A stretch of 64,000 bases of DNA from Candidatus Dormiibacterota bacterium. GTDB lineage: Bacteria > Chloroflexota > Dormibacteria > Aeolococcales > Aeolococcaceae. The notes under the pieces were generated by a model. That model was not told the origin of the DNA and ran no database searches. It saw only the letters and a program-made list of their open reading frames with translations. The DNA lies in NCBI GenBank assembly GCA_963717185.1, contig CAVQVY010000038.1, positions 24,565 through 88,564 on the forward strand, given 5' to 3'. Made by a program: the position numbers and the translations under genes. This document shows, piece by piece, positions 1 through 64,000 of this stretch. The first letter of the stretch is position 1; every line of letters begins with the position of its first letter.

Positions 1-1572
1 CGACGTGCGCGAGGCCACCGTCGGCCCGCTGTTGGGCACAACGCTGGTGTCGGGTGGTCCCATCTCCACGGCGTCGTAATCGATGCCCAGCGTCTCGGCG
101 GCAATCTGGCAAAGAATCGTGTTCGTCCCCTGGCCGAACTCTGTGCTCGACACCAGCACTCGCGGCCTGCCTTCCGCCGTTGTATCCATCGCCACCAGCG
201 AATTCAGATACTTCTCGCCCGATCCTGTGAAGCCCGATCCATGCAGGAATGCCGCGAGCCCAATTCCCTTCTTCTTCATCCCCGGTCCGGCGTTTTCGCG
301 CGCAAACCTCTCCCGCTTCGCTTCGTAGTCTGATTCAGCCATCGCGCGCCTCATCAGATGTTCCAGATCAATATCCTCTTCGATCTTCTGTCCCGTCGTG
401 GTTGTCTGCCCGGGCACCAGAAAATTCCTTCGCCTCAACTCGTCGGGTGCCATCCCCAGCGCCTCGGCAATGTGATCCATATGCCGCTCGATTGCGAACA
501 GGCTCTGCGGGGCGCCAAAGCCGCGGAACGCTCCATGAGGCGGATAATTCGTTGCGAACGCCTGCGAGCGTACCCGGATGCTGGGCCAAGAGTAAGGGCC
601 ACCAGCATGAATGGTCGCTCGCGACAGCACCGTCGACGACAGCGTTGAGTATGCGCCTCCATCCAGAGCGATCTCAATCTCCGCACCGAGCAGCTTGCCG
701 TCCCGCGCTACCGCTGTGCGATGCCGGATCCGCGACGGGTGCCGCTTCGTCGTTGCTGCCATATCCTCGGCGCGATCGTAAACAAGCTTTACCGGCTTTC
801 CCGATTTCATCGCCAGCAGCGCCGCATGCGCGCCGATCATCGACGGATAATCTTCTTTGCCACCAAACGCGCCGCCCGTCTCAACCTGCACGATCCGGAC
901 TTTGTCCTCCGGTAATCCCGTCATCTTCACCAGCGACTTGTGCACATAGAACGGGCACTGGAGCGATCCCCACACCGTCAGCCCATCCTCCGCCGAATAA
1001 ATGGCAATCGCACCATTGTTCTCGATATACAGGTGTTCCTGCGCGCCGGTGGTGTATTCGCCTTCCACGATTCGATCCGCCTGCGCCCAGACCGCGTCCA
1101 CGTCGCCCTTCTCCATAAGGAAGGACTTGAACAGGTTGTCCTCGCCCCAAATCACCGGATCGCGCCGTTGGCTCTCCTCAATCGAATGCACCGCAAACCA
1201 TTCCTCATAGTGGATCCGAACCGCCGCCACCGCTTTGGGAAGCAAATACCGATCCGGATGAGCCAGTAAGAGGATCGGTTCTTCAGGATGGTTCACAACC
1301 TCGGCCGCCAGGCACGGCCAGTCGTGATTGATCATCGCGATTTCGTTGGTTCCGGGAATATCCGTAGCCGTAACAATTACAAATTCATCCCAGGGAATTC
1401 CATCGCCAAACTCAATCTCCAGAATCCGCCCGCGCGCGATGCTGCTCCGCACGGTCGCCCCGTGCAGCATCCCCGGCATCGTCAGGTCATCGACATACTT
1501 CGCGCGGCCGCACACCTTCGCAACACCTTCCTTGCGCAACGCCGCTTTGCCGACGACCTTTTCTTGCCCCAA
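1..1572 (-). CDS. Xanthine dehydrogenase/aldehyde oxidase-family molybdopterin-binding subunit (partial; 3' end beyond window start; TTG start)
   Basis: My own minus-strand translation is open from TTG at 1572-1570 to the window edge. It reads QEKVVGKAALRKEGVAKVCGRAKYVDDLTMPGMLHGATVRS...AQEHLYIENNGAIA...VQVETGGAFGGKEDYP...GAFRGFGAPQSLFAIERHMD...STEFGQGTNT. These are typical CoxL/XdhB-type motifs. It is missing from the ORF track because no stop lies in the window. An in-frame TGA sits just upstream of the TTG. Confidence 0.8.
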   Translation of the reverse strand, partial: MGQEKVVGKAALRKEGVAKVCGRAKYVDDLTMPGMLHGATVRSSIARGRILEIEFGDGIPWDEFVIVTATDIPGTNEIAMINHDWPCLAAEVVNHPEEPILLLAHPDRYLLPKAVAAVRIHYEEWFAVHSIEESQRRDPVIWGEDNLFKSFLMEKGDVDAVWAQADRIVEGEYTTGAQEHLYIENNGAIAIYSAEDGLTVWGSLQCPFYVHKSLVKMTGLPEDKVRIVQVETGGAFGGKEDYPSMIGAHAALLAMKSGKPVKLVYDRAEDMAATTKRHPSRIRHRTAVARDGKLLGAEIEIALDGGAYSTLSSTVLSRATIHAGGPYSWPSIRVRSQAFATNYPPHGAFRGFGAPQSLFAIERHMDHIAEALGMAPDELRRRNFLVPGQTTTTGQKIEEDIDLEHLMRRAMAESDYEAKRERFARENAGPGMKKKGIGLAAFLHGSGFTGSGEKYLNSLVAMDTTAEGRPRVLVSSTEFGQGTNTILCQIAAETLGIDYDAVEMGPPDTSVVPNSGPTVASRTS

Positions 1573-1727
1573 TCGCGCTCCCTGTTGGACTCAAACCGAG
1601 TCCGGGAAAATTTCCTTATGTTACTACGGACTCCTGACTCCCCAAACAAGTAACTGCATTCCGCCCGTCACACCTTTACAAATGGAAGCCGCTCTGCGAC
1701 TCTGGTGAGCGGATTGGGGGCCTTCAC

Positions 1728-4271
1728 TTGCGCAATCAAACGTTTCACAGCGCGGCTGTGTTGCTCTTTTCTCTTTGCTGTCTTCCTGCGGTCCCTCTTC
1801 AGGCACAGGCTCCAGTTCCTGACAGCCCAGCCATCGACCAGCGCGTGGATTCGATGATCTCCAAGCTCACACTCGAGCAAAAACTCGAACTCATCGGTGG
1901 CGTCGACAGCATGTTCATCCGCGCCGAATCTTCTGCTGGCTTCCCCATGCTCAAAATGAGCGACGGTCCGGAGGGCGTGCGCACCTGGGGTCCGGACACC
2001 GCTTACGCCGGCGGCATCGCGCTCGCCGCTGCCTGGGATCCGAAGCTCGCGAATGCTATGGGCGAGTCCATCGGCAAAGACGCGCGCGCGCGTGGCGTGA
2101 ATTTCATCCTCGGCCCCGGCGTCAACATCTATCGTGCTCCCATGTGCGGCCGCAACTTCGAATACTTCGGTGAAGACCCCTACCTCGCGGGCCAGACCGC
2201 CGCTGCCTACATCCGCGGCGTCCAGAACGAAGGAGTCATCGCCACCGTCAAGCATTTCGCCGCCAACAATCAGGAGTACGACCGCCACAACGTGAGCTCC
2301 GATCTGGACGAACGCACTCTGCGCGAGATCTACCTCCCCGCCTTTGAGGCCGCTGTCCAGCAGGGTCACGTCGGCGCCGTGATGAACAGCTACAACCTGC
2401 TGAACGGAACGCACGCTACCGAAAACAAGCACCTCAATCTCGACATCCTGAAGGGGGACTGGAAATTCGATGGCGTCCTCATGTCCGACTGGGATGCGAC
2501 CTACTCCTCCGTCGGCGGCGCAAACAACGGGCTTGACCTCGAAATGCCTTCCGGCAAATTCATGAACCCCCGGAACCTGTTGTCAGCGGTCAAGAGCGGC
2601 CAGGTTTCTGAAGCCACCATCGACGAAAAGCTCCGCCGCATCTTCCGCACTGCCATCCGCTTCGGCTTCCTCGATCGAGACCAGACCGATCACTCCCTTC
2701 CGCGTTTCAGCCAGGAAGGCCGCAATGTTGCGCTCCAGGAATCTCTGGAGAGCATCACGCTGCTCAAGAACGATGGCAATCTGCTCCCGCTCGATCCGGG
2801 CACTGTTCATACCCTCGCCGTGATCGGCCCGGATGCCTGGCCGGCGGTGCCGGGCGCGGGCGGCAGCTCCCACACCGACGCCTATGCGCCGGTTAGCATC
2901 ATGACCGGTCTCGCTGATACGCTGGCCGCCAAGGTCAAGGTCCTCTACGTTGCTGGTCTGCCCAAAGCCACGGAACTCATGCAGCAAACGGAGTTTTACG
3001 ACCCTTCCGGCAAGACGCCGGATAACCCCTGGACCGGATCGCAGGTTAAAGTCGAGACCTTCGACAATCCAAATCTAGCCGGCACGCCGACGGTTTCCTA
3101 CTTTCGGAGAATCGCGTCGTATCGATCCGAAGAGTGGACTCCGCCAGCGCCTCAGCACCGCAGCATGCGCGCCACGATGAAATACATGCCGCCCAAGACG
3201 GAGGATTACCTTTTCCTCGTCGGCGCCGGCGGCTCCGATGCGTACAAACTGATGGTCGACGGCAAGCCCGTCCTCGATCAGCCTACGCGCGAAGGTCAGG
3301 CGCCGCGCTATATTGAGATCCCCCTCACAGCCGGCCAGCCTGCCTCGATCGAACTCGACTACTGGCCCGACGCGACGAGCCTGCGCATCGGCCTCGGCAT
3401 TCGCGGTGTCGAAGAACTCGTCGATCCGGAAGCGAAGAAGATCGCCTCCCTGGCCGACGCAGCCGTTGTCGTTGTTGGATTCGATCCTTCAACGGAGAGC
3501 GAAGGCTTTGACCGCAGCTTTCAGCTTCCCTTCGGTCAGGACGAGCTCATTCAGACTGTCTCCCAGGCGAACCCGCACACGATTGTCAGCATCACAGCAG
3601 GCGGCAACGTCGACATGCATCGCTGGCTGTCCGGCGTGCCCGCGCTCCTGCACAATTGGTATCCCGGACAAGAGGGCGGCCGTGCGCTCGCGCAGATCCT
3701 CACTGGCCAGCATTCTCCGGAAGGCCATTTGCCGGTCAGCTTCGAGCGCTCGTGGGACGAGAATCCCGTGCACGATAGCTATTACGCCGCACCCGTACCG
3801 AAAGGCCAGACTCCGCATGTCGCCTATAAGGAAGGTGTCTTTGTTGGCTATCGTTACTACACCACGTACGACAAGCAGCCGCTCTTTCCCTTCGGCTTTG
3901 GCCTTTCCTACACAACGTTCGCATTCTCGAACCTGAAGGTTTCGCCCGCATCCGCTACGTCCGATGGCTCGATCACCATCTCCTTCGACGTCACCAACGC
4001 CGGGCAGCGCGAAGGCGCTACCGTTGCTCAGGTCTACGTCGGTGATCCCACAGCGAAAGTCAAGCGCCCGTCAAAAGAATTGAAGGGATTCGAGAAGGTT
4101 CGCCTCGGTCCGGGCGACACCCATCACGTCAGCATCGCGCTGGATCATCGCTCACTCGCGTACTGGAGCCTTGAAAAGAACGACTGGCAGGTCGATCCTG
4201 GTAAATTCATCGTTTTCGTCGGCGATTCATCCGCTAACACGCCCTTGACCCAGGATTTCCAGGTTCAGTGA
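1728..4271 (+). CDS. Glycoside hydrolase family 3 beta-glucosidase, probably secreted
   Basis: 847-aa ORF with GH3 motifs SDGPEGVR, GRNFEYFGEDPYL, KHFAANNQE and MSDWDA. It has a hydrophobic N-terminal signal-like segment (LLFSLCCLPAVPLQAQA). Confidence 0.88.
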   Translation: MRNQTFHSAAVLLFSLCCLPAVPLQAQAPVPDSPAIDQRVDSMISKLTLEQKLELIGGVDSMFIRAESSAGFPMLKMSDGPEGVRTWGPDTAYAGGIALAAAWDPKLANAMGESIGKDARARGVNFILGPGVNIYRAPMCGRNFEYFGEDPYLAGQTAAAYIRGVQNEGVIATVKHFAANNQEYDRHNVSSDLDERTLREIYLPAFEAAVQQGHVGAVMNSYNLLNGTHATENKHLNLDILKGDWKFDGVLMSDWDATYSSVGGANNGLDLEMPSGKFMNPRNLLSAVKSGQVSEATIDEKLRRIFRTAIRFGFLDRDQTDHSLPRFSQEGRNVALQESLESITLLKNDGNLLPLDPGTVHTLAVIGPDAWPAVPGAGGSSHTDAYAPVSIMTGLADTLAAKVKVLYVAGLPKATELMQQTEFYDPSGKTPDNPWTGSQVKVETFDNPNLAGTPTVSYFRRIASYRSEEWTPPAPQHRSMRATMKYMPPKTEDYLFLVGAGGSDAYKLMVDGKPVLDQPTREGQAPRYIEIPLTAGQPASIELDYWPDATSLRIGLGIRGVEELVDPEAKKIASLADAAVVVVGFDPSTESEGFDRSFQLPFGQDELIQTVSQANPHTIVSITAGGNVDMHRWLSGVPALLHNWYPGQEGGRALAQILTGQHSPEGHLPVSFERSWDENPVHDSYYAAPVPKGQTPHVAYKEGVFVGYRYYTTYDKQPLFPFGFGLSYTTFAFSNLKVSPASATSDGSITISFDVTNAGQREGATVAQVYVGDPTAKVKRPSKELKGFEKVRLGPGDTHHVSIALDHRSLAYWSLEKNDWQVDPGKFIVFVGDSSANTPLTQDFQVQ

Positions 4272-4356
4272 ACAGACCAGGAAGAGGGTCGCGAACGGCG
4301 GCCCCTTGTTCCTGGCAAACCTCGTCTTGTGCCTGAGCCACAGTCGTACTCCCAGC

Positions 4357-5253
4357 TCAGAGATTGTTAAACAAGCTTTGCTTGCCCAGGGTCGCGATCA
4401 CCTGGATTAGCGCCGTCTGCTGCGTTTCCGAAGTACTCAGTTGCGTCGCCACTTGTGCGACATCGGCCTGCAACAGCGTCGTCTGCGAAGCCGTTAGCTG
4501 GGTTGTTTCGCTTTGGTTATAGTTCTCCGCCGCCTGCAACCGGGAGAGTGAGTTGTCGATGAGCACGCGTTGCTGACTCACATGGCTCAACGCGGTACTC
4601 AGCGCCTGTGAATCTGTCTGGGCTGCTGTCGACGCCGATCCCGATGAGAAATCTGCAATCAAGGCATTCAATGTTCCCAGAACATCGGCTCCTGCCGCGG
4701 AGAATACCTGACCGCCGGGGAGATTCAGCTGGATCTTCTGCCCATTTGGCGTCTCCAAATATTGGATACCCGTATCTCCCTGATATGTCGCCACCGCCGG
4801 ACTCGCCGTCGAATTCAGCGTGTAGGGAGCTGTACTCCCCAAACTTCCAGAGAAGACGTGTTGGCCCAGATACATCGTGTTGGCCAAAGCCATCACCTCA
4901 TCCCGTATGCCGGACAACTGATTACTGATCGACTGCAAATCGTTCGCGTTAAGCGTGCCGTTATTACCCTGGGTTGCCAACGAAACTGCCGATGTCAGCT
5001 GATTCACCACCGTGCTCAGTGCCGAATCGGTGACCTGCAGCATACTTTGCGTCGAAGATGCAGTCTGCGAGAACGTGTCATCCCGCCCGATCTGTGCGCT
5101 CAGGACAACGTTTTGGCCGACCGCGATCGGATCGTCGCTCAAGGCGTTCACGCGCGAACCGCTGCTGAGTTCCTGGGTCAGGCGTGCCTGCGTGGCCGAC
5201 GTCGAGTCGAGCGATCCCACCAAATTGTTGAGGTACAGCGGATTGACCCTCAT
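4357..5253 (-). CDS. flgL: Flagellar hook-associated protein 3 (hook-filament junction protein)
   Basis: Flagellin-like N-terminus MRVNPLYLNNLVGSLDSTSATQARLTQELSSGSRVNALSDDP. A GAAGGAGA RBS precedes the ATG at 5253, so the track ORF start at 5328 looks over-extended. The gene lies directly downstream of flgK. Confidence 0.8.
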   Translation of the reverse strand: MRVNPLYLNNLVGSLDSTSATQARLTQELSSGSRVNALSDDPIAVGQNVVLSAQIGRDDTFSQTASSTQSMLQVTDSALSTVVNQLTSAVSLATQGNNGTLNANDLQSISNQLSGIRDEVMALANTMYLGQHVFSGSLGSTAPYTLNSTASPAVATYQGDTGIQYLETPNGQKIQLNLPGGQVFSAAGADVLGTLNALIADFSSGSASTAAQTDSQALSTALSHVSQQRVLIDNSLSRLQAAENYNQSETTQLTASQTTLLQADVAQVATQLSTSETQQTALIQVIATLGKQSLFNNL

Positions 5254-5302
5254 CCTGCGTCTCCTTCTCGTGCTTCGCCGGCTTGCGCCTGCCTCCGCTT
5301 CC

Positions 5303-6727
5303 TCATGAGTAGCTCGACTGAACTCCAAGATTCAGGGAGGCGACCATCACCTGGTCGAGAATCGTGAATAACTTCGATGCTGCCTGGTACGCCTGTTCCA
5401 GCGTCTCCAGAGCTGCTGCCTCATCGTTGAGGTTGACCCCGGATATCGCTCCCATCTGATCCTGTAACTGCGTCAGCGCAGCTTGCTGGGCGGTGTTCTC
5501 CGTAGAAACCTGGGAGGTAAGACTCCCGAGAGTCGTCACCATATCGGAGAACCACGCCGTCGGCGAGATGCCGTTCACGATGCCTGCGTTCTGCTGGCTC
5601 GCCATGGTCACCGCATTGCTGTTGTCCAGCGGCCCTGCTCCCAGTGCCGCCGCCGCGATTTGTTTGGGATCCGTCATGATCACGGCAATCTGCACCGCCG
5701 ATCCCGCCGGATTCAGGGCCGTCGCTCCGGCGGGCAGGCTGAAAATCGCCCCTCCGGGATTGCCGCTCAGGTCCGAACCCTGCCCGTTCAGCGTATTCAT
5801 CTGCGTGGCCACCGAGTAGGCCAGCGTGTCCAGTGCACTGTTCACCTGTGGAATGTCCTGGTCACGCGCAGTGAGCATTCCGCCCAACTGCCCCCCTCCG
5901 CCGGTCAAATCCGCAGTGATGTCGGCACCCTGGCTGTCGAAATAGTGCGTCACTCCGCCCTTTTGGCCGGTTGTGATCGTGGCGGCGGTTCCCTGCGACA
6001 CCAGCAACGATCCATCCATCGTCGTCACGGTCAATCCGTTGTTCTCGGTGGGCACAGTGCGGATGCCGATCAGCTGCGACAGGTTCGTCAGATCCTGCTG
6101 GCGCTGATCTTCCAGCGTCCCGGCATCCTGATTCGGACCGATGGATTCGATCTGCAGATTGATCTGCGCGATGTTCTGCAGAATAGTGTTCGCCTGCTGG
6201 ATCACCGTGTTGCTCTCTGCGTTCAGGCCCTGCTGCTGCGTTTGCAACTGCGCAGCCGCTCCGTTGAAATCCTGCGCCAGGTTGGACGCCGCACTCAAAA
6301 CGTTCTGTCGTGAAGCCACATCCGAGGGATTCCCTTCCAGTGCTGCCAGCGAATTGAAGAGACCGGAGAGATCGCTGCCGATTCCGGAAGAAGAACTCGC
6401 GGTGGTTCCTGTCGCTCCGGCGAACAGAGCCTGAATCTGATTGAGCGCGCTCAGCCTCGCCGTCGAACCCGTTTGCACCTGCGTCTGCTGCTGCACTGCC
6501 TGCTCCAGCACCCGGTCCCGCTGCGATTGCGGCCCCGTCATCTGCACACCCATCCCGAATCTCGATCCGCCCAGCGATGTCGAGTCGCTCTCCACCCAAA
6601 CAGGCCTCTCCTGCGTGTATCCGGGGGTGTTCACATTGGCCGTGTTGTTCGCGATGATGTTGAGCGCCGCCTGGTCGGCCTCCAGCGCACCCGTCGCGAT
6701 GTGGAATGCTGTGCTAATCGTTGCCAT
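5303..6727 (-). CDS. flgK: Flagellar hook-associated protein 1
   Basis: 474-aa ORF. The N-terminus MATISTAFHIATGALEADQAALNIIANNTANVNTPGYTQE is the conserved FlgK/flagellar basal-body rod N-terminal motif. The C-terminal helical region matches the FlgK type. Confidence 0.85.
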   Translation of the reverse strand: MATISTAFHIATGALEADQAALNIIANNTANVNTPGYTQERPVWVESDSTSLGGSRFGMGVQMTGPQSQRDRVLEQAVQQQTQVQTGSTARLSALNQIQALFAGATGTTASSSSGIGSDLSGLFNSLAALEGNPSDVASRQNVLSAASNLAQDFNGAAAQLQTQQQGLNAESNTVIQQANTILQNIAQINLQIESIGPNQDAGTLEDQRQQDLTNLSQLIGIRTVPTENNGLTVTTMDGSLLVSQGTAATITTGQKGGVTHYFDSQGADITADLTGGGGQLGGMLTARDQDIPQVNSALDTLAYSVATQMNTLNGQGSDLSGNPGGAIFSLPAGATALNPAGSAVQIAVIMTDPKQIAAAALGAGPLDNSNAVTMASQQNAGIVNGISPTAWFSDMVTTLGSLTSQVSTENTAQQAALTQLQDQMGAISGVNLNDEAAALETLEQAYQAASKLFTILDQVMVASLNLGVQSSYS

Positions 6728-6814
6728 CGATGCCTTCTGACTCTCTCCGTTTTCGCTTCCGGACGATGCTCCCGTTTAGGGTGCGCCCCATCCGTTCCCG
6801 ACCGAGTTCGCCAA

Positions 6815-7120
6815 CTAGCTCCTGCTCTCGCCTTCGGCCGCTTTCCGCAGGACGTCCTCCGCTGCCCTGCCTCCGATTCGTCCTGGAGGCATGCCGTATT
6901 CGGCGATGCCTCGCAGCAACCGCAGATTGCGATGGGTCAACTCGAGAACCCTTCCCAGGGCCCGCAGCTTCTCCCTTGCGATCGGCTGTTCCACCCGTGC
7001 CCCCGCAGCTCCAAGTCCACGAGTTGCCTCGGCAAGCGCCTCGAGTTCACCCACGTTCGCGTGCGCCAACGCCTCGATTCCAGCTTCCAGCAGTTCTGCC
7101 GCTGATGCTCCCGCTGCCAT
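6815..7120 (-). CDS. Small helical protein in the flgN position (putative FlgK/FlgL export chaperone)
   Basis: 101-aa Ala/Leu/Glu-rich ORF between flgM and flgK. The call is positional only; I recognised no diagnostic motif. Confidence 0.35.
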   Translation of the reverse strand: MAAGASAAELLEAGIEALAHANVGELEALAEATRGLGAAGARVEQPIAREKLRALGRVLELTHRNLRLLRGIAEYGMPPGRIGGRAAEDVLRKAAEGESRS

Positions 7121-7254
7121 GCTCCCCTCAGATTTCGCACTGCTTCGTCAATGCGGCTGAATTTGCCGCCGGGTCGAGTTCTGTTTCCTCGCGCAGCGAC
7201 GCGCCGGCATTGGGCGGCTGGACGCCACCCTCCGTCGACTTCCCGTTTCGCGCA

Positions 7255-7539
7255 TCACTTTCCTAACATGTGATCCATCATCTTTCCCGCCACTTCGGTC
7301 GCGGGAACGCTGTAGGTGCCTGCGCCCAGGGCCTGCTGGATCGCCGCCACCTTCTCCATCCGCACATCCGAGTCCGGCGCCAATGCCGCAGCCACGCTCG
7401 CCGCTGAACTCAGCGTCGCCTGATCCGTCCCGGCCCTGGCCGCCGCTTCTGTCGACCCTCCCGCTTTGCCTGCCGGATGGGTCGCTTCCTGACTCGAAAA
7501 CAGCTGCTGCAATCCCTGAAGGCTGTTGTTCACGTTCAT
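7255..7539 (-). CDS. flgM: Anti-sigma-28 factor FlgM
   Basis: 94 aa counted from the internal ATG at 7539, which has an AAGGAGA RBS. The C-terminus VRMEKVAAIQQALGAGTYSVPATEVAGKMMDHML matches the FlgM C-terminal motif. Its ATG overlaps the stop of the upstream gene (ATGA). Confidence 0.7.
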   Translation of the reverse strand: MNVNNSLQGLQQLFSSQEATHPAGKAGGSTEAAARAGTDQATLSSAASVAAALAPDSDVRMEKVAAIQQALGAGTYSVPATEVAGKMMDHMLGK

Positions 7540-7823
7540 CGCCTGGTCTCCTTCACTGCGTTTATCGGCAGTTGCCCCAATACCTTGAGTCCTGACTCTC
7601 CGCTTTCGCCGCCGACCGTACCCATTTTGGGCTCCGTCTTTCCCGTTTCGAAATGTTGGATGATCTTCGTCGCAATCCCGAAGCCGCCTCTTTCCGAGAT
7701 CGCGCGCGCCAGGGCCTCCGACCCAAAACTCATCAGCGCGTTGCTGCTGCCCGTTCCGGTCACCCCGTCGCCGTCTTCGCCGAACAGCGGATCTTTCTCG
7801 AGGGGTTGCAGGAACTCCTTCAT
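7536..7823 (-). CDS. Flagellar rod-binding protein (FlgJ N-terminal-domain-like)
   Basis: 95-aa ORF. The segment EALARAISERGGFGIATKIIQHF resembles the Rod-binding family. It is translationally coupled to flgM. Confidence 0.55.
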   Translation of the reverse strand: MKEFLQPLEKDPLFGEDGDGVTGTGSSNALMSFGSEALARAISERGGFGIATKIIQHFETGKTEPKMGTVGGESGESGLKVLGQLPINAVKETRR

Positions 7824-7974
7824 CCATGAACAGACACCGACTGGCGCCCCCTCCTCGCAATGGGATGCGGCCGCTCTCCAAACGGACTCGGAAAATGTGA
7901 AGGGTTTTATCGCCGTTGGTCTGTTGCCTCCGCTCTTGTCGAGACCGCTTTTTCAGTCACTCAGAGGTTCATGG

Positions 7975-8205
7975 ATACGAGTGTCGCAGGTCCATACTCC
8001 AATGCCGAGCCAGGCAACGATCCCGCGGGGAATCACCGCAAGAGCTTTGATGCAGACACTGGAAGTCCGTCTGAAACGATGGCAGACCGACTACATCGAC
8101 CTCTACTGGGTGCACATCTGGGATGGAATCACACCAGTGGAAGAAGTCATGCGCGGCCTGGACGATATCGTTCGCCCAGGCAAGGTTCTCTACGTCGGCG
8201 CCCTG
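7975..8205 (+). pseudogene. Aldo/keto reductase internal fragment (about 75 aa, frameshifted)
   Basis: LEVRLKRWQTDYIDLYWVHIWDGITPVEEVMRGLDDIVRPGKVLYVGA is a classic AKR segment. The preceding GNHRK piece lies in another frame, with the shift near 8045. Homology stops abruptly at about 8205. Confidence 0.5.
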
Positions 8206-8386
8206 GTATTTAGTCGTCTGACTGCCTACCTTCTAAACAGAAGGGTCGAATACCGCTAGCGCCGCGCCGAAGCCTGCTCTGTCGAACGATGCCGGCGTTC
8301 CTCACCCCGCACGCGTTTCACTTCCTTGCAAGAAAGCCTGCAACTAAATGTGTTTGTTAACATCACATATCAGCGGGAGGCAGCTC

Positions 8387-8584
8387 GTGTCAGCGAAGAG
8401 CGTCCAATTTGCCGTCGCTGCGCACATCATGGCGGCTCTCGGGTTCAAATACGGTGAGGAAATTTCGTCCGCGACTCTGGCCGACAGTGTGAACACACAC
8501 CCCACCTTCGTCCGAAAGTCACGGCCTGGGAGTTTCGTCACGGGTATCGAACGATTCGTTGACAGCGGGGGAGCCCAAGTTTGA
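8387..8584 (+). pseudogene. Rrf2-family transcriptional regulator, N-terminal wHTH part only
   Basis: A GGGAGG RBS precedes a GTG start. VSAKSVQFAVAAHIMAALGFKYGEEISSATLADSVNTHPTFVRKS is Rrf2-like. The ORF ends after about 65 aa, whereas family members are about 140 aa. Confidence 0.45.
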
Positions 8585-8676
8585 AAAGTGTTTTTCATTG
8601 GCTGGACGCCGCCGTTGGAGGGTCGAAGGTTCTGGTGGGAGTCTAGAAAGTGCGGTGGCGCAGAGGAGGAATCTCG

Positions 8677-9204
8677 ATGATCGACAACTGTGGCCTTATC
8701 TCAACCGGCTGCCTCGACGGCGACCGGTATACCGGTTTAGAACGTCTGGAACGTGCCTTGAATCAGGCCGTCATCCAGGCAGAAATTAGCGAGAGCTACG
8801 AGGAATATCTTGAGATCTTCGACGCGTTTTATGCTGACGACATTGCGGTGACGAGCGACACCGTGCAGGACCCGATTCGAGGAAAGACAGGAGTCCGCGC
8901 ACTTCTGGCCAACTTTCTTATGCCGCTTCATATGATGGCCGAAGTTGGTGGTTTGCTCGTATCCATCCGACAAACTGCTGTTCCTGGAGATGTCGCTGCA
9001 GAGACCCATTCCGCTTGGACCCTTGAATTGATCGGAGTATCAGGTAACACCTGCACTCTTAGCTGGCGCGTGCTTCGGCAATGGCAAGGTTCCCAGGTCG
9101 CCCATGAGCATCACTATGACTACCAGCAGAGCGGCGGTCCACTTACATCCAACGACTTGCATCTCGATGCGGTGGGTCCTCCTGCAAAGCGGCGACCCTC
9201 ATAG
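8677..9204 (+). CDS. Hypothetical protein, possibly NTF2/SnoaL-like fold
   Basis: An AGGAGGA RBS lies 6 nt before the ATG at 8677. The ORF is 175 aa. The fold guess rests only on its size and alternating hydrophobic pattern. Confidence 0.35.
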   Translation: MIDNCGLISTGCLDGDRYTGLERLERALNQAVIQAEISESYEEYLEIFDAFYADDIAVTSDTVQDPIRGKTGVRALLANFLMPLHMMAEVGGLLVSIRQTAVPGDVAAETHSAWTLELIGVSGNTCTLSWRVLRQWQGSQVAHEHHYDYQQSGGPLTSNDLHLDAVGPPAKRRPS

Positions 9205-9255
9205 GACATAATTCGGTGGCGCTGCGACGTGCAGAGCAAGCGTGCCTGAGGAAAG

Positions 9256-9645
9256 GTGGACACAGTGATTTCAGAGGCTTCGTTCATTGATGTGGCGCTT
9301 CGAAGTTGGAAGGCCAACCTCGACCGCGCGGGTACTTTCTTTGGTGCTCTGTCGGAGGAGGAGCTTCAAAGAAAGGTTGCGCCTGGAAAAAACCGACTGA
9401 TCTACCTCTGGGGCCACCTTGCGGCGGCCAGCGATCGCATGGTGGCGGTTCTGGGATTCGCTGAGAGGCTTCATCCGGAGCTCGCTGCGATGTTTGTTTC
9501 AAATCCAGACAAGACAGTACATGGCAGCCTTGACGGAACAGCCACCACAACCGGGACGGGAAGCATGGATAGCTTGCCATCCTTCCAACCATCCGATTGT
9601 TTAGTGCTGCCTTTTCGGTTGGAACTGATCCGACTTGCAGCGTAG
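9256..9645 (+). CDS. DinB-superfamily-like protein (only the N-terminal half looks homologous)
   Basis: KANLDRAGTFFGALSEEELQRKVAPGKNRLIYLWGHLAAASDRM resembles DinB_2 helices. The C-terminal part is low-complexity, so the gene may be truncated or frameshifted. Confidence 0.35.
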   Translation: MDTVISEASFIDVALRSWKANLDRAGTFFGALSEEELQRKVAPGKNRLIYLWGHLAAASDRMVAVLGFAERLHPELAAMFVSNPDKTVHGSLDGTATTTGTGSMDSLPSFQPSDCLVLPFRLELIRLAA

Positions 9646-9862
9646 ACGACGTGCGAGGTGAAAGGTTATAGGATCGCGTTTGCTTCCGTGTCGCCCACCC
9701 GGAAGGAGGCCGGCCCAGTCAATCCAAGCGCGTTCGGGACCAATCCGGAGCCAAGCGATCTGCGGAGGTTTCCCCAGAAAGAATTCGGATCGAACGCAAA
9801 ATCGGATATCGCGACCCGTGACCAACGTGCTTCCCATCTGGGCTGTACGTCCACTGGCCCGG

Positions 9863-10151
9863 TTATTGGATCAAAGCGCTTACTGTGCGTTGAATTGTTT
9901 GGGGAGGCTGTACGAACGCCCGGACGAACGAACGCCGCATCCGCTCGCGATTTCCAAAACCGCTCTTCCTGGCAATTTCCTCGGCGGAGAAGCGGCCAGC
10001 CTCCATCATCAGCCGGGCAGATTCCACGCGCCCGTTCCGCAGCGCATTGGCTCATGGCTCTGCCTAAATCCTTTACTTGCAGGTATTTCGGTATCCCTCC
10101 CAACATGGAGTCTGTCGAAGCGTCAGCGCCAGCATGTTGGACAAGTGACAT
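9863..10151 (-). pseudogene. AraC/GlxA-type regulator, C-terminal HTH remnant with frameshift and stop
   Basis: My minus-strand translation gives RVESARLMMEAGRFSAEEIARKSGFGNRERMRRSFVRAFVQPPQTIQR followed by a stop at 9863. An in-frame TGA lies immediately upstream. The first HTH (IPKYLQVKDLGRAMS) is in another frame. Confidence 0.5.
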
Positions 10152-10407
10152 AAAGGATGGGTTGCAAATCCGCGACCAGCTTGAAGAGTAGGTCTGCGGC
10201 CATTTCTTCGTAGCCAGGCGGACGATCGATATTCGCGGTGCGCCCGTCAGGCTGCAAATCGACTCGTTCGGACTGTCACAAAATGTCCTGCCCCTCGGTC
10301 TTAAAGGTAAGGCGGTTTCCGTGGAGGCCCTGCTCGTGGAGTGGATGATTTTTAGGAGTTTTTGATCGAAAACGCGTTTTTGGGCATAGGTTGGGAGTGG
10401 TGAGACA

Positions 10408-11352
10408 ATGCGGAAGAAGGCTGATATCGGTGCTTCGGGCGGAGTACAGCCACGCGATGCAAAGGTTCCGATCCGACTGGCGACCTTCGATCAGTATCAG
10501 AGCCTGCTCTTCTCAGTTGCTTACCGCATGTTGGGAAGTATTGCCAATGCTGAGGACATGTTGCAGGAAACCTTTATCCGCTGGCAGCAGGCCGATAATG
10601 AGGAGATTCGATCGCCGAGGGCCTTCCTGGTCACCATCATCAGCCGTCTGTGCATCAACCATCTCCAGTCCGCACGTGTGCAGCGTGAGGAGTACGTGGG
10701 CCAGTGGTTGCCCGAACCGATCGTGACTGCTTCGGGCAGCGATCCGCTGGGAATCATAAAGGTCGATGAATCTCTCTCCATGGCGTTTCTTGTCATGCTG
10801 GAACGCCTGACGCCGGTTGAACGGGCGGTGTTCCTTCTCCGTGAGATCTTTGAGTACGAGTATTCTGAGATTGCCGTCGTCCTCGGTCAGCGTGAAGCCA
10901 ATTGCCGTCAGATTCTGCGACGAGCGCGTCAGCACGTCAGCGCCAGGCGTCCACGCTTCAAAGCATCGGCGCGGAAGCAAAATGACCTGCTTCAGCGGTT
11001 TCTCCACGCGATACGTAGCGGTGATTTGAGTGAACTGGTTGCCGTGCTCTCCGGTGATGTCGTGCTGCACTCCGATGGCGGCGGAAAGGCCATTGCTCTG
11101 CCGAATCTGATCCATGGTGCCGACAACGTCGCCCGCGCGATGTTGAGTGGCCTTAGAAAGATCGTGCCCCAGAACCTGGTGCGCCGCACGGCGCAGATCA
11201 ACGGGGAGCCTGGCGTGGTTAGTTATCTCAACGGAAAGCCGCACTCCGTCTTGACACTGGAGGCGATCAAGGGACGCATTCGGGCAATTTACATTCTGAC
11301 GAACCCTGACAAACTCTCTCACGTGCCTCAGCTGCCTGCAGATCCAAGTTAG
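10408..11352 (+). CDS. ECF sigma factor with NTF2-like C-terminal extension (SigJ/ECF41-like)
   Basis: 314 aa. Region 2 reads LLFSVAYRMLGSIANAEDMLQETFIRWQQ and region 4 reads ERAVFLLREIFEYEYSEIAVVLGQREANCRQILRRARQHV. The long C-terminal extension ends in IRAIYILTNPDKL. No anti-sigma gene is adjacent. Confidence 0.85.
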   Translation: MRKKADIGASGGVQPRDAKVPIRLATFDQYQSLLFSVAYRMLGSIANAEDMLQETFIRWQQADNEEIRSPRAFLVTIISRLCINHLQSARVQREEYVGQWLPEPIVTASGSDPLGIIKVDESLSMAFLVMLERLTPVERAVFLLREIFEYEYSEIAVVLGQREANCRQILRRARQHVSARRPRFKASARKQNDLLQRFLHAIRSGDLSELVAVLSGDVVLHSDGGGKAIALPNLIHGADNVARAMLSGLRKIVPQNLVRRTAQINGEPGVVSYLNGKPHSVLTLEAIKGRIRAIYILTNPDKLSHVPQLPADPS

Positions 11353-11661
11353 ACAGCCCTGTCACAGTCGTGTGGATGGAAGCCAAAACCATGGTGAGGC
11401 GAGTTAAGGCTCCCCTACGAATCTTCGTGCTAGGGGCTGTCGCCGACACGGGCCGAGCGAGTTTACTGAGACAGTTCAAATCACGCTGTCGAGATGGCGT
11501 TCAAAAGGCTTGAAGCAGAGGAGGTATAGCGTATGCAGCAGTTCCATCCAAACTCGGTCCGATTAACGGTGGGATAGGGAGCATGGCGATAGCAGCGCTC
11601 TTTCTGGAGCGTACCATGCTGGCTGGCTATCCATATATCGGTTGGCCTCCGGTCATCATCG

Positions 11662-12199
11662 TTGGCGGTTCGGGAAGCGCTGCCTTCTTGTTGGAGCCTG
11701 ACCTATCTGCCGTCCTTTGTCGCCAGATGTGTCTTGCCCGCGTTTCTGCTCACCGTCGCTGGACTCCAGGCCCACATGATTCAGGAATACCTTACCGGTT
11801 TTGCGCCAGCGATGAGCCGTCTCTTCAACATCAGTTGGACCGAGCGCTCCTTCCTTATGATCTTTGTCTTCAGCTGGGTTCCCCGTGCTATTATAGCCTG
11901 ACGGCTCTTGGGCTTTTCCGGCCAATTCCGCTCTGGCCGGCTTTCTCATGTGTTTCGTCCTGATCGGTCCGGTGTCGCGGAGTTCGTTCACTTCATATTC
12001 CCAGCCCTTCAGCCGGACGTACAGCCCACCGTTCCCGCTTCAGTTCAGGCCGTCGTCGGGCGCGGCCAACTCATGCAGAACCTGCCAAACTCTGGATGCA
12101 CGTACAGGACGTTACTACTTTCCGGGCATGTACACGGCAATTCCGCCCATGATTCCCGGCGTGTACGGCATTTTCAACTGTAGTTCGCGCGGCGCGTAG
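11662..12199 (+). pseudogene. Possible HXXEE-domain-like membrane protein broken by several frameshifts
   Basis: Hydrophobic pieces lie in three frames: LLTVAGLQAHMIQEYLTGF, then VAEFVHFIFPALQ, then YYFPGMYTAIPPMIPGVYGIF. Recognition is weak. Confidence 0.3.
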
Positions 12200-12280
12200 C
12201 GAAAACCGTTAAACGTTACTGACTCCGCAGCAGAGGACGAAGAAGCCGGTGACAAATATTCGAAGGGAGATTAAGTTGTG

Positions 12281-12908
12281 ATGAAACTGCTGATGCGAGG
12301 TGCCACCGGGGGCATTGGTCTAGAAATCGTCAGACAGGCGATTGAACACGGTCATCAGGTGACCGCATTTGTTCGCACGCAAGAGCGTCTGCAAGGAATA
12401 CGTTCACCGCATCGCGGTCATTCAAGGAGATGTGCTGAACAGTGCGGAGCTAGAGCGGGCACTCCAAGGTCAAGACGCTGTCTTATCAAGTTTCGGCGCT
12501 CGGGAACCCATATTCCAGGTCGACGCCGACCTTCTACGACGCTTTGCTGTCGCGCTGACGAGCGCAATGCTGCACGCCAAAATTCGGCGAGTGGTAGTCG
12601 TGTCCGTTGCGTTCCTGTTCAAGGACTCAATCCTCCCTCCGGCGTACCTTTTCGGCCGGTTGTTCTTCCGGGACACGGTTATCGATGCGTCTGGGATGGA
12701 GGATGTTTTCCGGAAGAGCGAACTTGACTGGACAATCGTGCGCCCACCCCAACTTACAGACAAGCCCGGCACGGGAAAATATCGAGTGCGAGAGGGCCAC
12801 CTCCCCCGTTTCGGTTTCACTATTTCGCGCGCGGATGTGGCCGAGTGTTTCATCAAGACCGTCAAAGATCGTGCGTCCGTCAGAAAGATCTTGGGGGTTA
12901 GCAATTGA
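12281..12908 (+). pseudogene. NAD(P)H-binding atypical SDR (flavin-reductase/NmrA-like), single frameshift
   Basis: MKLLMRGATGGIGLEIVRQAIEHGHQVTAFVRTQERLQ is in one frame. It continues as EYVHRIAVIQGDVLNSAELERAL...WTIVRPPQLTDKPGTGKYRV in the next frame. There is a 1-nt indel at about 12392-12400. Confidence 0.7.
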
Positions 12909-13033
12909 GATCAAGCCAGGTGCAGGAGTCCCTGACGCTCGTCCCTGAAGGAGCTACCACGAGCACCCGCTTCGCATAGGCTTCTGCCGAGGATTCGCTT
13001 GATCAGGACACGCGACCAGGCAAGCTCAGTTCT

Positions 13034-13195
13034 TATGACGTTGTCATCCTGGGTGCCGGCTACGCCGGGCTCATAGCCGCGCTGCGGCTTGGTCGAAAAA
13101 AATGGCGATTGCGCATGGCCCTCGTAAATGCTCGCGCCCGGTTCCTGGAACGAGTGAGGCTGGAAGAGAGCATCGTGGCCCCGGTCACCCCGCCG
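13034..13195 (+). pseudogene. FAD/NAD(P)-binding oxidoreductase (NDH-2-like), N-terminal remnant
   Basis: YDVVILGAGYAGLIAALRLGRKK...MALVNARARFLERVRLEE contains a GxGxxG dinucleotide-binding motif. Homology is lost after about 55 aa. Confidence 0.45.
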
Positions 13196-13254
13196 TGGCA
13201 CAAAACCTGGAACGGCCTGGTAGGAGTACGATTGATGCTCGCACCACGCAGCAC

Positions 13255-13345
13255 CCCCGGATATGCCATCAGCCTTGAAGAGTGCTTCGGATGGCTGAAG
13301 TCGATCGCCCTGTTGCGAAAGGTTCGGCATCGTGGAGTCTTCAAG
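13255..13345 (+). mobile_element. IS5-family (DDE) transposase C-terminal remnant
   Basis: LEECFGWLKSIALLRKVRHRGVFKVG matches the conserved C-terminal FGW.K......RK.R.RG motif of IS5-family transposases. It is fused in frame to the oxidoreductase remnant. Confidence 0.45.
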
Positions 13346-13366
13346 GTGGGATGTCGATCAGGATAC

Positions 13367-14290
13367 CTATCTCGGTGCTGGTCGCGAAGAGACGACGGTG
13401 ACCGACGCCGCTGCCAGAATCACCCAAGGGCAATGCGCGTAGTCTCTAATGCGCTTGATCTGCTGGCCGTCCACATCTAGGCGCACAACGGAATACGGAG
13501 TCCACGTGTCCGTGCCGCGCTGCAGTATCATGACCACGGGCTCGCCGTCCACCTCGCCCACTGCGAGTTTCCAAGGCATCGACCATCGCTCGTAATTGCT
13601 GAAGTAAGGAGCATCTGCCAGCTTCCCCGCAAATGCTTCGGCCACGGTGAGGCGAGCATCGGCGCTGATCAATTCACGCACGCCGTCCCAGTCGCGATGG
13701 TTGAAGCGGTCTACGTACAGTTGCATGATCCTGGTCAATTCGGGGTCAACCTTTCGCGATGACCGTGCCGGGCCTGGAGATGCGGCTAATTTGGCTCTGC
13801 CGCGATTAAGGGCGGCCTTGACGCCGCCTACCGTAGAATCGACAAATTCGGCGATCTCCTCCAAAGAGTAGTCGAACACGTCCTTCAAGAGAACACATGC
13901 GCGCTCCTTGGGAGGCAGACTGCTCACCAGATGCTCAACGGCACGCCCAAGGCCGAGTGCCGGCGGATCGACCGGTTTCACCCCGTCCGGGACAATTGCC
14001 CCGGTTTCGGCCTCCACTCGAACCCCGCGTTTCCTCAACAAATCGATGCAGCGATTGTGGGCGATGCGGAACAGCCACGGCTTGAGAGGCCGGCTGTCGT
14101 CAAATTTGTCGAGCTTTCGATAAGCCTCGAACAGAGCCTCTTGTACGACATCTTCGCCGTCCATCACCGAGCCCGTCATGCGGGCGCAGTAGCGGTGCAG
14201 GCTCGGACGAAGCTGCGTTACCGTCTCCAGGAACGCCAGGTAGCGTGCTTCGAATGGACCGGACGGACCGGCATACTCTGTGCTGTTCAT
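13367..14290 (-). CDS. ECF sigma factor with SnoaL/NTF2-like C-terminal extension
   Basis: From the internal ATG (MNSTEYAGPSGPFEARYLAF...). Region 2 is GEDVVQEALFEAYRKLDKFDDSRPLKPWLFRIAHNRCIDLLRKR and region 4 is ERACVLLKDVFDYSLEEIAEFVDSTVGGVKAALNRGRAKL. The C-terminal part reads YVDRFNHRDWDGVRELISADARL. Confidence 0.8.
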   Translation of the reverse strand: MNSTEYAGPSGPFEARYLAFLETVTQLRPSLHRYCARMTGSVMDGEDVVQEALFEAYRKLDKFDDSRPLKPWLFRIAHNRCIDLLRKRGVRVEAETGAIVPDGVKPVDPPALGLGRAVEHLVSSLPPKERACVLLKDVFDYSLEEIAEFVDSTVGGVKAALNRGRAKLAASPGPARSSRKVDPELTRIMQLYVDRFNHRDWDGVRELISADARLTVAEAFAGKLADAPYFSNYERWSMPWKLAVGEVDGEPVVMILQRGTDTWTPYSVVRLDVDGQQIKRIRDYAHCPWVILAAASVTVVSSRPAPR

Positions 14291-14956
14291 GGGGCACCTT
14301 TCGTCTCCGAAACACGCTACCGAACAAGCTCTGACGCCATTATTTCGCCACGGTTTTGACGGCCAGCTTATCGTCAACTGGGATTACCACAACTGCGAGC
14401 GGCGTCCCCTCGTCGTCCGTGATCTGGGGAAGCGGCGCGCCGAATTGATTTCCGCCCAGCATCGAGTTGTCATACATAAGGTGCGAAAATCATTACCTGC
14501 GGGTGCGAGGCGCCGATTCCGGGAGCAAGATCCTGGTCGGCTGACCACATGTAGGCGAAGCTGACACTGCTTCTCTCTGGGGGCTGCCCTCCGGCATAGG
14601 CGGCCTGTACGCGCTCAGCGATCTCCTCTGGAAGCGGTGAGAAGCAACAGTACTCCGCGACGAGACAATGGTTAGAAGCTGCTTGCTGTGAATTGCCCCT
14701 TAACGTCTTATTAGCACGATATCGCCTTCATTGCATGTATGCCTCAACGTGCATTTTCCCAGTTACCAGGCTCGCGGTCCCTACGCTCCATATCTGCCGC
14801 TCATTGCCCGCTATGGAAACGGTGGCAGTGACCCGTGTGGCGCGATTTCTGTGCAGTTCTCGCTCCGATCGATTTTCGGAGCTGCAAGTTCATCTCTCAT
14901 GGCGTCTTTCATCGTTCCCTTCTTTGCTGCGCCGGCTGGGGTTCGAGATGTCGTGC

Positions 14957-15769
14957 TCATGAGCAACATCCTTTCTCTTCTGCCTCGCGCCTTCGGGCGG
15001 CCGCTCCTTGAGGGTCGGTTAGTATGTCGAGCCACTTCGGGTCAGGCGAGGCCTCGGCGTCGTAGTTGTCGTGCCAGTTCCACCATTTGTACGGCTGAGT
15101 CTGGGGATAGCCCTCGGGCGAATCCTCCCAAGTCTCCTGGCGGCCGAGCGGCGTGATGTCGAGGTAGCTCCAGGGGGTCCCCATCGCCTCGTCGCCGCGG
15201 TTGTTGATGAAGTAGGTGCGGAACACCCGCTCGCCGTCGCGGAAGAACACGTTGTGGCCATGCCACTCATTCACGCCGAAGTCGGTATCGAAGCCGTCTG
15301 TGATGGTGTACCAGGGCATCTCCCAGCCCATCCGCGCCTTCAGGCGCGCGATGTCCGCCTGCGGCGCGCGCGAGGCGTACGCGAGCGTGGTGTCGCGGAC
15401 GTTCAGATGGGCCAGGTGGGCGACCTGATCGGCGGCAATAGAGCAGCCGCGGCAGGCATGCTCGGGCCAGCCGAAGACGCCGGGCTCGAAGAAGGCGCGG
15501 TAGATGATCAATTGACGGCGGCCTTCGAACAAATCGAGCAGGCTTACCCTACCCTTGGGTCCGTCAAACTCGTATTTCTTGTCCACTGCCACCCATGGCA
15601 TCCGCCGGCGTTCGGCAGCCAGCGCGTCGCGGGAGCGCATCAACGCCTTCTCCTTGACGAGCATGTCCTGGCGCGCAGCCTCCCACTCCTGCTGCGACAC
15701 GATCGGGGGTGTCTTCATCGCGAGATTTGCTTTCCCGTGTTCCTTGCCTCTCTCCATGCTCGTTGCCAT
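14957..15769 (-). CDS. DUF899 thioredoxin-fold protein
   Basis: An AAGGAGA RBS precedes the ATG at 15769. QQEWEAARQDMLVKEKALMRSRDALAAERRRMPWV...FEGRRQLIIYRAFFEPGV...CRGCS is the characteristic DUF899 pattern. Confidence 0.8.
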   Translation of the reverse strand: MATSMERGKEHGKANLAMKTPPIVSQQEWEAARQDMLVKEKALMRSRDALAAERRRMPWVAVDKKYEFDGPKGRVSLLDLFEGRRQLIIYRAFFEPGVFGWPEHACRGCSIAADQVAHLAHLNVRDTTLAYASRAPQADIARLKARMGWEMPWYTITDGFDTDFGVNEWHGHNVFFRDGERVFRTYFINNRGDEAMGTPWSYLDITPLGRQETWEDSPEGYPQTQPYKWWNWHDNYDAEASPDPKWLDILTDPQGAAARRREAEEKGCCS

Positions 15770-16022
15770 CTTATTTCTCCTTTGTTTTTTGAAATAGACC
15801 GAGACCATTCGCTCTGAAAAATTTTCTGAACTTGCCGACGCACACCGCCAGAACTCCTCCCGTGGATCCGGCTCCGGCGACCATTGCTGCTGTGTTTGCG
15901 ATGCATACCGGGCACATATGTCCTCCTTTCAACTTCTAATTCTTCCGCTTGCATTTCGCTGAACTCAATTTCCCCTCAATTCGAAGAAGAATGAAACAGA
16001 CCCTGAGGCGCGCGGCATTCCC

Positions 16023-16370
16023 TCATTGTGTCTCGTGCGTTTCTGCCTGTGGCACGGCAGCTCTCACGTGCCTGCCGTGGCGCCTCGCCCAGCGGCACAT
16101 GCCTCCCAGCGGGACGATGATGGTCGTTCCGAGCTGGGTCAAGGAATACTCCACAGCAACGGCCCTCGATCCCGTCACGCGCCTCGCGATGAGTCCCGTG
16201 GATTCCAGATTGCGAAGAGTCCGGGTCAGCATCCGCTGGGAAACGCCTCCGAGGCGCCGGCGCAACTGCCCGTGCCGGTAAGGTCTCCGCCTCAGCGAAA
16301 ACAAAATCCTGGGCGTCCACCTGCCGATGAAGATCGCTGGGGCCATTCTCAATCCTGGGATCGTCCTCAT
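16023..16370 (-). CDS. HxlR-family transcriptional regulator
   Basis: The C-terminal 115 aa of the track ORF read IGRWTPRILFSLRRRPYRHGQLRRRLGGVSQRMLTRTLRNLESTGLIARRV...VEYSLTQLG. The upstream part of the 267-aa ORF looks non-coding. The start (16370 or 16346) is uncertain. Confidence 0.75.
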   Translation of the reverse strand: MRTIPGLRMAPAIFIGRWTPRILFSLRRRPYRHGQLRRRLGGVSQRMLTRTLRNLESTGLIARRVTGSRAVAVEYSLTQLGTTIIVPLGGMCRWARRHGRHVRAAVPQAETHETQ

Positions 16371-16714
16371 GATGTCCTGTCTCCCGTAGGAACATCTCGG
16401 TGAGACGACGTGCCCAATCTGCCCCGCGGCACCGTTTCGCGGCCGGCACTGTCCCACCTTGCCAGTCCATGTGCGCCCAACGCAATTAGGTACATCCATG
16501 TGCCCGGTCTGACGGCGCTCGCCTTGGCTGGCCCTTTCATCTGCTATTACGGCTCCGGGAGACGTTGGGATACGTACATCCAAAGAAAACGCCGGAACAA
16601 CACCCGGTTCGGATCTGATTTGAAAGCGCGTCCTCAGGCGTGCAGGAAATGGGTTTGTTGTGTTCCCCAGCCAGGCACTGAAATCGCGGTGAGCGTCTAT
16701 GATTAGCAGAGTGA

Positions 16715-16926
16715 AGACGGTCCAAAATTCTGCCCTTCTGCCCGGCAAATGCCGAACTTCGGATTGCCCGTGAACTGGATTGCGGCGGACATTCTTCGCA
16801 TCAAGGACGGGATGCCGGTCGAGCAACTGGAATGTGATTCAGGATGAGGCTACCAAGCAAGAATCGAAGAGCGGACTGCCCATGTTCGGCGACAACTTTA
16901 CTGAACGAATCAACGCTGCGGCGTAA
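16715..16926 (+). pseudogene. SnoaL-like (NTF2 family) protein, C-terminal remnant with frameshift
   Basis: WIAADILRIKDGMPVEQ is in one frame and WNVIQDEATKQESKSGLPMFGDNF in the next. The family signature is ...DGK.VEHWDVIQ. The indel lies at about 16821-16830. Confidence 0.4.
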
Positions 16927-17334
16927 AGGTTGGTTGATTATGCCCGAATAGAGCGCTCAAAGGCTGGCATGCTCAATTTCGGGAATGCAGAAACGTCCAT
17001 CAGGGTCAACTCGCGAGCCGTTTTTTTCTTTCTAGCCGATAAAGAGCTGTGGGCGTTCGTCGGTGCGATGGAGGAGTTGTTCGGCGCTGAGCAGAATTGA
17101 CAGTCAGCCGTCGACTGGATCGAGGAACTGGAATTGATGGATTGGCCGGCCCGGATGGACTGTCAATTCGGATGGATGCAGGGTCTGCGGAACTTATTGG
17201 GACAGTTTGTTGTGCGGAGGCTTGATTTGAACCAACGCTCCTTTGGTTTCGCCTGCTGGCCGAATGCCAATCCACTCATTTGCCCCGAGAATTTCCTCCG
17301 CGAAAATCTTGAGCCTCTACCTAACGACGCAAAA

Positions 17335-17430
17335 GACTCGATATCCACTCGGATGCACGACAAAGCGAAGGGATCCCCCAAGTTTCGCTTCCATGCTTTG
17401 TACGACAGGGTGTACCGAGAAGACGTGTTC
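17335..17430 (+). mobile_element. Group II intron reverse transcriptase/maturase, N-terminal about 30-aa fragment
   Basis: MHDKAKGSPKFRFHALYDRVYREDV matches the conserved N-terminus of many bacterial group II intron IEPs (...AKAK..P.YRFYALYDKVYR.DVL). Homology ends at about 17430. I recognised no ribozyme domains. Confidence 0.45.
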
Positions 17431-17584
17431 GATGAGCGGGGTGTGAAGACGGAAGCACGGTCCAGCTATTGAGGCACCGACAGACGAAAGGGTCGGCCAC
17501 GGATAGGCTGCACCTAAACCACCGCGTCATACCTCGCAACGCGAACCGGTCGATTGTCGCGACTATTCGCCTGAGAAGCGGTGC

Positions 17585-18085
17585 TCAACGCGCCGCCGAT
17601 TTGGTGTCCACGTATTTCCGCGCCTCGGCGGACGTTGCCCACTCCCCAGCCACCTGTCGTGTCGGAACGTTCAGCCGGTTGAATACATTGATCAAAGCAA
17701 TTTGAACGATCAATGCCGCCAGCGCCGGTTCCTCATAGTGCCGGGCCGCTTCGTTCCAGATTTCGTCGGGCACCGGATCTGGCTTGTCGCTCAACCTCGT
17801 GACCGCCTCCGTCAGGGCCAGAGCCGCACGTTCGGCGTCGGTGAAATAGGGCGCGTCCCCCCACGCGGCAACCGCAAAGAGCCGCTCGTCGGTTTCGTTC
17901 GACTTCTTCAGCTCGCGGGCGTGCATGTCGACGCAAACGCTGCAACCATTGATCTGGCTCGCGCGTAAGTGCACCAGCTTCCGCGTGGTATAGGGCAAGT
18001 TGTTCTCTGCGGCCTTGTTAAGCGCGAGCAGCGCCGGCAAGGCGTCGGGAAGAAGCATAATGGGGTTTTTCATTCGGGCTTGCAT
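17585..18085 (-). CDS. Carboxymuconolactone decarboxylase (AhpD-like) family protein
   Basis: LVHLRASQINGCSVCVDMHARELKK...AWGDAPYFTDAERAALALTEAVT carries the CxxC-containing CMD signature. An AGGAGG RBS precedes the second ATG. Confidence 0.8.
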   Translation of the reverse strand: MQARMKNPIMLLPDALPALLALNKAAENNLPYTTRKLVHLRASQINGCSVCVDMHARELKKSNETDERLFAVAAWGDAPYFTDAERAALALTEAVTRLSDKPDPVPDEIWNEAARHYEEPALAALIVQIALINVFNRLNVPTRQVAGEWATSAEARKYVDTKSAAR

Positions 18086-18160
18086 CATCCACCTCCTGGT
18101 CACATAAACTGGGTTTCAACCGTCACTACCATGACGAAACGAAACGGCAAGATGTGACCG

Positions 18161-19045
18161 ATGACGGAGAAAAAGTTTCTGGCCGAACAGTTTGAAGCAA
18201 ACCGCGGCCGCTTACGCGGAGTGGCTTATCGCGTGCTCGGCTCATTGAATGAGGCCGATGATGCCGTCCAGGAAGCCTGGCTTCGGCTCGACCGCACAGG
18301 CTCGGAGGGAATCGAGAATTTAAGTGGATGGCTAACCACAGTTGTCGCACGCGTCTGCCTCGACATGCTGCGCTCGCGCACCTCCCGGCACGAAGAATCG
18401 CTTGATGCGCAGGCAGCGGCACCGAACGCTCGACCGGCGAGCGCAACCGATCCTGAGCAGGAAACCCTTCTTGCCGAGTCGGTGGGTCTGGCGCTTCTCG
18501 TCGTGCTTGAAACGCTCGAACCCGCCGAGCGTCTAGCCTTCGTTCTGCACGATACCTTTGCTGTCCCTTTTGAGGAGATTGCCGCCATTCTCGGACGGTC
18601 TCCGGAGGCGGCCCGGCAGCTAGCCAGCCGAGCCCGACGGCGCGTGCAGGGAGCCGACAGGACGGCTGCGCCAGATCTCAAACAGCAGAAAGAAGTGATC
18701 GACGCCTTTCTCGCAGCCCTGCGTGCCGGCGATTTCGAGGCGCTCGTGGTGCTGCTCGATCCCGATGTCGTCGTTCGTGCCGACGCGACCGCCGCCGTAG
18801 GCGGAGCAGCGCGGGAAGTTCAAGGCGCGGAAGCCTGGGCCAGGCAAGCGATTACCTTTTCGCGCGGCGCCCGCTTTGCGCAGACAGCCCTCATCGATGG
18901 CTCAGTGGGCGTTGTGATCGCGCCGCGCGGCCATCTCTTCCGAGTGCTGCGTTTCACGTTGAAGAACGGGAAGATCCTCGAAGTCGAGGTCGTAGGCGAC
19001 GGCGATCGGCTGCGGCAGCTCGACTTGGCCGTGCTGAGCAAGTGA
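18161..19045 (+). CDS. ECF sigma factor with C-terminal extension (ECF41-like), divergent from the CMD gene
   Basis: The N-terminal part is FEANRGRLRGVAYRVLGSLNEADDAVQEAWLRL and region 4 is ERLAFVLHDTFAVPFEEIAAILGRSPEAARQLASRARRRV. The C-terminal extension ends in NGKILEVEVVGDGDRLRQLDL. Confidence 0.85.
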   Translation: MTEKKFLAEQFEANRGRLRGVAYRVLGSLNEADDAVQEAWLRLDRTGSEGIENLSGWLTTVVARVCLDMLRSRTSRHEESLDAQAAAPNARPASATDPEQETLLAESVGLALLVVLETLEPAERLAFVLHDTFAVPFEEIAAILGRSPEAARQLASRARRRVQGADRTAAPDLKQQKEVIDAFLAALRAGDFEALVVLLDPDVVVRADATAAVGGAAREVQGAEAWARQAITFSRGARFAQTALIDGSVGVVIAPRGHLFRVLRFTLKNGKILEVEVVGDGDRLRQLDLAVLSK

Positions 19046-19179
19046 AGTCTCGGTGGGCTGGCCGGACGGTTGTGCCGAGCACATGGGACCGGCGACGTAT
19101 CTTCTAAAGGCAACGATTGTGAGGAAAGGAGTGCGGCCCACTAGTCGGCGGTCCTCAACGATCGTCCACGGACGCAGAA

Positions 19180-19671
19180 TCAAATTGCCCGTCGTGATCT
19201 CGTGAGGAGCCCGAAGGTAAGAAAGTGAGTGACGAGCAGCGGCGGAACGAGTGCCGTCGGAAGGTAGAACGCGGCTCCGAGTGTTTCGGGCCGTATCCCG
19301 ACATGCGGTCCTTGGTAAAACGCAAACAGTAGATCGGCCGCACCCCAAACGCTGAACACCCAAACAGCCACCATCGCCCACGATGCACGTCTCGCCAAGC
19401 CTATGGTGGCGATCACGGCTAACACTCCCGCGACGAAATCGCCGTACGCAGCGGGGACAGCAAATCGAGCGGGCAGCGCAGGTGACACCACGCCCACTAC
19501 GAGAAAGCTCAGACCAACGAAGCGAAGAAACATGTGAGGCACTACGAGCGAAACGAGCGCCTTGTACCGATCTCTGTCCCGCAGCCAAGGCCACACGTAG
19601 AACTTGGCAATCACCGCCGAACTCAAAAGGCTCATCACCACGCTCATCCCAAATATTGCTCGAACATCCAT
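19180..19671 (-). CDS. Hypothetical integral membrane protein (about 4 TM)
   Basis: A GAGGAGA RBS precedes the ATG at 19671 (MDVRAIFGMSVVMSLL...). It has four hydrophobic spans. It lies downstream of the NmrA-like gene on the same strand. Confidence 0.5.
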   Translation of the reverse strand: MDVRAIFGMSVVMSLLSSAVIAKFYVWPWLRDRDRYKALVSLVVPHMFLRFVGLSFLVVGVVSPALPARFAVPAAYGDFVAGVLAVIATIGLARRASWAMVAVWVFSVWGAADLLFAFYQGPHVGIRPETLGAAFYLPTALVPPLLVTHFLTFGLLTRSRRAI

Positions 19672-19788
19672 AGCTCGTCTCCTCAATGCCTGCTACCCAC
19701 TTGGCCTCTGCCTTCTTCCTTTAGATGGTGTTAGCTGAGAGCACCTGGCGGCAGCACAACGAAGCTCGCCAGGCCGGGAATCCTGCGG

Positions 19789-20904
19789 TCATGCGCTGTG
19801 TTGAACCAACGTCCGCTGAGCCCTCGGAATCTCCACGACCGACCGCTCGCTGAATTGAGCGCCGTGCTCGATTTTCCACCGCTCATTGGCCATGGCGTAG
19901 CTCGACACGGGTGGCTTAGGAAAGCGTAGTTCGCGGTCGAACAGCTCCAGGTTGTATCCGCGACGCAAAGGATTACGCATAAAATCAATGACGATCCGGA
20001 GCCAGTTGCCAAAATTTCTCTGGGCTTCCGGTCGGGCGGCGTAACGTCGTGCGGTGGTTTCGAAATCCTCGGCGGGATCGCCCGATACTTCCAGAACGTC
20101 ATTCGTGGGTGCGCTCAGTGCAAAGGCACCTCGCTTGTGATCTTCGACGTAATAACGCAGGTTGCTCGCCAGGAAAGCGTCGACGTTCGCCGAGCGTGCG
20201 GCCTTGAGGAACAACCACCACGGCAGGTCAATGCGACGGACTTTCCGCCTCAGCACACGGCCCAAAATCGCCGCCATGTCGTTCCCCGAAAGCAAGGCCG
20301 GTCCGGTTGGCCGATACTGTTTGCCAGCATGTTTGTCTGGATCCATGAGCGCGGCGACCACGACCCGGGCAATATCCTCATTGGAAGGTGGCGCGTCTTT
20401 GCTGTCGCCGGTGATGGTCGGGAACACACCGAGCTGAGCGGCATATGGAATCATCCGCAGGTAGTTGTCGGCAAAGTATCCCGGGTTCACCCTCACATGC
20501 GCCACGCCGGGGATCATGGAGAAAACTTGATCCGCGAGCCAGGCTTGTCGTGTTGCGAGCGAGGGATGTATCGGGCTCGCCAGCCATTGGCCCAGGCTTA
20601 CAACTGCTTCCAGCTTTGCTTCCCGCGCGGCAGCCGCGAAGGCCGCAACACTCTGGATCATGTAGGGATCGTAGGCGGGTAAATAGTAGGCGCGCGGCGT
20701 GTCGCGCATCGCGGCGAGCAGCTGATCGGGATCGAACATATCGGCGACCACTGTTTCGGCCCCTTTGCGTTCCAACGCCTCGCTACGAGCATCTTGCGAA
20801 TGGACCACGGCCCGCACCGGCACACCTTTCGCAAGAAGTTCATCCACCACCGCGCGTCCGGTCTTTCCGGTCGCACCCGTCACGAGAATCCTGGGCTGTT
20901 TCAT
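19789..20904 (-). CDS. NmrA-like NAD(P)-binding protein
   Basis: ILVTGATGKTGRAVVDELLAKGVPVRAVV is a Rossmann-type motif, and the gene is 371 aa. A GGGAGG RBS is present. Confidence 0.75.
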   Translation of the reverse strand: MKQPRILVTGATGKTGRAVVDELLAKGVPVRAVVHSQDARSEALERKGAETVVADMFDPDQLLAAMRDTPRAYYLPAYDPYMIQSVAAFAAAAREAKLEAVVSLGQWLASPIHPSLATRQAWLADQVFSMIPGVAHVRVNPGYFADNYLRMIPYAAQLGVFPTITGDSKDAPPSNEDIARVVVAALMDPDKHAGKQYRPTGPALLSGNDMAAILGRVLRRKVRRIDLPWWLFLKAARSANVDAFLASNLRYYVEDHKRGAFALSAPTNDVLEVSGDPAEDFETTARRYAARPEAQRNFGNWLRIVIDFMRNPLRRGYNLELFDRELRFPKPPVSSYAMANERWKIEHGAQFSERSVVEIPRAQRTLVQHSA

Positions 20905-20942
20905 TGATCGGCCTCCCTTAATGAAGTTTCGTTCCCTAGTAG

Positions 20943-20960
20943 TAGATGTATATACATCTA
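20943..20960. promoter_or_regulatory. Perfect 18-bp palindrome TAGATGTATATACATCTA (candidate MarR operator upstream of the NmrA-like gene)
   Basis: Read directly from the sequence. It lies between the marR stop (20977) and the NmrA-like start (20904). Its 15-nt core recurs at 21444-21458. Confidence 0.45.
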
Positions 20961-20976
20961 GTTGGTTGCAAGAAAT

Positions 20977-21438
20977 TCACGCTTCCGACGCCGCCGCGGT
21001 CACCTGCGATACCGTTTCTTTCATCCGGTTCCAACCCCCATCTCCGAGCTTTCGTCGTAGCCTTTGTTCCGCCGACTCCCAATGGGACTGAGCCTCTGCC
21101 ATTTGCCGCCTACCCGCTGCTGTGAGGCTGAACAGACGGTGTCTCTTGTCTGTGCCGCGCTTCACCTGAACCCAGCCCTGCTTCAGCAGTGGACTCAAGG
21201 TCCGGGTCAGAGTCGTGCTATCCATCGCGAAGCCCGCGCTTAGCCGTTTCTGATTCGCCTCTCCCATCTTCGCCAGCGCCGTGAGCAAGCCAAACTGCGT
21301 GATCTCCATGTCTGCCTTTCGGAGTTCTTGGTCATAGATCCGCGTGACGATGCGCGTGAGGCGTCGGAGGTTCTGACAGGCGCAGGGCAGTGGAAAGAGC
21401 GTGAGCGCGGACTCGCTTCTCTGAGGTTTTGCGTTCAT
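20977..21438 (-). CDS. MarR-family transcriptional regulator
   Basis: ITQFGLLTALAKMGEANQKRLSAGFAMDSTTLTRTLSPLLKQGWVQVKRGTDKRHRLFSLTAAGR is a MarR wHTH. I prefer the start at the internal ATG 21438. Confidence 0.8.
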   Translation of the reverse strand: MNAKPQRSESALTLFPLPCACQNLRRLTRIVTRIYDQELRKADMEITQFGLLTALAKMGEANQKRLSAGFAMDSTTLTRTLSPLLKQGWVQVKRGTDKRHRLFSLTAAGRRQMAEAQSHWESAEQRLRRKLGDGGWNRMKETVSQVTAAASEA

Positions 21439-21440
21439 AC

Positions 21441-21458
21441 TATATGTATATACATCTA
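21441..21458. promoter_or_regulatory. Second copy of the ATGTATATACATCTA core (candidate MarR autoregulatory operator)
   Basis: TATATGTATATACATCTA is read directly. It contains the 12-bp palindrome ATGTATATACAT. It sits immediately upstream of the preferred marR start. Confidence 0.4.
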
Positions 21459-21691
21459 TATGTGCCGGGCTGTCAATCAGGGCCATCGCGGGGAAGGAGC
21501 CATGCTTAAGCGGATAATCTGGTAATCAGAAAACTAGCATAACCGTCACAGAAGCTTCGCGCAATTTCGCCGACTGCGTGAACCGCGCGCTGTATCACTA
21601 GGGTGAACGTATTTCCGGGACGGGACACTAACTTCTGATTACAAATCCGAGCAGCATTTTGGCCCAACACCAGTATATCCGAGTTGAGTTA

Positions 21692-22858
21692 TCAATACGG
21701 GGCGCGACTCGAAACGCCGTACGCCTTCAGGATGTCGCGCACTTCATCGAGCGGCTGGCCGTTCCGCATCCGCGCGAGACTCGCCTCCATGCTTGCGATC
21801 GCCTCATTGAGCCAACGCATTTCCGCCGGGTCCTCCGTTCGCAGACCGATACCAAGTGATCCGACTGGTACCGCGATGGGCTGGTAACGCGGATGATAAG
21901 GCAATTCGGTGAGCTCCCGTTCCAGTTCGGACACCTGCTCTTTGAGAACCTGATTGTAGATGGAAAGTTTCTCTTCCGTCAGGCGCTCCACGTCGCCCTC
22001 CTCTCGCTGAATCCACTCCATTTCCAGGCGCAGCAATGTGTGGAGGTCGTTGTCCCGGTAGGCTGCGGTTAGCTCCTGCATGAGAACCCCCTTCGCCTGT
22101 TTCCGTCCGGCATCCGGCTCCAGGTCGGGATGCAGCACTTTCGCGAGCTGTTTGTAGACGCTCGCGATACTCTTATTGCGGAGCTGCTCGGCCTGCCGCA
22201 TGCGCTCCTCCTTCTCCAACTGGCGCTTGGTGCGGCGCGCCGGCGGGTGGAATGAACGTTCTTCCTCTTCAGCCTTCTGCTGAATCTTCTCCGCCATTTC
22301 TGCCGCCTTGGCGGCCAACTCCTCATCGCTCATGTCACGTCGCAGGTCGGACAGATCGATTCCGATACCGAATTCGTCGAACATCGCCTTCATTGCCGAC
22401 CGTACTTCATCCATCTCTTCCTGTTCGACCTGCCCGAAATCAACGCCATGAACCTGCTTGAAAAGCGCCTGGAGATCCTCATCGGTCAACGAGCCTTCCT
22501 CGCCGACGATTTCATCTATTTGTTCTCCAATGAACCTCCGCAACGTCTTTCGCTCGCTTTTTCTTAGCCGGTTGCCATCGAGAAACGGCGCGAGCGCTCG
22601 AACGAGTTCCTTGCGCAGTGCCGTCTGCCGCTGCAGCCGCGGGTGCAGGTGGCGACCGTAATAGGCCAGCGCCTCATCGAGCCGGCGGATTTCGCGATCC
22701 AGCCTAGTCCGCAGTTCTTCCACTTTGGTAACCAGCCGGTTGAAAGCACGCTGCGCTTTGGACAACGGCCGACCCGGCCGGGAGATCACGACCAGTCCGC
22801 CCACCTCAGGGGGCCTGAACAATTCGTTTCCGAACAGAGATTTTTGCTTTTCCTCCAC
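21692..22858 (-). CDS. J-domain (DnaJ-like) protein with long coiled-coil/acidic N-terminal region
   Basis: SVYKQLAKVLHPDLEPDAGRKQAKGVLMQELTAAYRDNDLHTLLRL contains the HPD tripeptide in a J-domain context. The gene is 388 aa with a GTG start. Confidence 0.7.
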   Translation of the reverse strand: MEEKQKSLFGNELFRPPEVGGLVVISRPGRPLSKAQRAFNRLVTKVEELRTRLDREIRRLDEALAYYGRHLHPRLQRQTALRKELVRALAPFLDGNRLRKSERKTLRRFIGEQIDEIVGEEGSLTDEDLQALFKQVHGVDFGQVEQEEMDEVRSAMKAMFDEFGIGIDLSDLRRDMSDEELAAKAAEMAEKIQQKAEEEERSFHPPARRTKRQLEKEERMRQAEQLRNKSIASVYKQLAKVLHPDLEPDAGRKQAKGVLMQELTAAYRDNDLHTLLRLEMEWIQREEGDVERLTEEKLSIYNQVLKEQVSELERELTELPYHPRYQPIAVPVGSLGIGLRTEDPAEMRWLNEAIASMEASLARMRNGQPLDEVRDILKAYGVSSRAPY

Positions 22859-22939
22859 TGCTTCCCCAGCGCACCCGCAAGGTGCCTTGTTTTTATTCGA
22901 GTCCGGCCGAAGCCTGTCTTCCGAGGCTAACCTACAGCC

Positions 22940-23340
22940 TCATCCATCACTGAAGCAAGAGGTTTCCTGCCCTCGCAGGGTCAAAGAACTCGAACGAGCT
23001 GAAAGCTCAGCAGTTATTTCCTCCCCACTCCGATCTGAGGCAAACAAGTTCTCAATGTTTTGAGCGCATAAAACAATTGATTTGGGCTGTGATGGCGGCG
23101 GAATAAAATCGTGACGCAAATAAAATTCCCGAGCCCGTTCATCCCTGGCCTCCACTGCAACCGCGGCGGAGGTAATTTCGCGTGTATTGAGTAGAACTGG
23201 CTTGAATGCATTGAGCAACAAGCGTTCGCCACCACCAGGCCCTCGGAAATCCTGGCTTACCGCCCCGCAGGGCGGCAAGTACGTTCGGGCTAGGGCAGGA
23301 ACTTCCTGGCCACATGAATCGATCGGAGTTCGATAGCCTA
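22940..23340 (-). pseudogene. GNAT acetyltransferase of the TacT/KacT toxin type, degraded C-terminal part
   Basis: GERLLLNAFKPVLLNTREITSAAVAVEARDERAREFYLRHDFIP...NIENLF resembles the C-terminal half of GNAT toxins. The N-terminal about 50 aa and the acetyl-CoA loop are missing or disrupted. There is no DUF1778-type antitoxin upstream; the MFS gene abuts instead. Confidence 0.35.
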
Positions 23341-23402
23341 CGCCACCACCGGATCGTTTAAGGAAAACAAATCTCCTGATGAGACCCTGCTTTCGGTGGG
23401 AG

Positions 23403-24800
23403 CTAGTGCGAAATGGATTCAAGGGCGGCGCCCCGGGTGCGCGGGCCGAAAATGCCGATGGAAAGTATCACGACGAGCATGGAAGCTGCGATGAGACCAA
23501 AAACGCCGGCTACTCCGAAGTCACGCAGAAAGAAGCCGATCATAAGGCTCGTGACGATCGCGCTCAAGCGGCTCCAGGAGTACACGAAGCCGACGGCTTG
23601 GGCGCGGATTCGGGTGGGGAATAATTCAGCCTGGTAGGCATGGAAGGCAAAAGACATCCAATTGTTGGAACAGGTCAGCATAACGCCGCAGAATATCAGC
23701 CACATGGGGGCACGCTGGCGAGCGAAAAGCAAACCAAAAGCAGCGATGCAGACGGCGCTCCAAACTATCTGCCATTTTCGCTCGAATCGATCGGCCACAC
23801 CGAGCGCTAGCAGAGGGCCGATTGGCGCCGAGGTGGCTATGACAAACGAGTATTGAAGGCTCATGGTCGTGGTGATGCCCGTCGACGTTATCAAGGTCGG
23901 GACCCACGATGCGAAACCGTAGTAGCCGATGGTCTGGAAGAAATTGAACACCATGAGCATCAGAGACCGGGACCGATAAGGCGCCTGGAAGACTTCCCAG
24001 AAATTTCCGGAGGACTCGGCAGTAGCAACAGGCGTTGGGGGCGGAAGCCGGACTCCCAATTCACTCGCAACCCGGATCTCCATGGCCGAGGTAACCCTTT
24101 CAGCCTCCGATAGGTGGCCCCTCGCGATCAGCCAACGGGGACTTTCCGGGATGCTTCTTCGAATGAACCACACGAAAATAGCACCCACCGAACCAAGCAG
24201 CACGACCCAACGCCAACCGTCGACTCCGAAAGGACTCACCGGCACGAGCAGCCAGGAGATCAGAGCCACAACCGGGACCACCGTGAACTGGATGGTTTGG
24301 TTGAGGGCGAAGGCGCGCCCACGAAGCGATTTCGGCATGAGCTCGGTTATATATGTGTCGATCGTAACCAGCTCGACGCCGATGCCGATTCCTGCAAGCA
24401 ACCGCCAGAGAACAATGGCCTCCGCACTGCGCTGCAATGCCATTACTACGGTGGCAGCCGCATACCACAAGAGCGAAAAGGTAAAAACCGTACGACGGCC
24501 GAACTGATCAGCCATAAATCCAAATAGGAGAGTTCCTAAGAAAAGTCCTGCGAACGTAGAAGACACAAAGCTAGCCAGGCCGCTAAAACCCAAGAAATGA
24601 ACCGAGGCGCTGGTGAACAGGCCGCTGCGCACGAGACCAGGGCCGATGTAGGCGGTGAAGAACAGGTCATAGAATTCGAAACATCCGCCCAACGATAGAA
24701 GCAGCACCAGCCGCCAGATATATCGAGTAGCCGGAAGCCGATCAAGACGTGCACTGATGACCGCGGCGTCCTGGCTGGCGATGGTGGCTTCAGTAGTCAT
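23403..24800 (-). CDS. MFS transporter (metabolite/sugar:H+ symporter type)
   Basis: 12-TM pattern. ADQFGRRTVF and PESPRWL are sugar-porter-like motifs. The start is ATG 24800 or GTG 24806. Confidence 0.85.
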   Translation of the reverse strand: MTTEATIASQDAAVISARLDRLPATRYIWRLVLLLSLGGCFEFYDLFFTAYIGPGLVRSGLFTSASVHFLGFSGLASFVSSTFAGLFLGTLLFGFMADQFGRRTVFTFSLLWYAAATVVMALQRSAEAIVLWRLLAGIGIGVELVTIDTYITELMPKSLRGRAFALNQTIQFTVVPVVALISWLLVPVSPFGVDGWRWVVLLGSVGAIFVWFIRRSIPESPRWLIARGHLSEAERVTSAMEIRVASELGVRLPPPTPVATAESSGNFWEVFQAPYRSRSLMLMVFNFFQTIGYYGFASWVPTLITSTGITTTMSLQYSFVIATSAPIGPLLALGVADRFERKWQIVWSAVCIAAFGLLFARQRAPMWLIFCGVMLTCSNNWMSFAFHAYQAELFPTRIRAQAVGFVYSWSRLSAIVTSLMIGFFLRDFGVAGVFGLIAASMLVVILSIGIFGPRTRGAALESISH

Positions 24801-24884
24801 GTGCACTTATGCCCGTTGATCGATTCCCGTCGGCCGCCCTCGATTTTCTGGGGGAGCAACCATGAATCTTTGCTTGATTTGCGC

Positions 24885-26383
24885 TCAGAAAATTCCGCCG
24901 ATCCCTTCGGCGAGGGTTTCCAGAGAATCGGCCACATTGAGCCGGCCCAATTGACCCGCCTGGATTCCCGAGAGATCCTCCATGGTTTCAAGAAACCTGC
25001 TCGATTCCTCCAGCGACAGAATTCCCTCCGAGAGGGTTTGGAATTTGCGCTGATAGCCGGCACGGTCCAGCGGCGCCGCACCTAGAGGGTGGGCATTAGC
25101 GACTCTGATTTCTTCTTCGATGCGTTTGCCGTCGCGCATAAAGATTTCCACGCGGCCACCGAACGCTCTTTCCCCGGGATCGGTCGAATGATATCGCCGC
25201 GTCCATTCGGGATCCTCTCGCGTTTCGATTTTATGCCAGAGGCGCACCGTCTCCGGCCGGCTTGCCCGTTCGTTACTATAACTGCGGATGTGATGCCAGT
25301 GACCGTCCTCGACAGCGACGGCAAAAATGTACATGAGCGAATGGTCCAGCGTTTCCCGGCTCGACAGCGGGTCAAGTTTCTGTGGATCGTTGGCACCCGT
25401 GCCAATGACGTGATGAGTGTGGTAACTCGTGTGGATGACAATTTTTTCGACTCGCGAGAGATCGCTGACCCGGGTGCGCATCCGGAACGCCAGATCAATG
25501 AAAGCCTGCGCCTGATACTCTGCGCTGTGTTGTTTTGTATAGCTGTCGAGAATGGCCCTTTCGGTTCTCCAGGCGCCGGCAAGCAGACCGAATAGTGACC
25601 CTCTGGGCCATCTAACATCCGTGCGATAACGCTGTCTTCGCCCTCATATATCGGCGTCGGCGAGGTCTCGCCACGCATCGCGCGATCGATGGCCTCGATG
25701 GCAAGCTTGGCAGCATGGGCCGGCGCGTAAGCCTTCCAACTGCCGATCTGACCCTTGCGCGACTGACGGGTCGTAAAACTTACGTGCACCGCTTGTTGCA
25801 CCGCCTGATAAATTATCCCGGTGGGAAGATTGAGGAGCGCGCCGATTCCGGCGGTTTGTGCCGGACACAGATGAGCGATGTGATCGATGCCGTGCTCGTG
25901 CAGGCAGATCGAGCGGATCAGATTGATTTGAACTTCGTAGGCCGCTGCAATTCCGCGGACCAGATCAATCCCCGATCTGCCCGTGCTTTGGCCCACTGCC
26001 AGAATAGGTGGGATGTTGTCGCCGGGATGTCCAAAGTCAGCGGCGAGAAACGTGTCGTGCATGTCCAGCTCGCGCACAGCCGTGCCATTGGCCCAGGCCG
26101 CCCATTCTGGAGAGAAGCGCCGGCTGCTCGACACACCGTAGACCGTAGCCCCATATTGCCGCGGATGTGCCAAGGCCATGCTGCGGGCGGAGACCACCGG
26201 AGGGCGATTGGTGGCAGCAATCGCAACTGCGGAAACGTCGATGATGCGGTTGGCGATCATCTCAGCCACATCCACTGGAACGCTGACAGGGTCCGCGGCA
26301 ACAGCGGCTATCTTCCAGGCCAACTGATTTTCTTTCGGAAGGCGCGCGGTGGACGGATAAACGCGCACATCATGCAGCTGCAT
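24885..26383 (-). pseudogene. prpD: MmgE/PrpD-family dehydratase (2-methylcitrate dehydratase-like), single frameshift
   Basis: The N-terminal 2/3 is in the 25082..26395 ORF (...GHPGDNIPPILAVGQ...) up to GEPK. It continues in the 24885..25481 frame as [24 protein letters not shown]...[16 protein letters not shown] 1-nt indel lies at about 25555-25563 (AAAGGGCC). Confidence 0.8.
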
Positions 26384-26444
26384 TAACACTCCCATACAAA
26401 TGGCAAACCGTCAGTAGCAGTGAGCGAAGCTAATTGTGGGGCCG

Positions 26445-27319
26445 TCAGGACTTTTTGATCGAGTATTTTCGCTCCAGCCCGTCGAAGAAAGGTTTCCGGA
26501 CCAGAGTCTGTCGCTCGGCAAACGTTGCTACGTTCGAAGCCGTTTCAACCAAGGAACCCCGCATCTTCAACTCTTCCAGGGCCGTTTGCATTCCTCTGAT
26601 GGCTCCCTGCAGCGCCGCGTTGGCGTAAAGCACCATGCCGGCGCCGATCGCTTGGAGTTCTTGCGCAGCAACGATAGGTGTCCTCCCGCCGATCACCATG
26701 TTAAGGACTTGCGGAACTTTCAGGCGGGAGGTGATTTGTCGCATTTCGTCGATGCTTTCGGGCGCCTCAACGAAGGTGAGATCCGCGCCGGCATCGATGA
26801 ACTGGGCGGCACGGTCGATCGCGGCATCGATTCCATGCACAGCTCTGGCATCGGTGCGCGCTAGGATCAAACAGCTCCTGTTTTCCGGGCATCGACCGCC
26901 GCTTTCACTTTTTCGACCATTTCTTGGGTTGAGATTAGCTCTTTGCCCGCGAAGTGCCCGCAACGTTTGGGGAAGATCTGGTCTTCGATCTGGACGGCAT
27001 CCGCGCCGGCGCGCTCCAGGGTGCGGACGGTATGACGCACATTCAGAGGGTTGCCAAACCCGGTATCCGCATCGACGATCAGCGGAACATCCACAACGTC
27101 GCGGATCGCGAATGTATGTTCGGCGAGTTGCGATAGGCTGATGAACCCGAGATCGGGCATGCCGAGGAAGGTATTCGTAATGCCCGCGCCGGTTATGTAG
27201 ACTGCCTCGAAGCCAAGACCAGCGCTGATTTGCGCCGCTAACGCGTTGGCTGCACCGGGGACCATCAATCCGCGACGTTCCGCCAACTTGGCGCGGAGCG
27301 TTTCGCCATTTTTGCTCAC
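26445..27319 (-). pseudogene. prpB: Isocitrate lyase/PEP mutase family (methylisocitrate lyase-like), single frameshift
   Basis: GTG start. LMVPGAANALAAQISAGLGFEAVYITGAG...IVDADTGFGN...QIEDQIFPKRCGH extends up to DARKTGA. It continues in another frame as LILARTDARAVHGIDAAIDRAAQFIDAGADLTFVEAP. The indel lies at about 26868-26885. Confidence 0.75.
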
Positions 27320-27514
27320 CGAAAAGCCTCACACCTTGCAACTACCACCCGACGCGTGATTGCCCGGTCGTCGACCCTGGGAAGGTAGGTCGAGGGCGCC
27401 CGGAGATAGCCACGGCATCTCTGGCTTAGTCTGCCTCTTGGTCCGCGTCGATTCGGAAAAACGAACCACCGGGTCTTTGGCAGGCCCGGCTTTTTGCCCG
27501 GACTCCTTCGATCG

Positions 27515-30500
27515 CTACCAAATCAGCTTGAGACTCAGCTGGATTTCCCGCGGGTCGGTTGTGACCGTATCGAGGGTCCCCGGCACCGCCAGCGGGAGCC
27601 CCGCTGCCGGTGAACAGAGCTTCGTTGTCGAGAGGTGACTGGAAATTGGCATGATTCAGGACGTTGAAGAACTCCGCTCGGAACTGAACGTTGAAGGTTT
27701 CAGACACCTTGGGAATGTAGGTGTTCTTGAAAACGGAGAAGTCCATATCAAACAATCCCGGGCCATACATCCCGTTGCGGCCGGAGTTGCCGTAGAGATT
27801 TGCGCAGTATACCTGGCCGCCCGGAGGGGGATTGGGGGTGCCGGAGAAAGTCGCGCATTGCGCCGCCAGGGAGGCCGGAGCGGTGGGCGGCGTGAAACAA
27901 TTCAAATTGACATATTGCAGCGTGGTTCTGTAATTCGGAGCGATTCGATTGCAGCCCGCGATGCGGCTCGGAATGTCAAACGGATCGGAACTCTTCTGCG
28001 GGAGAGGGTCGCCGCCCATCACCACTGAAAAAGGCGAACCCGAACTCGATGTGACGATCGCTCCCAGTTCCCAACCGCCGAGGACATAGGAGAGAGGGCT
28101 TGAACCGGCCTTCGGGCCGGGAACATCCCAGATCGCGTTTGCGACGAAATTCTGGCTGATGTTGAAGTCACAGGGAGCGAAGCGGTCCAAGTTCTCGAAG
28201 AAAATAAGAGAGGAGAACGAGTTCTGATACGGGTCGCCAATGTCGCCGCTGGAGCTGTTGTCCTCGCAGCGGCTTCAAGTGTAACTGCCTTGTAGTTGCA
28301 GACCATGGCTCATCCGTTTGATGAGTTCAGCCTGTAAGGCATTGTAGTGAGCGCCGACTGCCCAAAAAGTAGGCCGGAGCTGGCCGACGTTTGGATCGAT
28401 CTGGACGCTCGGCGCACCGGAAGCGGTTATACCCGCGGTGCATTGGCCGGCTACGATCGGTGGTCCGCAGGGCCAAAGATCGCCGACGCCGGCCACTCGG
28501 CTGACCGGTGCGACCATGTTGCTGTCATCGGTCGTGAAGGGCGAATGGAGCGTATGGGACCCGACGTAACCCAAAGTCGCGGTCAACGAACTGGTGATCT
28601 GGCGCTGAACGTTCAGGCTCCAGTTCATGGCGTAGTTGTCTTTGGGGTGCTGGTCTGGAGCATAGGCTTGGTAGCTGGTCGTGGAAGCGCTGAGTTTTGC
28701 CGCGGCGTTGGTGGGAAAGTCCCCGGGACTCAAATTGCCGGCACTAATGGTCCGGGCGAAAGGAAACGAGCCCGATTCTTGAATATTACTGACCCATGGA
28801 CCGGGAAGGACGTCGAAGATTCCGAAACTGCCGCGGACCGAAGTCTTACCGGTATGGAACGGATCCCAGGCGAAGCCCACTCTCGGTTCGAAGTTATGCA
28901 GTGTCGGATTTGACTGCCAGAGATGCTGGACGCGCGTGGGAACGCCGCCGAAGATGTTCGTTACTACGGTGAACAAATCGTGCGCCTCGGTGGGGAGGGT
29001 TCCGGGTTCGTATCGCATCCCCAGGTTGAAGGTTAGATTGGAACGGAAGCGCCAATCGTCCTGCAAGTACATTCCAAAGAATGTAATTCGATTTCCAAGT
29101 TCGATCGAGTTCGTCGGATCGCCAATGATCAAGTTGCTGGGGGCGTTTTGCAGGAACGACAGGATCGAGCCGAATCCGTAGGTTCCGTTCGGCCTCTGAA
29201 CCGACAGTTCATTGTACTGTATATGCTCGACCGAAAATCCCACCTTCAAGGCGTGAGCCGAGTGAGTGATAAACGCGTCGTCGTAGAATTGGAACGAGTT
29301 CTGGAAATGATTGTTGCGCGTCTGACTCCCGAGCGACCCCTGTGCGGTACCAAGACCCGTCACGTTGAGAATGGGGGCTGGTCGGTTTGCAACCGCGCCC
29401 AAAGTGGTGTCACCAGCAAGCGGAACAAGAGCAGTGACGGGCTCACCCACCAAACCGTTTGTGCGGTTGTATCCGACGCGGAAGGTGTTCACAAGTGTAG
29501 GGCTGAAAACGTGAGTTTCCTCTATGCCGCCCATGATTCTTTCGCTAAAGGTCTCCGTCGTGGACTCCAGATAGGCATCCGGAGTGATTTGAGGAGACTT
29601 ATCGAAGAACCAGACCACGTCTAGGCTGTCTTTATCTGAAAACTTGTGGTCGACCCGGGCGGTCACGTAGTTTTCCGTGTATTGCTGCGATGGCGAGCTG
29701 ACGAAGAATCCGGTGTCGCCGCTCCCGGTGGGCGTAAAGCCCGCGTTCGGAAGGGGATAAAAAGGAAGATATTTCAGCACCGCTGTGTCAATGCCGGTTG
29801 CCGGGTCCGGGTTAAAAGCGCCGGTCACCTGGTGAGTGCTGCAAGGGGCACCGCTCGGGGCCAACGCAGGATTGGAGCAGAGCGTGCCCTGCCGGAGAGC
29901 GGCCGAAGGCACCACGAGTTTCACGCTATTGAGCCCCTTGGTTTGGCGAATGCCTTCGTAGTCGGCGAAGAAGAAGGTTTTGTCCTTGCGAATAGGGCCG
30001 CCGAAGGACCCCCCAAATTGGTTGCGGTGGAACGGCGATTTCTTCACGTCAAAAAAGCTCTTGGCATCCAGTCCCTCGTCTCGGAGGAACCAATAGGCAC
30101 TGCCGTGAAAACCGTTGGTGCCCTGTCGCGTGATGGCGTTGATCACTCCGCCTGAGGTTCGTCCGTACTCGGCCGTGTAGTTGGAAGTGAGCACCGAGAA
30201 TTCCTGGATCGCATCCACTCCGAGCTGCGCTCCGGCAACGCTGCCGGGGGAGCCGTTCGAGTAGTCATTCACACTGATCCCGTTGACTCGATAGTTGTTT
30301 TCCGTAGGACGATGGCCGCTAACCGACAATTGGTTTCCGAAGCCACGGTTACCACGGTTGACGGTACCGGTGGTTCCGATCTGGGTACGGATGCCGAGAG
30401 TCCCGGGTTGAAGAACCGCCAGAGAACTCCAGTCGCGGCCGTTGAGAGGTAACTCTCGCACTGTGGTGGAGTCGACTTCCGCGCTGATTGCAGAGGAAGC

Positions 30501-30914
30501 AAGCTCGACTGCGGGCGCCTCCCCGGTGACTTCCACTGTCTGAGTGACCTGACCGAGCTTCAGAGAAGGATTGAGAACCTGCTGAGAGCCGACCGTCAGC
30601 GTGATGCCATTTTGAACGAGCTTGGAGAAACCTTGAGCCGAGACGGTCACTTCGTAGTTTCCAGGAGACAAATTGGGAGCATTGTAGAAACCAGCCGCGT
30701 CGGTCGTTACCGTGCGGGTGATGCCGGTTTCCGTGTTTCGAATCGCCACGCTGGCATTGGCAACTTCCGCGCCGGAGGAGTCGGTCACCGTACCGGAGAG
30801 CGTCGCGCCAGCGACTTGCGCACGAAGCAGCCAGGGGAAGATAAGGACCAGCGTCAAGGCGATGAACGCACCGTAAATTGCAAAACCATCCTTGGACAGT
30901 CTCGAGTGACGCAT
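27515..30914 (-). pseudogene. CarboxypepD_reg/TonB-dependent receptor (Acidobacteria type) with an in-frame TGA and a C-terminal frameshift
   Basis: An AAGGAGG RBS precedes the ATG at 30914. A signal peptide is followed by GTVTDSSGAEVANASVAIRNTETGITRTVTTDAAGFYNAPNLSPGNYEV. An in-frame TGA at 28277-28275 sits where the family has Trp (GSYT*S..DNSS). The frame continues to about 27600. A 1-nt shift is then needed to reach the canonical end TLDTVTTDPREIQLSLKLIW with a stop at 27515. Confidence 0.8.
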
Positions 30915-31238
30915 AGTCACCTCCTTTTAACTCACTGAGCCCTCTGGAAGCTATCTGAGGTGGGAGTGATTTCCCCGGATGGTTTCCAAATGAACATAAA
31001 ATTCAACACAATGACCGGATTCGCATAAAACTGTTAATTAGAGAAAAAAGTGCGACAAGTACAGCAAGGGTTCCCCAAGCCACAAGCACGCTGTATTTTT
31101 CCGGTTCTCGCTTGGTCGTTGTGGCGGCAACTTAGATCAGCTAGGGCGATACTTCTATTCAATAATATGCATCAATTGATTCGCTCCATTAATAAATTGA
31201 TAACAGAAGAAAGTTTCTCAATTGCGGGCAGAAAGCCT

Positions 31239-32180
31239 TTACTGAAGATGGTGGTCCGGCGAAAACAGTGTCGCACCTTTAGCCCTCACGGCTTCAACGA
31301 AGCGCTGAGCTGCCGGTGAGAGGTAGGAATTCTTTCTCCAGGTCACCCCGAGACTGCGGCGCATGGTCGTGTCCTTTAGGGGAATTTCCCTGAGTCTTGC
31401 GCCGTTGTGACCTCCGCGAAGGTTGTGTCGCGAAACGAAGCTGATCAAGTCACTCTCCCCGATCACCGAAGAGAGCAGAGAGATGACATTCGCTTCAATT
31501 TGGACCGTGGGCTTGGACAACCCGCGTAGTTCAAAGGTGCGATCCAGCCACTGGCGGCTGGCTGCCTGCCGGGTCGGGAGAACCCAGCGATAGGTAAGAG
31601 AATCCTGCAAGCGGATGCTGCGCTTTCGAAAAATCCTGTGCCGCACCCTGGCGGCGACAACGAAAACGTCCTCGACCAAAGAACACGAGCAGAAGTCGTC
31701 TCCGACCTCGGTGACCGGACCGAGTACGAGATCCAGGCTGCCGGCTTTCAGCAACCGAAGAAGTTCAGCGTTCCATCCGATCACGACCTCGGTGGTTATA
31801 TCCTTCCCTTGAGAAAGAAGCGTGCGGCAGACGGCGGGCAAGAGGCGTTCTGCGGTGATCGGCCCGGTTCCGATGAGCACGTGCCCGGAGCTTCCATGCT
31901 CGAAATCGTCCACCTGTTGAAGCGTATCTTCCGCGACCCGCCTTAAGACACGGGCGCGGTTCAACAGCAGTATTCCCACCGGAGTGAGTTGGATTCCGCG
32001 GCCCACGCGCTCAAATAAACGCGCGCTAAGAGCATCCTCCAAGCGGTGAACGCAACGGGTTAGTGCAGGCTGCGTGCGGCCCAATTTTTTCGAAGCGCGG
32101 CCAAGATGGCTGCACTCGGCAATGGTTTCAAAAAACAGGAGGTCGCGAAGTTCCAGCCGCTCCAAAAGAGGAAAATACAT
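31239..32180 (-). CDS. LysR-family transcriptional regulator
   Basis: LRDLLFFETIAECSHLGRASKKLGRTQPALTRCVHRLEDAL is a LysR HTH. The gene is divergent from the HMG-CoA lyase gene. Confidence 0.85.
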   Translation of the reverse strand: MYFPLLERLELRDLLFFETIAECSHLGRASKKLGRTQPALTRCVHRLEDALSARLFERVGRGIQLTPVGILLLNRARVLRRVAEDTLQQVDDFEHGSSGHVLIGTGPITAERLLPAVCRTLLSQGKDITTEVVIGWNAELLRLLKAGSLDLVLGPVTEVGDDFCSCSLVEDVFVVAARVRHRIFRKRSIRLQDSLTYRWVLPTRQAASRQWLDRTFELRGLSKPTVQIEANVISLLSSVIGESDLISFVSRHNLRGGHNGARLREIPLKDTTMRRSLGVTWRKNSYLSPAAQRFVEAVRAKGATLFSPDHHLQ

Positions 32181-32381
32181 TCGATGACTCCCGCGCATTG
32201 TTCGATGACAAAAAGATACTAGTTGTAATCAATTAAATATGTCAATGTTCGGCCCCCGGCGGGCGCCACCCAAGAAGTGTTTGTGTGCACCGGGCGACTG
32301 GCCTTCAAGAAAGTGGCCGGCGGACAATATCGACAGGACCGTGGCCGATAGCAAAGGACTGACAAAAGAGCCGCCAAGAAG

Positions 32382-33329
32382 ATGCCAAACGACATCGATG
32401 TTCTCGTAAGTGAGGTTGGCCCCCGCGACGGACTCCAGAGCCTGCCACGGTTCGTGCCGACACTCATCAAGCACCGATGGATTTCGGCGCTCGTCTCATC
32501 GGGACTGCGGGAAATAGAAGTGACCTCGTTTGTCCCCGCCACCTTGCTGCCGCAGTTAGCCGACGCTGACGAAGTGGTCCGGCAAGCAGCAACAATTCCA
32601 GGGTTGACGGTCGTGGCGCTGGTGCCCAACCGGGTGGGCGCGGAGCACGCCTTTGCAGCCGGAGCACACAAAATCACGATGCCTGTTTCAGCCTCCCGGA
32701 AGCACAGCATGGCTAACCTGCGGAAAAGTCCAGAACAGGCAATCAAGGAGGTTGCAGCCTCCTGCGTGCTTCGGGATAGCTTTGCCGCAGAAGGGCGCCC
32801 GCAAGTCAAGGTCGCTGTTGCCACTGCTTTTGGCTGCGCCGAAGAAGGAGTGGTATCCGAGGATTGGGTGATGGAAATTGCGTCAACCGTTGTCCGGGCC
32901 GGGGCGGATTCTGTGGTCCTGGCGGATTCCACCGGCTATGGCAATCCGGCCCAGGTGAAGCGCATGTTCACTCGGCTCCGGCGGGAGATTGGCGAGAAGG
33001 CCGATGGCGCTCATTTCCACGATACCTTTGGGCTGGGGCTGGCGAACGTCGTGGCGGCCCTGGAAGCGGGAATCAAATCATTTGATTCCTCCCTAGGCGG
33101 TTTGGGCGGCTGCCCCTACATCCCGGGGGCAACCGGAAACATCGTGACCGAGGATCTCGTCTACCTTCTCGAGTCGATCGGGCTGCGCACCGGCATCGAT
33201 CTGAACAAATTGGCCGAGGCTCGAGGAATCCTTCTCGAAGGTTTACCCGGCGAGTCCCTAGGGGGGCACATAGCCAAAGCTGGCTTGCCGAAGGGCTTTA
33301 CACTGGCGTCCAAACGTCACTCCGCATGA
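32382..33329 (+). CDS. Hydroxymethylglutaryl-CoA lyase family protein
   Basis: EVGPRDGLQS...ADSTGYGNP...HFHDTFGLGLANVVAALEAG...GLGGCPY are the HMGL-like signature motifs. Confidence 0.85.
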   Translation: MPNDIDVLVSEVGPRDGLQSLPRFVPTLIKHRWISALVSSGLREIEVTSFVPATLLPQLADADEVVRQAATIPGLTVVALVPNRVGAEHAFAAGAHKITMPVSASRKHSMANLRKSPEQAIKEVAASCVLRDSFAAEGRPQVKVAVATAFGCAEEGVVSEDWVMEIASTVVRAGADSVVLADSTGYGNPAQVKRMFTRLRREIGEKADGAHFHDTFGLGLANVVAALEAGIKSFDSSLGGLGGCPYIPGATGNIVTEDLVYLLESIGLRTGIDLNKLAEARGILLEGLPGESLGGHIAKAGLPKGFTLASKRHSA

Positions 33330-34528
33330 ACAGTACGCTGCCCTGCGAAGGAGTTCGAGTCGTCGAGTTCGCCCACATGGTGATGGGGCCGACATGCGGC
33401 CTTATCCTCGCCGATCTCGGCGCCGACGTCATCAAAGTTGAGCCAGCCAAGGGAGATAATACGCGCCGTCTGGCGGCATCCGGCGCCGGTTTCTGGCCGG
33501 CCTTTAATCGCAACAAGAGGAGTCTCGCGTTGGATGTCGGGTCACCCGAAGGACAGGAAATCATAAAGAAGCTAGTTCAGACCGCCGATGTCGTTACAGA
33601 AAACTTCCGTCCAGGAGCGATGAAACAGCTGGGCCTGGGTTACGACGATTTCAAGCCGCTAAGACCGGATATCATTTACTGTTCATTGAAAGGATTCTTG
33701 AGAGGTCCCTACGGACATCGGGTAGCGCTTGACGAAGTGGTACAGATGATGGGTGGCCTGGCATACATGACAGGGTTAGAAGGCCAGCCTCTCCGCGCAG
33801 GGGCGTCTGTGAACGACATCATGGGCGGAATGTTCGGAGTCATCGCGATCCTGGCCGCCATTATCGAGCGCAACCGGACCGGCCAGGGACAATACATCGA
33901 AGGCGCCCTCTATGAGAACAATGTGTTCTTGATGGCCCAGCACATGCTGCAGTACAGCGTTACCGGAGTGGCCGCGCCTCCCATGTCGAACCGGCTTGTG
34001 TCCTGGGGAATCTACGACGTGTTCACGTCGAGCGATGGCCAACAAGTTTTTGTTGGAGTTGTAACCGACACGCAGTGGAAAACCTTTTGCGACGCCTTCC
34101 GGATGACGAAGTTGGCTGCGGACCCGGAATTGTCGACCAACAATCAGCGGGTTCAAGCTCGCGAACGCGTTCTGCCAGTTGTTCGGGAAGCATTCAGCCG
34201 GATGACCAAAGCCGAGCTTATCGAGAAGTGTGAGCGTGTGGGATTGCCCTTCGCACCGGTGATGAAGCCACAGGAGCTATTCGATGATCCGCATCTGACC
34301 GCTTCCGGCGGCCTGGCCGAGATAACCCTCGCCGATGGGAGAAAGGCAAGAGCGCCCAAGCTCCCTTTCGAAATGGATGGCCGCCGCTTCGGGACGCGCC
34401 TGGACCTTCCGGCCGTCGGAAGCCACACCAAGAGCTTGCTGAACGAACTTGGGTACCCGGACAGCGATATACGGCGGCTCTCGGCCAAAGGTGTGATTCG
34501 GATTACCGACGAGGAAGATTGTTTGTAG
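33326..34528 (+). CDS. CoA-transferase family III (CaiB/BaiF-like)
   Basis: GVRVVEFAHMVMGPTCGLILADLGADVIKVEP...NRNKRSLALD is the family III CoA-transferase N-terminal signature. Its ATG overlaps the upstream stop (ATGA). Confidence 0.85.
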   Translation: MNSTLPCEGVRVVEFAHMVMGPTCGLILADLGADVIKVEPAKGDNTRRLAASGAGFWPAFNRNKRSLALDVGSPEGQEIIKKLVQTADVVTENFRPGAMKQLGLGYDDFKPLRPDIIYCSLKGFLRGPYGHRVALDEVVQMMGGLAYMTGLEGQPLRAGASVNDIMGGMFGVIAILAAIIERNRTGQGQYIEGALYENNVFLMAQHMLQYSVTGVAAPPMSNRLVSWGIYDVFTSSDGQQVFVGVVTDTQWKTFCDAFRMTKLAADPELSTNNQRVQARERVLPVVREAFSRMTKAELIEKCERVGLPFAPVMKPQELFDDPHLTASGGLAEITLADGRKARAPKLPFEMDGRRFGTRLDLPAVGSHTKSLLNELGYPDSDIRRLSAKGVIRITDEEDCL

Positions 34529-34577
34529 GGAGTGTTAGAAATATTTGCCTCTGTTGCCCAATAGCTAGGAGATAGAC

Positions 34578-35915
34578 ATGCTGAGGAAAGTGGAATGGCA
34601 GTTTTTCTCTTCCCTGATGTTTCTTGTGCAATTGATGGTGGCTCCTGTCAGCTTGTGGTCCCAGGCTCCTCCCGTAACCCGGACCTTGGCGATTCGCGCC
34701 GGTCACTTGTTCGATCCGAAATCGGGCGCGATCGTGTCGAATCAAATCGTGCTTATCAGTGGCGACAAGATTGTCGATGTTGGTCCCCCCGATCGAGTTC
34801 AAGTTCCAAGTGATGCAAACGTTATCGATCTCGGTCAGGCGACCTTGCTCCCCGGGCTAATCGATGGTCACGTTCACCTCACTGACGACCAAGGGGGTCT
34901 GCAGCATCAAATGTTGGTCGGGCTGAACAGCGCTACCAGGAGCCTGAATGCCGGCTACACAACCCTCGTCGCAATGGGCTCTCATGGCGGCGGTTACGCG
35001 GATGTAGAGCTTAAAAGAGGCATCGAGAGCGGCCTTGTTCGAGGACCGCGCATCATCACCGCCGGCCCGCTGCTGCAGATTACCACCCCAGGAAGCGCCG
35101 TGTTCCCTTTGGAGTTCAAACCGTTTGTCGCTGACCTGATCGCAAACGGTCCTGAAGAGATGCGGGCGGCTGTGCGAGAACTGGCTCACTATGGTGTTGA
35201 TCACGTGAAGATCATTACCACCGGCCCGTTCTATTTCAAATCCGATGGAACGATGGTCAATCAAGCACTTTTTAGTCTCGAAGAAATAAAAGCGGTCGTG
35301 GATGAAGCGCATCGCCGGGGCCTGTGGGTCGCCAGCCATTCTTACGGAGGAGACGGGCTAAAATGGCCGCTCGAAGCGGGCGTTGATAACATTCAACATG
35401 CGGTTGCCGCAGATGATGCGGACATAAAAACTTTCGTGAACAAGAAGCTTCCGCTGACCGTCACTACGTTGGATATGCGTCAGGACGAACCGGGGGACCT
35501 CAAGCGTTTCGCGCCGTACAGCCGGTTTCGACTCATGGAACAGACCTGGAAGAAGCTCTTAGCGGCGGGAGTCATCCTTGGCTTTGGGAGCGGAGCCGCG
35601 CCGCCTCCGGGGAGGGTATACAACCTGGAATGCAATTGTTCCCATGGAGTCCAAGGTGAAATGTTTCCGCTTTACGTGAAATGGGGCACCAGTCCTTTAT
35701 ATGCGCTGCGGATGGCGACCACTGTAAATGCCCAAATCCTTCATATGGAGGACAAACTCGGCACCATCGAAAAAGGAAAATTTGCGGACATCATCGCTGT
35801 CTCGGGAGATCCACTACAGGATATCAGCGAGCTGCAGCGGGTGAAGTTCGTGATGAAGGGCGGCGAAACCATCCGAAACGATTTCGCGGCGCACGGGATG
35901 ACGGCTTCGCGCTGA
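34578..35915 (+). CDS. Secreted amidohydrolase-family metallohydrolase
   Basis: A signal-like N-terminus is followed by LLPGLIDGHVHL (HxH metal motif). The C-terminal part is GKFADIIAVSGDPLQDISEL. An AGGAGA RBS is present. Confidence 0.8.
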   Translation: MLRKVEWQFFSSLMFLVQLMVAPVSLWSQAPPVTRTLAIRAGHLFDPKSGAIVSNQIVLISGDKIVDVGPPDRVQVPSDANVIDLGQATLLPGLIDGHVHLTDDQGGLQHQMLVGLNSATRSLNAGYTTLVAMGSHGGGYADVELKRGIESGLVRGPRIITAGPLLQITTPGSAVFPLEFKPFVADLIANGPEEMRAAVRELAHYGVDHVKIITTGPFYFKSDGTMVNQALFSLEEIKAVVDEAHRRGLWVASHSYGGDGLKWPLEAGVDNIQHAVAADDADIKTFVNKKLPLTVTTLDMRQDEPGDLKRFAPYSRFRLMEQTWKKLLAAGVILGFGSGAAPPPGRVYNLECNCSHGVQGEMFPLYVKWGTSPLYALRMATTVNAQILHMEDKLGTIEKGKFADIIAVSGDPLQDISELQRVKFVMKGGETIRNDFAAHGMTASR

Positions 35916-36248
35916 CGCCGGGTTTACTTTCGCCTAACCAGAGCGCCTGGTTCGGGCGACGGTGGAAAATCAAAGCTTCGGCGTCGTTTAACTGCCAAAA
36001 AACCGTTCCTCGCTTCTTAGCACTTCGACAGCGCTCGCATTGTCATAACCGTTTCTTCTCCAACTAAGCCTCGACCGTCTTCCATTGTTTCTTCGAAAGA
36101 TCAACCCACTAATTCACCATGCAAGAGGTTCGTTCTTTTTTCAAGGGAGTGCCGAGGCTGCCACCCATCGTGTTTTCGCAACCCCGTCGACGAACAGAAT
36201 CGTTTTGATCTTTGTACAGATAACTCAGCTTCGCGAACGATTTTATTA

Positions 36249-36277
36249 TTGACATTCTCCCCGATGTTCACAATACT
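36249..36277 (+). promoter_or_regulatory. Sigma70-type promoter TTGACA-17 nt-AATACT with AT-rich upstream tract (unit P1)
   Basis: Read directly: TTGACA at 36249-36254 and AATACT at 36272-36277. TTTTATTA lies upstream. An ATG follows 7 nt after the -10 element. Confidence 0.5.
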
Positions 36278-36284
36278 GCAGGCC

Positions 36285-36365
36285 ATGTCTAGCTATTGCT
36301 TTTACGCCTGTAGGTGCTGCGTGGTTTGTTGTCACCAGCAGTGTCTTTTGCCAACGGCGAGCTAG
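36285..36365 (+). CDS. Candidate leaderless Cys-rich micro-ORF P1 (26 aa): MSSYCFYACRCCVVCCHQQCLLPTAS
   Basis: My own translation. It has 7 Cys codons in 26, including two tandem pairs. There is no room for a Shine-Dalgarno sequence. It is too short for the ORF track. Confidence 0.4.
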   Translation: MSSYCFYACRCCVVCCHQQCLLPTAS

Positions 36366-36368
36366 ACG

Positions 36369-36410
36369 ACCCTGACACCTTAGTTCGAGCAGTCAGGGTT
36401 CTTCCTTTGG
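36369..36410 (+). terminator. Hairpin ACCCTGAC-N15-GTCAGGGT followed by TCTTCCTTTGG (weak intrinsic terminator or attenuator)
   Basis: An 8-bp perfect stem starts 3 nt after the P1 stop. The T tract is interrupted, so terminator strength is uncertain. Confidence 0.3.
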
Positions 36411-36547
36411 TATCCTCCTAGTTCTTCGTTGGCTCCCAGTCATTTGCTTTGATCTGCTGCTTGATCTGCATATCAGCGCTTTGGCGTCGGGGCGAATTAT
36501 CTGCTGCCCGACTCAGAGCGAATCTCACCAGGAGAGTGTATTGAGCT

Positions 36548-37360
36548 ATGAGGACTCGTTTCGCTTTTCCTAGTTTAGCCAGCAATCGCCCATGGCAAGC
36601 CGGCAGCAGTGGCATGCGGGGCGTGCGAATGGCGGTCTTATTTTTGTGCTTGCCGGCAACGGTTCTGGGTCAGTCCAAGCCAGCTTCTCAGATTCCGCGT
36701 GCTGCCGATGGTCACCCCGATCTTTCCGGGTTCTGGCAGGTGATAAGCTCCGCGGACTGGAACATTCAGGATCATTCAGCCGAAAAGGGAGTTCCCGCTG
36801 GACAAGGGATTGTAATTGGCAACGAAATTCCCTACCAGTCCTGGGCCGCTGCGAGGAAGAAGGAAAACTATGAGCACCGCGATGCAATGGACCCAAAAGC
36901 AAAATCCTATGTCCCCGGCGTCCCACGGATCACATACACATCGTTTCCTTTCCAAATCGTTCAGACGCCAAACGAAGTGGCAATTCTCTACGAGTATGTC
37001 CACGCTGTTCGTCATCTCTACACTAGCAGGCCCCAACATCCGGCCGGGCACATTGACTTCTGGCTGGGCGATTCACGGGGACATTGGGAGGCTGACACAC
37101 TGGTTGTTGACGTCACGGATTTCAATGATTCTTCGTGGTTCGATCACGCGGGCAATTTCCACAGCGACGCGCTGCACGTCGTTGAACGTTATACCTTCAT
37201 TGATCGGGATCACATCGATTACCAGGCCGCGATTGAAGACCCTAAGGTCTTTACCAAGCCTTGGAAGATCGATGTTGTTCTCTACCGCCATGTGGAGAAA
37301 AACTTCCAGCTACTCGACTATGAAGGGTATGCCTTCGACTATGAAAAATATTATCCATAG
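36548..37360 (+). CDS. Secreted hypothetical protein, paralogue A (PDLSG.W / GDSRGHWE.DTLVVDV family)
   Basis: Signal-like MAVLFLCLPATVLGQS. The motifs GHPDLSGFWQ, IPYQSWAA, GDSRGHWEADTLVVDVT and FTKPWK are shared with the next gene. The start is uncertain (36548, 36614 or 36629). Confidence 0.7.
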   Translation: MRTRFAFPSLASNRPWQAGSSGMRGVRMAVLFLCLPATVLGQSKPASQIPRAADGHPDLSGFWQVISSADWNIQDHSAEKGVPAGQGIVIGNEIPYQSWAAARKKENYEHRDAMDPKAKSYVPGVPRITYTSFPFQIVQTPNEVAILYEYVHAVRHLYTSRPQHPAGHIDFWLGDSRGHWEADTLVVDVTDFNDSSWFDHAGNFHSDALHVVERYTFIDRDHIDYQAAIEDPKVFTKPWKIDVVLYRHVEKNFQLLDYEGYAFDYEKYYP

Positions 37361-37462
37361 CCGCAAATCTTCTTCGTCGAAAAACTGAGTCAACCTGACT
37401 GAACTAGCGGTCCTTCCGGCAACGGGATCGAGCCCACAGTTGCCGCTTGGAGAGAGGATGCC

Positions 37463-38368
37463 ATGAGCGTTCGATCGATTCGCATGACAGTCGTCGGTTC
37501 CCTAGTAGCGGCGGTATTGTCTTTTGCAGTGCCTGTTATTTTCTCCCAGGAGCAAACATCATCTGCCACAGCCGAAACCCGCACTCCCGATGGCCAGCCA
37601 GATATTCAGGGAATCTGGCGGGCCAACCCTGGCGGCGACACCTATGACCTCACGGGTAATAAGCCGCGTCCGGACGTTGGGCTACAAGGCAATGGAAGGC
37701 CTCGGCCGGCGACACACCGGATTGTCGATGGGACCTCCGAAGGCAATATCCCGTACCAGTCCTGGGCCGAAGAAAAACAGAGAGATACCGAAGAACACGC
37801 TGATGACCCCATTAAACCGGAATACGTAGACACGCAGGCGCATTGCCTGCTCGAAGGACCAGGCCGCGTCTTTATCCATTCCGGCTTTCAGATACTCCAA
37901 GCCCCGGGGTATGTCCTTTTCTTTTTTGAAGAAAATGACGAGTCTCGGATCGTTCCTCTCGACGGCCGGCCGCATGTGGGTGAAGATATAAAGCTGTGGC
38001 AAGGAGACTCGCGCGGTCATTGGGAAGGCGACACACTGGTGATCGATGTCACCAATGTAAAGGCGAAATCAAGACTGGACATGGTGGGCGATTTCTACAG
38101 CCCGTCGGCTCACTTTGTCGAGCGGCTGACGCGCGTTGATGACAAAACGATCAACTATGAAGCGACGGTCACCGATCCTACTGTCTATACAAAACCCTGG
38201 AAGCTTACGGCCCGATTCGTGCGCAGATTTCCGAACGGATCTGACTACGAGATGTTTGAAGACGCGTGCCATGAAGGTGAGCGGAGTGCAGATAATCTGG
38301 TGATTCCGGAAGGCATCGCGAAGGAGAATGCTGAGAAGGCCAAGTCTGCCTCCAGGAAGCAACCATAG
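37463..38368 (+). CDS. Secreted hypothetical protein, paralogue B of the same family
   Basis: A GGAGAGAGG RBS is present, and the signal reads VGSLVAAVLSFAVPVIFSQ. Motifs are GQPDIQGIWR, IPYQSWAE, GDSRGHWEGDTLVIDVT and YTKPWK. It retains two Cys (AHCLLEG, DACHEGE) that paralogue A lacks. Confidence 0.75.
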   Translation: MSVRSIRMTVVGSLVAAVLSFAVPVIFSQEQTSSATAETRTPDGQPDIQGIWRANPGGDTYDLTGNKPRPDVGLQGNGRPRPATHRIVDGTSEGNIPYQSWAEEKQRDTEEHADDPIKPEYVDTQAHCLLEGPGRVFIHSGFQILQAPGYVLFFFEENDESRIVPLDGRPHVGEDIKLWQGDSRGHWEGDTLVIDVTNVKAKSRLDMVGDFYSPSAHFVERLTRVDDKTINYEATVTDPTVYTKPWKLTARFVRRFPNGSDYEMFEDACHEGERSADNLVIPEGIAKENAEKAKSASRKQP

Positions 38369-38613
38369 GCGTAGGGGAAAATGGGGTTCGCTTGAGTTCA
38401 TTCAGGGTTTTGCCAAGGAGCTTTCTAACTGAATCGGGCACAGCTGGCGTACGCGGACCCGTTTGCCTCCTCCGGGCAATCGCGCGCTTCGTTTTTTGGA
38501 TGGCGCGGGTAGACGCTCAGGGAGAAACCAGTGGCAGTTCGAGGCCACCAAGCGAGTGCGCCTTTCGAGTGGACCGAAAACCCAACCCCGATCAGCTTAA
38601 CAGGACATGACCG

Positions 38614-39039
38614 TCAGTTTTTATCTGACGGCGAGTCGCTACCCGTGATCTCACCTGCAGAAGTTGCAAGAAGAAAGTCTCGCCCGTCGGGCAACCTGAT
38701 ACTCGCGCCGTTTGCAGTCGGTGTGCCATTCTTAGCCCGATAGCCCTTAACGGTGACTTCGACGCCGGTCGGAAAGTCGGTTTTCCTAACCCCTTTTCTC
38801 AAGAGTGCGCCTGGTCCGCCGGTCTCAATCGCCCAAGTAACGACTTGGCTCTGTTCATTTTTCACGTCGACATAAATCCACCCATGGGGATTCACAAAGT
38901 CAAATTTCTTTAGGGTTCCTTTCAAGGTGACTGGCTGATTGATGTCGAACTCTGAGGTGAAAGAATGATGTGCGAATGCCGGCAGTGCGGCCACCAGAAT
39001 GCTCACAACAACTGGTAAGCGAGACAGCTTTCGTTTCAT
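38614..39039 (-). CDS. DUF6152-like small secreted protein
   Basis: A TAAGGAG RBS precedes the ATG at 39039. The signal peptide ends in PAFA, followed by HHSFTSEFDINQPVTLKGTLKKFDFVNPHGWIYVDV. This is the pattern I recall for DUF6152. Confidence 0.7.
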   Translation of the reverse strand: MKRKLSRLPVVVSILVAALPAFAHHSFTSEFDINQPVTLKGTLKKFDFVNPHGWIYVDVKNEQSQVVTWAIETGGPGALLRKGVRKTDFPTGVEVTVKGYRAKNGTPTANGASIRLPDGRDFLLATSAGEITGSDSPSDKN

Positions 39040-39451
39040 GGAATGCTCCTTAACTTTCATGGCCATAAGTTCTCGACTCATTACTCGAATATCTGACTCC
39101 GGGAACGAAAAGACTGCGCTGCCTTCAAACCACTGCGGGTAGCGCCGAGGGACATCGAACTATCGGTTGATTACCTCCACCGGGGTGGCCGCGGATTCTG
39201 AGCGGGCGTTCGCGTCCGCTCCTCTCGGACCGCTGATGTGACCCAGTCGGCGAATCATGCCTACCTCACCTCAAGTTGAATCGCGCCCACGCAGAATCGC
39301 CGCTACATGCCTGCTCGAAAAGATAATCGACTGTGTGCCACCGGAGATGATTCGCGCGACGTCTCGTCGACTTTCGGCCGTCACCTGGTGCCCATCACCG
39401 TCGGCGAGCTTTCCGTATTGCTGGGCCCCCCGCGAGTAATCCCATTGGCCG

Positions 39452-42400
39452 CTAGAAAACGACACGCACCGCTAACTCGCCTTGCTGTAATGGAAGCGCA
39501 GCGGTGAACGTTCCGAACGTGCCACCGGCGGTCGCCGACCCCGTAGATGCATTGGCCTGCTGTGTGGTACCAACTCCGCCATAGTTATTTGTACCGAGTA
39601 CGTTGAAGAGCTGACCGATGACTTGCAGCTTGAATCTTTCGCCGAGATCGATGTCTTTGCTGACGCGTGCGTCCAGCTGGTTGTAACGGTTGCTCTCAAT
39701 TTGTGACCGCGGGATCGGAGCCAGGCCTTTTGTAGCCCGCCACGCGTTGACGATTGCCAAAGTCTGGCCGATGTCGCGGGAGTTCTTACCCGTTCCCGGC
39801 ACGTAGTCGGTAATCGCTCCATCGTTGTTGAGGTCACCTCCAGCAAGCGCGCTGAAGGGCAATGAACTTCGCAAAGTCCAAATTGCCCCGACCGTGATCC
39901 GGTAACGCAGCAGCACCGAGCCGCTAACCACCAGGTTGTGACGACGGTCGGTGACAGCAAGTCCGTCATCTAACGAGGGATGGTAGAAGTCGGTGATGGC
40001 AGTGGTGCTGTTGTAGTTGTCAGTTTGTTTGGCCAGGGTGTACGAAACGACGTACTGGTAGCGTTTCGAGAAGCGTTTATCGAGACGAACGAAAAGTCCG
40101 CTGTAGTTGTAGTTTCCTATGGGCGCCGATTCATTGATTTGGCCGTAGGCCGGTAGAGGTCGTAGGCCGGTAAGCGGATTGGGCGTGTTGACGTTTTCGC
40201 TTACGACCAAGCCCTTCATATGCGTGAACAGGCCTTCTACGCTGAGTGCAAAGTCGGACTTGAACTGCCGCGCCACGCCGAGGTTGTAGGTAAAAACCTG
40301 TGGGTTATAAACGTTGTTAGCGTTGGTGCTGGTGTTGAGGGCTGATTGCGGATGAGCGGCGAGATATTGTTGGTAGGTTAGTCCATTATATGGATCTGGC
40401 CACGGGATAGGATTAGCGGTGGTACCTGTGATTGTGATCTGGGTTTGGCGGAGTGTTGTGATTTCGCCTTCGAATGCATTGTCTTGAAGATTTACATTAA
40501 CAATCCCAAATCCGCCCCGCACCACGGTGCGGCCGTCCTTCAAAGGGTCCCAAGCGAAGCCCATCCGCGGTGCAAGGTTATCGTAATCTCCGTGCCCCCC
40601 GAACTTAACGTAGGGCAGAGGCACTGGGTACAGCGACGCGCTCAGGTGATTCCGCCATACACCTGTTTGCAAATCGTAGCGGACGCCGAGATTGAGGGTC
40701 AGATTGGGCCGAACCTTCCACTCATCCTCGAAATAGAATCCCTGCATCAAGTTTTCGTCTTGCCAGTTGAGTTGTGGGAAGTTCGTGGTGAATTTAATTG
40801 GGGTGGCGCTGGCCACAGTCGTCCAGTTGAAGTTCGGATTTTGAGGATCAAAGGTTGGACTCGCCGCCGTTGGCTGGTAATCCTTCGCGAACGTCCATAC
40901 GCCTAGGGGAGTCGCCGGAGCATCGAGCTTTCTCGGAGTTCTCAGTTCATCCACACCGAATCTGAAGGTGTGCTGGGAGGCGGTCCTCGTCACATCGTCA
41001 CGGACCTCCTGATAGAACGGGTGAAACTCGGTGCTTTGATAGAATCCCCAAGTCAGATCCGGGAAATTGATCTGAATGCTGCCGTTGGCATATTGTGCGG
41101 GCGTGTTGAAATGGGGAGCCGTGCTGAGCTGCCAGGATTGAGCGACCTGCGCGGCGAACTGATTTACAGTCTTATCCGAAATCAACCAGCTATCGACCAG
41201 GGCGTATGTCCAGGACCTGACGCTTGAATCTCCGCTGCCGCTGAAAGCCGCAGCGTCTCCCCCATTGGCATTCTGAGCGTAGTTGGTGGCTGGGTTCTGT
41301 TCGGAAAATCGGAGAAAAGCACTGTTTTTGGGGCTGAATTGATAGTCGAGCCTTCCGAAATATTCTCGGAACAGAGCTCCGCCCCGGAAGCTGCCTTCGA
41401 GCGGCGCAAAGGCCGCAGTCACAGCGGGGCTTTTGCCGCCTCCCGGGGACACCGTGAAGTATTCCTGGTCATTTAGCTCTTCAAACGAAAACAGGAAATA
41501 AAGCCTGTCGTTCTGGATCGGGCCACCGATTTCGACACCATATTGGTTACGGCTGAAGGGTTGGATAGGGAATGCGGTTGGGTTGGAGTTATACTGCGCT
41601 TGAGTAATCGTATCCACTCGGTTGATGTAGTGGTCGCGGAAGTACTCGAAGGCCTCCCCATGTAGCTGGTTCGTACCGCCTTTCGAGGCCACCGTAACAA
41701 CGCCGGCCGCCCTTCCGCCATACTCAGCAGGGGCCTGGCCAAGAATCACCTTAAATTCCTGGACCACGGCCTCTTGCACCAGGTCGCGCGGGTCGCCATT
41801 CCCCGAGATAACGTTGCTCAGGCCATCCAGCAAATAGTTACTTCCAGCTGCATTGACTGCGCCAGCGCCAATGCTCGCCAGGGGTCTTGATACTCGTCCG
41901 ACATCGGGCGTTGTGCCTGGCTCCAAGAGGGCGAGCATCGCGACCTGGCGCTGCGTAATTGGTAAGGAATCGATCTGCTGCCGCTCCACCACCTCAGATG
42001 CCACCTCGCTGCTAGCGATCTCTACGACCGGGGCCTCGGATCGAACGGTAACCGTCTGTTCCACGCTACTAAGCTTGAGCGTGAGGTTCTGCGGAACCTC
42101 AAGGCCGATTGTGAGAACAAGGTCCTGTATCTCAACGGCTGCAAAGCCTTGTCGTTCGGCCTTCAAGTCGTAAGTGCCGGGAGGCAGCGGAGCCACGCGA
42201 TACTTTCCATCGTCTCCAGTTAGGCTTGTTCGCGTGAGCCCTGTTTCCGGATTTCTTACCGTCACGGTCACTCCTGGTTCTAGGGCGCCTTGCGCGTCGG
42301 TGATAGTTCCCAAGATGACAGCATCGGTCGACTGCGCCCCGGCCGAAACCACGCGCATAAAAATCCACACCGCTAGCACCGCAAATTGAAAGGCCGAATC

Positions 42401-42508
42401 CTCCAACAAGACGCGCCCGCGCCATGCCGCTTGCTTATAGAAACCGTCAGGCCGGTGCTGATTGAACTTTCCGAGGGTAAGTAGCTGGAAACTCTTGACT
42501 GCTGACAT
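39452..42508 (-). CDS. CarboxypepD_reg/TonB-dependent receptor (1018 aa from ATG 42508), Cys-free
   Basis: An AGGAGA RBS lies 8 nt before the ATG at 42508. The track start at 42679 lies inside an intrinsic terminator, so I reject it. GTITDAQGALEPGVTVTVRNPETGLTRTSLTGDDGKYRVAPLPPGTYDL is followed by plug and barrel. The C-terminus ends in ELAVRVVF. I found no Cys in the whole ORF. Confidence 0.85.
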   Translation of the reverse strand: MSAVKSFQLLTLGKFNQHRPDGFYKQAAWRGRVLLEDSAFQFAVLAVWIFMRVVSAGAQSTDAVILGTITDAQGALEPGVTVTVRNPETGLTRTSLTGDDGKYRVAPLPPGTYDLKAERQGFAAVEIQDLVLTIGLEVPQNLTLKLSSVEQTVTVRSEAPVVEIASSEVASEVVERQQIDSLPITQRQVAMLALLEPGTTPDVGRVSRPLASIGAGAVNAAGSNYLLDGLSNVISGNGDPRDLVQEAVVQEFKVILGQAPAEYGGRAAGVVTVASKGGTNQLHGEAFEYFRDHYINRVDTITQAQYNSNPTAFPIQPFSRNQYGVEIGGPIQNDRLYFLFSFEELNDQEYFTVSPGGGKSPAVTAAFAPLEGSFRGGALFREYFGRLDYQFSPKNSAFLRFSEQNPATNYAQNANGGDAAAFSGSGDSSVRSWTYALVDSWLISDKTVNQFAAQVAQSWQLSTAPHFNTPAQYANGSIQINFPDLTWGFYQSTEFHPFYQEVRDDVTRTASQHTFRFGVDELRTPRKLDAPATPLGVWTFAKDYQPTAASPTFDPQNPNFNWTTVASATPIKFTTNFPQLNWQDENLMQGFYFEDEWKVRPNLTLNLGVRYDLQTGVWRNHLSASLYPVPLPYVKFGGHGDYDNLAPRMGFAWDPLKDGRTVVRGGFGIVNVNLQDNAFEGEITTLRQTQITITGTTANPIPWPDPYNGLTYQQYLAAHPQSALNTSTNANNVYNPQVFTYNLGVARQFKSDFALSVEGLFTHMKGLVVSENVNTPNPLTGLRPLPAYGQINESAPIGNYNYSGLFVRLDKRFSKRYQYVVSYTLAKQTDNYNSTTAITDFYHPSLDDGLAVTDRRHNLVVSGSVLLRYRITVGAIWTLRSSLPFSALAGGDLNNDGAITDYVPGTGKNSRDIGQTLAIVNAWRATKGLAPIPRSQIESNRYNQLDARVSKDIDLGERFKLQVIGQLFNVLGTNNYGGVGTTQQANASTGSATAGGTFGTFTAALPLQQGELAVRVVF

Positions 42509-42663
42509 GAACTGATCTCCTGGCTTGAGCTGATCGGTTACCTCCAGGAGACTGGTGGGATGGCCGGAGTCGATTTTGCCTCCCCGGTCGGGGTCGGCTA
42601 GGGTGATGTCTCTGCGCTTTGTCGCCCGGCGGGTAGATAGCTCTGTGGGATTCTTGCGTCGGA

Positions 42664-42701
42664 AAAACAAAAAACCCACCTGCCGAGTGTTTGGCGGTGG
42701 G
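42664..42701 (-). terminator. Rho-independent terminator (CCCACCGCC-N8-GGCAGGTGGG then TTTTTTGTTTTT) downstream of micro-ORF P2 and upstream of the TonB receptor
   Basis: Read directly on the minus strand. The stem is 6+3 bp with one bulge, followed by an 11/12 T run. Confidence 0.7.
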
Positions 42702-42731
42702 TCCCTGGGCTACAGATCTTAAATCTAGCTG

Positions 42732-42818
42732 TTAAATTCTGCCCGCCTCAGAGAAGCCACACGCGCCGCATGTACAGCGGTTACAGGCTAGCGCGCGTCT
42801 CCGTGCGGCAAAAATCAT
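42732..42818 (-). CDS. Candidate leaderless Cys-rich micro-ORF P2 (28 aa): MIFAARRRALACNRCTCGACGFSEAGRI
   Basis: My own translation. It has 4 Cys in the pattern C-x2-C-x-C-x2-C. The ATG lies 7 nt after the -10 hexamer. The stop is 30 nt before the terminator stem. Confidence 0.45.
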   Translation of the reverse strand: MIFAARRRALACNRCTCGACGFSEAGRI

Positions 42819-42825
42819 GGAAGAG

Positions 42826-42854
42826 TTTATAGATGGACCGCGGTTGATTGTCAA
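42826..42854 (-). promoter_or_regulatory. Near-consensus sigma70 promoter TTGACA-17 nt-TATAAA (unit P2)
   Basis: Minus strand: TTGACA at 42854-42849 and TATAAA at 42831-42826. An A-rich tract (AATTTGAAAAAGG) lies upstream. Confidence 0.6.
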
Positions 42855-43026
42855 GCGCCTTTTTCAAATTCCAGTAAGGCGTACGTTGTCGCTCTGCTTC
42901 GAGCGTGCACGCAACAGCAGCTAAGCAACCTGAAGTGAATCAGCTTATGCTTCGCGCCACAAGTCGCCGGAGTCTACAAGCGGGCTTTGTCATCAACAAT
43001 CGGGAGACAAACTGAGACAAAACCTA

Positions 43027-43055
43027 TTGACTCGGAGATGGTCGTCTTGTATGGT
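43027..43055 (+). promoter_or_regulatory. Sigma70-type promoter TTGACT-17 nt-TATGGT (unit P3), divergent from P2
   Basis: Read directly. An A-rich tract lies upstream (GAGACAAACTGAGACAAAACC). An ATG follows 8 nt after the -10 element. Confidence 0.55.
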
Positions 43056-43063
43056 CGAATTCC

Positions 43064-43168
43064 ATGCGAGTCGGACTCCAAAGGATTTTACCGGGTGAGC
43101 AGTGTTGTCGCATCCCCTCGTGCGCACCGTGTTCCCTGGTTGTGGGGAGGCTAGTCCGAACGTTCTAA
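43064..43168 (+). CDS. Candidate leaderless Cys-rich micro-ORF P3 (34 aa): MRVGLQRILPGEQCCRIPSCAPCSLVVGRLVRTF (or a non-coding leader/sRNA)
   Basis: My own translation. It has 4 Cys including a tandem TGT TGT. The stop is 30 nt before the terminator stem, the same spacing as in P2. Confidence 0.4.
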   Translation: MRVGLQRILPGEQCCRIPSCAPCSLVVGRLVRTF

Positions 43169-43198
43169 GAACTTTCTTCTAGTCCAAAGGTCTCTTAG

Positions 43199-43239
43199 CC
43201 CACCGCCATAGGTTCATTGGCCGGTGGGTTTTTTCTTTT
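43199..43239 (+). terminator. Rho-independent terminator (CCCACCG-C-CCA loop TGG-C-CGGTGGG then TTTTTTCTTTT) between micro-ORF P3 and yezD
   Basis: Read directly. The 5' arm CCCACCGCC is identical to that of the P2 terminator. Confidence 0.75.
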
Positions 43240-43270
43240 ATGGCCTTGTTTTGTTTCCTTGAGGATTGGG

Positions 43271-43507
43271 ATGACGACGACCAAGTTGAATCCGAAAGTG
43301 GAGGAGCAAACAGCGCGGAACGACAAACTTCCGCCAGACGCAATTGAGTCTTTGCTCCAGAGTGACCAAGGACTTCTGTGGGAAGTGGTTCGGGCACTCA
43401 AAACGATTCAGTATGGCTCAATCGTGTTGACAATTCACAATGGCCAACTGGTCGAGGTTAGTAAAAACATCAGAATTCGCAGAAGTGAACCGAACAATGG
43501 GAAATAA
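43271..43507 (+). CDS. YezD/DUF2292-family small protein
   Basis: A GAGGA RBS precedes the ATG at 43271. ALKTIQYGSIVLTIHNGQLVEVSKNIRIR matches the YGSV.I.I.DG.VVQIE..EK.R signature of DUF2292. Confidence 0.7.
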   Translation: MTTTKLNPKVEEQTARNDKLPPDAIESLLQSDQGLLWEVVRALKTIQYGSIVLTIHNGQLVEVSKNIRIRRSEPNNGK

Positions 43508-43712
43508 TTCCATAGGGTGCTTTACCGTAGGTGGCGGATCTCTAGCAAAAACGGATTGCTTGACAGTACTTTATTCGCGCTCCGCCTTTCCATTTGTGAT
43601 CCCTTCTACTCGGTCGTGTTGTTGTCCCCCACAGCAATAGTGCTGGAGAGCGGGACGCGGGCGTGAGCAGACGACTGTAGCCGCAGGTTCTTCGAAATGT
43701 AACTTCCGCGAA

Positions 43713-43750
43713 GGCCCGTTTCCAGCATCTGGGAGCGGGCCTTTTGTTTT
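43713..43750 (+). terminator. Rho-independent terminator (GGCCCG...CGGGCC then TTTTGTTTT) between yezD and the first membrane paralogue
   Basis: Read directly. The extended imperfect stem is GGCCCGTTTCCAG/CTGGGAGCGGGCC. It lies 38 nt before the ATG at 43789. Confidence 0.65.
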
Positions 43751-43788
43751 GAGTCCATACCTACAGACTTTGGATTTCGGGCGGAACA

Positions 43789-44280
43789 ATGAACCTCATG
43801 CACTTGTGCCAATGGCTTAGCGAGACACCATTCGGAACTTCCATCCGGGAATCGCCATTTGCTTTTCCTTTCATCGAATCCGTTCATGTTCTGGGAATAA
43901 CCCTCTTGGTAGGCACCGTCGCGGTTGTAGATCTGCGTCTTCTAGGTGTGGTGATGAAAGACGAGCAGGTGTCAGAGATCGTGAGCCGAGTGTTGCCACT
44001 AACTTGGTGCGGGTTTCTCATTCAGGTTGTCAGCGGCTTGCTTCTGTTCTGGGCCAAGGCGGACGAATATTACCTTAATCCTGTGTTCCGTCTTAAATTG
44101 CTGCTGCTCCTGCTGGCTGGCCTCAACCCGCTAATCTTTCATTCCACTCTGTATCGAAGCGTTTCGGAGTGGAACGACAAGCAGACGACACCCGTTCTTG
44201 CAAAGGTCGCAGGGCTTTTCTCTTTGACGCTCTGGAGCGGCGTCATTGTCGTGGGAAGGGCCATTGCTTATTTCAAATAG
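43789..44280 (+). CDS. Small 4-TM membrane protein, paralogue 1 (possibly DUF6644)
   Basis: 163 aa. The motifs ...W(L)..TP.G..IR.S...(F)P.IE.VH.L...L.G....VDLRL.G and GRAI(A/G)(Y/F) are shared with the next gene. Confidence 0.65.
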   Translation: MNLMHLCQWLSETPFGTSIRESPFAFPFIESVHVLGITLLVGTVAVVDLRLLGVVMKDEQVSEIVSRVLPLTWCGFLIQVVSGLLLFWAKADEYYLNPVFRLKLLLLLLAGLNPLIFHSTLYRSVSEWNDKQTTPVLAKVAGLFSLTLWSGVIVVGRAIAYFK

Positions 44281-44316
44281 CTTGCCAGAGATTCTCTGCG
44301 AACAAGGCGCTTGCCG

Positions 44317-44793
44317 ATGAGTGTTATCAATTTATTTCAATGGCTCGGGCACACACCAATGGGACTGGCGATAAGGCATTTCACCTGGGGTGTCGCGATT
44401 GTGGAGATGATACACCTTCTGGCCCTCGCGGCATTGGGTGGATCAATCCTGATTGTCGATCTTCGCCTCTGGGGGATTGGACTGAGGCGTCAATCGCCTT
44501 CTCATCTGGCGAAGGAGCTGGCTCCCATCTTTCTGGGAAGCCTCATCGTGATCTTAATTTCGGGTGTGCTGATTCTCTCTGCGGAACCGATGAAGTGCTA
44601 TTACAGCGACGCTTTTCGGCTCAAGATGCTTTTGCTTTTGTTGGCTATCTCGTTCCATTTCACTCTCCACAGCAAGGCGGTGAAGTCGGCGTCGGGACAG
44701 ATTCACAGCATCTGGTCGCGATCGGCGGCGGCTTTGTCCCTGGCGTTGTGGCTGGCAGTGGGTCTCGCGGGCAGGGCGATCGGTTTTCTGTGA
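44317..44793 (+). CDS. Small 4-TM membrane protein, paralogue 2
   Basis: About 158 aa. The regions FQWLGHTPMGLAIRHF...IVEMIHLLALAALGGSILIVDLRLWG...GRAIGFL parallel the preceding gene. Confidence 0.65.
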   Translation: MSVINLFQWLGHTPMGLAIRHFTWGVAIVEMIHLLALAALGGSILIVDLRLWGIGLRRQSPSHLAKELAPIFLGSLIVILISGVLILSAEPMKCYYSDAFRLKMLLLLLAISFHFTLHSKAVKSASGQIHSIWSRSAAALSLALWLAVGLAGRAIGFL

Positions 44794-44854
44794 GAGCAAG
44801 TGGTAACCGATGTGAATCCTTTGAACTGCTGATCGATGAAGGGAGTTGCAACCT

Positions 44855-46035
44855 ATGGGAATGAGATTTTATTTTCGGTGGGCGACGATTCTTCTTACCT
44901 TGCTGGGCCTCTCAGGTTCGGTTCCTGCGCAGTCGGTGGCGGGTCTTTGGGAGGGCCATGTAAACATCGACGGATTGAGTATTCCATTTCAGCTCGAGAT
45001 TTCAGGGAACGGATCTGCCGTGAAAGGCGCATTCCTTAATGGAGACGAGAAAGTCACCTCCACTGGCGGCCGCTTTGAAAACGGTGCTGTGATTCTAGAT
45101 TTTGACGAGTACGCCGAAACCCTGCAAGCGACTCTGGAAAACGGCCAATTGACAGGCATGATCGAGGGTCGATTTGGCCCGGGGTCGCGCAAAGCGCTAC
45201 CGTTTGAGGCGAAACCTTTTGTTCACGCTCCGGAATCGGTGTCGAAAACGATCCCCTCGATTGACGGTATCTGGGAGATTGAGAACCACAGCCCCAAAGG
45301 CGAATCGGCATGGCGCTTCATTGTCCGCCAGGCCGGTGGCGATGTTTCTGCGGCAATTTTGCGGGTAGATGGCGACACGGGTACTCTGACCGGCCACTAC
45401 CACGACGGCAAATTCGCGCTGAGCCATTTCTCGGGCGAGCGCCCCTACTTGGTCGACGTAACTCCGCAAAGCGAAGGAACGATCCTGCTGACGCTTAGCG
45501 ATCGTTCCGGTAAGAAAGATCTGACCGCCTACCGCCCCGCCGCAGCGCGAGCCAAAGGACTGCCTGAACCAACCGACCCAAACCAGCACACGAAGGTTAA
45601 AGATCAAGCTCAGCCCTTCGAGTTCAAGTTTCGCGATGTCGACGGACACGTGGTTTCCAATACGGATTCCCGTTTCCGTGGAAAGGTGGTGCTGGTCAAC
45701 GTCACAGGTAGTTGGTGCCCCAATTGCCACGACGAAGCTCCATTTCTCGCGGGGCTTTATCGCAAATACCGCAATGCAGGACTGGAAATCGTGGCGCTCG
45801 ATTTTGAAGAGCCCGAGCAGCTTGAGGATCTGACGAGATTGCGGGCTTTCGTCGCGCACTATGGAATCGAATACACCGTGCTAGTGGGCGGAACCCCTGA
45901 GCAGGTCAACCAAAAGATTCCGCAACTGGCGAATCTGAACGCCTGGCCCACGACCGTCCTGGTGGGGCGGGATGGGCTCGTCAAAGGAGTTCACGTCGGA
46001 TTCGCTAGTGCCGCCAGCGGTGAGTTTAACAAAGT
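44855..46035 (+). CDS. TlpA-like thiol:disulfide oxidoreductase with large N-terminal domain; 3' end cut off at the compositional junction
   Basis: A signal-like N-terminus is followed by GKVVLVNVTGSWCPNCHDEAPFLAGLYRKYRNAGLEIVALDFEE...AWPTTVLVGRDGLV, a thioredoxin fold with CxxC. After ...ASGEFN (about 46035) the same reading frame runs into unrelated high-GC sequence. Confidence 0.7.
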
Positions 46036-46129
46036 ACGACGAAGCAGCCCGCACCCTGCCCCAACCGGAGACGCAGACCCAGGAGCGTCCGCCGTCGATC
46101 GCGGTCACGACGAACCAGCGGACGCCGGC

Positions 46130-46384
46130 GATGATCCCTTCCGGGTCACCCGGCTCATTGCCAAGCAGGGCACGGTGGGCTTCGCTTGGCGCGTGTACAG
46201 CCTCGGGCGACGCTTCGCCCACCGCGAGGTCACCATCGTGGCCGAGGACGACGTGGTGCGCTTCTATCTCGGCGATGTCCTGGTCCGAACCCACCCACGC
46301 GGCGAGCACGGAAGCTACGTCAAAGCGACCATACGAACGGAGGTGATCCGCCGAAAAACCCTGCCTCGAACAGCTGTCAATTGA
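46130..46384 (+). mobile_element. Transposase/integrase (rve-type) C-terminal fragment
   Basis: FRVTRLIAKQGTVGFAWRVYSLGRRFAHREVTIVAEDDVVRFYLGDVLVRTHPR resembles the beta-barrel C-terminal domain of IS481/IS21/IS3-type DDE transposases. No catalytic core is present. Confidence 0.45.
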
Positions 46385-46683
46385 GGGCTGTGTCAAATCT
46401 GACCCGGTACTACTTCGTCAAGCGGGTGCCGGAATCAAACACGGCCGCCACCCCATGAGCCGGCGTTATTGCGTCGGTCTCGCACCCTGTGCGCGCCGAG
46501 CCTCCCGGAGGGACCGCGAACGGTCAGCCTGACCGTGGCTTACCGCCCGACGTCGCCAGTTGCCGCCGTCGTGTCGATTTCACCGCCTGGGACGGGTTCT
46601 CGAGGGGTAAGAAAACACCAAGCTCCCCGCGAGTCGATGTAACGCGCCTCGCGAAACCCGTGTGACTTCACCCAGCGGAGGAG

Positions 46684-46903
46684 ATGGACATGCTTAGTCT
46701 GAATCGTGAGAGCCCGCCGCGGGCGCTGCTTACTGTCCGCGAGGTGGCGTCGATGCTGGGCTGCGGACGAACGCTGGTCTACGACTTTATCGGCGCTCGG
46801 GAGCTTCCGGTGGTGAAAGATGAGACACTGAACTCGCGTACCAATCGACGCCGTCGACCAGTTCATACGAGGTCACCTCAGGGAGACGGAGTGTCCGCCA
46901 TGA
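46684..46903 (+). pseudogene. xis: Excisionase/MerR-like HTH DNA-binding protein (Xis), one frameshift
   Basis: After a GGAGG RBS the ORF reads LLTVREVASMLGCGRTLVYDFIGARELPVVK. The expected continuation TRVPIDAVDQFIRGHLRETECPP with its stop is in another frame. The indel lies at about 46815-46840. Confidence 0.55.
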
Positions 46904-47185
46904 GCGCTCGCCCCGAACCGCCGCGCGTGCGAGACCTTCGAGCTCGTGCAGTTTCGCTGTCGCGAATGGTACGCAGCAGCAGGCTCCTTTCCGACGACAT
47001 CGGCTGAAGGCCGCAGAGCCACGCGCTCGTCACCGAGCGGGTGCGCCGAACTCCGGCTTGATATCAAAACTGGTATCAAAACAAGCGAACAGAGGCGAAA
47101 ATCAGCGGACTGTCGACGCCCGCGTTGACCCCGTTTTGAATACAAGACGGCCACCGGCGACCACCGGCCGGAACGGAGCCCTGTC

Positions 47186-47232
47186 TGGCTCATAACCCCA
47201 GGGTCGCAGGTTCGAATCCTGCCCCGCCCACC
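47186..47232 (+). other. 3' about 47 nt of a tRNA-Met(CAU)-like gene (anticodon loop, T arm, acceptor 3' strand); att-site remnant, not an intact tRNA
   Basis: TGGCTCATAACCCCAGGGTCGCAGGTTCGAATCCTGCCCCGCCCACC contains the loop CTCATAA, the T arm GCAGG-TTCGAAT-CCTGC and the acceptor CCCGCCC. Upstream there is no D arm and no complementary 5' acceptor strand. Confidence 0.55.
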
Positions 47233-47272
47233 CGCGCGATTCCTCACAAGGCCGCAGCCGGGAGCGGGCACT

Positions 47273-47313
47273 CACCGGCAGCGGGGCGGGACAGCTGTCC
47301 CGCCGGCTGCCGG
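47273..47313. terminator. Long GC-rich hairpin (CCGGCAGC-GG-GGCGGGACA GC TGTCCCGCC-G-GCTGCCGG)
   Basis: Near-perfect inverted repeat read directly. It lies directly downstream of the small minus-strand ORF at 47321-47476. It has no T tract, which fits an Actinobacteria-style stem-only terminator. Confidence 0.4.
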
Positions 47314-47320
47314 GGCTGGA

Positions 47321-47476
47321 TCAGCTCTGGGAGTCGCCGCTGCGGCGGCGCAGGCGGCGTGCCACGCCGCGGACCAGCCTGCTACCGCGGCGGTAGCCAC
47401 CTCGGCGGGTCGTAGCCGCGAGCATGTACTCCTGCTCGCGGATCTGAGCCATCTCATACAACTGTGTGTTCATCAT
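47321..47476 (-). CDS. Small Arg-rich protein (51 aa): MMNTQLYEMAQIREQEYMLAATTRRGGYRRGSRLVRGVARRLRRRSGDSQS
   Basis: My own translation. A GGAGG RBS lies 7 nt upstream of the ATG ATG. It is followed by the hairpin at 47273-47313 and is divergent from the CGNR gene. It is below the ORF-track size cutoff. Confidence 0.4.
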   Translation of the reverse strand: MMNTQLYEMAQIREQEYMLAATTRRGGYRRGSRLVRGVARRLRRRSGDSQS

Positions 47477-47589
47477 TTCGAGACCTCCTGCGTCACCGAC
47501 GAAACCTTGTCACTGGTGATACTATATACCCGATCCGCGTCACCTGTCAAACCGTAACAGGGGTGACGCAACACTAGGACTTTCCCGTC

Positions 47590-48220
47590 ATGGACGACCC
47601 CCCAGCAACCCGACAGCCGGCACCCGCCGCACTGGCGCTGGTGCAGGATTTCGTCAACACGGCGGAGCTCCCCGGCGGCTACGACGAGCTCGCCGACGTC
47701 GCCGCGACGGTGGACTGGCTTGGCGCCCACGGCTACCAGGTGCAGCCCGATGACACCCAGCACCGCCGCATCGTCGAGACCCGCGAGCACCTGCGGACGC
47801 TGATCGCGGTGAACTCGGGCCAGGAGCTGCCGCCCACCACCGCGGCTCGCCTGGCCAAGCTGCTCGACGCCGCGGCCGTCCACCCCGTGGTGGCCGAGGA
47901 CGGGGTTCGCCTGGCGTTCGACCGCGCGCGGCGTGGACGGGTTCCTCGCCGCGCTGCTCGCCGCGCTGGTGCAGGGCACCATCGACGGCAGCTTCCGCCG
48001 GCTCAAGGTGTGCCGCTCCGACACCTGCCAGTGGACCTTCTACGACAACTCCAAGAACGGCTGCGGCGCCTGGTGCAGCATGCGTTCGTGCGGCAGCAGG
48101 GCCAAGGCGAAGGCGTATCGCGAAAGGCTTCGCCAGGATGCCGGCGGCGGCGAGACGCCATCGCTCGACGTGACCAAGCGCCGGCAGCGGAGGCCGAGAC
48201 TGCTCAGGCGAGCGACGTAG
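47590..48220 (+). pseudogene. CGNR zinc-finger (ABATE-domain) putative regulator, one frameshift
   Basis: The N-terminus ALALVQDFVNTAELPGGYDELADVAATVDWL is in the first frame. VDGFLAALLAALVQG...RLKVCRSDTCQWTFYDNSKNGCGAWCSMRSCGSRAKAKAYRER (the CGNR motif) is in the second frame. The indel lies at about 47921-47935. Confidence 0.75.
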
Positions 48221-48956
48221 GTGCCCGCCGGCCGGGCCGCCTCGTTCGGTTCTGCCGCGGACGCGTATGAGCGGGGCCGGCCGTCGTACCCGGCGGCGGC
48301 GCTCGACTGGCTGCTGCCACGTCACGCGCGACGGGTGCTCGACCTCGGCGCCGGCACGGGCAAGCTGACCCGGCAGCTCCGTGACCTCGAGCTCGACGTG
48401 GTCGCCGTCGAGCCGTCGGCCGGCATGCGAGAGCAGCTGGCGCAAGCTGTTCCCGGCGTCGCCCTCCTGGACGGGACCGCCGAGTCGATCCCGCTCCCTG
48501 ACCACAGCGTCGACGCGGTGCTGGTGGCGCAGGCCTGGCACTGGGTGGACCCGGCGCGCGCCGTGCCCGAGGTGGCGCGAGTCCTCACACCGCGCGGCCG
48601 GCTCGGGCTCGTCTGGAACATCCGCGACGAACGCGTGGGCTGGGTCGCGGACCTGGGCCGCACCATGCACCGCCACGGCGAGGAGGACGGCGGCGATCCT
48701 GCTCCCGTCGTGGGTCCGCCGTTCGGACCGCTGCAGCGCCACCAGGTCGAGTGGGGCTACCGCCTCAGCGCCGCGGCGCTGGTCGACCTGGTCGCTTCGC
48801 GCAGCTACGTGATCACGCTCCCCTCCCCACAACGCACCGCGCTCCTTGCCGACGTGCGCCAGCTTCATCGACACACATCCGAGCCTCGCCGGCAAGCCCG
48901 AGCTGGTGCTGCCGTACGTCACTCAGTGCTACCGCGCGGACCTGGCCGCCTCGTGA
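48221..48956 (+). pseudogene. Class I SAM-dependent methyltransferase, C-terminal frameshift
   Basis: RVLDLGAGTGKLTRQL...VDAVLVAQAWHWVDPARAVPEVARVLTPRGRLGLVWN is the methyltransferase core. After LLADVRQ (about 48860-48868) the plausible end IDTHPSLAGKPELVLPYVTQCYRADLAAS with its stop (48956) is in another frame. Confidence 0.8.
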
Positions 48957-48975
48957 TCCACGAAGCAGGCGTCGC

Positions 48976-49488
48976 GTGAGCTTCTCCGTGCGGATGGTTT
49001 CCGAGGACGACTGGCGCGTGGTGCGCGACATCCGCCTGCGGGCTCTTGCCGATTCACCGTCGTCGTTCGGCAGCACCCTGGGCCGCGAGCAGGCGTTCAC
49101 GGAGCAGGCCTGGCGTGAACGCGCCCGTGGGACCGACACCACTCAACTCTTCCTGGCGTCGACAGCTGAGGCTGCGGTGGGCATCACCGGCGTGTTCGAT
49201 GAGGGTGATGGGTCGGTGCAGCTGGTCAGCGTTTGGGTGGCTCCCGAGCATCGCCGCGCCGGCGTGGCGCGCGCTCTCGCCACCGCTGCGTTGCGCTTCG
49301 CCGTCGAACGCGGCTTCAACATCGTGCGGCTCTGGGTCACCGATGGGAACGACAACGCCCGCACTCTCTATGAGCACCTCGGGTTCAAGCCGACCGGGAA
49401 AGTGCAACCGCTGCCGTCGGATCCTTCGCTGACCGAGCACGAGCTGGAGCTCCAGCATTCGCCGACGGTTGGCGCACCGGGGCCCTGA
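48976..49488 (+). CDS. GNAT-family N-acetyltransferase
   Basis: GTG start. VWVAPEHRRAGVARALATAALRFAVERGFNIVRLWVTDGNDNARTLYEHLGFKPTG corresponds to the acetyl-CoA binding motifs A and B. Confidence 0.8.
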   Translation: MSFSVRMVSEDDWRVVRDIRLRALADSPSSFGSTLGREQAFTEQAWRERARGTDTTQLFLASTAEAAVGITGVFDEGDGSVQLVSVWVAPEHRRAGVARALATAALRFAVERGFNIVRLWVTDGNDNARTLYEHLGFKPTGKVQPLPSDPSLTEHELELQHSPTVGAPGP

Positions 49489-49556
49489 GGGCGCCGCACA
49501 AATCACCCGATGGGGTGATGCGCTGACCCGCATAGGGGCTGCGACACTAGCCCGGG

Positions 49557-52500
49557 ATGAGCGAAGAGGCCGAACGTCCAGCGGCGGTCGCGGAGCACGA
49601 GGCGACCGCCGCCGGGCGCCGGGCCGCGGCCCACGGCTTCGGGGTCGGTCGAATCGCCATGCGACAGCTGCGCTCGCGCGCAGCGCTGACCGTCGCGCAG
49701 GGCGTCACCCTCGCCGCTGCAGCCACCCTGCTGGCGAGCGTCGTCCTCATCCAGAACACGTCGACAGACAACGGTCTGCGCAGCGCTGTCAGCCAGGCCA
49801 ACAGCCAGGGCTCCGACCTGGTGATCGAACGCGACGGCATCTCGGCCGCGTCCGACTTCGACGCGTTCCAGCGTGAGGCCGCGGCCCGTGTGCACACCCA
49901 GCTCGGTGCCGCGGTCACGGCCGGCGCGGAGCACGGCGGGTCGCCGACCCAGATCCTGCGGTCGATCGACGGCGTCCCGCAGGGACAACCCTACAGCGAT
50001 GTCAGCTCGGTGTCGTTCTACGCGGGACTGCGCGACCACGTGCACCTGGTCGCGGGCCAGTGGCCTGCAGACAGCCGCAGCGGGTCCGACTGGCAGCTGA
50101 CAACGTCGGCTCGAGCCACCGACACGCTCGGCACGCCACTGCAGATCCACGTCGGCAGCGAGTACTGCTTCAGTGTCGCGCTGAACCGCGTGACCGCGAG
50201 TCACACCTGGTGCGGAAGGGTGGCTGCGACCTGGCTTCCCAACGATGTGTCCGACCCGTACTGGGCGGGACACGTGCCCGAAACCGACGTGCTGACCGGG
50301 CACGACAGCTACTTCCAGGTCCTCCAGCAGTTTCCCGGTGCGGTCGACAGCGCCGTGCAGCAGTACGTGCCGGATCCCACGCACATCAGCAGCGCCAACA
50401 CCGACAGCGTGGTGGCCGGAGTCACCCAGTTGCGCGGGTACTACGGCGTGTCGAGCAACGACGTGTTCTCGTCGAACCTGGACACGACCATCACAGGGTT
50501 CCTGGCGCGTCAGAGTGCTGCTGCCGGGCCGACACTGGTGACGGCGTTCGGCCTGCTCATCGTGGCAGTGGGCGCGATGGGTTTCGCCGCGCTCCAGTTC
50601 ATCAACGGTCACCTCGCCGAGGTCGCGCTCTGGCGTGCTCGCGGGTGGTCGCGTCAGCGTGTCTGGATCCTGTACACCACGGAGTTCGCGGTGCTGGCCG
50701 TGGTGGCGGCGCCAGTCGCGATCATCGTGTCCGCGGCGATCGGCTCGACGGTTGCCGGCTCGGCGGCCGCGCACCCTGGGCTCAGCTGGCAGTCCCTTGC
50801 GGATGCGGCGATCCCGGCAGTCGTGGCCACAGGTGCGTTCCTCGTGGTCCTCGCCGGCCTGGCCGCCGCCAGGAGCGGGCCGGAGCTCACCCGGCGCAGG
50901 CCTGATCGCTCGGCGACGCAAGAGCGGACGTGGCGGCGCCGGGCCACTGACGTCGCGCTCGCTGCGGCCGGCGCAGGAATCCTGCTGTTCGTCCGGTTGG
51001 GCGCTGTCGACCCATCCGGCGACGGGCAGACCAGCGGCGTCGTGCTGGTCCTGCCCGTGGTCGCGGTGGGTCTGCTTGCCGTCGCGTCACTCCGGCTGGT
51101 GGGGGTCGCCGCTCGCGTGCTCACGCTCAGCAGGTCGCTCGGTGGCCGCCTGGCGCGCTGGCAGATCGAGCGAGACCCTGCGCAGTACGCGCGACTTTGC
51201 CTGCTGGTCACCCTCGCCGTCGTGGTGGGCGTGTTCGCGAGCACGTACATCGCGGGCGACCGTGCCAGCGCGATCGACCGCGCGGACTACATGGTGGGCG
51301 CGGACATGCGCGCCACGTTCTCCTCCGCCGCCTCTCCGCCGCAGCTGTCCGCGCTCACGGCGTCGCTGCCGCCGGCGGTGGCGGGCGCCCAGGTCTTCCG
51401 CAGCGCGGGCCGTCCGGGCCGCACCGGGACCGACGCCACGGTGGTCGGCATCCAGGGCACCGACTTCTGGAACATCGCATACTCGCGCAGCGATTTCGCC
51501 GCGCAGCCGCTGCCGGCGATGACAGCGGCGATGGCCGCCGCGGACCCGGACGGCAGCGCCGTCCCGGGCAGGCCGCGTGCGCTGTTGCTGTCAGTCCACA
51601 GCTCCGGGTTCGATGGACGCGTCGACGTTGAGGTCACCGACGCACGTGGCCGCGACGTCGTGCTCGCGCTCGGCACGCTGCAGACCCCGGGGTGGTTCGA
51701 CCTCTCCGCCTCGCTGAGCGCCGCGGGACCGATCACGTACCCGCTCCACGTGCGCGCGCTGCGACTGACACCGACCGGCAGCAACGCTGTCGGCGACGTC
51801 GCCGTGCAGAACCTGCGCACGGACTCCGGCGCGGTCATCGAAACCTTCTCACGCGCGGACGGATGGTGGCAGGAGGCGTTCGCACCCGACACGGCGGAGG
51901 CCGCGCTCGCGCCGACAGCGCAGTACACCAGGGCCGGCGAGCAGTCGGTCGACGTGCCGATCAACCTCAACGCCGTCATCCTGATGCCTCCGCCGTCGTC
52001 GCGCCCGCTGCCGGTGTTGCTGGCCAGCCCGACCATGGCCGCGCTCGGCGTCAGCCTCGGGCAGTCGTTTCCACTGCACATGGACACGGTGAATGTCGAG
52101 CTGGTGCCGGTGGGCTCCTTCGACGACTTCCCCACCCACTACCCGCAGCGCGAGGACCTCATCGTCGCGCCCATGTCGTCGTTGTTGAGCCGCCTCGGGT
52201 ACCAGGGCGCGACGAGCCCGTGGGCCAACGAGCTGTGGCTGAGGTTCCCGAGTGCCGACACCGCTGCCGTGACCAGCCGGGTGTCCGCAGACTCCACCCT
52301 GCTGGCCGCGTCCCTTCGTTCCGACGCCGAGACCGCCGCGCTCGACGACCCGCTCCGCGTTGGCCTGCATGACGAGTTGGAGCTGGGGTTCATCGTGGCA
52401 CTGGCCGTGGTGGTGGTCGGCTTCGGGCTGCACTTCCTTGCTGCGGCACGGACCCGCTCCACCCAGTTCGCGATCATGCGCGCCAACGGTGTGCCACAGG

Positions 52501-52784
52501 CGACACTGCGTCGTACGTTGATGGCAGAGCAGGTGGTCGTACTGATCAGCGGCCTGGTCGCGGGGACGGCCATCGGCCTGGCGCTCTCCTGGGCCGTCAT
52601 CCCCATCTTCCACCTCGGTACGCTTCCGGAGGACATCACGCCGCCCTCGGTCTTTGCGGTCGACCCCCTGACGCTGCTCGCGGTGGTTCTGGGCACCGGC
52701 GTGGTGGCGCTGGTCATGGGACGAGCCGTCGCCGGCAGCGGCTCACGAGTCGACGTGATGAGCACGGTGCGTTCACTCGCATGA
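49557..52784 (+). CDS. Large FtsX-like ABC transporter permease (two FtsX modules with big extracytoplasmic domains)
   Basis: 1075-aa ORF. Repeated TM bundles flank long soluble segments. The C-terminal module is FIVALAVVVVGFGLHFLAAARTRSTQFAIMRANGVPQATLRR. The start may be downstream, near MRQLRSR at about 49659. Its stop overlaps the first ATPase gene. Confidence 0.8.
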   Translation: MSEEAERPAAVAEHEATAAGRRAAAHGFGVGRIAMRQLRSRAALTVAQGVTLAAAATLLASVVLIQNTSTDNGLRSAVSQANSQGSDLVIERDGISAASDFDAFQREAAARVHTQLGAAVTAGAEHGGSPTQILRSIDGVPQGQPYSDVSSVSFYAGLRDHVHLVAGQWPADSRSGSDWQLTTSARATDTLGTPLQIHVGSEYCFSVALNRVTASHTWCGRVAATWLPNDVSDPYWAGHVPETDVLTGHDSYFQVLQQFPGAVDSAVQQYVPDPTHISSANTDSVVAGVTQLRGYYGVSSNDVFSSNLDTTITGFLARQSAAAGPTLVTAFGLLIVAVGAMGFAALQFINGHLAEVALWRARGWSRQRVWILYTTEFAVLAVVAAPVAIIVSAAIGSTVAGSAAAHPGLSWQSLADAAIPAVVATGAFLVVLAGLAAARSGPELTRRRPDRSATQERTWRRRATDVALAAAGAGILLFVRLGAVDPSGDGQTSGVVLVLPVVAVGLLAVASLRLVGVAARVLTLSRSLGGRLARWQIERDPAQYARLCLLVTLAVVVGVFASTYIAGDRASAIDRADYMVGADMRATFSSAASPPQLSALTASLPPAVAGAQVFRSAGRPGRTGTDATVVGIQGTDFWNIAYSRSDFAAQPLPAMTAAMAAADPDGSAVPGRPRALLLSVHSSGFDGRVDVEVTDARGRDVVLALGTLQTPGWFDLSASLSAAGPITYPLHVRALRLTPTGSNAVGDVAVQNLRTDSGAVIETFSRADGWWQEAFAPDTAEAALAPTAQYTRAGEQSVDVPINLNAVILMPPPSSRPLPVLLASPTMAALGVSLGQSFPLHMDTVNVELVPVGSFDDFPTHYPQREDLIVAPMSSLLSRLGYQGATSPWANELWLRFPSADTAAVTSRVSADSTLLAASLRSDAETAALDDPLRVGLHDELELGFIVALAVVVVGFGLHFLAAARTRSTQFAIMRANGVPQATLRRTLMAEQVVVLISGLVAGTAIGLALSWAVIPIFHLGTLPEDITPPSVFAVDPLTLLAVVLGTGVVALVMGRAVAGSGSRVDVMSTVRSLA

Positions 52785-53641
52785 GCGCGCCCATCGTCGA
52801 CTGCGAGGGGCTGGTGCACATCTACAGGTCCGCCACCCTGGAGGTGGTGGCCCTGCAGGGTCTCGACCTCCAGGTCGCACCCGGGGAGATGGTTGCGATC
52901 GCCGGGCGGAGCGGGAGCGGCAAGACGACCCTGATGAACATCCTCGCCGGGCTCGAGCGACCGAGTGCGGGGACGGTTCGGGTCGACGGGCACGACCTCA
53001 GCCGCCTCACCGGGTCCGAGCGGGAGCGCTACCGCCGCGAGGTGGTCGGCTACGCGCTGCAGCACGCCATGGGCAACCTTGCCCCGTACCTCACCGCGCT
53101 GGAGAACGTGCAGGCCGCGACCGTGACCGGGACGGCGCGGGCGCGCGCGTCGGCGGCCACCGACCTCCTCGACGGAATGGGCCTCGGCAAGCGGCTGTCG
53201 CGACGCCCGGCCGAGCTCGCCGGCCACGAGAACCAGCGGCTCGCCCTGTCCACCGCGCTGGCCAACGGCCCGAGCCTCCTGCTCGCCGACGAACCCACCG
53301 CCGAGCTGGACACGGCCGCCGCCGCGCAGCTGCTCAGTGACCTGACCGGCGTGCTCAGGTCGACGGGGACAGCGGCGGTCTTCGTCACCCACGATCCCCA
53401 GCTCGAGACGTTCGTCGACCGCGTGGTGATGATCCGTGACGGGCGGACCAGCAGCGAGCGCCGTTGGGTGGAACGCGAAGGCGAGCTGATCCACGACGAA
53501 CTGGCGATCATGGATCGAGCCGGGCGAATCCAGCTGCCCCAGGCGTACGTCGACAGGCTGGGGTTGAGCGGCCGCGTCCGGCTGCACCTGGAGGGCGATC
53601 GCATCTCGATCCTGCCCGCCCGGGACGATGACGGTGCCTGA
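52781..53641 (+). CDS. ABC transporter ATP-binding protein 1 (degenerate signature motif, about 60-aa C-terminal extension)
   Basis: Walker A is GRSGSGKTT, Walker B is LLLADEPTAELD and the H-loop is VTHD. The signature position reads LAGHENQR instead of LSGGQ. The extra C-terminal segment is MDRAGRIQLPQAYVDRLGLSGRVRLHLEGDRISILP. Confidence 0.85.
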   Translation: MSAPIVDCEGLVHIYRSATLEVVALQGLDLQVAPGEMVAIAGRSGSGKTTLMNILAGLERPSAGTVRVDGHDLSRLTGSERERYRREVVGYALQHAMGNLAPYLTALENVQAATVTGTARARASAATDLLDGMGLGKRLSRRPAELAGHENQRLALSTALANGPSLLLADEPTAELDTAAAAQLLSDLTGVLRSTGTAAVFVTHDPQLETFVDRVVMIRDGRTSSERRWVEREGELIHDELAIMDRAGRIQLPQAYVDRLGLSGRVRLHLEGDRISILPARDDDGA

Positions 53642-54317
53642 CGTCGTCGTCGCCCGCGGCCTGGTGCGCGAGTTTTCCGCGGGTGGGCAGCGGGTGCGCG
53701 CGGTCGATGGCGTCGACCTCACCGTCGCTGCCGGCGAGCTGCTGATGATCCTGGGCCGCTCGGGGGCGGGCAAGACCACGCTGCTCAGCCTGGTCGGCGG
53801 GCTCGACCGGCCGGACAGCGGCACTGTGACGGTCGCGTGGGAGAGGGTCGACTCCTTCGACGCGCGCCAGCGCGATCGCTTCCTCCAGGTGTCGGTCGGC
53901 TGGGTGTTCCAGACGTCCGGGCTGATCCCTCTGCTGAGCGCCAGGGAGAACATCGAGCTGTCGCTGCGGCTCGCCGGCGTGGACGACACAGAGACCGCCG
54001 CGCGCGCCGCCGCCGCGCTCGACAGCGTCGGCCTCGCCGGCCGCGGCGCCCACACCGCGGCGGAGCTCTCGGGAGGCGAACAGCAGCGTGTCGCGGTCGC
54101 CCGCGCCCTCGCCAAGCGGCCCACCGTGGTGATCGCCGACGAGCCCACCGCCCAGCTCGACAGCGAGACCGCGGCGGGCATCATGCAACTGCTCCGCGAG
54201 GTCGCCGCCGCCGGGACCGCGGTGCTGATGGCGACCCACGATCGGCTCGCGGTGGACTACGCGGATCGCGTGGTCACCATGCAGGACGGCCGGGTCAGCG
54301 GCGTCGCCGGCAGCTAG
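53628..54317 (+). CDS. ABC transporter ATP-binding protein 2 (canonical motifs)
   Basis: Walker A is GRSGAGKTT, the signature is LSGGEQQRVAVARAL, Walker B is VVIADEPTAQLD and the H-loop is ATHD. Confidence 0.85.
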   Translation: MTVPDVVVARGLVREFSAGGQRVRAVDGVDLTVAAGELLMILGRSGAGKTTLLSLVGGLDRPDSGTVTVAWERVDSFDARQRDRFLQVSVGWVFQTSGLIPLLSARENIELSLRLAGVDDTETAARAAAALDSVGLAGRGAHTAAELSGGEQQRVAVARALAKRPTVVIADEPTAQLDSETAAGIMQLLREVAAAGTAVLMATHDRLAVDYADRVVTMQDGRVSGVAGS

Positions 54318-54333
54318 GCGGCTGGAGGATCCC

Positions 54334-54807
54334 TTGCGCGGCAAGCACCACGTCAGCGTCGACCGGCCCGCACAGCTGATCTTCGACCTGATCGCCGACG
54401 GCGCCCGCAACCAGGGGTGGCGTCCCTCGGTGATCGAGGTCTGGTTGCTGAGCGGGGATGGGGGCGAGGGCACCGTGTGGCGACAGGTGGTTCGCGGTCC
54501 CGCGGGAAAGCTGGCCGACGCCGACTACCGGGTGACCACGCACGAGCCGCCGAGCGCGTACGGGTTCGAGGTCATCGCTGGGCCGGTGCGCGGCAGCGGC
54601 CTGTACACGCTCGCGCCCGGGGAGGACGGTGAGACCGTGGTGTCCCTCGAGATCACCTTGAAACCGCGCAGCGCGATGCGCCTGCTCACCGGGTTCGTCC
54701 TGCGCCAGGTCGTCGACGAGCTCGACAACCTCGAACGGCTGCGCGGGCTCCTCGAAGGAACCGGCGCCGACGGCACGAGCCAGCCTCGTCTCCGCCGCGG
54801 GCGGTGA
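54334..54807 (+). CDS. SRPBCC (polyketide cyclase/START-like) family protein
   Basis: 157 aa. VSVDRPAQLIFDLIADGARNQGWRPSVIEV...YRVTTHEPPSAYGFEVIAGPVRGSGLYTL is the typical SRPBCC pattern. Confidence 0.7.
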   Translation: MRGKHHVSVDRPAQLIFDLIADGARNQGWRPSVIEVWLLSGDGGEGTVWRQVVRGPAGKLADADYRVTTHEPPSAYGFEVIAGPVRGSGLYTLAPGEDGETVVSLEITLKPRSAMRLLTGFVLRQVVDELDNLERLRGLLEGTGADGTSQPRLRRGR

Positions 54808-54808
54808 C

Positions 54809-56046
54809 GTGGTGCGGCTGGTCCCCCCACTGCTGCGTGAGCCGACGTTCCGCCGTTACTGGACCGGACAGACCATCTCGCTGTTCGGCGACCAGGTCAG
54901 CATCCTCGCGCTGCCGCTCACCGCGATCCTCGTGCTGCATGCGGGCGCGGCCGAGACCGGGTACCTCACCGCGGCCGGACTGGCACCCAGCCTGTTGTTC
55001 TCCATCGTCGCCGGGGGCTGGGTTGACCGCAAGGGGCATCGCCGCCGCGTCATGCTGGCATCCGACGTCGCTCGCGCAGCCCTGCTCGCGAGCATTCCCA
55101 TCGCGTACGTTGCCGGCGTCCTGGGCTTCGCGCAGCTGTACGCGGTCGCGTTCCTCGTGGGTTGCGCGAGCGTGCTCTTCAACGTTGCGCAGAGCACGGT
55201 GTTCGCCTCGATCGTCGGTCCCGCCGACTACGTCGATGCCAACTCGTTGATCCACGGCAGTCGCGCGCTGTCGTTCGTCGGCGGTCAGAGCGTCAGCGGC
55301 ATCCTCGTCCAGCTGGTCACCGCTCCCGGCGCGATCGTGTTCGACGCCGTTTCGTTCCTCGGCTCCGCGCTGTTCCTGCGACGGATCCATCCGACCGAGC
55401 CGGCGACGGCGCCCGGCGGACAGGGACACCTCCTCGAGGGTGCTCGATTCATCGTCGGCTCGCGGGTGGTCAGGTCGCTGCTGGCGGCCACCGCCACCAT
55501 CAACGTCTTCGGCTTCATGACCACGGCCATCTTCGTGCTCTATGCCACCCGCGACCTGGGGGTCAGCCCGGCGCAGCTGGGGCTCGTGCTCGGCGCCGGC
55601 GCGGTCGGCGCGGTGATCGGCGCCGCGCTGACCTCGCGGGTGGCGCGACGCATCGGTGTCGGGGGCGCGTTCACCCTGAGCTGCGTCATCTTTCCGGCGC
55701 CGTTCATCCTCATCCCTGTTGCCGGTGGCATGAGCAAGCCGGTGATCCTTGCACTCCTCTTCGCTGCCGAGTTCGGCTCGGGAGTCGGCGTGGTCATGCT
55801 CGACATCACCATCGGCGCCATCCTCACCGCGACAGTGCCGGCGACCTTGCGCGCACGCGTGTCGGGCGCGTACAGCACCATCAACTACGGCCTGCGCCCG
55901 GTCGGAGCGCTGCCGGCGGCGCGCTCGGCAGCACGCTGGGGCTGCGTCCGACGTTGTGGATCGCCACCATGGCCGGGCTCGCCGGGGTGGCTTGGCTGTT
56001 GCCGTCGCCCGATACCGCGGATGCGCACCCTCCCGGACCAGGATGA
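54809..56046 (+). pseudogene. MFS transporter (MFS_3/EntS-like), frameshift near the C-terminus
   Basis: The N-terminus is FRRYWTGQTISLFGDQVSILALPLTAILVL...GGWVDRKGHRRRVML. After ...YGLRPVGAL (about 55905) the TM-like continuation AGGALGSTLGLRPTLWIATMAGLAGVAWLLPSP is in another frame and ends at 56046. Confidence 0.75.
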
Positions 56047-56102
56047 CGGGCGCGCCTCGCGTCGGCGGGGCTGCGGCAGCGTCAGTGGTGGGCGGAACGA
56101 AG

Positions 56103-56669
56103 TCAGGGCCGAGGAGCTCGTAGAGGAAGTGGTCCTCCCAGGAGCCGGCGACAAAGAGGTGACGGCGTGATCCCGATGCGGGTGAAGCCCGCATTCTCGA
56201 GCACGCGCTGGGACCGACGTTGCTCGGCATGACTCCCGCTTCGAGGCGGTGCAACCTGAGCCGTTCGAAGGCTCGACGGTGACCAGCTGGACGGCGGTGG
56301 TGGCCACGCCGCGGCCACGGAACGCGGCATCGACCATGTAGCCGACGCCGGCCGTTTGCAGCGCTCCGCGGTGGATGGCTGCAGGGAGATGTCGCCGGCG
56401 ACCACGCCGCCCACCCGGATCGTCCAGTGGGCGCGCAGACCCTGCGCGCACTCTCGGACGATGTTCCTGATGCGCGCCGCCTGGCCGGCCTCGGTGTAGG
56501 TGTCAGCCGTCTGCGGTGGGCTGACCCGTTCGAGGTCGGCACGGTTGCGCAGGTTCATCGCCGCGATCTCAGCGGCGTCGGACATCTCCAGGGGCCGGAT
56601 GGTGACGGGCTCGCCCTGGTGGCGACCCGACCCTGCTGTCGCCTGCTCCTGCTCGGAGATCCTGCTCAT
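56103..56669 (-). pseudogene. RimJ/RimL-type GNAT N-acetyltransferase broken by at least four frameshifts
   Basis: Homologous pieces jump between all three minus frames. They are VTIRPLEMSDAAEIAAMNLRNRADLE, GALQTAGVGYMVDAAFRGRGVATTAV, AFERLRLHRLEAGVMPSNV, RSQRVLENAGFTRIG and LFVAGSWEDHFLYELLGP. Confidence 0.6.
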
Positions 56670-56709
56670 CAGCCAACCGTACAGCGCTGAGCTGACGCCA
56701 CGACGCGTT

Positions 56710-57279
56710 CTACCAGACGAACGGGATGAGTCGCTTGCGCGTGCGCGCGAAACCGTCCCACGCCGGCCCCAGCCGCGAGGCCAGCGCGCGCTCCTCGACG
56801 AGGATGCGCTGCACCAGGCCCGCGAGTGCGCAGAGCGCGGCGACCACGCAGCTCAGCCAGCTGCCGAGCGCCAGCGCGAGCCCGACCACGGTCAGCAGGG
56901 CGCCTGTGTACGACGGATGGCGGAGCCTCGCATACGGGCCGTTCTCGATGATGCGGTGACCCGGCTGCACCTCCACGGCCGTGGTGAAGAAGCCGCCGAG
57001 CGTGGCCACCGACCACTGGCGCAGCGCGATGCCGGCCACTGCCAGCGCGACGCCGACGATGACCGGCGACCACCCCGGGATCCGGCCCGCGTCCAGCTGC
57101 GCCAGGCGGAGAGCGGCGCCCATGCCCGCAGCGACCAGGAGCACCACCCAGACGCGGCTGCCACGGTCGAGGTTCTCGCCGCTGCCTCCGCGGTGGCGGG
57201 TCATGATGCGCAGCTCAGAGACCATCCATGCCGCGAACGTCGCGCAGAACAGCGCGATGGCGATGGGCTCGCGATACAC
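56710..57279 (-). CDS. Isoprenylcysteine carboxyl methyltransferase (ICMT)/phospholipid methyltransferase-family membrane protein
   Basis: HRIIENGPYARLRHPSYTGALLTVVGLALALGSW is the ICMT-family signature. It has 4-5 TM spans. Confidence 0.75.
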   Translation of the reverse strand: MYREPIAIALFCATFAAWMVSELRIMTRHRGGSGENLDRGSRVWVVLLVAAGMGAALRLAQLDAGRIPGWSPVIVGVALAVAGIALRQWSVATLGGFFTTAVEVQPGHRIIENGPYARLRHPSYTGALLTVVGLALALGSWLSCVVAALCALAGLVQRILVEERALASRLGPAWDGFARTRKRLIPFVW

Positions 57280-57365
57280 CAGTGGCTGGATGGCCGAACT
57301 CCTCCAAGAGCGCGGTGGTCAGCCGCGCGTCCGCCGAGCATGACCGTCCGCGGTGCGAGCTCGGC

Positions 57366-58223
57366 TCAGCTCAGGACTGCTGGCCCTGGGCAGGTTGCGA
57401 ACTCGTCCGGCACGTCGTCGCCACCGGCCGGTGGCCTGGCAGCGCGTCCCTGGAGGTCGACGAACGGCTGCACGAGCTCGGCCGGCAGCGGAACCACCAC
57501 CACCGTCGCCTCCGCGCTGCCGACGTCGCTGAGGGCCTGGAGGAAACGGACCTGCACGTCGTGCGGCTGGTCCGCAAGGATCTTCGCGGTGGCCTCGAGC
57601 TTGCGAGCGAAATCGGTGTCAGCGGCCTCCGGGTCACGCTCGACGGGTGTGCCGCGGAGCTCCGTCTGGCGAGCCATCGCCCGCTGCATCGCCTCCGGGA
57701 GGATGACGTCCTCGATGTCCACCGAGCTGACCCGGATTCCCCACGGCTCAGTCCGCGCGTCCACGAAGCGCGCCAACGCATCGCGCGTCGTCTCACCGCT
57801 GACCAGCAGCTCGCGCAGGCCGACGCCTGCGACGACCTCGCGCAACGCGGCGTGGACCAGCTGTGCCGTGGACTGCCGGTAGTCGACCACACGGGTGACC
57901 GCCAGCAGCGGGTTGACGACCTGGAGGTGCACGGCGGCGCTGACGCGCACCGGGACCCCGTCGTGGGTGATCACCTCGCGCGCCGGCACCTCGAGGGGGG
58001 CGCTGCGAAGGTCAACCTTGGTGAGCCGGTCGATGCCCAGTGGGAGGATGTAGCGCAGGCCGGGTTCGAGCACGGGGCCACGTCGCCCGAAGCGCAGAAC
58101 CACGCCCCGCTGATAGTCCCTGACGACACGGAGACCGCTGGCAAGGACAATCAGCGCGCAACTGCCCCCCGCGATCGCCGCGATTACTCCCGGCTCCAAG
58201 GCCCCCTCCACAGCTGGCGCCAT
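57366..58223 (-). CDS. SPFH/Band-7 (stomatin-like) domain protein
   Basis: An N-terminal TM is followed by VVRDYQRGVVLRFGR...LEPGLRYILPLGIDRLTKVDLR...EVITHDGVPVRV...WGIRVSSVDIEDVILPEAMQRAMARQ. Confidence 0.85.
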   Translation of the reverse strand: MAPAVEGALEPGVIAAIAGGSCALIVLASGLRVVRDYQRGVVLRFGRRGPVLEPGLRYILPLGIDRLTKVDLRSAPLEVPAREVITHDGVPVRVSAAVHLQVVNPLLAVTRVVDYRQSTAQLVHAALREVVAGVGLRELLVSGETTRDALARFVDARTEPWGIRVSSVDIEDVILPEAMQRAMARQTELRGTPVERDPEAADTDFARKLEATAKILADQPHDVQVRFLQALSDVGSAEATVVVVPLPAELVQPFVDLQGRAARPPAGGDDVPDEFATCPGPAVLS

Positions 58224-58342
58224 TGTAGCAGCGTCCGATTCGTTTGCACAGCCCGACGCGATTGGTTCGTCCGTCCCTCCCAGCGCGCGCCCGTCGAAGG
58301 CCGGCCTCGCAGCGGACCGAGGCCCTGTGGCTCAGGCGGAGC

Positions 58343-58984
58343 TCAGCGCAGAGAGTACGTGGCGGGCCGGTCGGAGGACACCACCACGGTCGCGCCGGCG
58401 CGTTCGAGCAGACGGCGCACCTGCTGCCCGGTGACGTCGGCGCCGTCGAGCCGCTGCCGGATCGCCGCCACGGAGAGGGGCCGGCCGCTGCCGCGCAGCA
58501 CGTCGAAGACGCGGTCCTGGAGCGGGGCCGCTGACGCGTCGGTGGCGACGACACGACCGTTGCCACTGCCGTTCGCGGCCGGCGGGGCCGGCTCTGGCAC
58601 ATCCGCCCTGGTCACCTCGGCTGTGATCGGCTCAGCCGCGGCGACCGCGCCGGCGGGAGCCGGCATCGAGATGGTCGTGCGCCCCGGGGCCTCCCCGCGA
58701 AGCCGTGCCATCAGGGCCGGCAGGTCGTCGAGCACCTGCCTGACGAAGGCGGGGTTGCCCCTGACCTCGATCTCGCGCTCGCCGTCGCGGATGCGCACGC
58801 TGTGGTCTGGGGGCGGCATCTCGCCCCCACGGGTCGGCGGGCGCACGAACGGACGTGGCGCCGCGAAACCGGGACGGTCACCCGCCGGCCGGTCGCCGCG
58901 GTCGGGGCCCGGGCCCGGCGGACGGTCGTTGCGGGCCCGGTCGAACGGCGCCCCGCGGAACGGACGGCGATCGTCCGGGCTCAC
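58343..58984 (-). CDS. Hypothetical protein (Pro/Arg/Gly-rich N-terminus, possible C-terminal winged-helix)
   Basis: 213-aa ORF with a GTG start and actinobacterial codon bias. I recognised no family motif. Confidence 0.45.
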   Translation of the reverse strand: MSPDDRRPFRGAPFDRARNDRPPGPGPDRGDRPAGDRPGFAAPRPFVRPPTRGGEMPPPDHSVRIRDGEREIEVRGNPAFVRQVLDDLPALMARLRGEAPGRTTISMPAPAGAVAAAEPITAEVTRADVPEPAPPAANGSGNGRVVATDASAAPLQDRVFDVLRGSGRPLSVAAIRQRLDGADVTGQQVRRLLERAGATVVVSSDRPATYSLR

Positions 58985-59076
58985 CAGGTCAACTCTTGGC
59001 GCCTTCGCCCTTGCTCGTCACCGAACCCGACACGACGCCGTTGGAGCCGCCGCCCCCGTCGTTTCCCTGGTCCTGC

Positions 59077-59628
59077 TCATCGCGTGCGCCGGTGTCCTGC
59101 TGCGCTTCGGACTCCTCGGGCGACGACGAGGGAAGGGTGATCGAACTCAGGGAGGTCGTCGTCGAACTCGGGTGGAGCGCCGAAGAGGCGATCAGCCAGC
59201 TTGGTGCGCAGTGGCGACTTGACCAGCGCGACGATCGCCGCGGCGATGGCCCCGAACACCAGGATGCGACGGACACGGCGGCGCCGCTTGGGGCGGACCG
59301 CCACCGCGAGCGCCTCGGAGGCGTCGGCAAGGCGCTGGCGAGCCGCAACCGCGGCCTGCCCGGCCCGCTCCTCACCCGTGTCCGCGAGGCGTCCCGCCGT
59401 GTCGGCGAGGACGACGGCGGCGCGCTCCGCAGCATGGCTCAAGGTCTCAGCCGAGCGCTCGGCGGCGGTACGGAGCACCGGCGTGGCGACGCGCTGCGCG
59501 TTCTGCGCGGCCGCGACCGCGCGCTCGGCGAACTCCGACGCAGCCTCGCCAACGACCTCGGCGGCACGGCTCCCGGCGCCCGGGACCTCACGTTCGATCA
59601 CTGCCGTCTTCGACTTGCGTCCCAACAT
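59077..59628 (-). CDS. Hypothetical Ala-rich protein with one C-terminal TM segment (C-terminus possibly frameshifted)
   Basis: The start is taken at MLGRKSKTAV. Helical Ala/Glu/Arg repeats are followed by ILVFGAIAAAIVALV. An alternative acidic tail (SITLPSSSPEESEAQQDTG...KGEGAKS) in another frame ends at 58989, 4 nt before the next gene. Confidence 0.4.
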   Translation of the reverse strand: MLGRKSKTAVIEREVPGAGSRAAEVVGEAASEFAERAVAAAQNAQRVATPVLRTAAERSAETLSHAAERAAVVLADTAGRLADTGEERAGQAAVAARQRLADASEALAVAVRPKRRRRVRRILVFGAIAAAIVALVKSPLRTKLADRLFGAPPEFDDDLPEFDHPSLVVARGVRSAAGHRRTR

Positions 59629-59727
59629 CACGAACGTCCTCCGCTGCCCCCGACCGGTTTCCGAAACCACGATCATACGTGCGCTGGCCTTCCCGGCACC
59701 GCCGGCTGCGAGGCGAAAGGACCGAGT

Positions 59728-60018
59728 TCAGGCAGCCTTGGCGCGTGCAACGGCGACGAGCGACAGCCCGGTGTCGAGCGGTGCGTCGAGAAACCAGCGG
59801 ATCCGCGAGGCGACCACCGGGCCCACCACCTTGACGAGCGCCTCCTCGTCGGCGGCGTAGACGGCCGCCAGCGAAGGGAAGGCACGGGCGAGCCGCTGCG
59901 CCGACGCCGGGTCGATCCCGGCCACCGTCATGAGGTGGTGCCACCTCCGGGTGGTGAGCTCGCCTGCTGCGGACGTGTCACCCAGCGGGAGGAGCAGTTC
60001 CGTCGGGGTTGGGCTCAT
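59728..60018 (-). CDS. Small helix-hairpin-helix-like protein
   Basis: 96 aa. LMTVAGIDPASAQRLARAFPSLAAVYAADEEALVKVVGPVVASRI resembles tandem HhH motifs. Confidence 0.4.
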   Translation of the reverse strand: MSPTPTELLLPLGDTSAAGELTTRRWHHLMTVAGIDPASAQRLARAFPSLAAVYAADEEALVKVVGPVVASRIRWFLDAPLDTGLSLVAVARAKAA

Positions 60019-60105
60019 GCGCCCAAGTATAGCGAACAGATGTTCGTGAAGGCAACTGCGTCGGTCGCCCGGTGAGGGTCCAGGTGGCCCGCGCGGGCCA
60101 CCTGG

Positions 60106-60633
60106 CTACCGCTTGACGGGCGCCTGACCGAGCGCCGGCCCGAGGCGGTGGTACCGCCGCGCGAAGTACAGGAGCGGCTCTCCGTCACTCGAGCCGGCGG
60201 CGACCACCCGGCCGACGATGATGGCGTGGTCACCGTGCTCGGAGATGGATTCGACCTCACAGTCGAACCAGGCGAGAGCGCCGGTGAGCAATGGTGCGCC
60301 GGTCACGGCCGTCGTGGTCGGCGCCTCGTCGACCAGGGGCTGCAGCGAGCGCCCCCGCGTCGAGGCGCGCCGGCCGGTCGCCTCCTGTGCTGCAGACAGG
60401 ACGCTCAGGCCGACGCAGCCGCTGTCGCGCACCAGGCCGATCAGCTGGCCCGCTCGATCGAGCGCGAGCAGGACCATCGGCGGGTCGAGCGACAGCGACG
60501 CGAACGCGGTGGCGGTGATCGCGTGGCGCATGCCGCGGTGAGCGGCCGCTGCGACGGTGACGCCGCTGGCAAACCGGGCCGCCGCGTCGCGGAAGACGGT
60601 GGGATCCACCGGGGCGTGTGGCGTGGCCTTCAC
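60106..60633 (-). CDS. Flavin reductase-family protein (NAD(P)H:FMN oxidoreductase-like)
   Basis: FRDAAARFASGVTVAAAAHRGMRHAITATAFASLSLDPPMVLLAL...GDHAIIVGRVV is the flavin reductase domain pattern. Confidence 0.8.
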   Translation of the reverse strand: MKATPHAPVDPTVFRDAAARFASGVTVAAAAHRGMRHAITATAFASLSLDPPMVLLALDRAGQLIGLVRDSGCVGLSVLSAAQEATGRRASTRGRSLQPLVDEAPTTTAVTGAPLLTGALAWFDCEVESISEHGDHAIIVGRVVAAGSSDGEPLLYFARRYHRLGPALGQAPVKR

Positions 60634-60673
60634 GTCCCGAGCATACGGCTCGCCAAGGGAGCGGACGCCGCGC

Positions 60674-61339
60674 TCAGGCCGGCGCAGCTTCGAGGGCGGC
60701 GGGCGCCGGCGCCTCGAACGTCAGGTCGAGCTGCATCATGTTGTCGATGAACACCCTGCGGTGCTCGGGGTGTGGGCCATGGCTGAGGATCGCGGCGCGG
60801 TGCTCGCGCGCGCCGTAGCCCTTGTTGCTCGCCCAGTTGTAGTGCGGCGCGTCGTCGTGCATGGCGGTCATGATCGCGTCGCGGTGAACCTTCGCGACGA
60901 TGGAGGCTGCGGAGATCGCCGGGACCAGGTTGTCGCCTTTGACCAGGCAGTGGACGGTGCGCGTCGCGTTGATGCGCAGGCGCCCGTCGCAGCAGTAGCC
61001 GTCCGCGTCGACGAGGTCCACGAGCCGGCGGAAGATCTCGACGTTGGCCCAGCCCAGGCCGCGCCGGTTGATGTCTGCCGCGGAGATCTCAGCGACCACC
61101 CACGCCAGCGCCCGCCGGCGGATGACCGCGCCCACCAGCTCTCTCTGGCGCGCGCTCAGCAGCTTGCTGTCACGCAGCAGGGGATGTCGAAAGCGTGGCG
61201 GCAGCACCACCGCGGCGGCCACCAACGGCCCCGCGTAGGAGCCGCGCCCGACCTCGTCCATCCCGCACAGGCGGAAGCTCCGGGCATCTTCGACCCCGAA
61301 GGTGTCGCGCAGGTAGGTGGCAAGACGAAAGCGGGGCAT
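60674..61339 (-). CDS. rnhB: Ribonuclease HII
   Basis: CGMDEVGRGSYAGPLVAAAVVLP...RDSKLLSARQRE...ASIVAKVHRD...GYG are RNase HII catalytic motifs (DEVGRG, DSK). Confidence 0.85.
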   Translation of the reverse strand: MPRFRLATYLRDTFGVEDARSFRLCGMDEVGRGSYAGPLVAAAVVLPPRFRHPLLRDSKLLSARQRELVGAVIRRRALAWVVAEISAADINRRGLGWANVEIFRRLVDLVDADGYCCDGRLRINATRTVHCLVKGDNLVPAISAASIVAKVHRDAIMTAMHDDAPHYNWASNKGYGAREHRAAILSHGPHPEHRRVFIDNMMQLDLTFEAPAPAALEAAPA

Positions 61340-61445
61340 CGCGCGGCGCTCAGTCTAGGGCGCGACGCGAGCCGCGGGGGCCGGGGCTCGGCCGCGACGG
61401 CTCTGCTAGGGTGGCCGCAGATGCGACCGAGCGAGGACTGCGGCG

Positions 61446-62363
61446 ATGGCTGAGGTCACCTGGACAGACGTCGCGCCACGCGATGGCCTTCAGAACATCG
61501 CCGGCACTGTGTCCACCGAGGTCAAGGTGCGATTGATCGAGGGCCTCCTCGCCGCCGGCGTGCCACGGGTCGAGGCCACCTCGTTCGTGTCGCCGAGATG
61601 GGTGCCCCAGCTTGCGGACGCCGCCGACGTGCTGCGCGCGGTCGGCCCGCAGGCGCTGCCGCGGCTGCGCGTCCTCATCCCCAACCGGCGCGGTCTCGAG
61701 CTGGCCCTCGAGCATGACGTGGGCAACGTCCTGTACACCATCGGCGCCACCGACACATTCAACAGGCGCAACGTCAACCGCAGCGTCGCCGAGTCGCTCG
61801 ACGACCTCGACGGCGTGGTCGACGACGCGCGCCAGGCGGGGTGCGACGTCGACGTCGCCGTGTCGGTCAGCTTCGGGTGCCCTTTCGAAGGAGAGGTCGA
61901 CCCGCAGCGCGTCGTCGACCTCTGCGCCGAGCTGGTGGCCCGCGGCGCCGCCGAGGTCGGCGTCGCCGACACCATCGGCGTCGCCCACCCGGCCGCGGTG
62001 CGCGAGCTGTGCGCGCGGGCGGGTGCGGTCGTTCCCAGCGGGCGGCTCTCATTGCACGTGCACGACACGCGCGGGCTCGGCGTCGCCAACGTCCTGGTCG
62101 CGTACGAAGCCGGGGTCACGCGCTTCGACGGCAGCGCCGGCGGCCTCGGCGGCTGTCCGTTTGCACCCCGGTCAACCGGCAACGTCTGTAGCGAGGACGC
62201 GTTGCAGGCGGTGGCCAGCGCCGGCGCGATCCATGGCTGCGACCTGGCCGCGTACTGCGCGGTGAGCGAGACGCTCGCCGCCGATCTCGGCATGGAGCTC
62301 CCCGGCAAGCTGTACCGCGCCGGGATCTGGAGCGGCGCCGCGGTTGAGGAACCGGTGGCATGA
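61446..62363 (+). CDS. Hydroxymethylglutaryl-CoA lyase
   Basis: DVAPRDGLQN...ADTIGVAHP...HVHDTRGLGVANVLVAYEAG...GLGGCPF. It lies directly upstream of, and overlaps, a carboxyltransferase gene, which fits leucine/isovalerate catabolism. Confidence 0.85.
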   Translation: MAEVTWTDVAPRDGLQNIAGTVSTEVKVRLIEGLLAAGVPRVEATSFVSPRWVPQLADAADVLRAVGPQALPRLRVLIPNRRGLELALEHDVGNVLYTIGATDTFNRRNVNRSVAESLDDLDGVVDDARQAGCDVDVAVSVSFGCPFEGEVDPQRVVDLCAELVARGAAEVGVADTIGVAHPAAVRELCARAGAVVPSGRLSLHVHDTRGLGVANVLVAYEAGVTRFDGSAGGLGGCPFAPRSTGNVCSEDALQAVASAGAIHGCDLAAYCAVSETLAADLGMELPGKLYRAGIWSGAAVEEPVA

Positions 62364-63928
62364 CCGACGTCGCGCAGCCCCGCGACAGCAGCACCGTGCA
62401 CGACTCATCGGAGCTCGAGCAGCGGCTGGCGCGGGCGCGGGCGGGTGGGTCCGAGAAGGCTCGCGCCAAGCTGGCCGAACAGAGGAAGCTGATGGCGCGC
62501 GAGCGCATCGCCCGGCTGTTCGACGACGGCACCGCGTTTGTCGAGGACGGGTTGCTGGCCAACAACCTCGCCGGTGACCTTCCCGCCGACGGGGTGGTGA
62601 CCGGCATCGGCACGCTCGGTGGCCGGTCGTGTGCGGTCATGGCCAACGACCCGTCGGTGAAAGCCGGCAGTTGGGGGGCGCGCACGGTGGAGAAGATCGT
62701 GCGCATCCTGGAGACCGCCGAGCGCCTGCAGATCCCCTTGGTGTACCTGGTGGACTCGGCCGGTGCGCGCATCACCGACCAGGTCGCCATGTTCCCCGGG
62801 CGTCGCCATGCCGGACGGATCTTCCGCATGCAGGTGCGTCTCTCCGGGCAGGTGCCGCAGCTGTGCGTGCTGTTCGGGCCGTCCGCTGCCGGTGGCGCGT
62901 ACATCCCGGCCTTCTGCGACGCCGTGATCATGGTCGAGGGCAACGCGTCGATGTACCTCGGCTCGCCGCGCATGGCCGAGGTCGTGGTGGGCGAGAAGGT
63001 GTCACTCGAGGAGATGGGCGGCGCTCGGATGCACTGCAGCGTCAGCGGGTGCGGCGACATCCTGGTGGCAACCGAGGACGAGGCCATCGACACAGCCCGG
63101 CGGTACCTCTCGTACATGCCGTCGTCGTGGCGAGAGAACGTCGCCGCCGTGGCCGGCGGCGCTCCCGCGGCGGAGGCGCCGTCGATCGAGGCGACGATCC
63201 CGCTCGAGCCGGGTCGTGGCTACGACGTCCAGGACGTGATCCGCGGCCTGGTCGACGACGGCTCGTTCCTGGAGATCAAGCGGCTGTTCGCGCGCGAGCT
63301 GGTCACCGGCTTCGCGCGCATCGACGGGCGCGCCGTCGGCGTGATCGCGTCGCAACCGCGCTTCAAGGGTGGCGTGCTGTTCGTCGACTCCGCCGACAAG
63401 GCCGCCCGCTTCATCACCTGTTGCGACGCCTTCAACATCCCGCTCCTGTTCCTCGCCGACGTACCGGGCTTCATGATCGGCACGGCGGTGGAGCGCCAGG
63501 GAATCATCCGCCACGGCGCCAAGATGATCGCTGCGCTCACCCAGGCGAGCGTCCCCAAGATCTGCGTGATCATGCGCAAGGCGTACGGAGCGGGGTTGTA
63601 CGCGATGTGCGGGCCCGCTTTCGACCCCGACTGCACGCTGGCCCTACCGTCCGCGCAGATCGCGGTGATGGGACCGGAGGCGGCGGTGAACGCCGTGTAC
63701 TACAACCGGATCCAGGAGCTGCCCGAGGATCAGCGAGCCGGCTTCGTCACCCGCCTCCAGGAGGAGTATCGAGAGGACATCGACATCTACCGGCTCGCGG
63801 ACGAGCTGATCGTCGACGCCGTGGTCCCGCCGGCCGACCTGCGCGGCGAGCTGGTGCGGCGCTTCGCCGCATACGCCTCGCGCGCCAGGGACGACGTGGC
63901 TCGCCACCACGGCAACTTTCCTACCTAA
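62360..63928 (+). CDS. Acyl-CoA carboxylase carboxyltransferase (beta) subunit, methylcrotonyl-/propionyl-CoA carboxylase type
   Basis: 522 aa. GKLMARERIARLFDDGT...VTGIGTLGGRSCAVMANDPSVKAGSWG...GPSAAGGAYIPAFCD...FLADVPGFMIGTAVERQGIIRHGAKM is the carboxyl-transferase domain. Confidence 0.85.
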   Translation: MTDVAQPRDSSTVHDSSELEQRLARARAGGSEKARAKLAEQRKLMARERIARLFDDGTAFVEDGLLANNLAGDLPADGVVTGIGTLGGRSCAVMANDPSVKAGSWGARTVEKIVRILETAERLQIPLVYLVDSAGARITDQVAMFPGRRHAGRIFRMQVRLSGQVPQLCVLFGPSAAGGAYIPAFCDAVIMVEGNASMYLGSPRMAEVVVGEKVSLEEMGGARMHCSVSGCGDILVATEDEAIDTARRYLSYMPSSWRENVAAVAGGAPAAEAPSIEATIPLEPGRGYDVQDVIRGLVDDGSFLEIKRLFARELVTGFARIDGRAVGVIASQPRFKGGVLFVDSADKAARFITCCDAFNIPLLFLADVPGFMIGTAVERQGIIRHGAKMIAALTQASVPKICVIMRKAYGAGLYAMCGPAFDPDCTLALPSAQIAVMGPEAAVNAVYYNRIQELPEDQRAGFVTRLQEEYREDIDIYRLADELIVDAVVPPADLRGELVRRFAAYASRARDDVARHHGNFPT

Positions 63929-63933
63929 GCGAA

Positions 63934-63952
63934 GGGGGAACTTCGTTCCCCC
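63934..63952 (+). terminator. Short GC hairpin GGGGGAAC-TTC-GTTCCCCC after the carboxyltransferase gene
   Basis: An 8-bp perfect stem lies 6 nt after the stop. It has no T tract, so the call is tentative. Confidence 0.35.
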
Positions 63953-64000
63953 CTCGGGCTCCCCCCATCTGGCGGTGTCGGCTCCGGCGACGTGAAGTCG

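Follow-up and report, generated by a model that had tools for sequence, protein, structure and literature searches.

Leader-peptide transcription attenuation is a textbook mechanism, known from the enterobacterial leaders trpL, hisL, thrL, leuL, ilvL and pheL; the leader peptide ThrL of E. coli has 21 residues. In mycobacteria, polycysteine leaderless short ORFs (sORFs) lie upstream of cysteine/sulfur operons, and the loci of this 'Cys ribulon' are coordinated in a regulon-like manner by ribosome stalling on Cys codons, without a transcription factor (Canestrari et al. 2020, 10.1101/834739). At Ms5788A, the one locus dissected in that study, the stalled ribosome frees a sequestered ribosome-binding site; control is translational and there is no intrinsic terminator (10.1101/834739). 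The uORFC-8-2 motif before cysS in Rhodobacterales is a predicted attenuator, with a tandem-Cys uORF and a terminator stem followed by a U-run (Brewer et al. 2021, PMC8632094). Candidate Cys-run leader ORFs have been proposed by comparative genomics for cys/cbs operons of Actinobacteria (Seliverstov et al. 2005, PMC1262725). A 2010 survey tied almost no function to the attenuators predicted in Acidobacteria (PMC2965389).

Here we describe leader units A, B and C in a stretch of 64,000 nucleotides of DNA, referred to as the window. Judged from sequence and modelled folds, units A and B, and probably unit C, are very likely ribosome-mediated transcription attenuators that sense cysteine via charged tRNA-Cys. 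As in the classical attenuators, a short ORF is rich in codons for the regulated amino acid and the downstream genes supply that amino acid; the predicted pairings are likewise 1:2, 2:3 (antiterminator) and 3:4 (terminator), with a stop codon that would let the terminating ribosome mask segment 2. Unlike in the classical set, the residue sensed would be Cys, the leader ORF has no Shine-Dalgarno sequence and is apparently leaderless, and uptake and scavenging genes (TonB-dependent receptor, yezD, rhodanese) would be controlled besides biosynthetic ones. One chassis also appears to be reused across many operons with two amino-acid specificities, in the phylum Acidobacteriota, and it matches no Rfam leader family.

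The mycobacterial system is similar in having leaderless Cys-tract short ORFs (probably leaderless here) before cysteine/sulfur genes at several loci. Every canonical unit of the present family carries a strong terminator and a predicted competing antiterminator, which points to transcriptional control, unlike at Ms5788A; the family therefore resembles the mycobacterial system in what is sensed and not in the output stage. The Cys tract is central and followed by a conserved tail here, whereas it is C-terminal in mycobacterial Rv2334A at least, and there is no apparent sequence homology with the mycobacterial sORFs, which belong to another phylum. Tandem Cys codons, a mycobacterial feature, are found in units B and C and in most members but not in unit A. 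In contrast to the present units, uORFC-8-2 is confined to a single alphaproteobacterial order and to sites before cysS (cysteinyl-tRNA synthetase); it does not span several operons, and its description does not call it leaderless. Its Cys codons number two and are mostly UGC, against 3-11, mostly UGU, here. The Rfam scan gave no sequence relation to it, whether at the gathering threshold or with E values of up to 10. For the Actinobacteria candidates, in which no terminator hairpin is conserved, termination by Rho was proposed, whereas terminator, antiterminator and protector segments are present here. A preliminary description of this DNA had regarded a Cys attenuator as unusual. The precedents in mycobacteria (10.1101/834739) and Rhodobacterales (PMC8632094) speak against that. 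Rfam, Pfam, NCBIfam and the literature that could be searched yielded no leaderless Cys form with a terminator on the scale of a regulon in Acidobacteriota. The family joins mycobacterial-type leaderless poly-Cys sensor ORFs with the classical intrinsic-terminator attenuator, which had previously stood apart.

Units A, B and C in the window

The preliminary description had placed two units in the window. Direct reading of the sequence confirmed the coordinates of all elements of units A and B, and we added unit C (43560-43751), bringing the count to three. The features are as follows.

42826-42854, minus strand: unit A promoter, -35 TTGACA (42854-42849), 17 nt, -10 TATAAA (42831-42826), from sequence reading and promoter geometry
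42732-42818, minus strand: unit A leader ORF MIFAARRRALACNRCTCGACGFSEAGRI, ATG 42818, stop codon TAA 42734-42732
42757-42767, minus strand: unit A candidate antiterminator strand GGCGCGUGUGG (segment 2), partner of the terminator 5' arm CCCACCGCC in ViennaRNA folds
42664-42701, minus strand: unit A intrinsic terminator (segments 3 and 4), CCCACCGCC-AAACACTC-GGCAGGTGGG plus TTTTTTGTTTTT, loop N8, from full-length minimum-free-energy folds
39452-42508, minus strand: TonB-dependent receptor (TBDR) gene downstream of unit A, with CarboxypepD_reg and OMP_b-brl_4 (Pfam)
43027-43055, plus strand: unit B promoter, -35 TTGACT (43027-43032), 17 nt, -10 TATGGT (43050-43055)
43064-43168, plus strand: unit B leader ORF MRVGLQRILPGEQCCRIPSCAPCSLVVGRLVRTF, ATG 43064, stop codon ending at 43168
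43136-43147, plus strand: unit B predicted antiterminator strand CUGGUUGUGGGG (segment 2), counterpart of the family consensus CUGGCGCGGGG, from predicted folds
43199-43239, plus strand: unit B intrinsic terminator, CCCACCGCC-loop-GGCCGGTGGG plus TTTTTTCTTTT, from RNAfold/ViennaRNA
43271-43507, plus strand: yezD-like gene (DUF2292, Pfam PF10055), first gene past unit B
43560-43751, plus strand: unit C, between yezD and the DUF6644 gene
43560-43565 and 43583-43588, plus strand: unit C promoter, -35 TTGACA and weak -10 CGCCTT
43596-43640, plus strand: unit C ORF (V)IPSTRSCCCPPQQ, GTG 43596, TGT TGT TGT 43617-43625, TAG 43638-43640
43643-43654, plus strand: unit C predicted antiterminator strand CUGGAGAGCGGG
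43713-43751, plus strand: unit C terminator, GGCCCGTTTCCAG-CAT-CTGGGAGCGGGCC plus TTTTGTTTTG
43789-44280, plus strand: DUF6644 membrane-protein gene (Pfam), 37 nt past the unit C terminator

The leader ORFs of units A and B are probably leaderless, their ATGs lying 7 and 8 nt past the respective -10, and in both units the stop codon and the terminator are separated by a 30-nt spacer. Among 45 Cys-rich short ORFs of the window, only those of units A and B have a promoter that places the start codon near +1. The sequence GGTGGGTTTTTT occurs in the window only at the sites of these two units, against 0.12 occurrences expected. A covariance model (R1), built from 97 units with the window excluded, matched units A (42663-42785, E 4.4e-14) and B (43100-43240, E 1.4e-11) and nothing else in the 64 kb. 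Both hairpins are predicted by RNAfold; a simple terminator scan missed them on account of the bulge in each hairpin.

Unit A is an atypical family member. Its Cys codons (12, 15, 17 and 20) follow the pattern C-x2-C-x-C-x2-C, without tandem Cys, and Cys17 and Cys20 lie inside the antiterminator strand itself. When the A site of the ribosome was placed at Cys12, 9 of the 11 arm bases were paired in ViennaRNA folds, as compared to 4 at Cys15, none at Cys17 and 2 at Cys20, so the full predicted antiterminator is limited to a stall at the first Cys codon. In unit B, with Cys codons 14 and 15 (tandem TGT TGT), 20 and 23, the predicted pairing was 9 of 11 with the ribosome at Cys14, Cys15 or Cys20 but fell to 4 of 11 at Cys23; a ribosome standing at the stop codon let the terminator fold. 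The energies of the duplex between antiterminator strand and 5' arm were -14.3 kcal/mol for unit A and -15.2 kcal/mol for unit B. The pairing of these G-rich stretches with the terminator arm had been drawn by eye in the preliminary description; the same strands pair the 5' arm in ViennaRNA once a ribosome occupies the upstream Cys codons, and mutually exclusive terminator and antiterminator structures are predicted for both units.

The start codon of unit C lies 7 nt past the -10, and with a ribosome stalled at its Cys codons 11 antiterminator pairs are predicted (7 + 4, one G being bulged). The role of unit C at this site is uncertain, given a mutated -10 and a 1-nt insertion that brings in an early stop codon. 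Homologs of unit C stand before a TBDR gene (L128) and before DUF6152/DUF6644 operons (L132-L136, L138-L140), and DUF6644 orthologs have such elements upstream.

No promoter-like site was found between terminator A and the TBDR start. This start is ATG 42508, not GTG 42679 of the ORF listing, which runs the receptor ORF across the unit A terminator. The yezD ATG at 43271 is 31 nt past terminator B. The palindrome GCGTGCACGC, to which the preliminary description had drawn attention, is indeed present at 42903-42912, but is not significant: there is one exact copy, copies with one mismatch number 8 against 7.3 expected, which is chance level, and the related divergent locus L129 has no counterpart.

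A recurrent family of leader units

Scanning metagenomes with the shared terminator yielded at least 120 loci, and these soil-metagenome units are apparently a large, undescribed family in soil Acidobacteria. A promoter of the form TTGnnn-16..18-TAnnn[T/A] lies 4-11 nt before an in-frame short-ORF start in 105 of the 126 terminator matches listed; these 105 reduce to 102 unique units, of which 99 contain 3 Cys or more. About 100 distinct units have a common layout of sigma-70-type promoter, ATG 6-11 nt past the -10, short ORF and terminator. In the units listed, the leader ORFs have around 30 codons (24-34; modal length 30 aa) and 3-11 Cys, and the stop-to-terminator spacer of the 102 unique units is 26-32 nt (modal 30 nt). 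No Shine-Dalgarno sequence is present before the leader start codons, and the spacing is consistent with a 5' UTR of 0-4 nt; leaderless translation in Acidobacteria is not documented in the searchable literature. The frame is conserved in related loci, as the preliminary description would lead one to expect, the ATG next to the promoter sharing the frame of the stop codon in 95 of the 102 units listed, as compared to 0 and 1 for the other frames. TBDR orthologs fetched via the protein and not the RNA had an apparently leaderless poly-Cys ORF upstream in 10 of 12 loci.

Codon usage sets the leaders apart. Their Cys codons are TGT 397 times and TGC 202 times (66% TGT), against 43 and 371 (10% TGT) in the downstream genes. 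Most members have Cys runs, from CC to CCCCCCC, as have unit B (TGT TGT) and unit C (TGT TGT TGT). Third positions at which the antiterminator pairs (-22, -19, -13) are 86-93% conserved, whereas that at -16, in an internal loop, is 49% conserved. The 5' halves are highly variable save for the Cys codons, and the length upstream of the antiterminator strand varies too.

Compact units of about 125-180 nt from promoter to terminator, with a stable terminator hairpin and a U-tract, could also be trans-acting small RNAs whose reading frames are incidental or secondary. Weak sub-threshold Rfam matches to sRNAs (nse_sRNA, RybB, Qrr) were obtained for 42400-43400 at E up to 10, and terminated attenuator RNAs can act in trans, e.g. 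rnTrpL (PMC7968998). However, these matches came from the terminator, and no Rfam match in the whole window reached the gathering threshold. In every case listed, the unit stands directly before a gene of the matching pathway and points the same way; its frame is conserved, the rare-codon bias is specific to Cys codons, and the 5' halves vary apart from these codons. We consider small RNAs very unlikely as the primary function, though the terminated leader RNA may have a secondary role in trans.

Attenuation by Cys codons could be real in this family and yet lost in the window, with units A and B now decayed or chance features that act as promoters and leaky terminators. Each contains only 4 Cys codons, dispersed or semi-dispersed, whereas other members reach 11; unit A, without tandem Cys codons, has a narrow stall window, and unit C is clearly decayed in its -10 and reading frame. 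On the other hand, 4 Cys are also found in 23 of the 102 unique units listed, and units A and B retain promoter, frame, 30-nt spacer, antiterminator strand and terminator. Units orthologous to unit A precede yezD-TBDR or TBDR in L005, L006, L007 and L129 (MIFYAEKATRVCCFCTSGVCVSSGVWRLQV and others), and the design is kept in orthologs whose TBDR proteins have diverged by 62-70%. Two consecutive Cys codons sufficed for regulation in mycobacteria (10.1101/834739). Decay of units A and B is therefore extremely unlikely in our view, and we retain them as attenuators in the reading given above.

Downstream genes and the residue predicted to be sensed

The first downstream genes of the matches listed encode rhodanese/3-MST (31), NirA/Sir-type sulfite reductase (28), CysD (20), CysG (5) and TBDR (4), and further DUF2292/yezD, SsuA, an Ssu/Tau-type ABC ATPase and TauE; in L015, CysD is followed by CysN. 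In the units listed, these genes are in the same orientation and usually 16-100 nt past the terminator. DUF2292 is the first gene after poly-Cys units also in L005, L007, L031 and L125. The link of the window genes TBDR, yezD and DUF6644 to sulfur is by association with loci that have TauD, TauE, SsuABC, rhodanese and CDO; the TBDR ortholog loci carry genes for DUF6152, an SsuA-type ABC transporter, TauD, TauE, rhodanese and CDO. Among the units listed, a sulfur gene thus comes first in nearly all cases, and the downstream genes form a predicted sulfur-assimilation and sulfur-scavenging regulon. The family member L124 departs from this pattern, being followed by a gene for a cold-shock protein and not by a sulfur gene.

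ORFs rich in Thr, Ile, Ser and Lys, with the same terminator and an 'SGxG' tail, precede aspartate kinase genes (at least 11 loci) and asd; MSLTTKRIAATSSTTTTSITITSITSTSTKSTTFASGAWRN is an example of such a Thr/Ile-type leader. Those before aspartate kinase echo thrL-thrA of E. coli. The residue predicted to be sensed tracks the pathway, Cys leading to sulfur genes and Thr/Ile to aspartate kinase and asd.

These neighbours bear on whether each unit is a gene in its own right, encoding a small Cys-rich peptide (metal-binding or redox, metallothionein-like, or a RiPP/TOMM precursor), with sulfur genes nearby owing to co-function and not cis-regulation. Each unit has its own promoter and terminator, the family peptides average 21% Cys, there is a weak compositional match to the streptolysin S TOMM family, which is sub-threshold (E 0.0014; 18.5 bits against a cutoff of 35), and leader peptides can work in trans, as in the case of peTrpL (PMC7298713). 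Nevertheless, no Pfam or NCBIfam family was matched above threshold, the number (3-11) and spacing of the Cys are not conserved, and no modification-enzyme or metal gene lies nearby, the neighbours being CysD, Sir, CysG and rhodanese. Among the unit C-type homologs the stop codon occupies four different positions, and the frame is kept for the start codon and the Cys codons only; the 'SGAGRL' tail shows conservation of synonymous sites that fits an RNA helix. Since the downstream gene is often 16-50 nt past the terminator, it has no room for a promoter of its own, and a function of Cys peptides cannot account for the Thr/Ile-rich ORFs that occupy the same chassis before aspartate kinase. Stand-alone peptide genes are thus exceedingly improbable as compared to attenuation.

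Predicted RNA folds

The predicted folds correspond to a four-segment scheme of mutually exclusive 1:2, 2:3 and 3:4 pairings. When a ribosome was modelled on the Cys tract, 8 or more of the 11 5'-arm bases paired with positions -23 to -13 in 77% of units, as compared to 17% of shuffles. In the folds without a ribosome, the antiterminator strand pairs upstream codons (mean 7.6 of 11 bases); the segment 1:2 duplex has a mean energy of -18.4 kcal/mol against -13.5 kcal/mol in shuffles, and this pairing is also seen in units A, B and C. The terminator appears in the full-length minimum-free-energy fold of 97 of 99 units, and for 93 of 99 the prediction includes a hairpin around the stop codon, whose 5' strand occurs in 85 different versions. 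RNAalifold at default settings recovered the terminator only and not the antiterminator. The metagenome set was selected by one fixed terminator sequence, so covariation of terminator and antiterminator is not readable from it. Variants with an altered arm in which complementarity to the antiterminator is kept are unit C, L128, L132, L134, L138 and L074+. A cross-matrix of strand-versus-arm energies for these few variants was diagonal only in part, since pairing between G-rich strands and C-rich arms is promiscuous.

The same exclusive structures could serve a switch that works independently of the ribosome, the leader being a riboswitch, a protein-binding leader for a sulfur metabolite or the target of a regulator, and its ORF untranslated. 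Such structures are predicted to exist, translation of the ORFs is something we infer, and some regulator might also act at the promoter. In the leaders, however, no conserved structure resembling a ligand pocket was found; they match no Rfam family, and the stretch before the antiterminator strand is variable save for the Cys codons. The start codon is in frame and at a fixed distance from the -10, and the exchange of Cys for Thr/Ile codons follows the pathway. The fixed distance of 26-32 nt between stop codon and terminator makes sense only as a ribosome footprint. A ribosome-independent switch accordingly has a very low probability in our assessment. Recurrence, the sulfur regulon, the codon signatures and the predicted folds all support the proposal of the preliminary description, namely attenuation with Cys as the sensed residue.

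Proposed mechanism of regulation

In the attenuation model we infer transcription start at the ATG, translation of the ORF, stalling at the Cys codons and regulated read-through. A constitutive sigma-70-type promoter would initiate transcription from the start codon or within a few bases of it, and with such a start we propose that the short ORF is translated as a leaderless mRNA. In the absence of a ribosome, segment 1 (the N-terminal codons) would pair with segment 2, the G-rich strand of consensus CUGGCGCGGGG that encodes the conserved 'SGAG' tail; the 3:4 terminator would form and transcription would stop. When cysteine is plentiful, the ribosome would reach the stop codon, 26-32 nt before the terminator, and cover both segment 2 and the hairpin at the stop codon. 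The 5' arm CCCACCGCC(AG) could then pair with the 3' arm and RNA polymerase would terminate at the U-tract. When charged tRNA-Cys is scarce, the ribosome would stall at the Cys codons, which are 13-21 codons short of the stop, and occupy segment 1. Segment 2, left free, would pair with the terminator 5' arm and enclose the stop-codon hairpin as an antiterminator. Read-through would then reach the TBDR-DUF6152 genes from unit A and yezD from unit B, and perhaps the DUF6644 operon from unit C.

We give an even chance to the broader reading that sulfur assimilation and organosulfur scavenging in Acidobacteriota constitute a regulon run largely by a modular, ribosome-read attenuator chassis and not by a dedicated transcription factor. 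The chassis may consist of a leaderless sensor ORF and one conserved antiterminator/terminator platform, its specificity re-programmed by codon swap, and the regulon may take in TBDR, yezD/DUF2292, DUF6152 and DUF6644. It may amount to a phylum-scale 'ribulon' with transcriptional output, whose platform is reused as riboswitch platforms are. This suggests one RNA platform that can be re-targeted by codon content alone.

Acidobacteria are a dominant soil phylum with almost uncharted gene regulation, and the family offers a concrete, testable sulfur regulon. Membership of the Cys-attenuated set is a functional clue for yezD/DUF2292, DUF6152, DUF6644 and the TonB-dependent receptor, pointing toward outer-membrane uptake of an organosulfur source. 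Routine gene calling is unlikely to find ORFs of 24-34 codons, and soil metagenomes would be better annotated with a covariance model. Four loci (L001, L002, L130 and L131) have 'type 2' poly-Cys ORFs without a terminator, which may be closer to the mycobacterial design.

Units A and B and their flanking genes

The two divergent units, A ahead of the TonB-dependent receptor gene and B ahead of yezD (DUF2292), each consist of a promoter, a Cys-rich short ORF and a terminator. Their -35 elements were located by sequence reading as well as by a promoter-plus-ORF script.

Elements of units A and B and flanking genes in the window
42854-42849, minus: unit A -35 element TTGACA, 17 nt spacer
42831-42826, minus: unit A -10 element TATAAA, 7 nt to start
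42818, minus: unit A ATG; ORF of 28 codons with 4 Cys, stop codon ending at 42732
42701-42664, minus: unit A terminator, 30 nt from stop
43027-43032, plus: unit B -35 element TTGACT, 17 nt spacer
43050-43055, plus: unit B -10 element TATGGT, 8 nt to start
43064, plus: unit B ATG; ORF of 34 codons with 4 Cys and one tandem TGT TGT, stop codon ending at 43168
43199-43239, plus: unit B terminator, 30 nt from stop
ATG at 42508, minus: receptor of acidobacterial type (CarboxypepD_reg and OMP_b-brl_4), followed by DUF6152
38614-39081, minus: DUF6152
43271-43507, plus: DUF2292/yezD, followed by DUF6644 and a thioredoxin-fold gene
43789-44280, plus: DUF6644
44846-46384, plus: AhpC/thioredoxin-fold protein

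Reading of 42300-43500, a small-ORF listing and the promoter-plus-ORF script reproduced all coordinates of the preliminary description for both units, and the flanking genes were also as stated there (the receptor and then DUF6152; yezD and then DUF6644 and the thioredoxin-fold gene). Both terminator hairpins were predicted by RNAfold. A simple terminator scan detected the terminator of a third unit, C, and overlooked those of A and B because of a bulge in each. The covariance model R1, built from 97 family units with the window left out, matched unit A (E 4.4e-14) and unit B (E 1.4e-11) and nothing else in the window. Rfam gave no family at gathering threshold, and a permissive scan returned terminator look-alikes only. 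Tandem Cys codons at 45085 with a nearby hairpin lie inside a coding region and were treated as chance.

The automatic ORF list stretches the receptor to a GTG at 42679 (39452-42679, minus strand), across the unit A terminator. The start at ATG 42508 is backed by a database protein (1018 aa) and an AGGAGA ribosome-binding site; gene calls that run too long in this way could mask such attenuators.

The 10-bp palindrome GCGTGCACGC noted earlier between the divergent promoters (42903-42912) is present, but as an operator it did not hold up: the exact sequence occurs once, near-matches are no more frequent than expected by chance, and the analogous intergenic region of the receptor locus L129 lacks it. 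Regulation at the promoters may accompany attenuation, though the palindrome lends it no support.

Conservation of the units in relatives

Receptor orthologs were retrieved via the protein, so the sample is unbiased regarding RNA. Units of the same type lie upstream of the receptor in L005, L006, L007, L128 and L129. In the first three, the promoter reads TTGACA, 17 nt, TAnnnA, 7-9 nt, ATG; the ORFs have 28-34 codons with 4-7 Cys, and the stop codon lies 26-30 nt ahead of the terminator CCCACCGCCAG...GGTGGGTTTTTTGTTTT. L129 mirrors the window in carrying a divergent pair (1696-1826, minus, and 2176-2335, plus), one unit directed toward TauD (taurine dioxygenase) and the other toward the receptor.

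A second type was found before receptor orthologs of Acidobacteriaceae MAGs, namely a poly-Cys, putatively leaderless ORF (for example MRLLTLCCMRLSYATPCRSLCCANIAVLSL and MRRMLCCLCLSSATPCRKLCCAHNGTLCCARAAGFSL) followed by a UTR of 75-250 nt with no intrinsic terminator. It is present in L001 (3716-3845), L002 (3660-3790), L130 (about 2685-2825) and L131 (about 2680-2805), and the L002 ORF differs from that of L001 by an in-frame 3-nt deletion. By analogy with mycobacteria, these ORFs may act on translation or via Rho. Among the receptor loci a Cys ORF was absent only in L003 and L004, receptor paralogs or orthologs of about 48% identity, where a promoter precedes a Cys-free ORF of 7 codons; these two were not counted as carriers.

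A metagenome scan with the shared terminator returned at least 120 loci. Among the matches listed, together with the window, 105 of 126 terminator hits had a TTGnnn-16..18-TAnnn[T/A] promoter lying 4-11 nt upstream of an in-frame start. The listed matches comprise at least 102 unique units, with a modal ORF of 30 codons and a modal stop-to-terminator distance of 30 nt (mostly 26-32). In 95 of these 102 the promoter-adjacent ATG shares the frame of the stop codon (the other two frames scoring 0 and 1), and 99 carry 3-11 Cys; the reading frame is conserved in this set. The terminator arm is fixed by the scan pattern, so this set does not bear on covariation of terminator and antiterminator. Cluster-mates that carry a name (identity 90% or higher) belong to Candidatus Acidoferrales, Candidatus Polarisedimenticolia and 'Acidobacteria bacterium', and relatives of the receptor and DUF6644 include MAGs of Acidobacteriaceae, Terriglobales and Candidatus Acidiferrales; on these grounds the family is acidobacterial.

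Downstream genes and the identity of the leader residue

For each terminator, the nearest co-oriented ORF downstream was taken for clustering, and representatives were compared with Pfam and NCBIfam. Among the matches listed, the first gene encoded a rhodanese/3-mercaptopyruvate sulfurtransferase in 31 loci, a NirA/Sir-type sulfite reductase in 28, CysD in 20 (followed by CysN in L015), the siroheme synthase CysG in 5 and a TonB-dependent receptor in 4. DUF2292/yezD came first in L031 and L125, as well as in L005, L007 and unit B; further first genes were SsuA, an Ssu/Tau-type ABC ATPase, TauE and a single-domain rhodanese. The gap from terminator to gene start was usually 16-100 nt. A lone non-sulfur outlier among the listed matches is the L124 unit (1426-1556, MSRPVQTMMRRMMCCICWRRVSSGGQSGQS), which lies ahead of a cold-shock-domain gene (1569-1829).

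In relatives, the receptor is surrounded by DUF6152, an SsuABC-like transporter, TauD, TauE, SrpI-like and rhodanese genes, and the same loci hold cysteine desulfurase, Cys_Met_Meta_PP, cysteine dioxygenase, a metallo-beta-lactamase-fold protein and AhpC/Redoxin. This neighbourhood is a sulfur-scavenging locus. DUF6152, DUF2292/yezD, DUF6644 and the AhpC/thioredoxin-fold protein recur with the receptor, either sharing its loci or preceded by Cys-type leaders, which suggests that they are part of a sulfur-scavenging module. A literature search on yezD/DUF2292 returned nothing useful.

Terminator hits that were not Cys-rich have ORFs rich in Thr, Ile, Ser and Lys (for example MSLTTKRIAATSSTTTTSITITSITSTSTKSTTFASGAWRN, MKRITIAMPTRITCLLGEGVW and ...TTIVVTITVTTTVTTSASGDGRNG). 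Among the matches listed, Thr/Ile-rich leaders precede aspartate kinase in 11 loci, and also aspartate-semialdehyde dehydrogenase (L051); the loci are L014, L029 (plus strand), L045, L046, L052, L072, L087, L094, L102, L116, L118, L127 and L051. They end in the 'SGxG' tail and terminator common to the Cys units, and from their sequence look like a thr-type attenuator on the same chassis. The over-represented amino acid of the leader therefore follows the pathway of the downstream gene, as ribosome-mediated attenuation predicts and as neither a peptide function nor an sRNA would.

The alternatives raised earlier, that the units are stand-alone genes for small CxxC peptides or sRNAs, both fail against attenuation. 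For a Cys-rich peptide product we found one sub-threshold, streptolysin-S-like compositional hit and no matching family in Pfam or NCBIfam; the number and spacing of Cys vary, the tail is conserved at the RNA level, no maturation or metal genes lie nearby, Thr/Ile relatives exist, and there is no space for a second promoter. A primary role as sRNA is contradicted by the conserved reading frame and the strictly cis placement, although the terminated leader may have a secondary role in trans. A ribosome-independent riboswitch likewise fails, as there is no conserved aptamer, the geometry of start and stop is fixed, and the codons are swapped between Cys and Thr/Ile.

Codon-level signatures

Cys is encoded in the leaders by 397 TGT and 202 TGC codons (TGT 66%), as compared to 43 TGT and 371 TGC in the downstream genes (TGT 10%; mean GC3 0.69). 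The leaders thus favour the locally rare Cys codon; slower wobble decoding, which would sharpen the sensor, or avoidance of GC-rich pairing may be the cause. The C-terminal 'V-S-S-G-A-G-R-L' reflects the conserved RNA UCU GGC GCG GGG AGG CUG, with third codon positions -22, -19 and -13 conserved at 93%, 86% and 89%; position -16, which the predicted antiterminator leaves in an internal loop, reaches only 49%. The Cys codons form a cluster 13-21 codons upstream of the stop, and the edge of a ribosome stalled on this cluster falls just short of the -23 to -13 strand.

Predicted alternative folds

RNAalifold with default settings on MAFFT alignments recovered the terminator and not the antiterminator, so each sequence was instead folded individually under a ribosome mask, with shuffles as controls. 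A stalled ribosome was modelled by masking 12 nt beyond the A-site codon and ending the RNA with the terminator 5' arm. With the stall placed on the Cys tract, at least 8 of 11 arm bases were paired in 77% of units as compared to 17% of dinucleotide shuffles, the partners being mostly CUGGCG (-23 to -18) and GGG (-15 to -13). The antiterminator helix is predicted to enclose a hairpin with the stop codon in its loop in 93 of 99 units (85 distinct 5' strands, mean z-score -1.0). In ribosome-free folds the G-rich strand pairs with upstream N-terminal codons (mean 7.6 of 11 bases). This duplex of segments 1 and 2, which often contains a CCnCAGAAG 'QK' motif, averages -18.4 kcal/mol vs -13.5 in shuffles. 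The terminator lies inside the full-length minimum-free-energy fold in 97 of 99 units. Folding thus predicts mutually exclusive 1:2, 2:3 and 3:4 forms, which would act as protector, antiterminator and terminator of the classical scheme; we infer the regulation itself and the mechanistic steps past sequence anatomy, conservation and predicted folding.

In units A and B the predicted pairing partner of the antiterminator strand is the terminator 5' arm CCCACCGCC. For unit B, 43136-43147 is predicted to pair with 43199-43209 (9 of 11 bases) when the ribosome stalls at Cys14, 15 or 20 and not when it stalls at Cys23 or the stop codon; the G-rich strand picked by eye earlier (43138-43147) lies inside this strand. 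The one picked for unit A, GGCGCGUGUGG (42767-42757), coincides with its antiterminator strand in the folds. Here 9 of 11 bases pair only for a stall at Cys12 (4 of 11 at Cys15), and Cys17 and Cys20 fall inside the strand itself, so that unit A fits the model less cleanly. Family anatomy, sulfur genes, codon signatures and predicted folds together support the Cys-sensing leader-peptide attenuation first proposed, and units A and B are in all likelihood ribosome-mediated transcription attenuators of this kind.

A third unit between yezD and DUF6644

The pair of units first described stands; their number does not, as sequence reading revealed a third, unit C, which R1 does not match.

Elements of unit C
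43560-43751, plus: unit C, after the yezD stop (43507) and before DUF6644 (start 43789)
43560-43565, plus: -35 element TTGACA, then 17 nt, -10 element CGCCTT, 7 nt and GTG at 43596
43617-43625, plus: TGT TGT TGT in the ORF (V)IPSTRSCCCPPQQ, with TAG at 43638-43640
43643-43654, plus: predicted antiterminator strand CUGGAGAGCGGG
43713-43751, plus: terminator, 15 bp and U-tract

Homologs of unit C are the L128 unit before the receptor and those that lead DUF6152/DUF6644 operons in L132-L136 and L138-L140; the operon units have good promoters (TAGATT, TACATT, TACCTT, TAAGGT) and are putatively leaderless. With a ribosome stalled on CCC, unit C is predicted to form an antiterminator of 11 pairs (7 + 4, one bulged G), and it otherwise folds into the 1:2 pairing and the terminator. 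The window copy has a mutated -10 and, owing to a 1-nt insertion, an early stop immediately ahead of the antiterminator strand. Unit C may receive transcripts from the unit B promoter as a second, serial attenuator, or it may be decaying and serve merely to end the yezD transcript.

The terminator arm is altered in unit C, L128, L132, L134, L138 and L074 (plus strand, at 6014, before CysD). In these variants the antiterminator strand is predicted to pair with its own arm at -12 to -20 kcal/mol, consistent with three-way covariation, though with few variants and a cross-energy matrix that is only partly diagonal.

Relation to known attenuators

The acidobacterial Cys units would work by the same mechanism as the trp, his, thr and leu attenuators. 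The preliminary description had called a Cys attenuator unusual; the combination is new, but Cys-specific precedents are known. For Actinobacteria, a 2005 study predicted Cys leader ORFs that lack terminators (PMC1262725); in M. smegmatis these proved to be leaderless attenuators acting on translation, which make up a 'Cys ribulon' (10.1101/834739). For Rhodobacterales, a Cys uORF plus terminator ahead of cysS was predicted in 2021 (PMC8632094). Unlike the terminator-less, translational actinobacterial leaders, the units described here have an intrinsic terminator and a predicted antiterminator. In a 2010 survey, predicted Acidobacteria attenuators were almost all without associated function (PMC2965389). 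We found no description of the family in Rfam, Pfam or NCBIfam, or in full-text literature searches on Acidobacteria, leader peptides and attenuation. Judged from sequence, what is new is the coupling of putative leaderless sensor ORFs to a classical intrinsic terminator and antiterminator, the multi-operon scale of the candidate regulon, which takes in the sulfate-assimilation pathway and scavenging genes including a TonB-dependent receptor, and apparently a modular chassis common to Cys and Thr/Ile attenuators. The family is large and apparently undescribed; it sheds light on an under-studied phylum and on several genes of unknown function, and it lends itself to direct testing.

Past the attenuator, the receptor 5' UTR holds a conserved hairpin formed by GUCUCCUGGAGG and the Shine-Dalgarno region CCAGGAGA (about 42512-42553, minus strand, in the window; about 4955-5000 in L005 and L007; about 2955-3000 in L128; about 2430-2475 in L129), with a small conserved CCCC...GGGGAGG hairpin ahead of it. 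The Shine-Dalgarno hairpin is kept also where yezD separates attenuator from receptor, and it could provide a second, translational layer of control.
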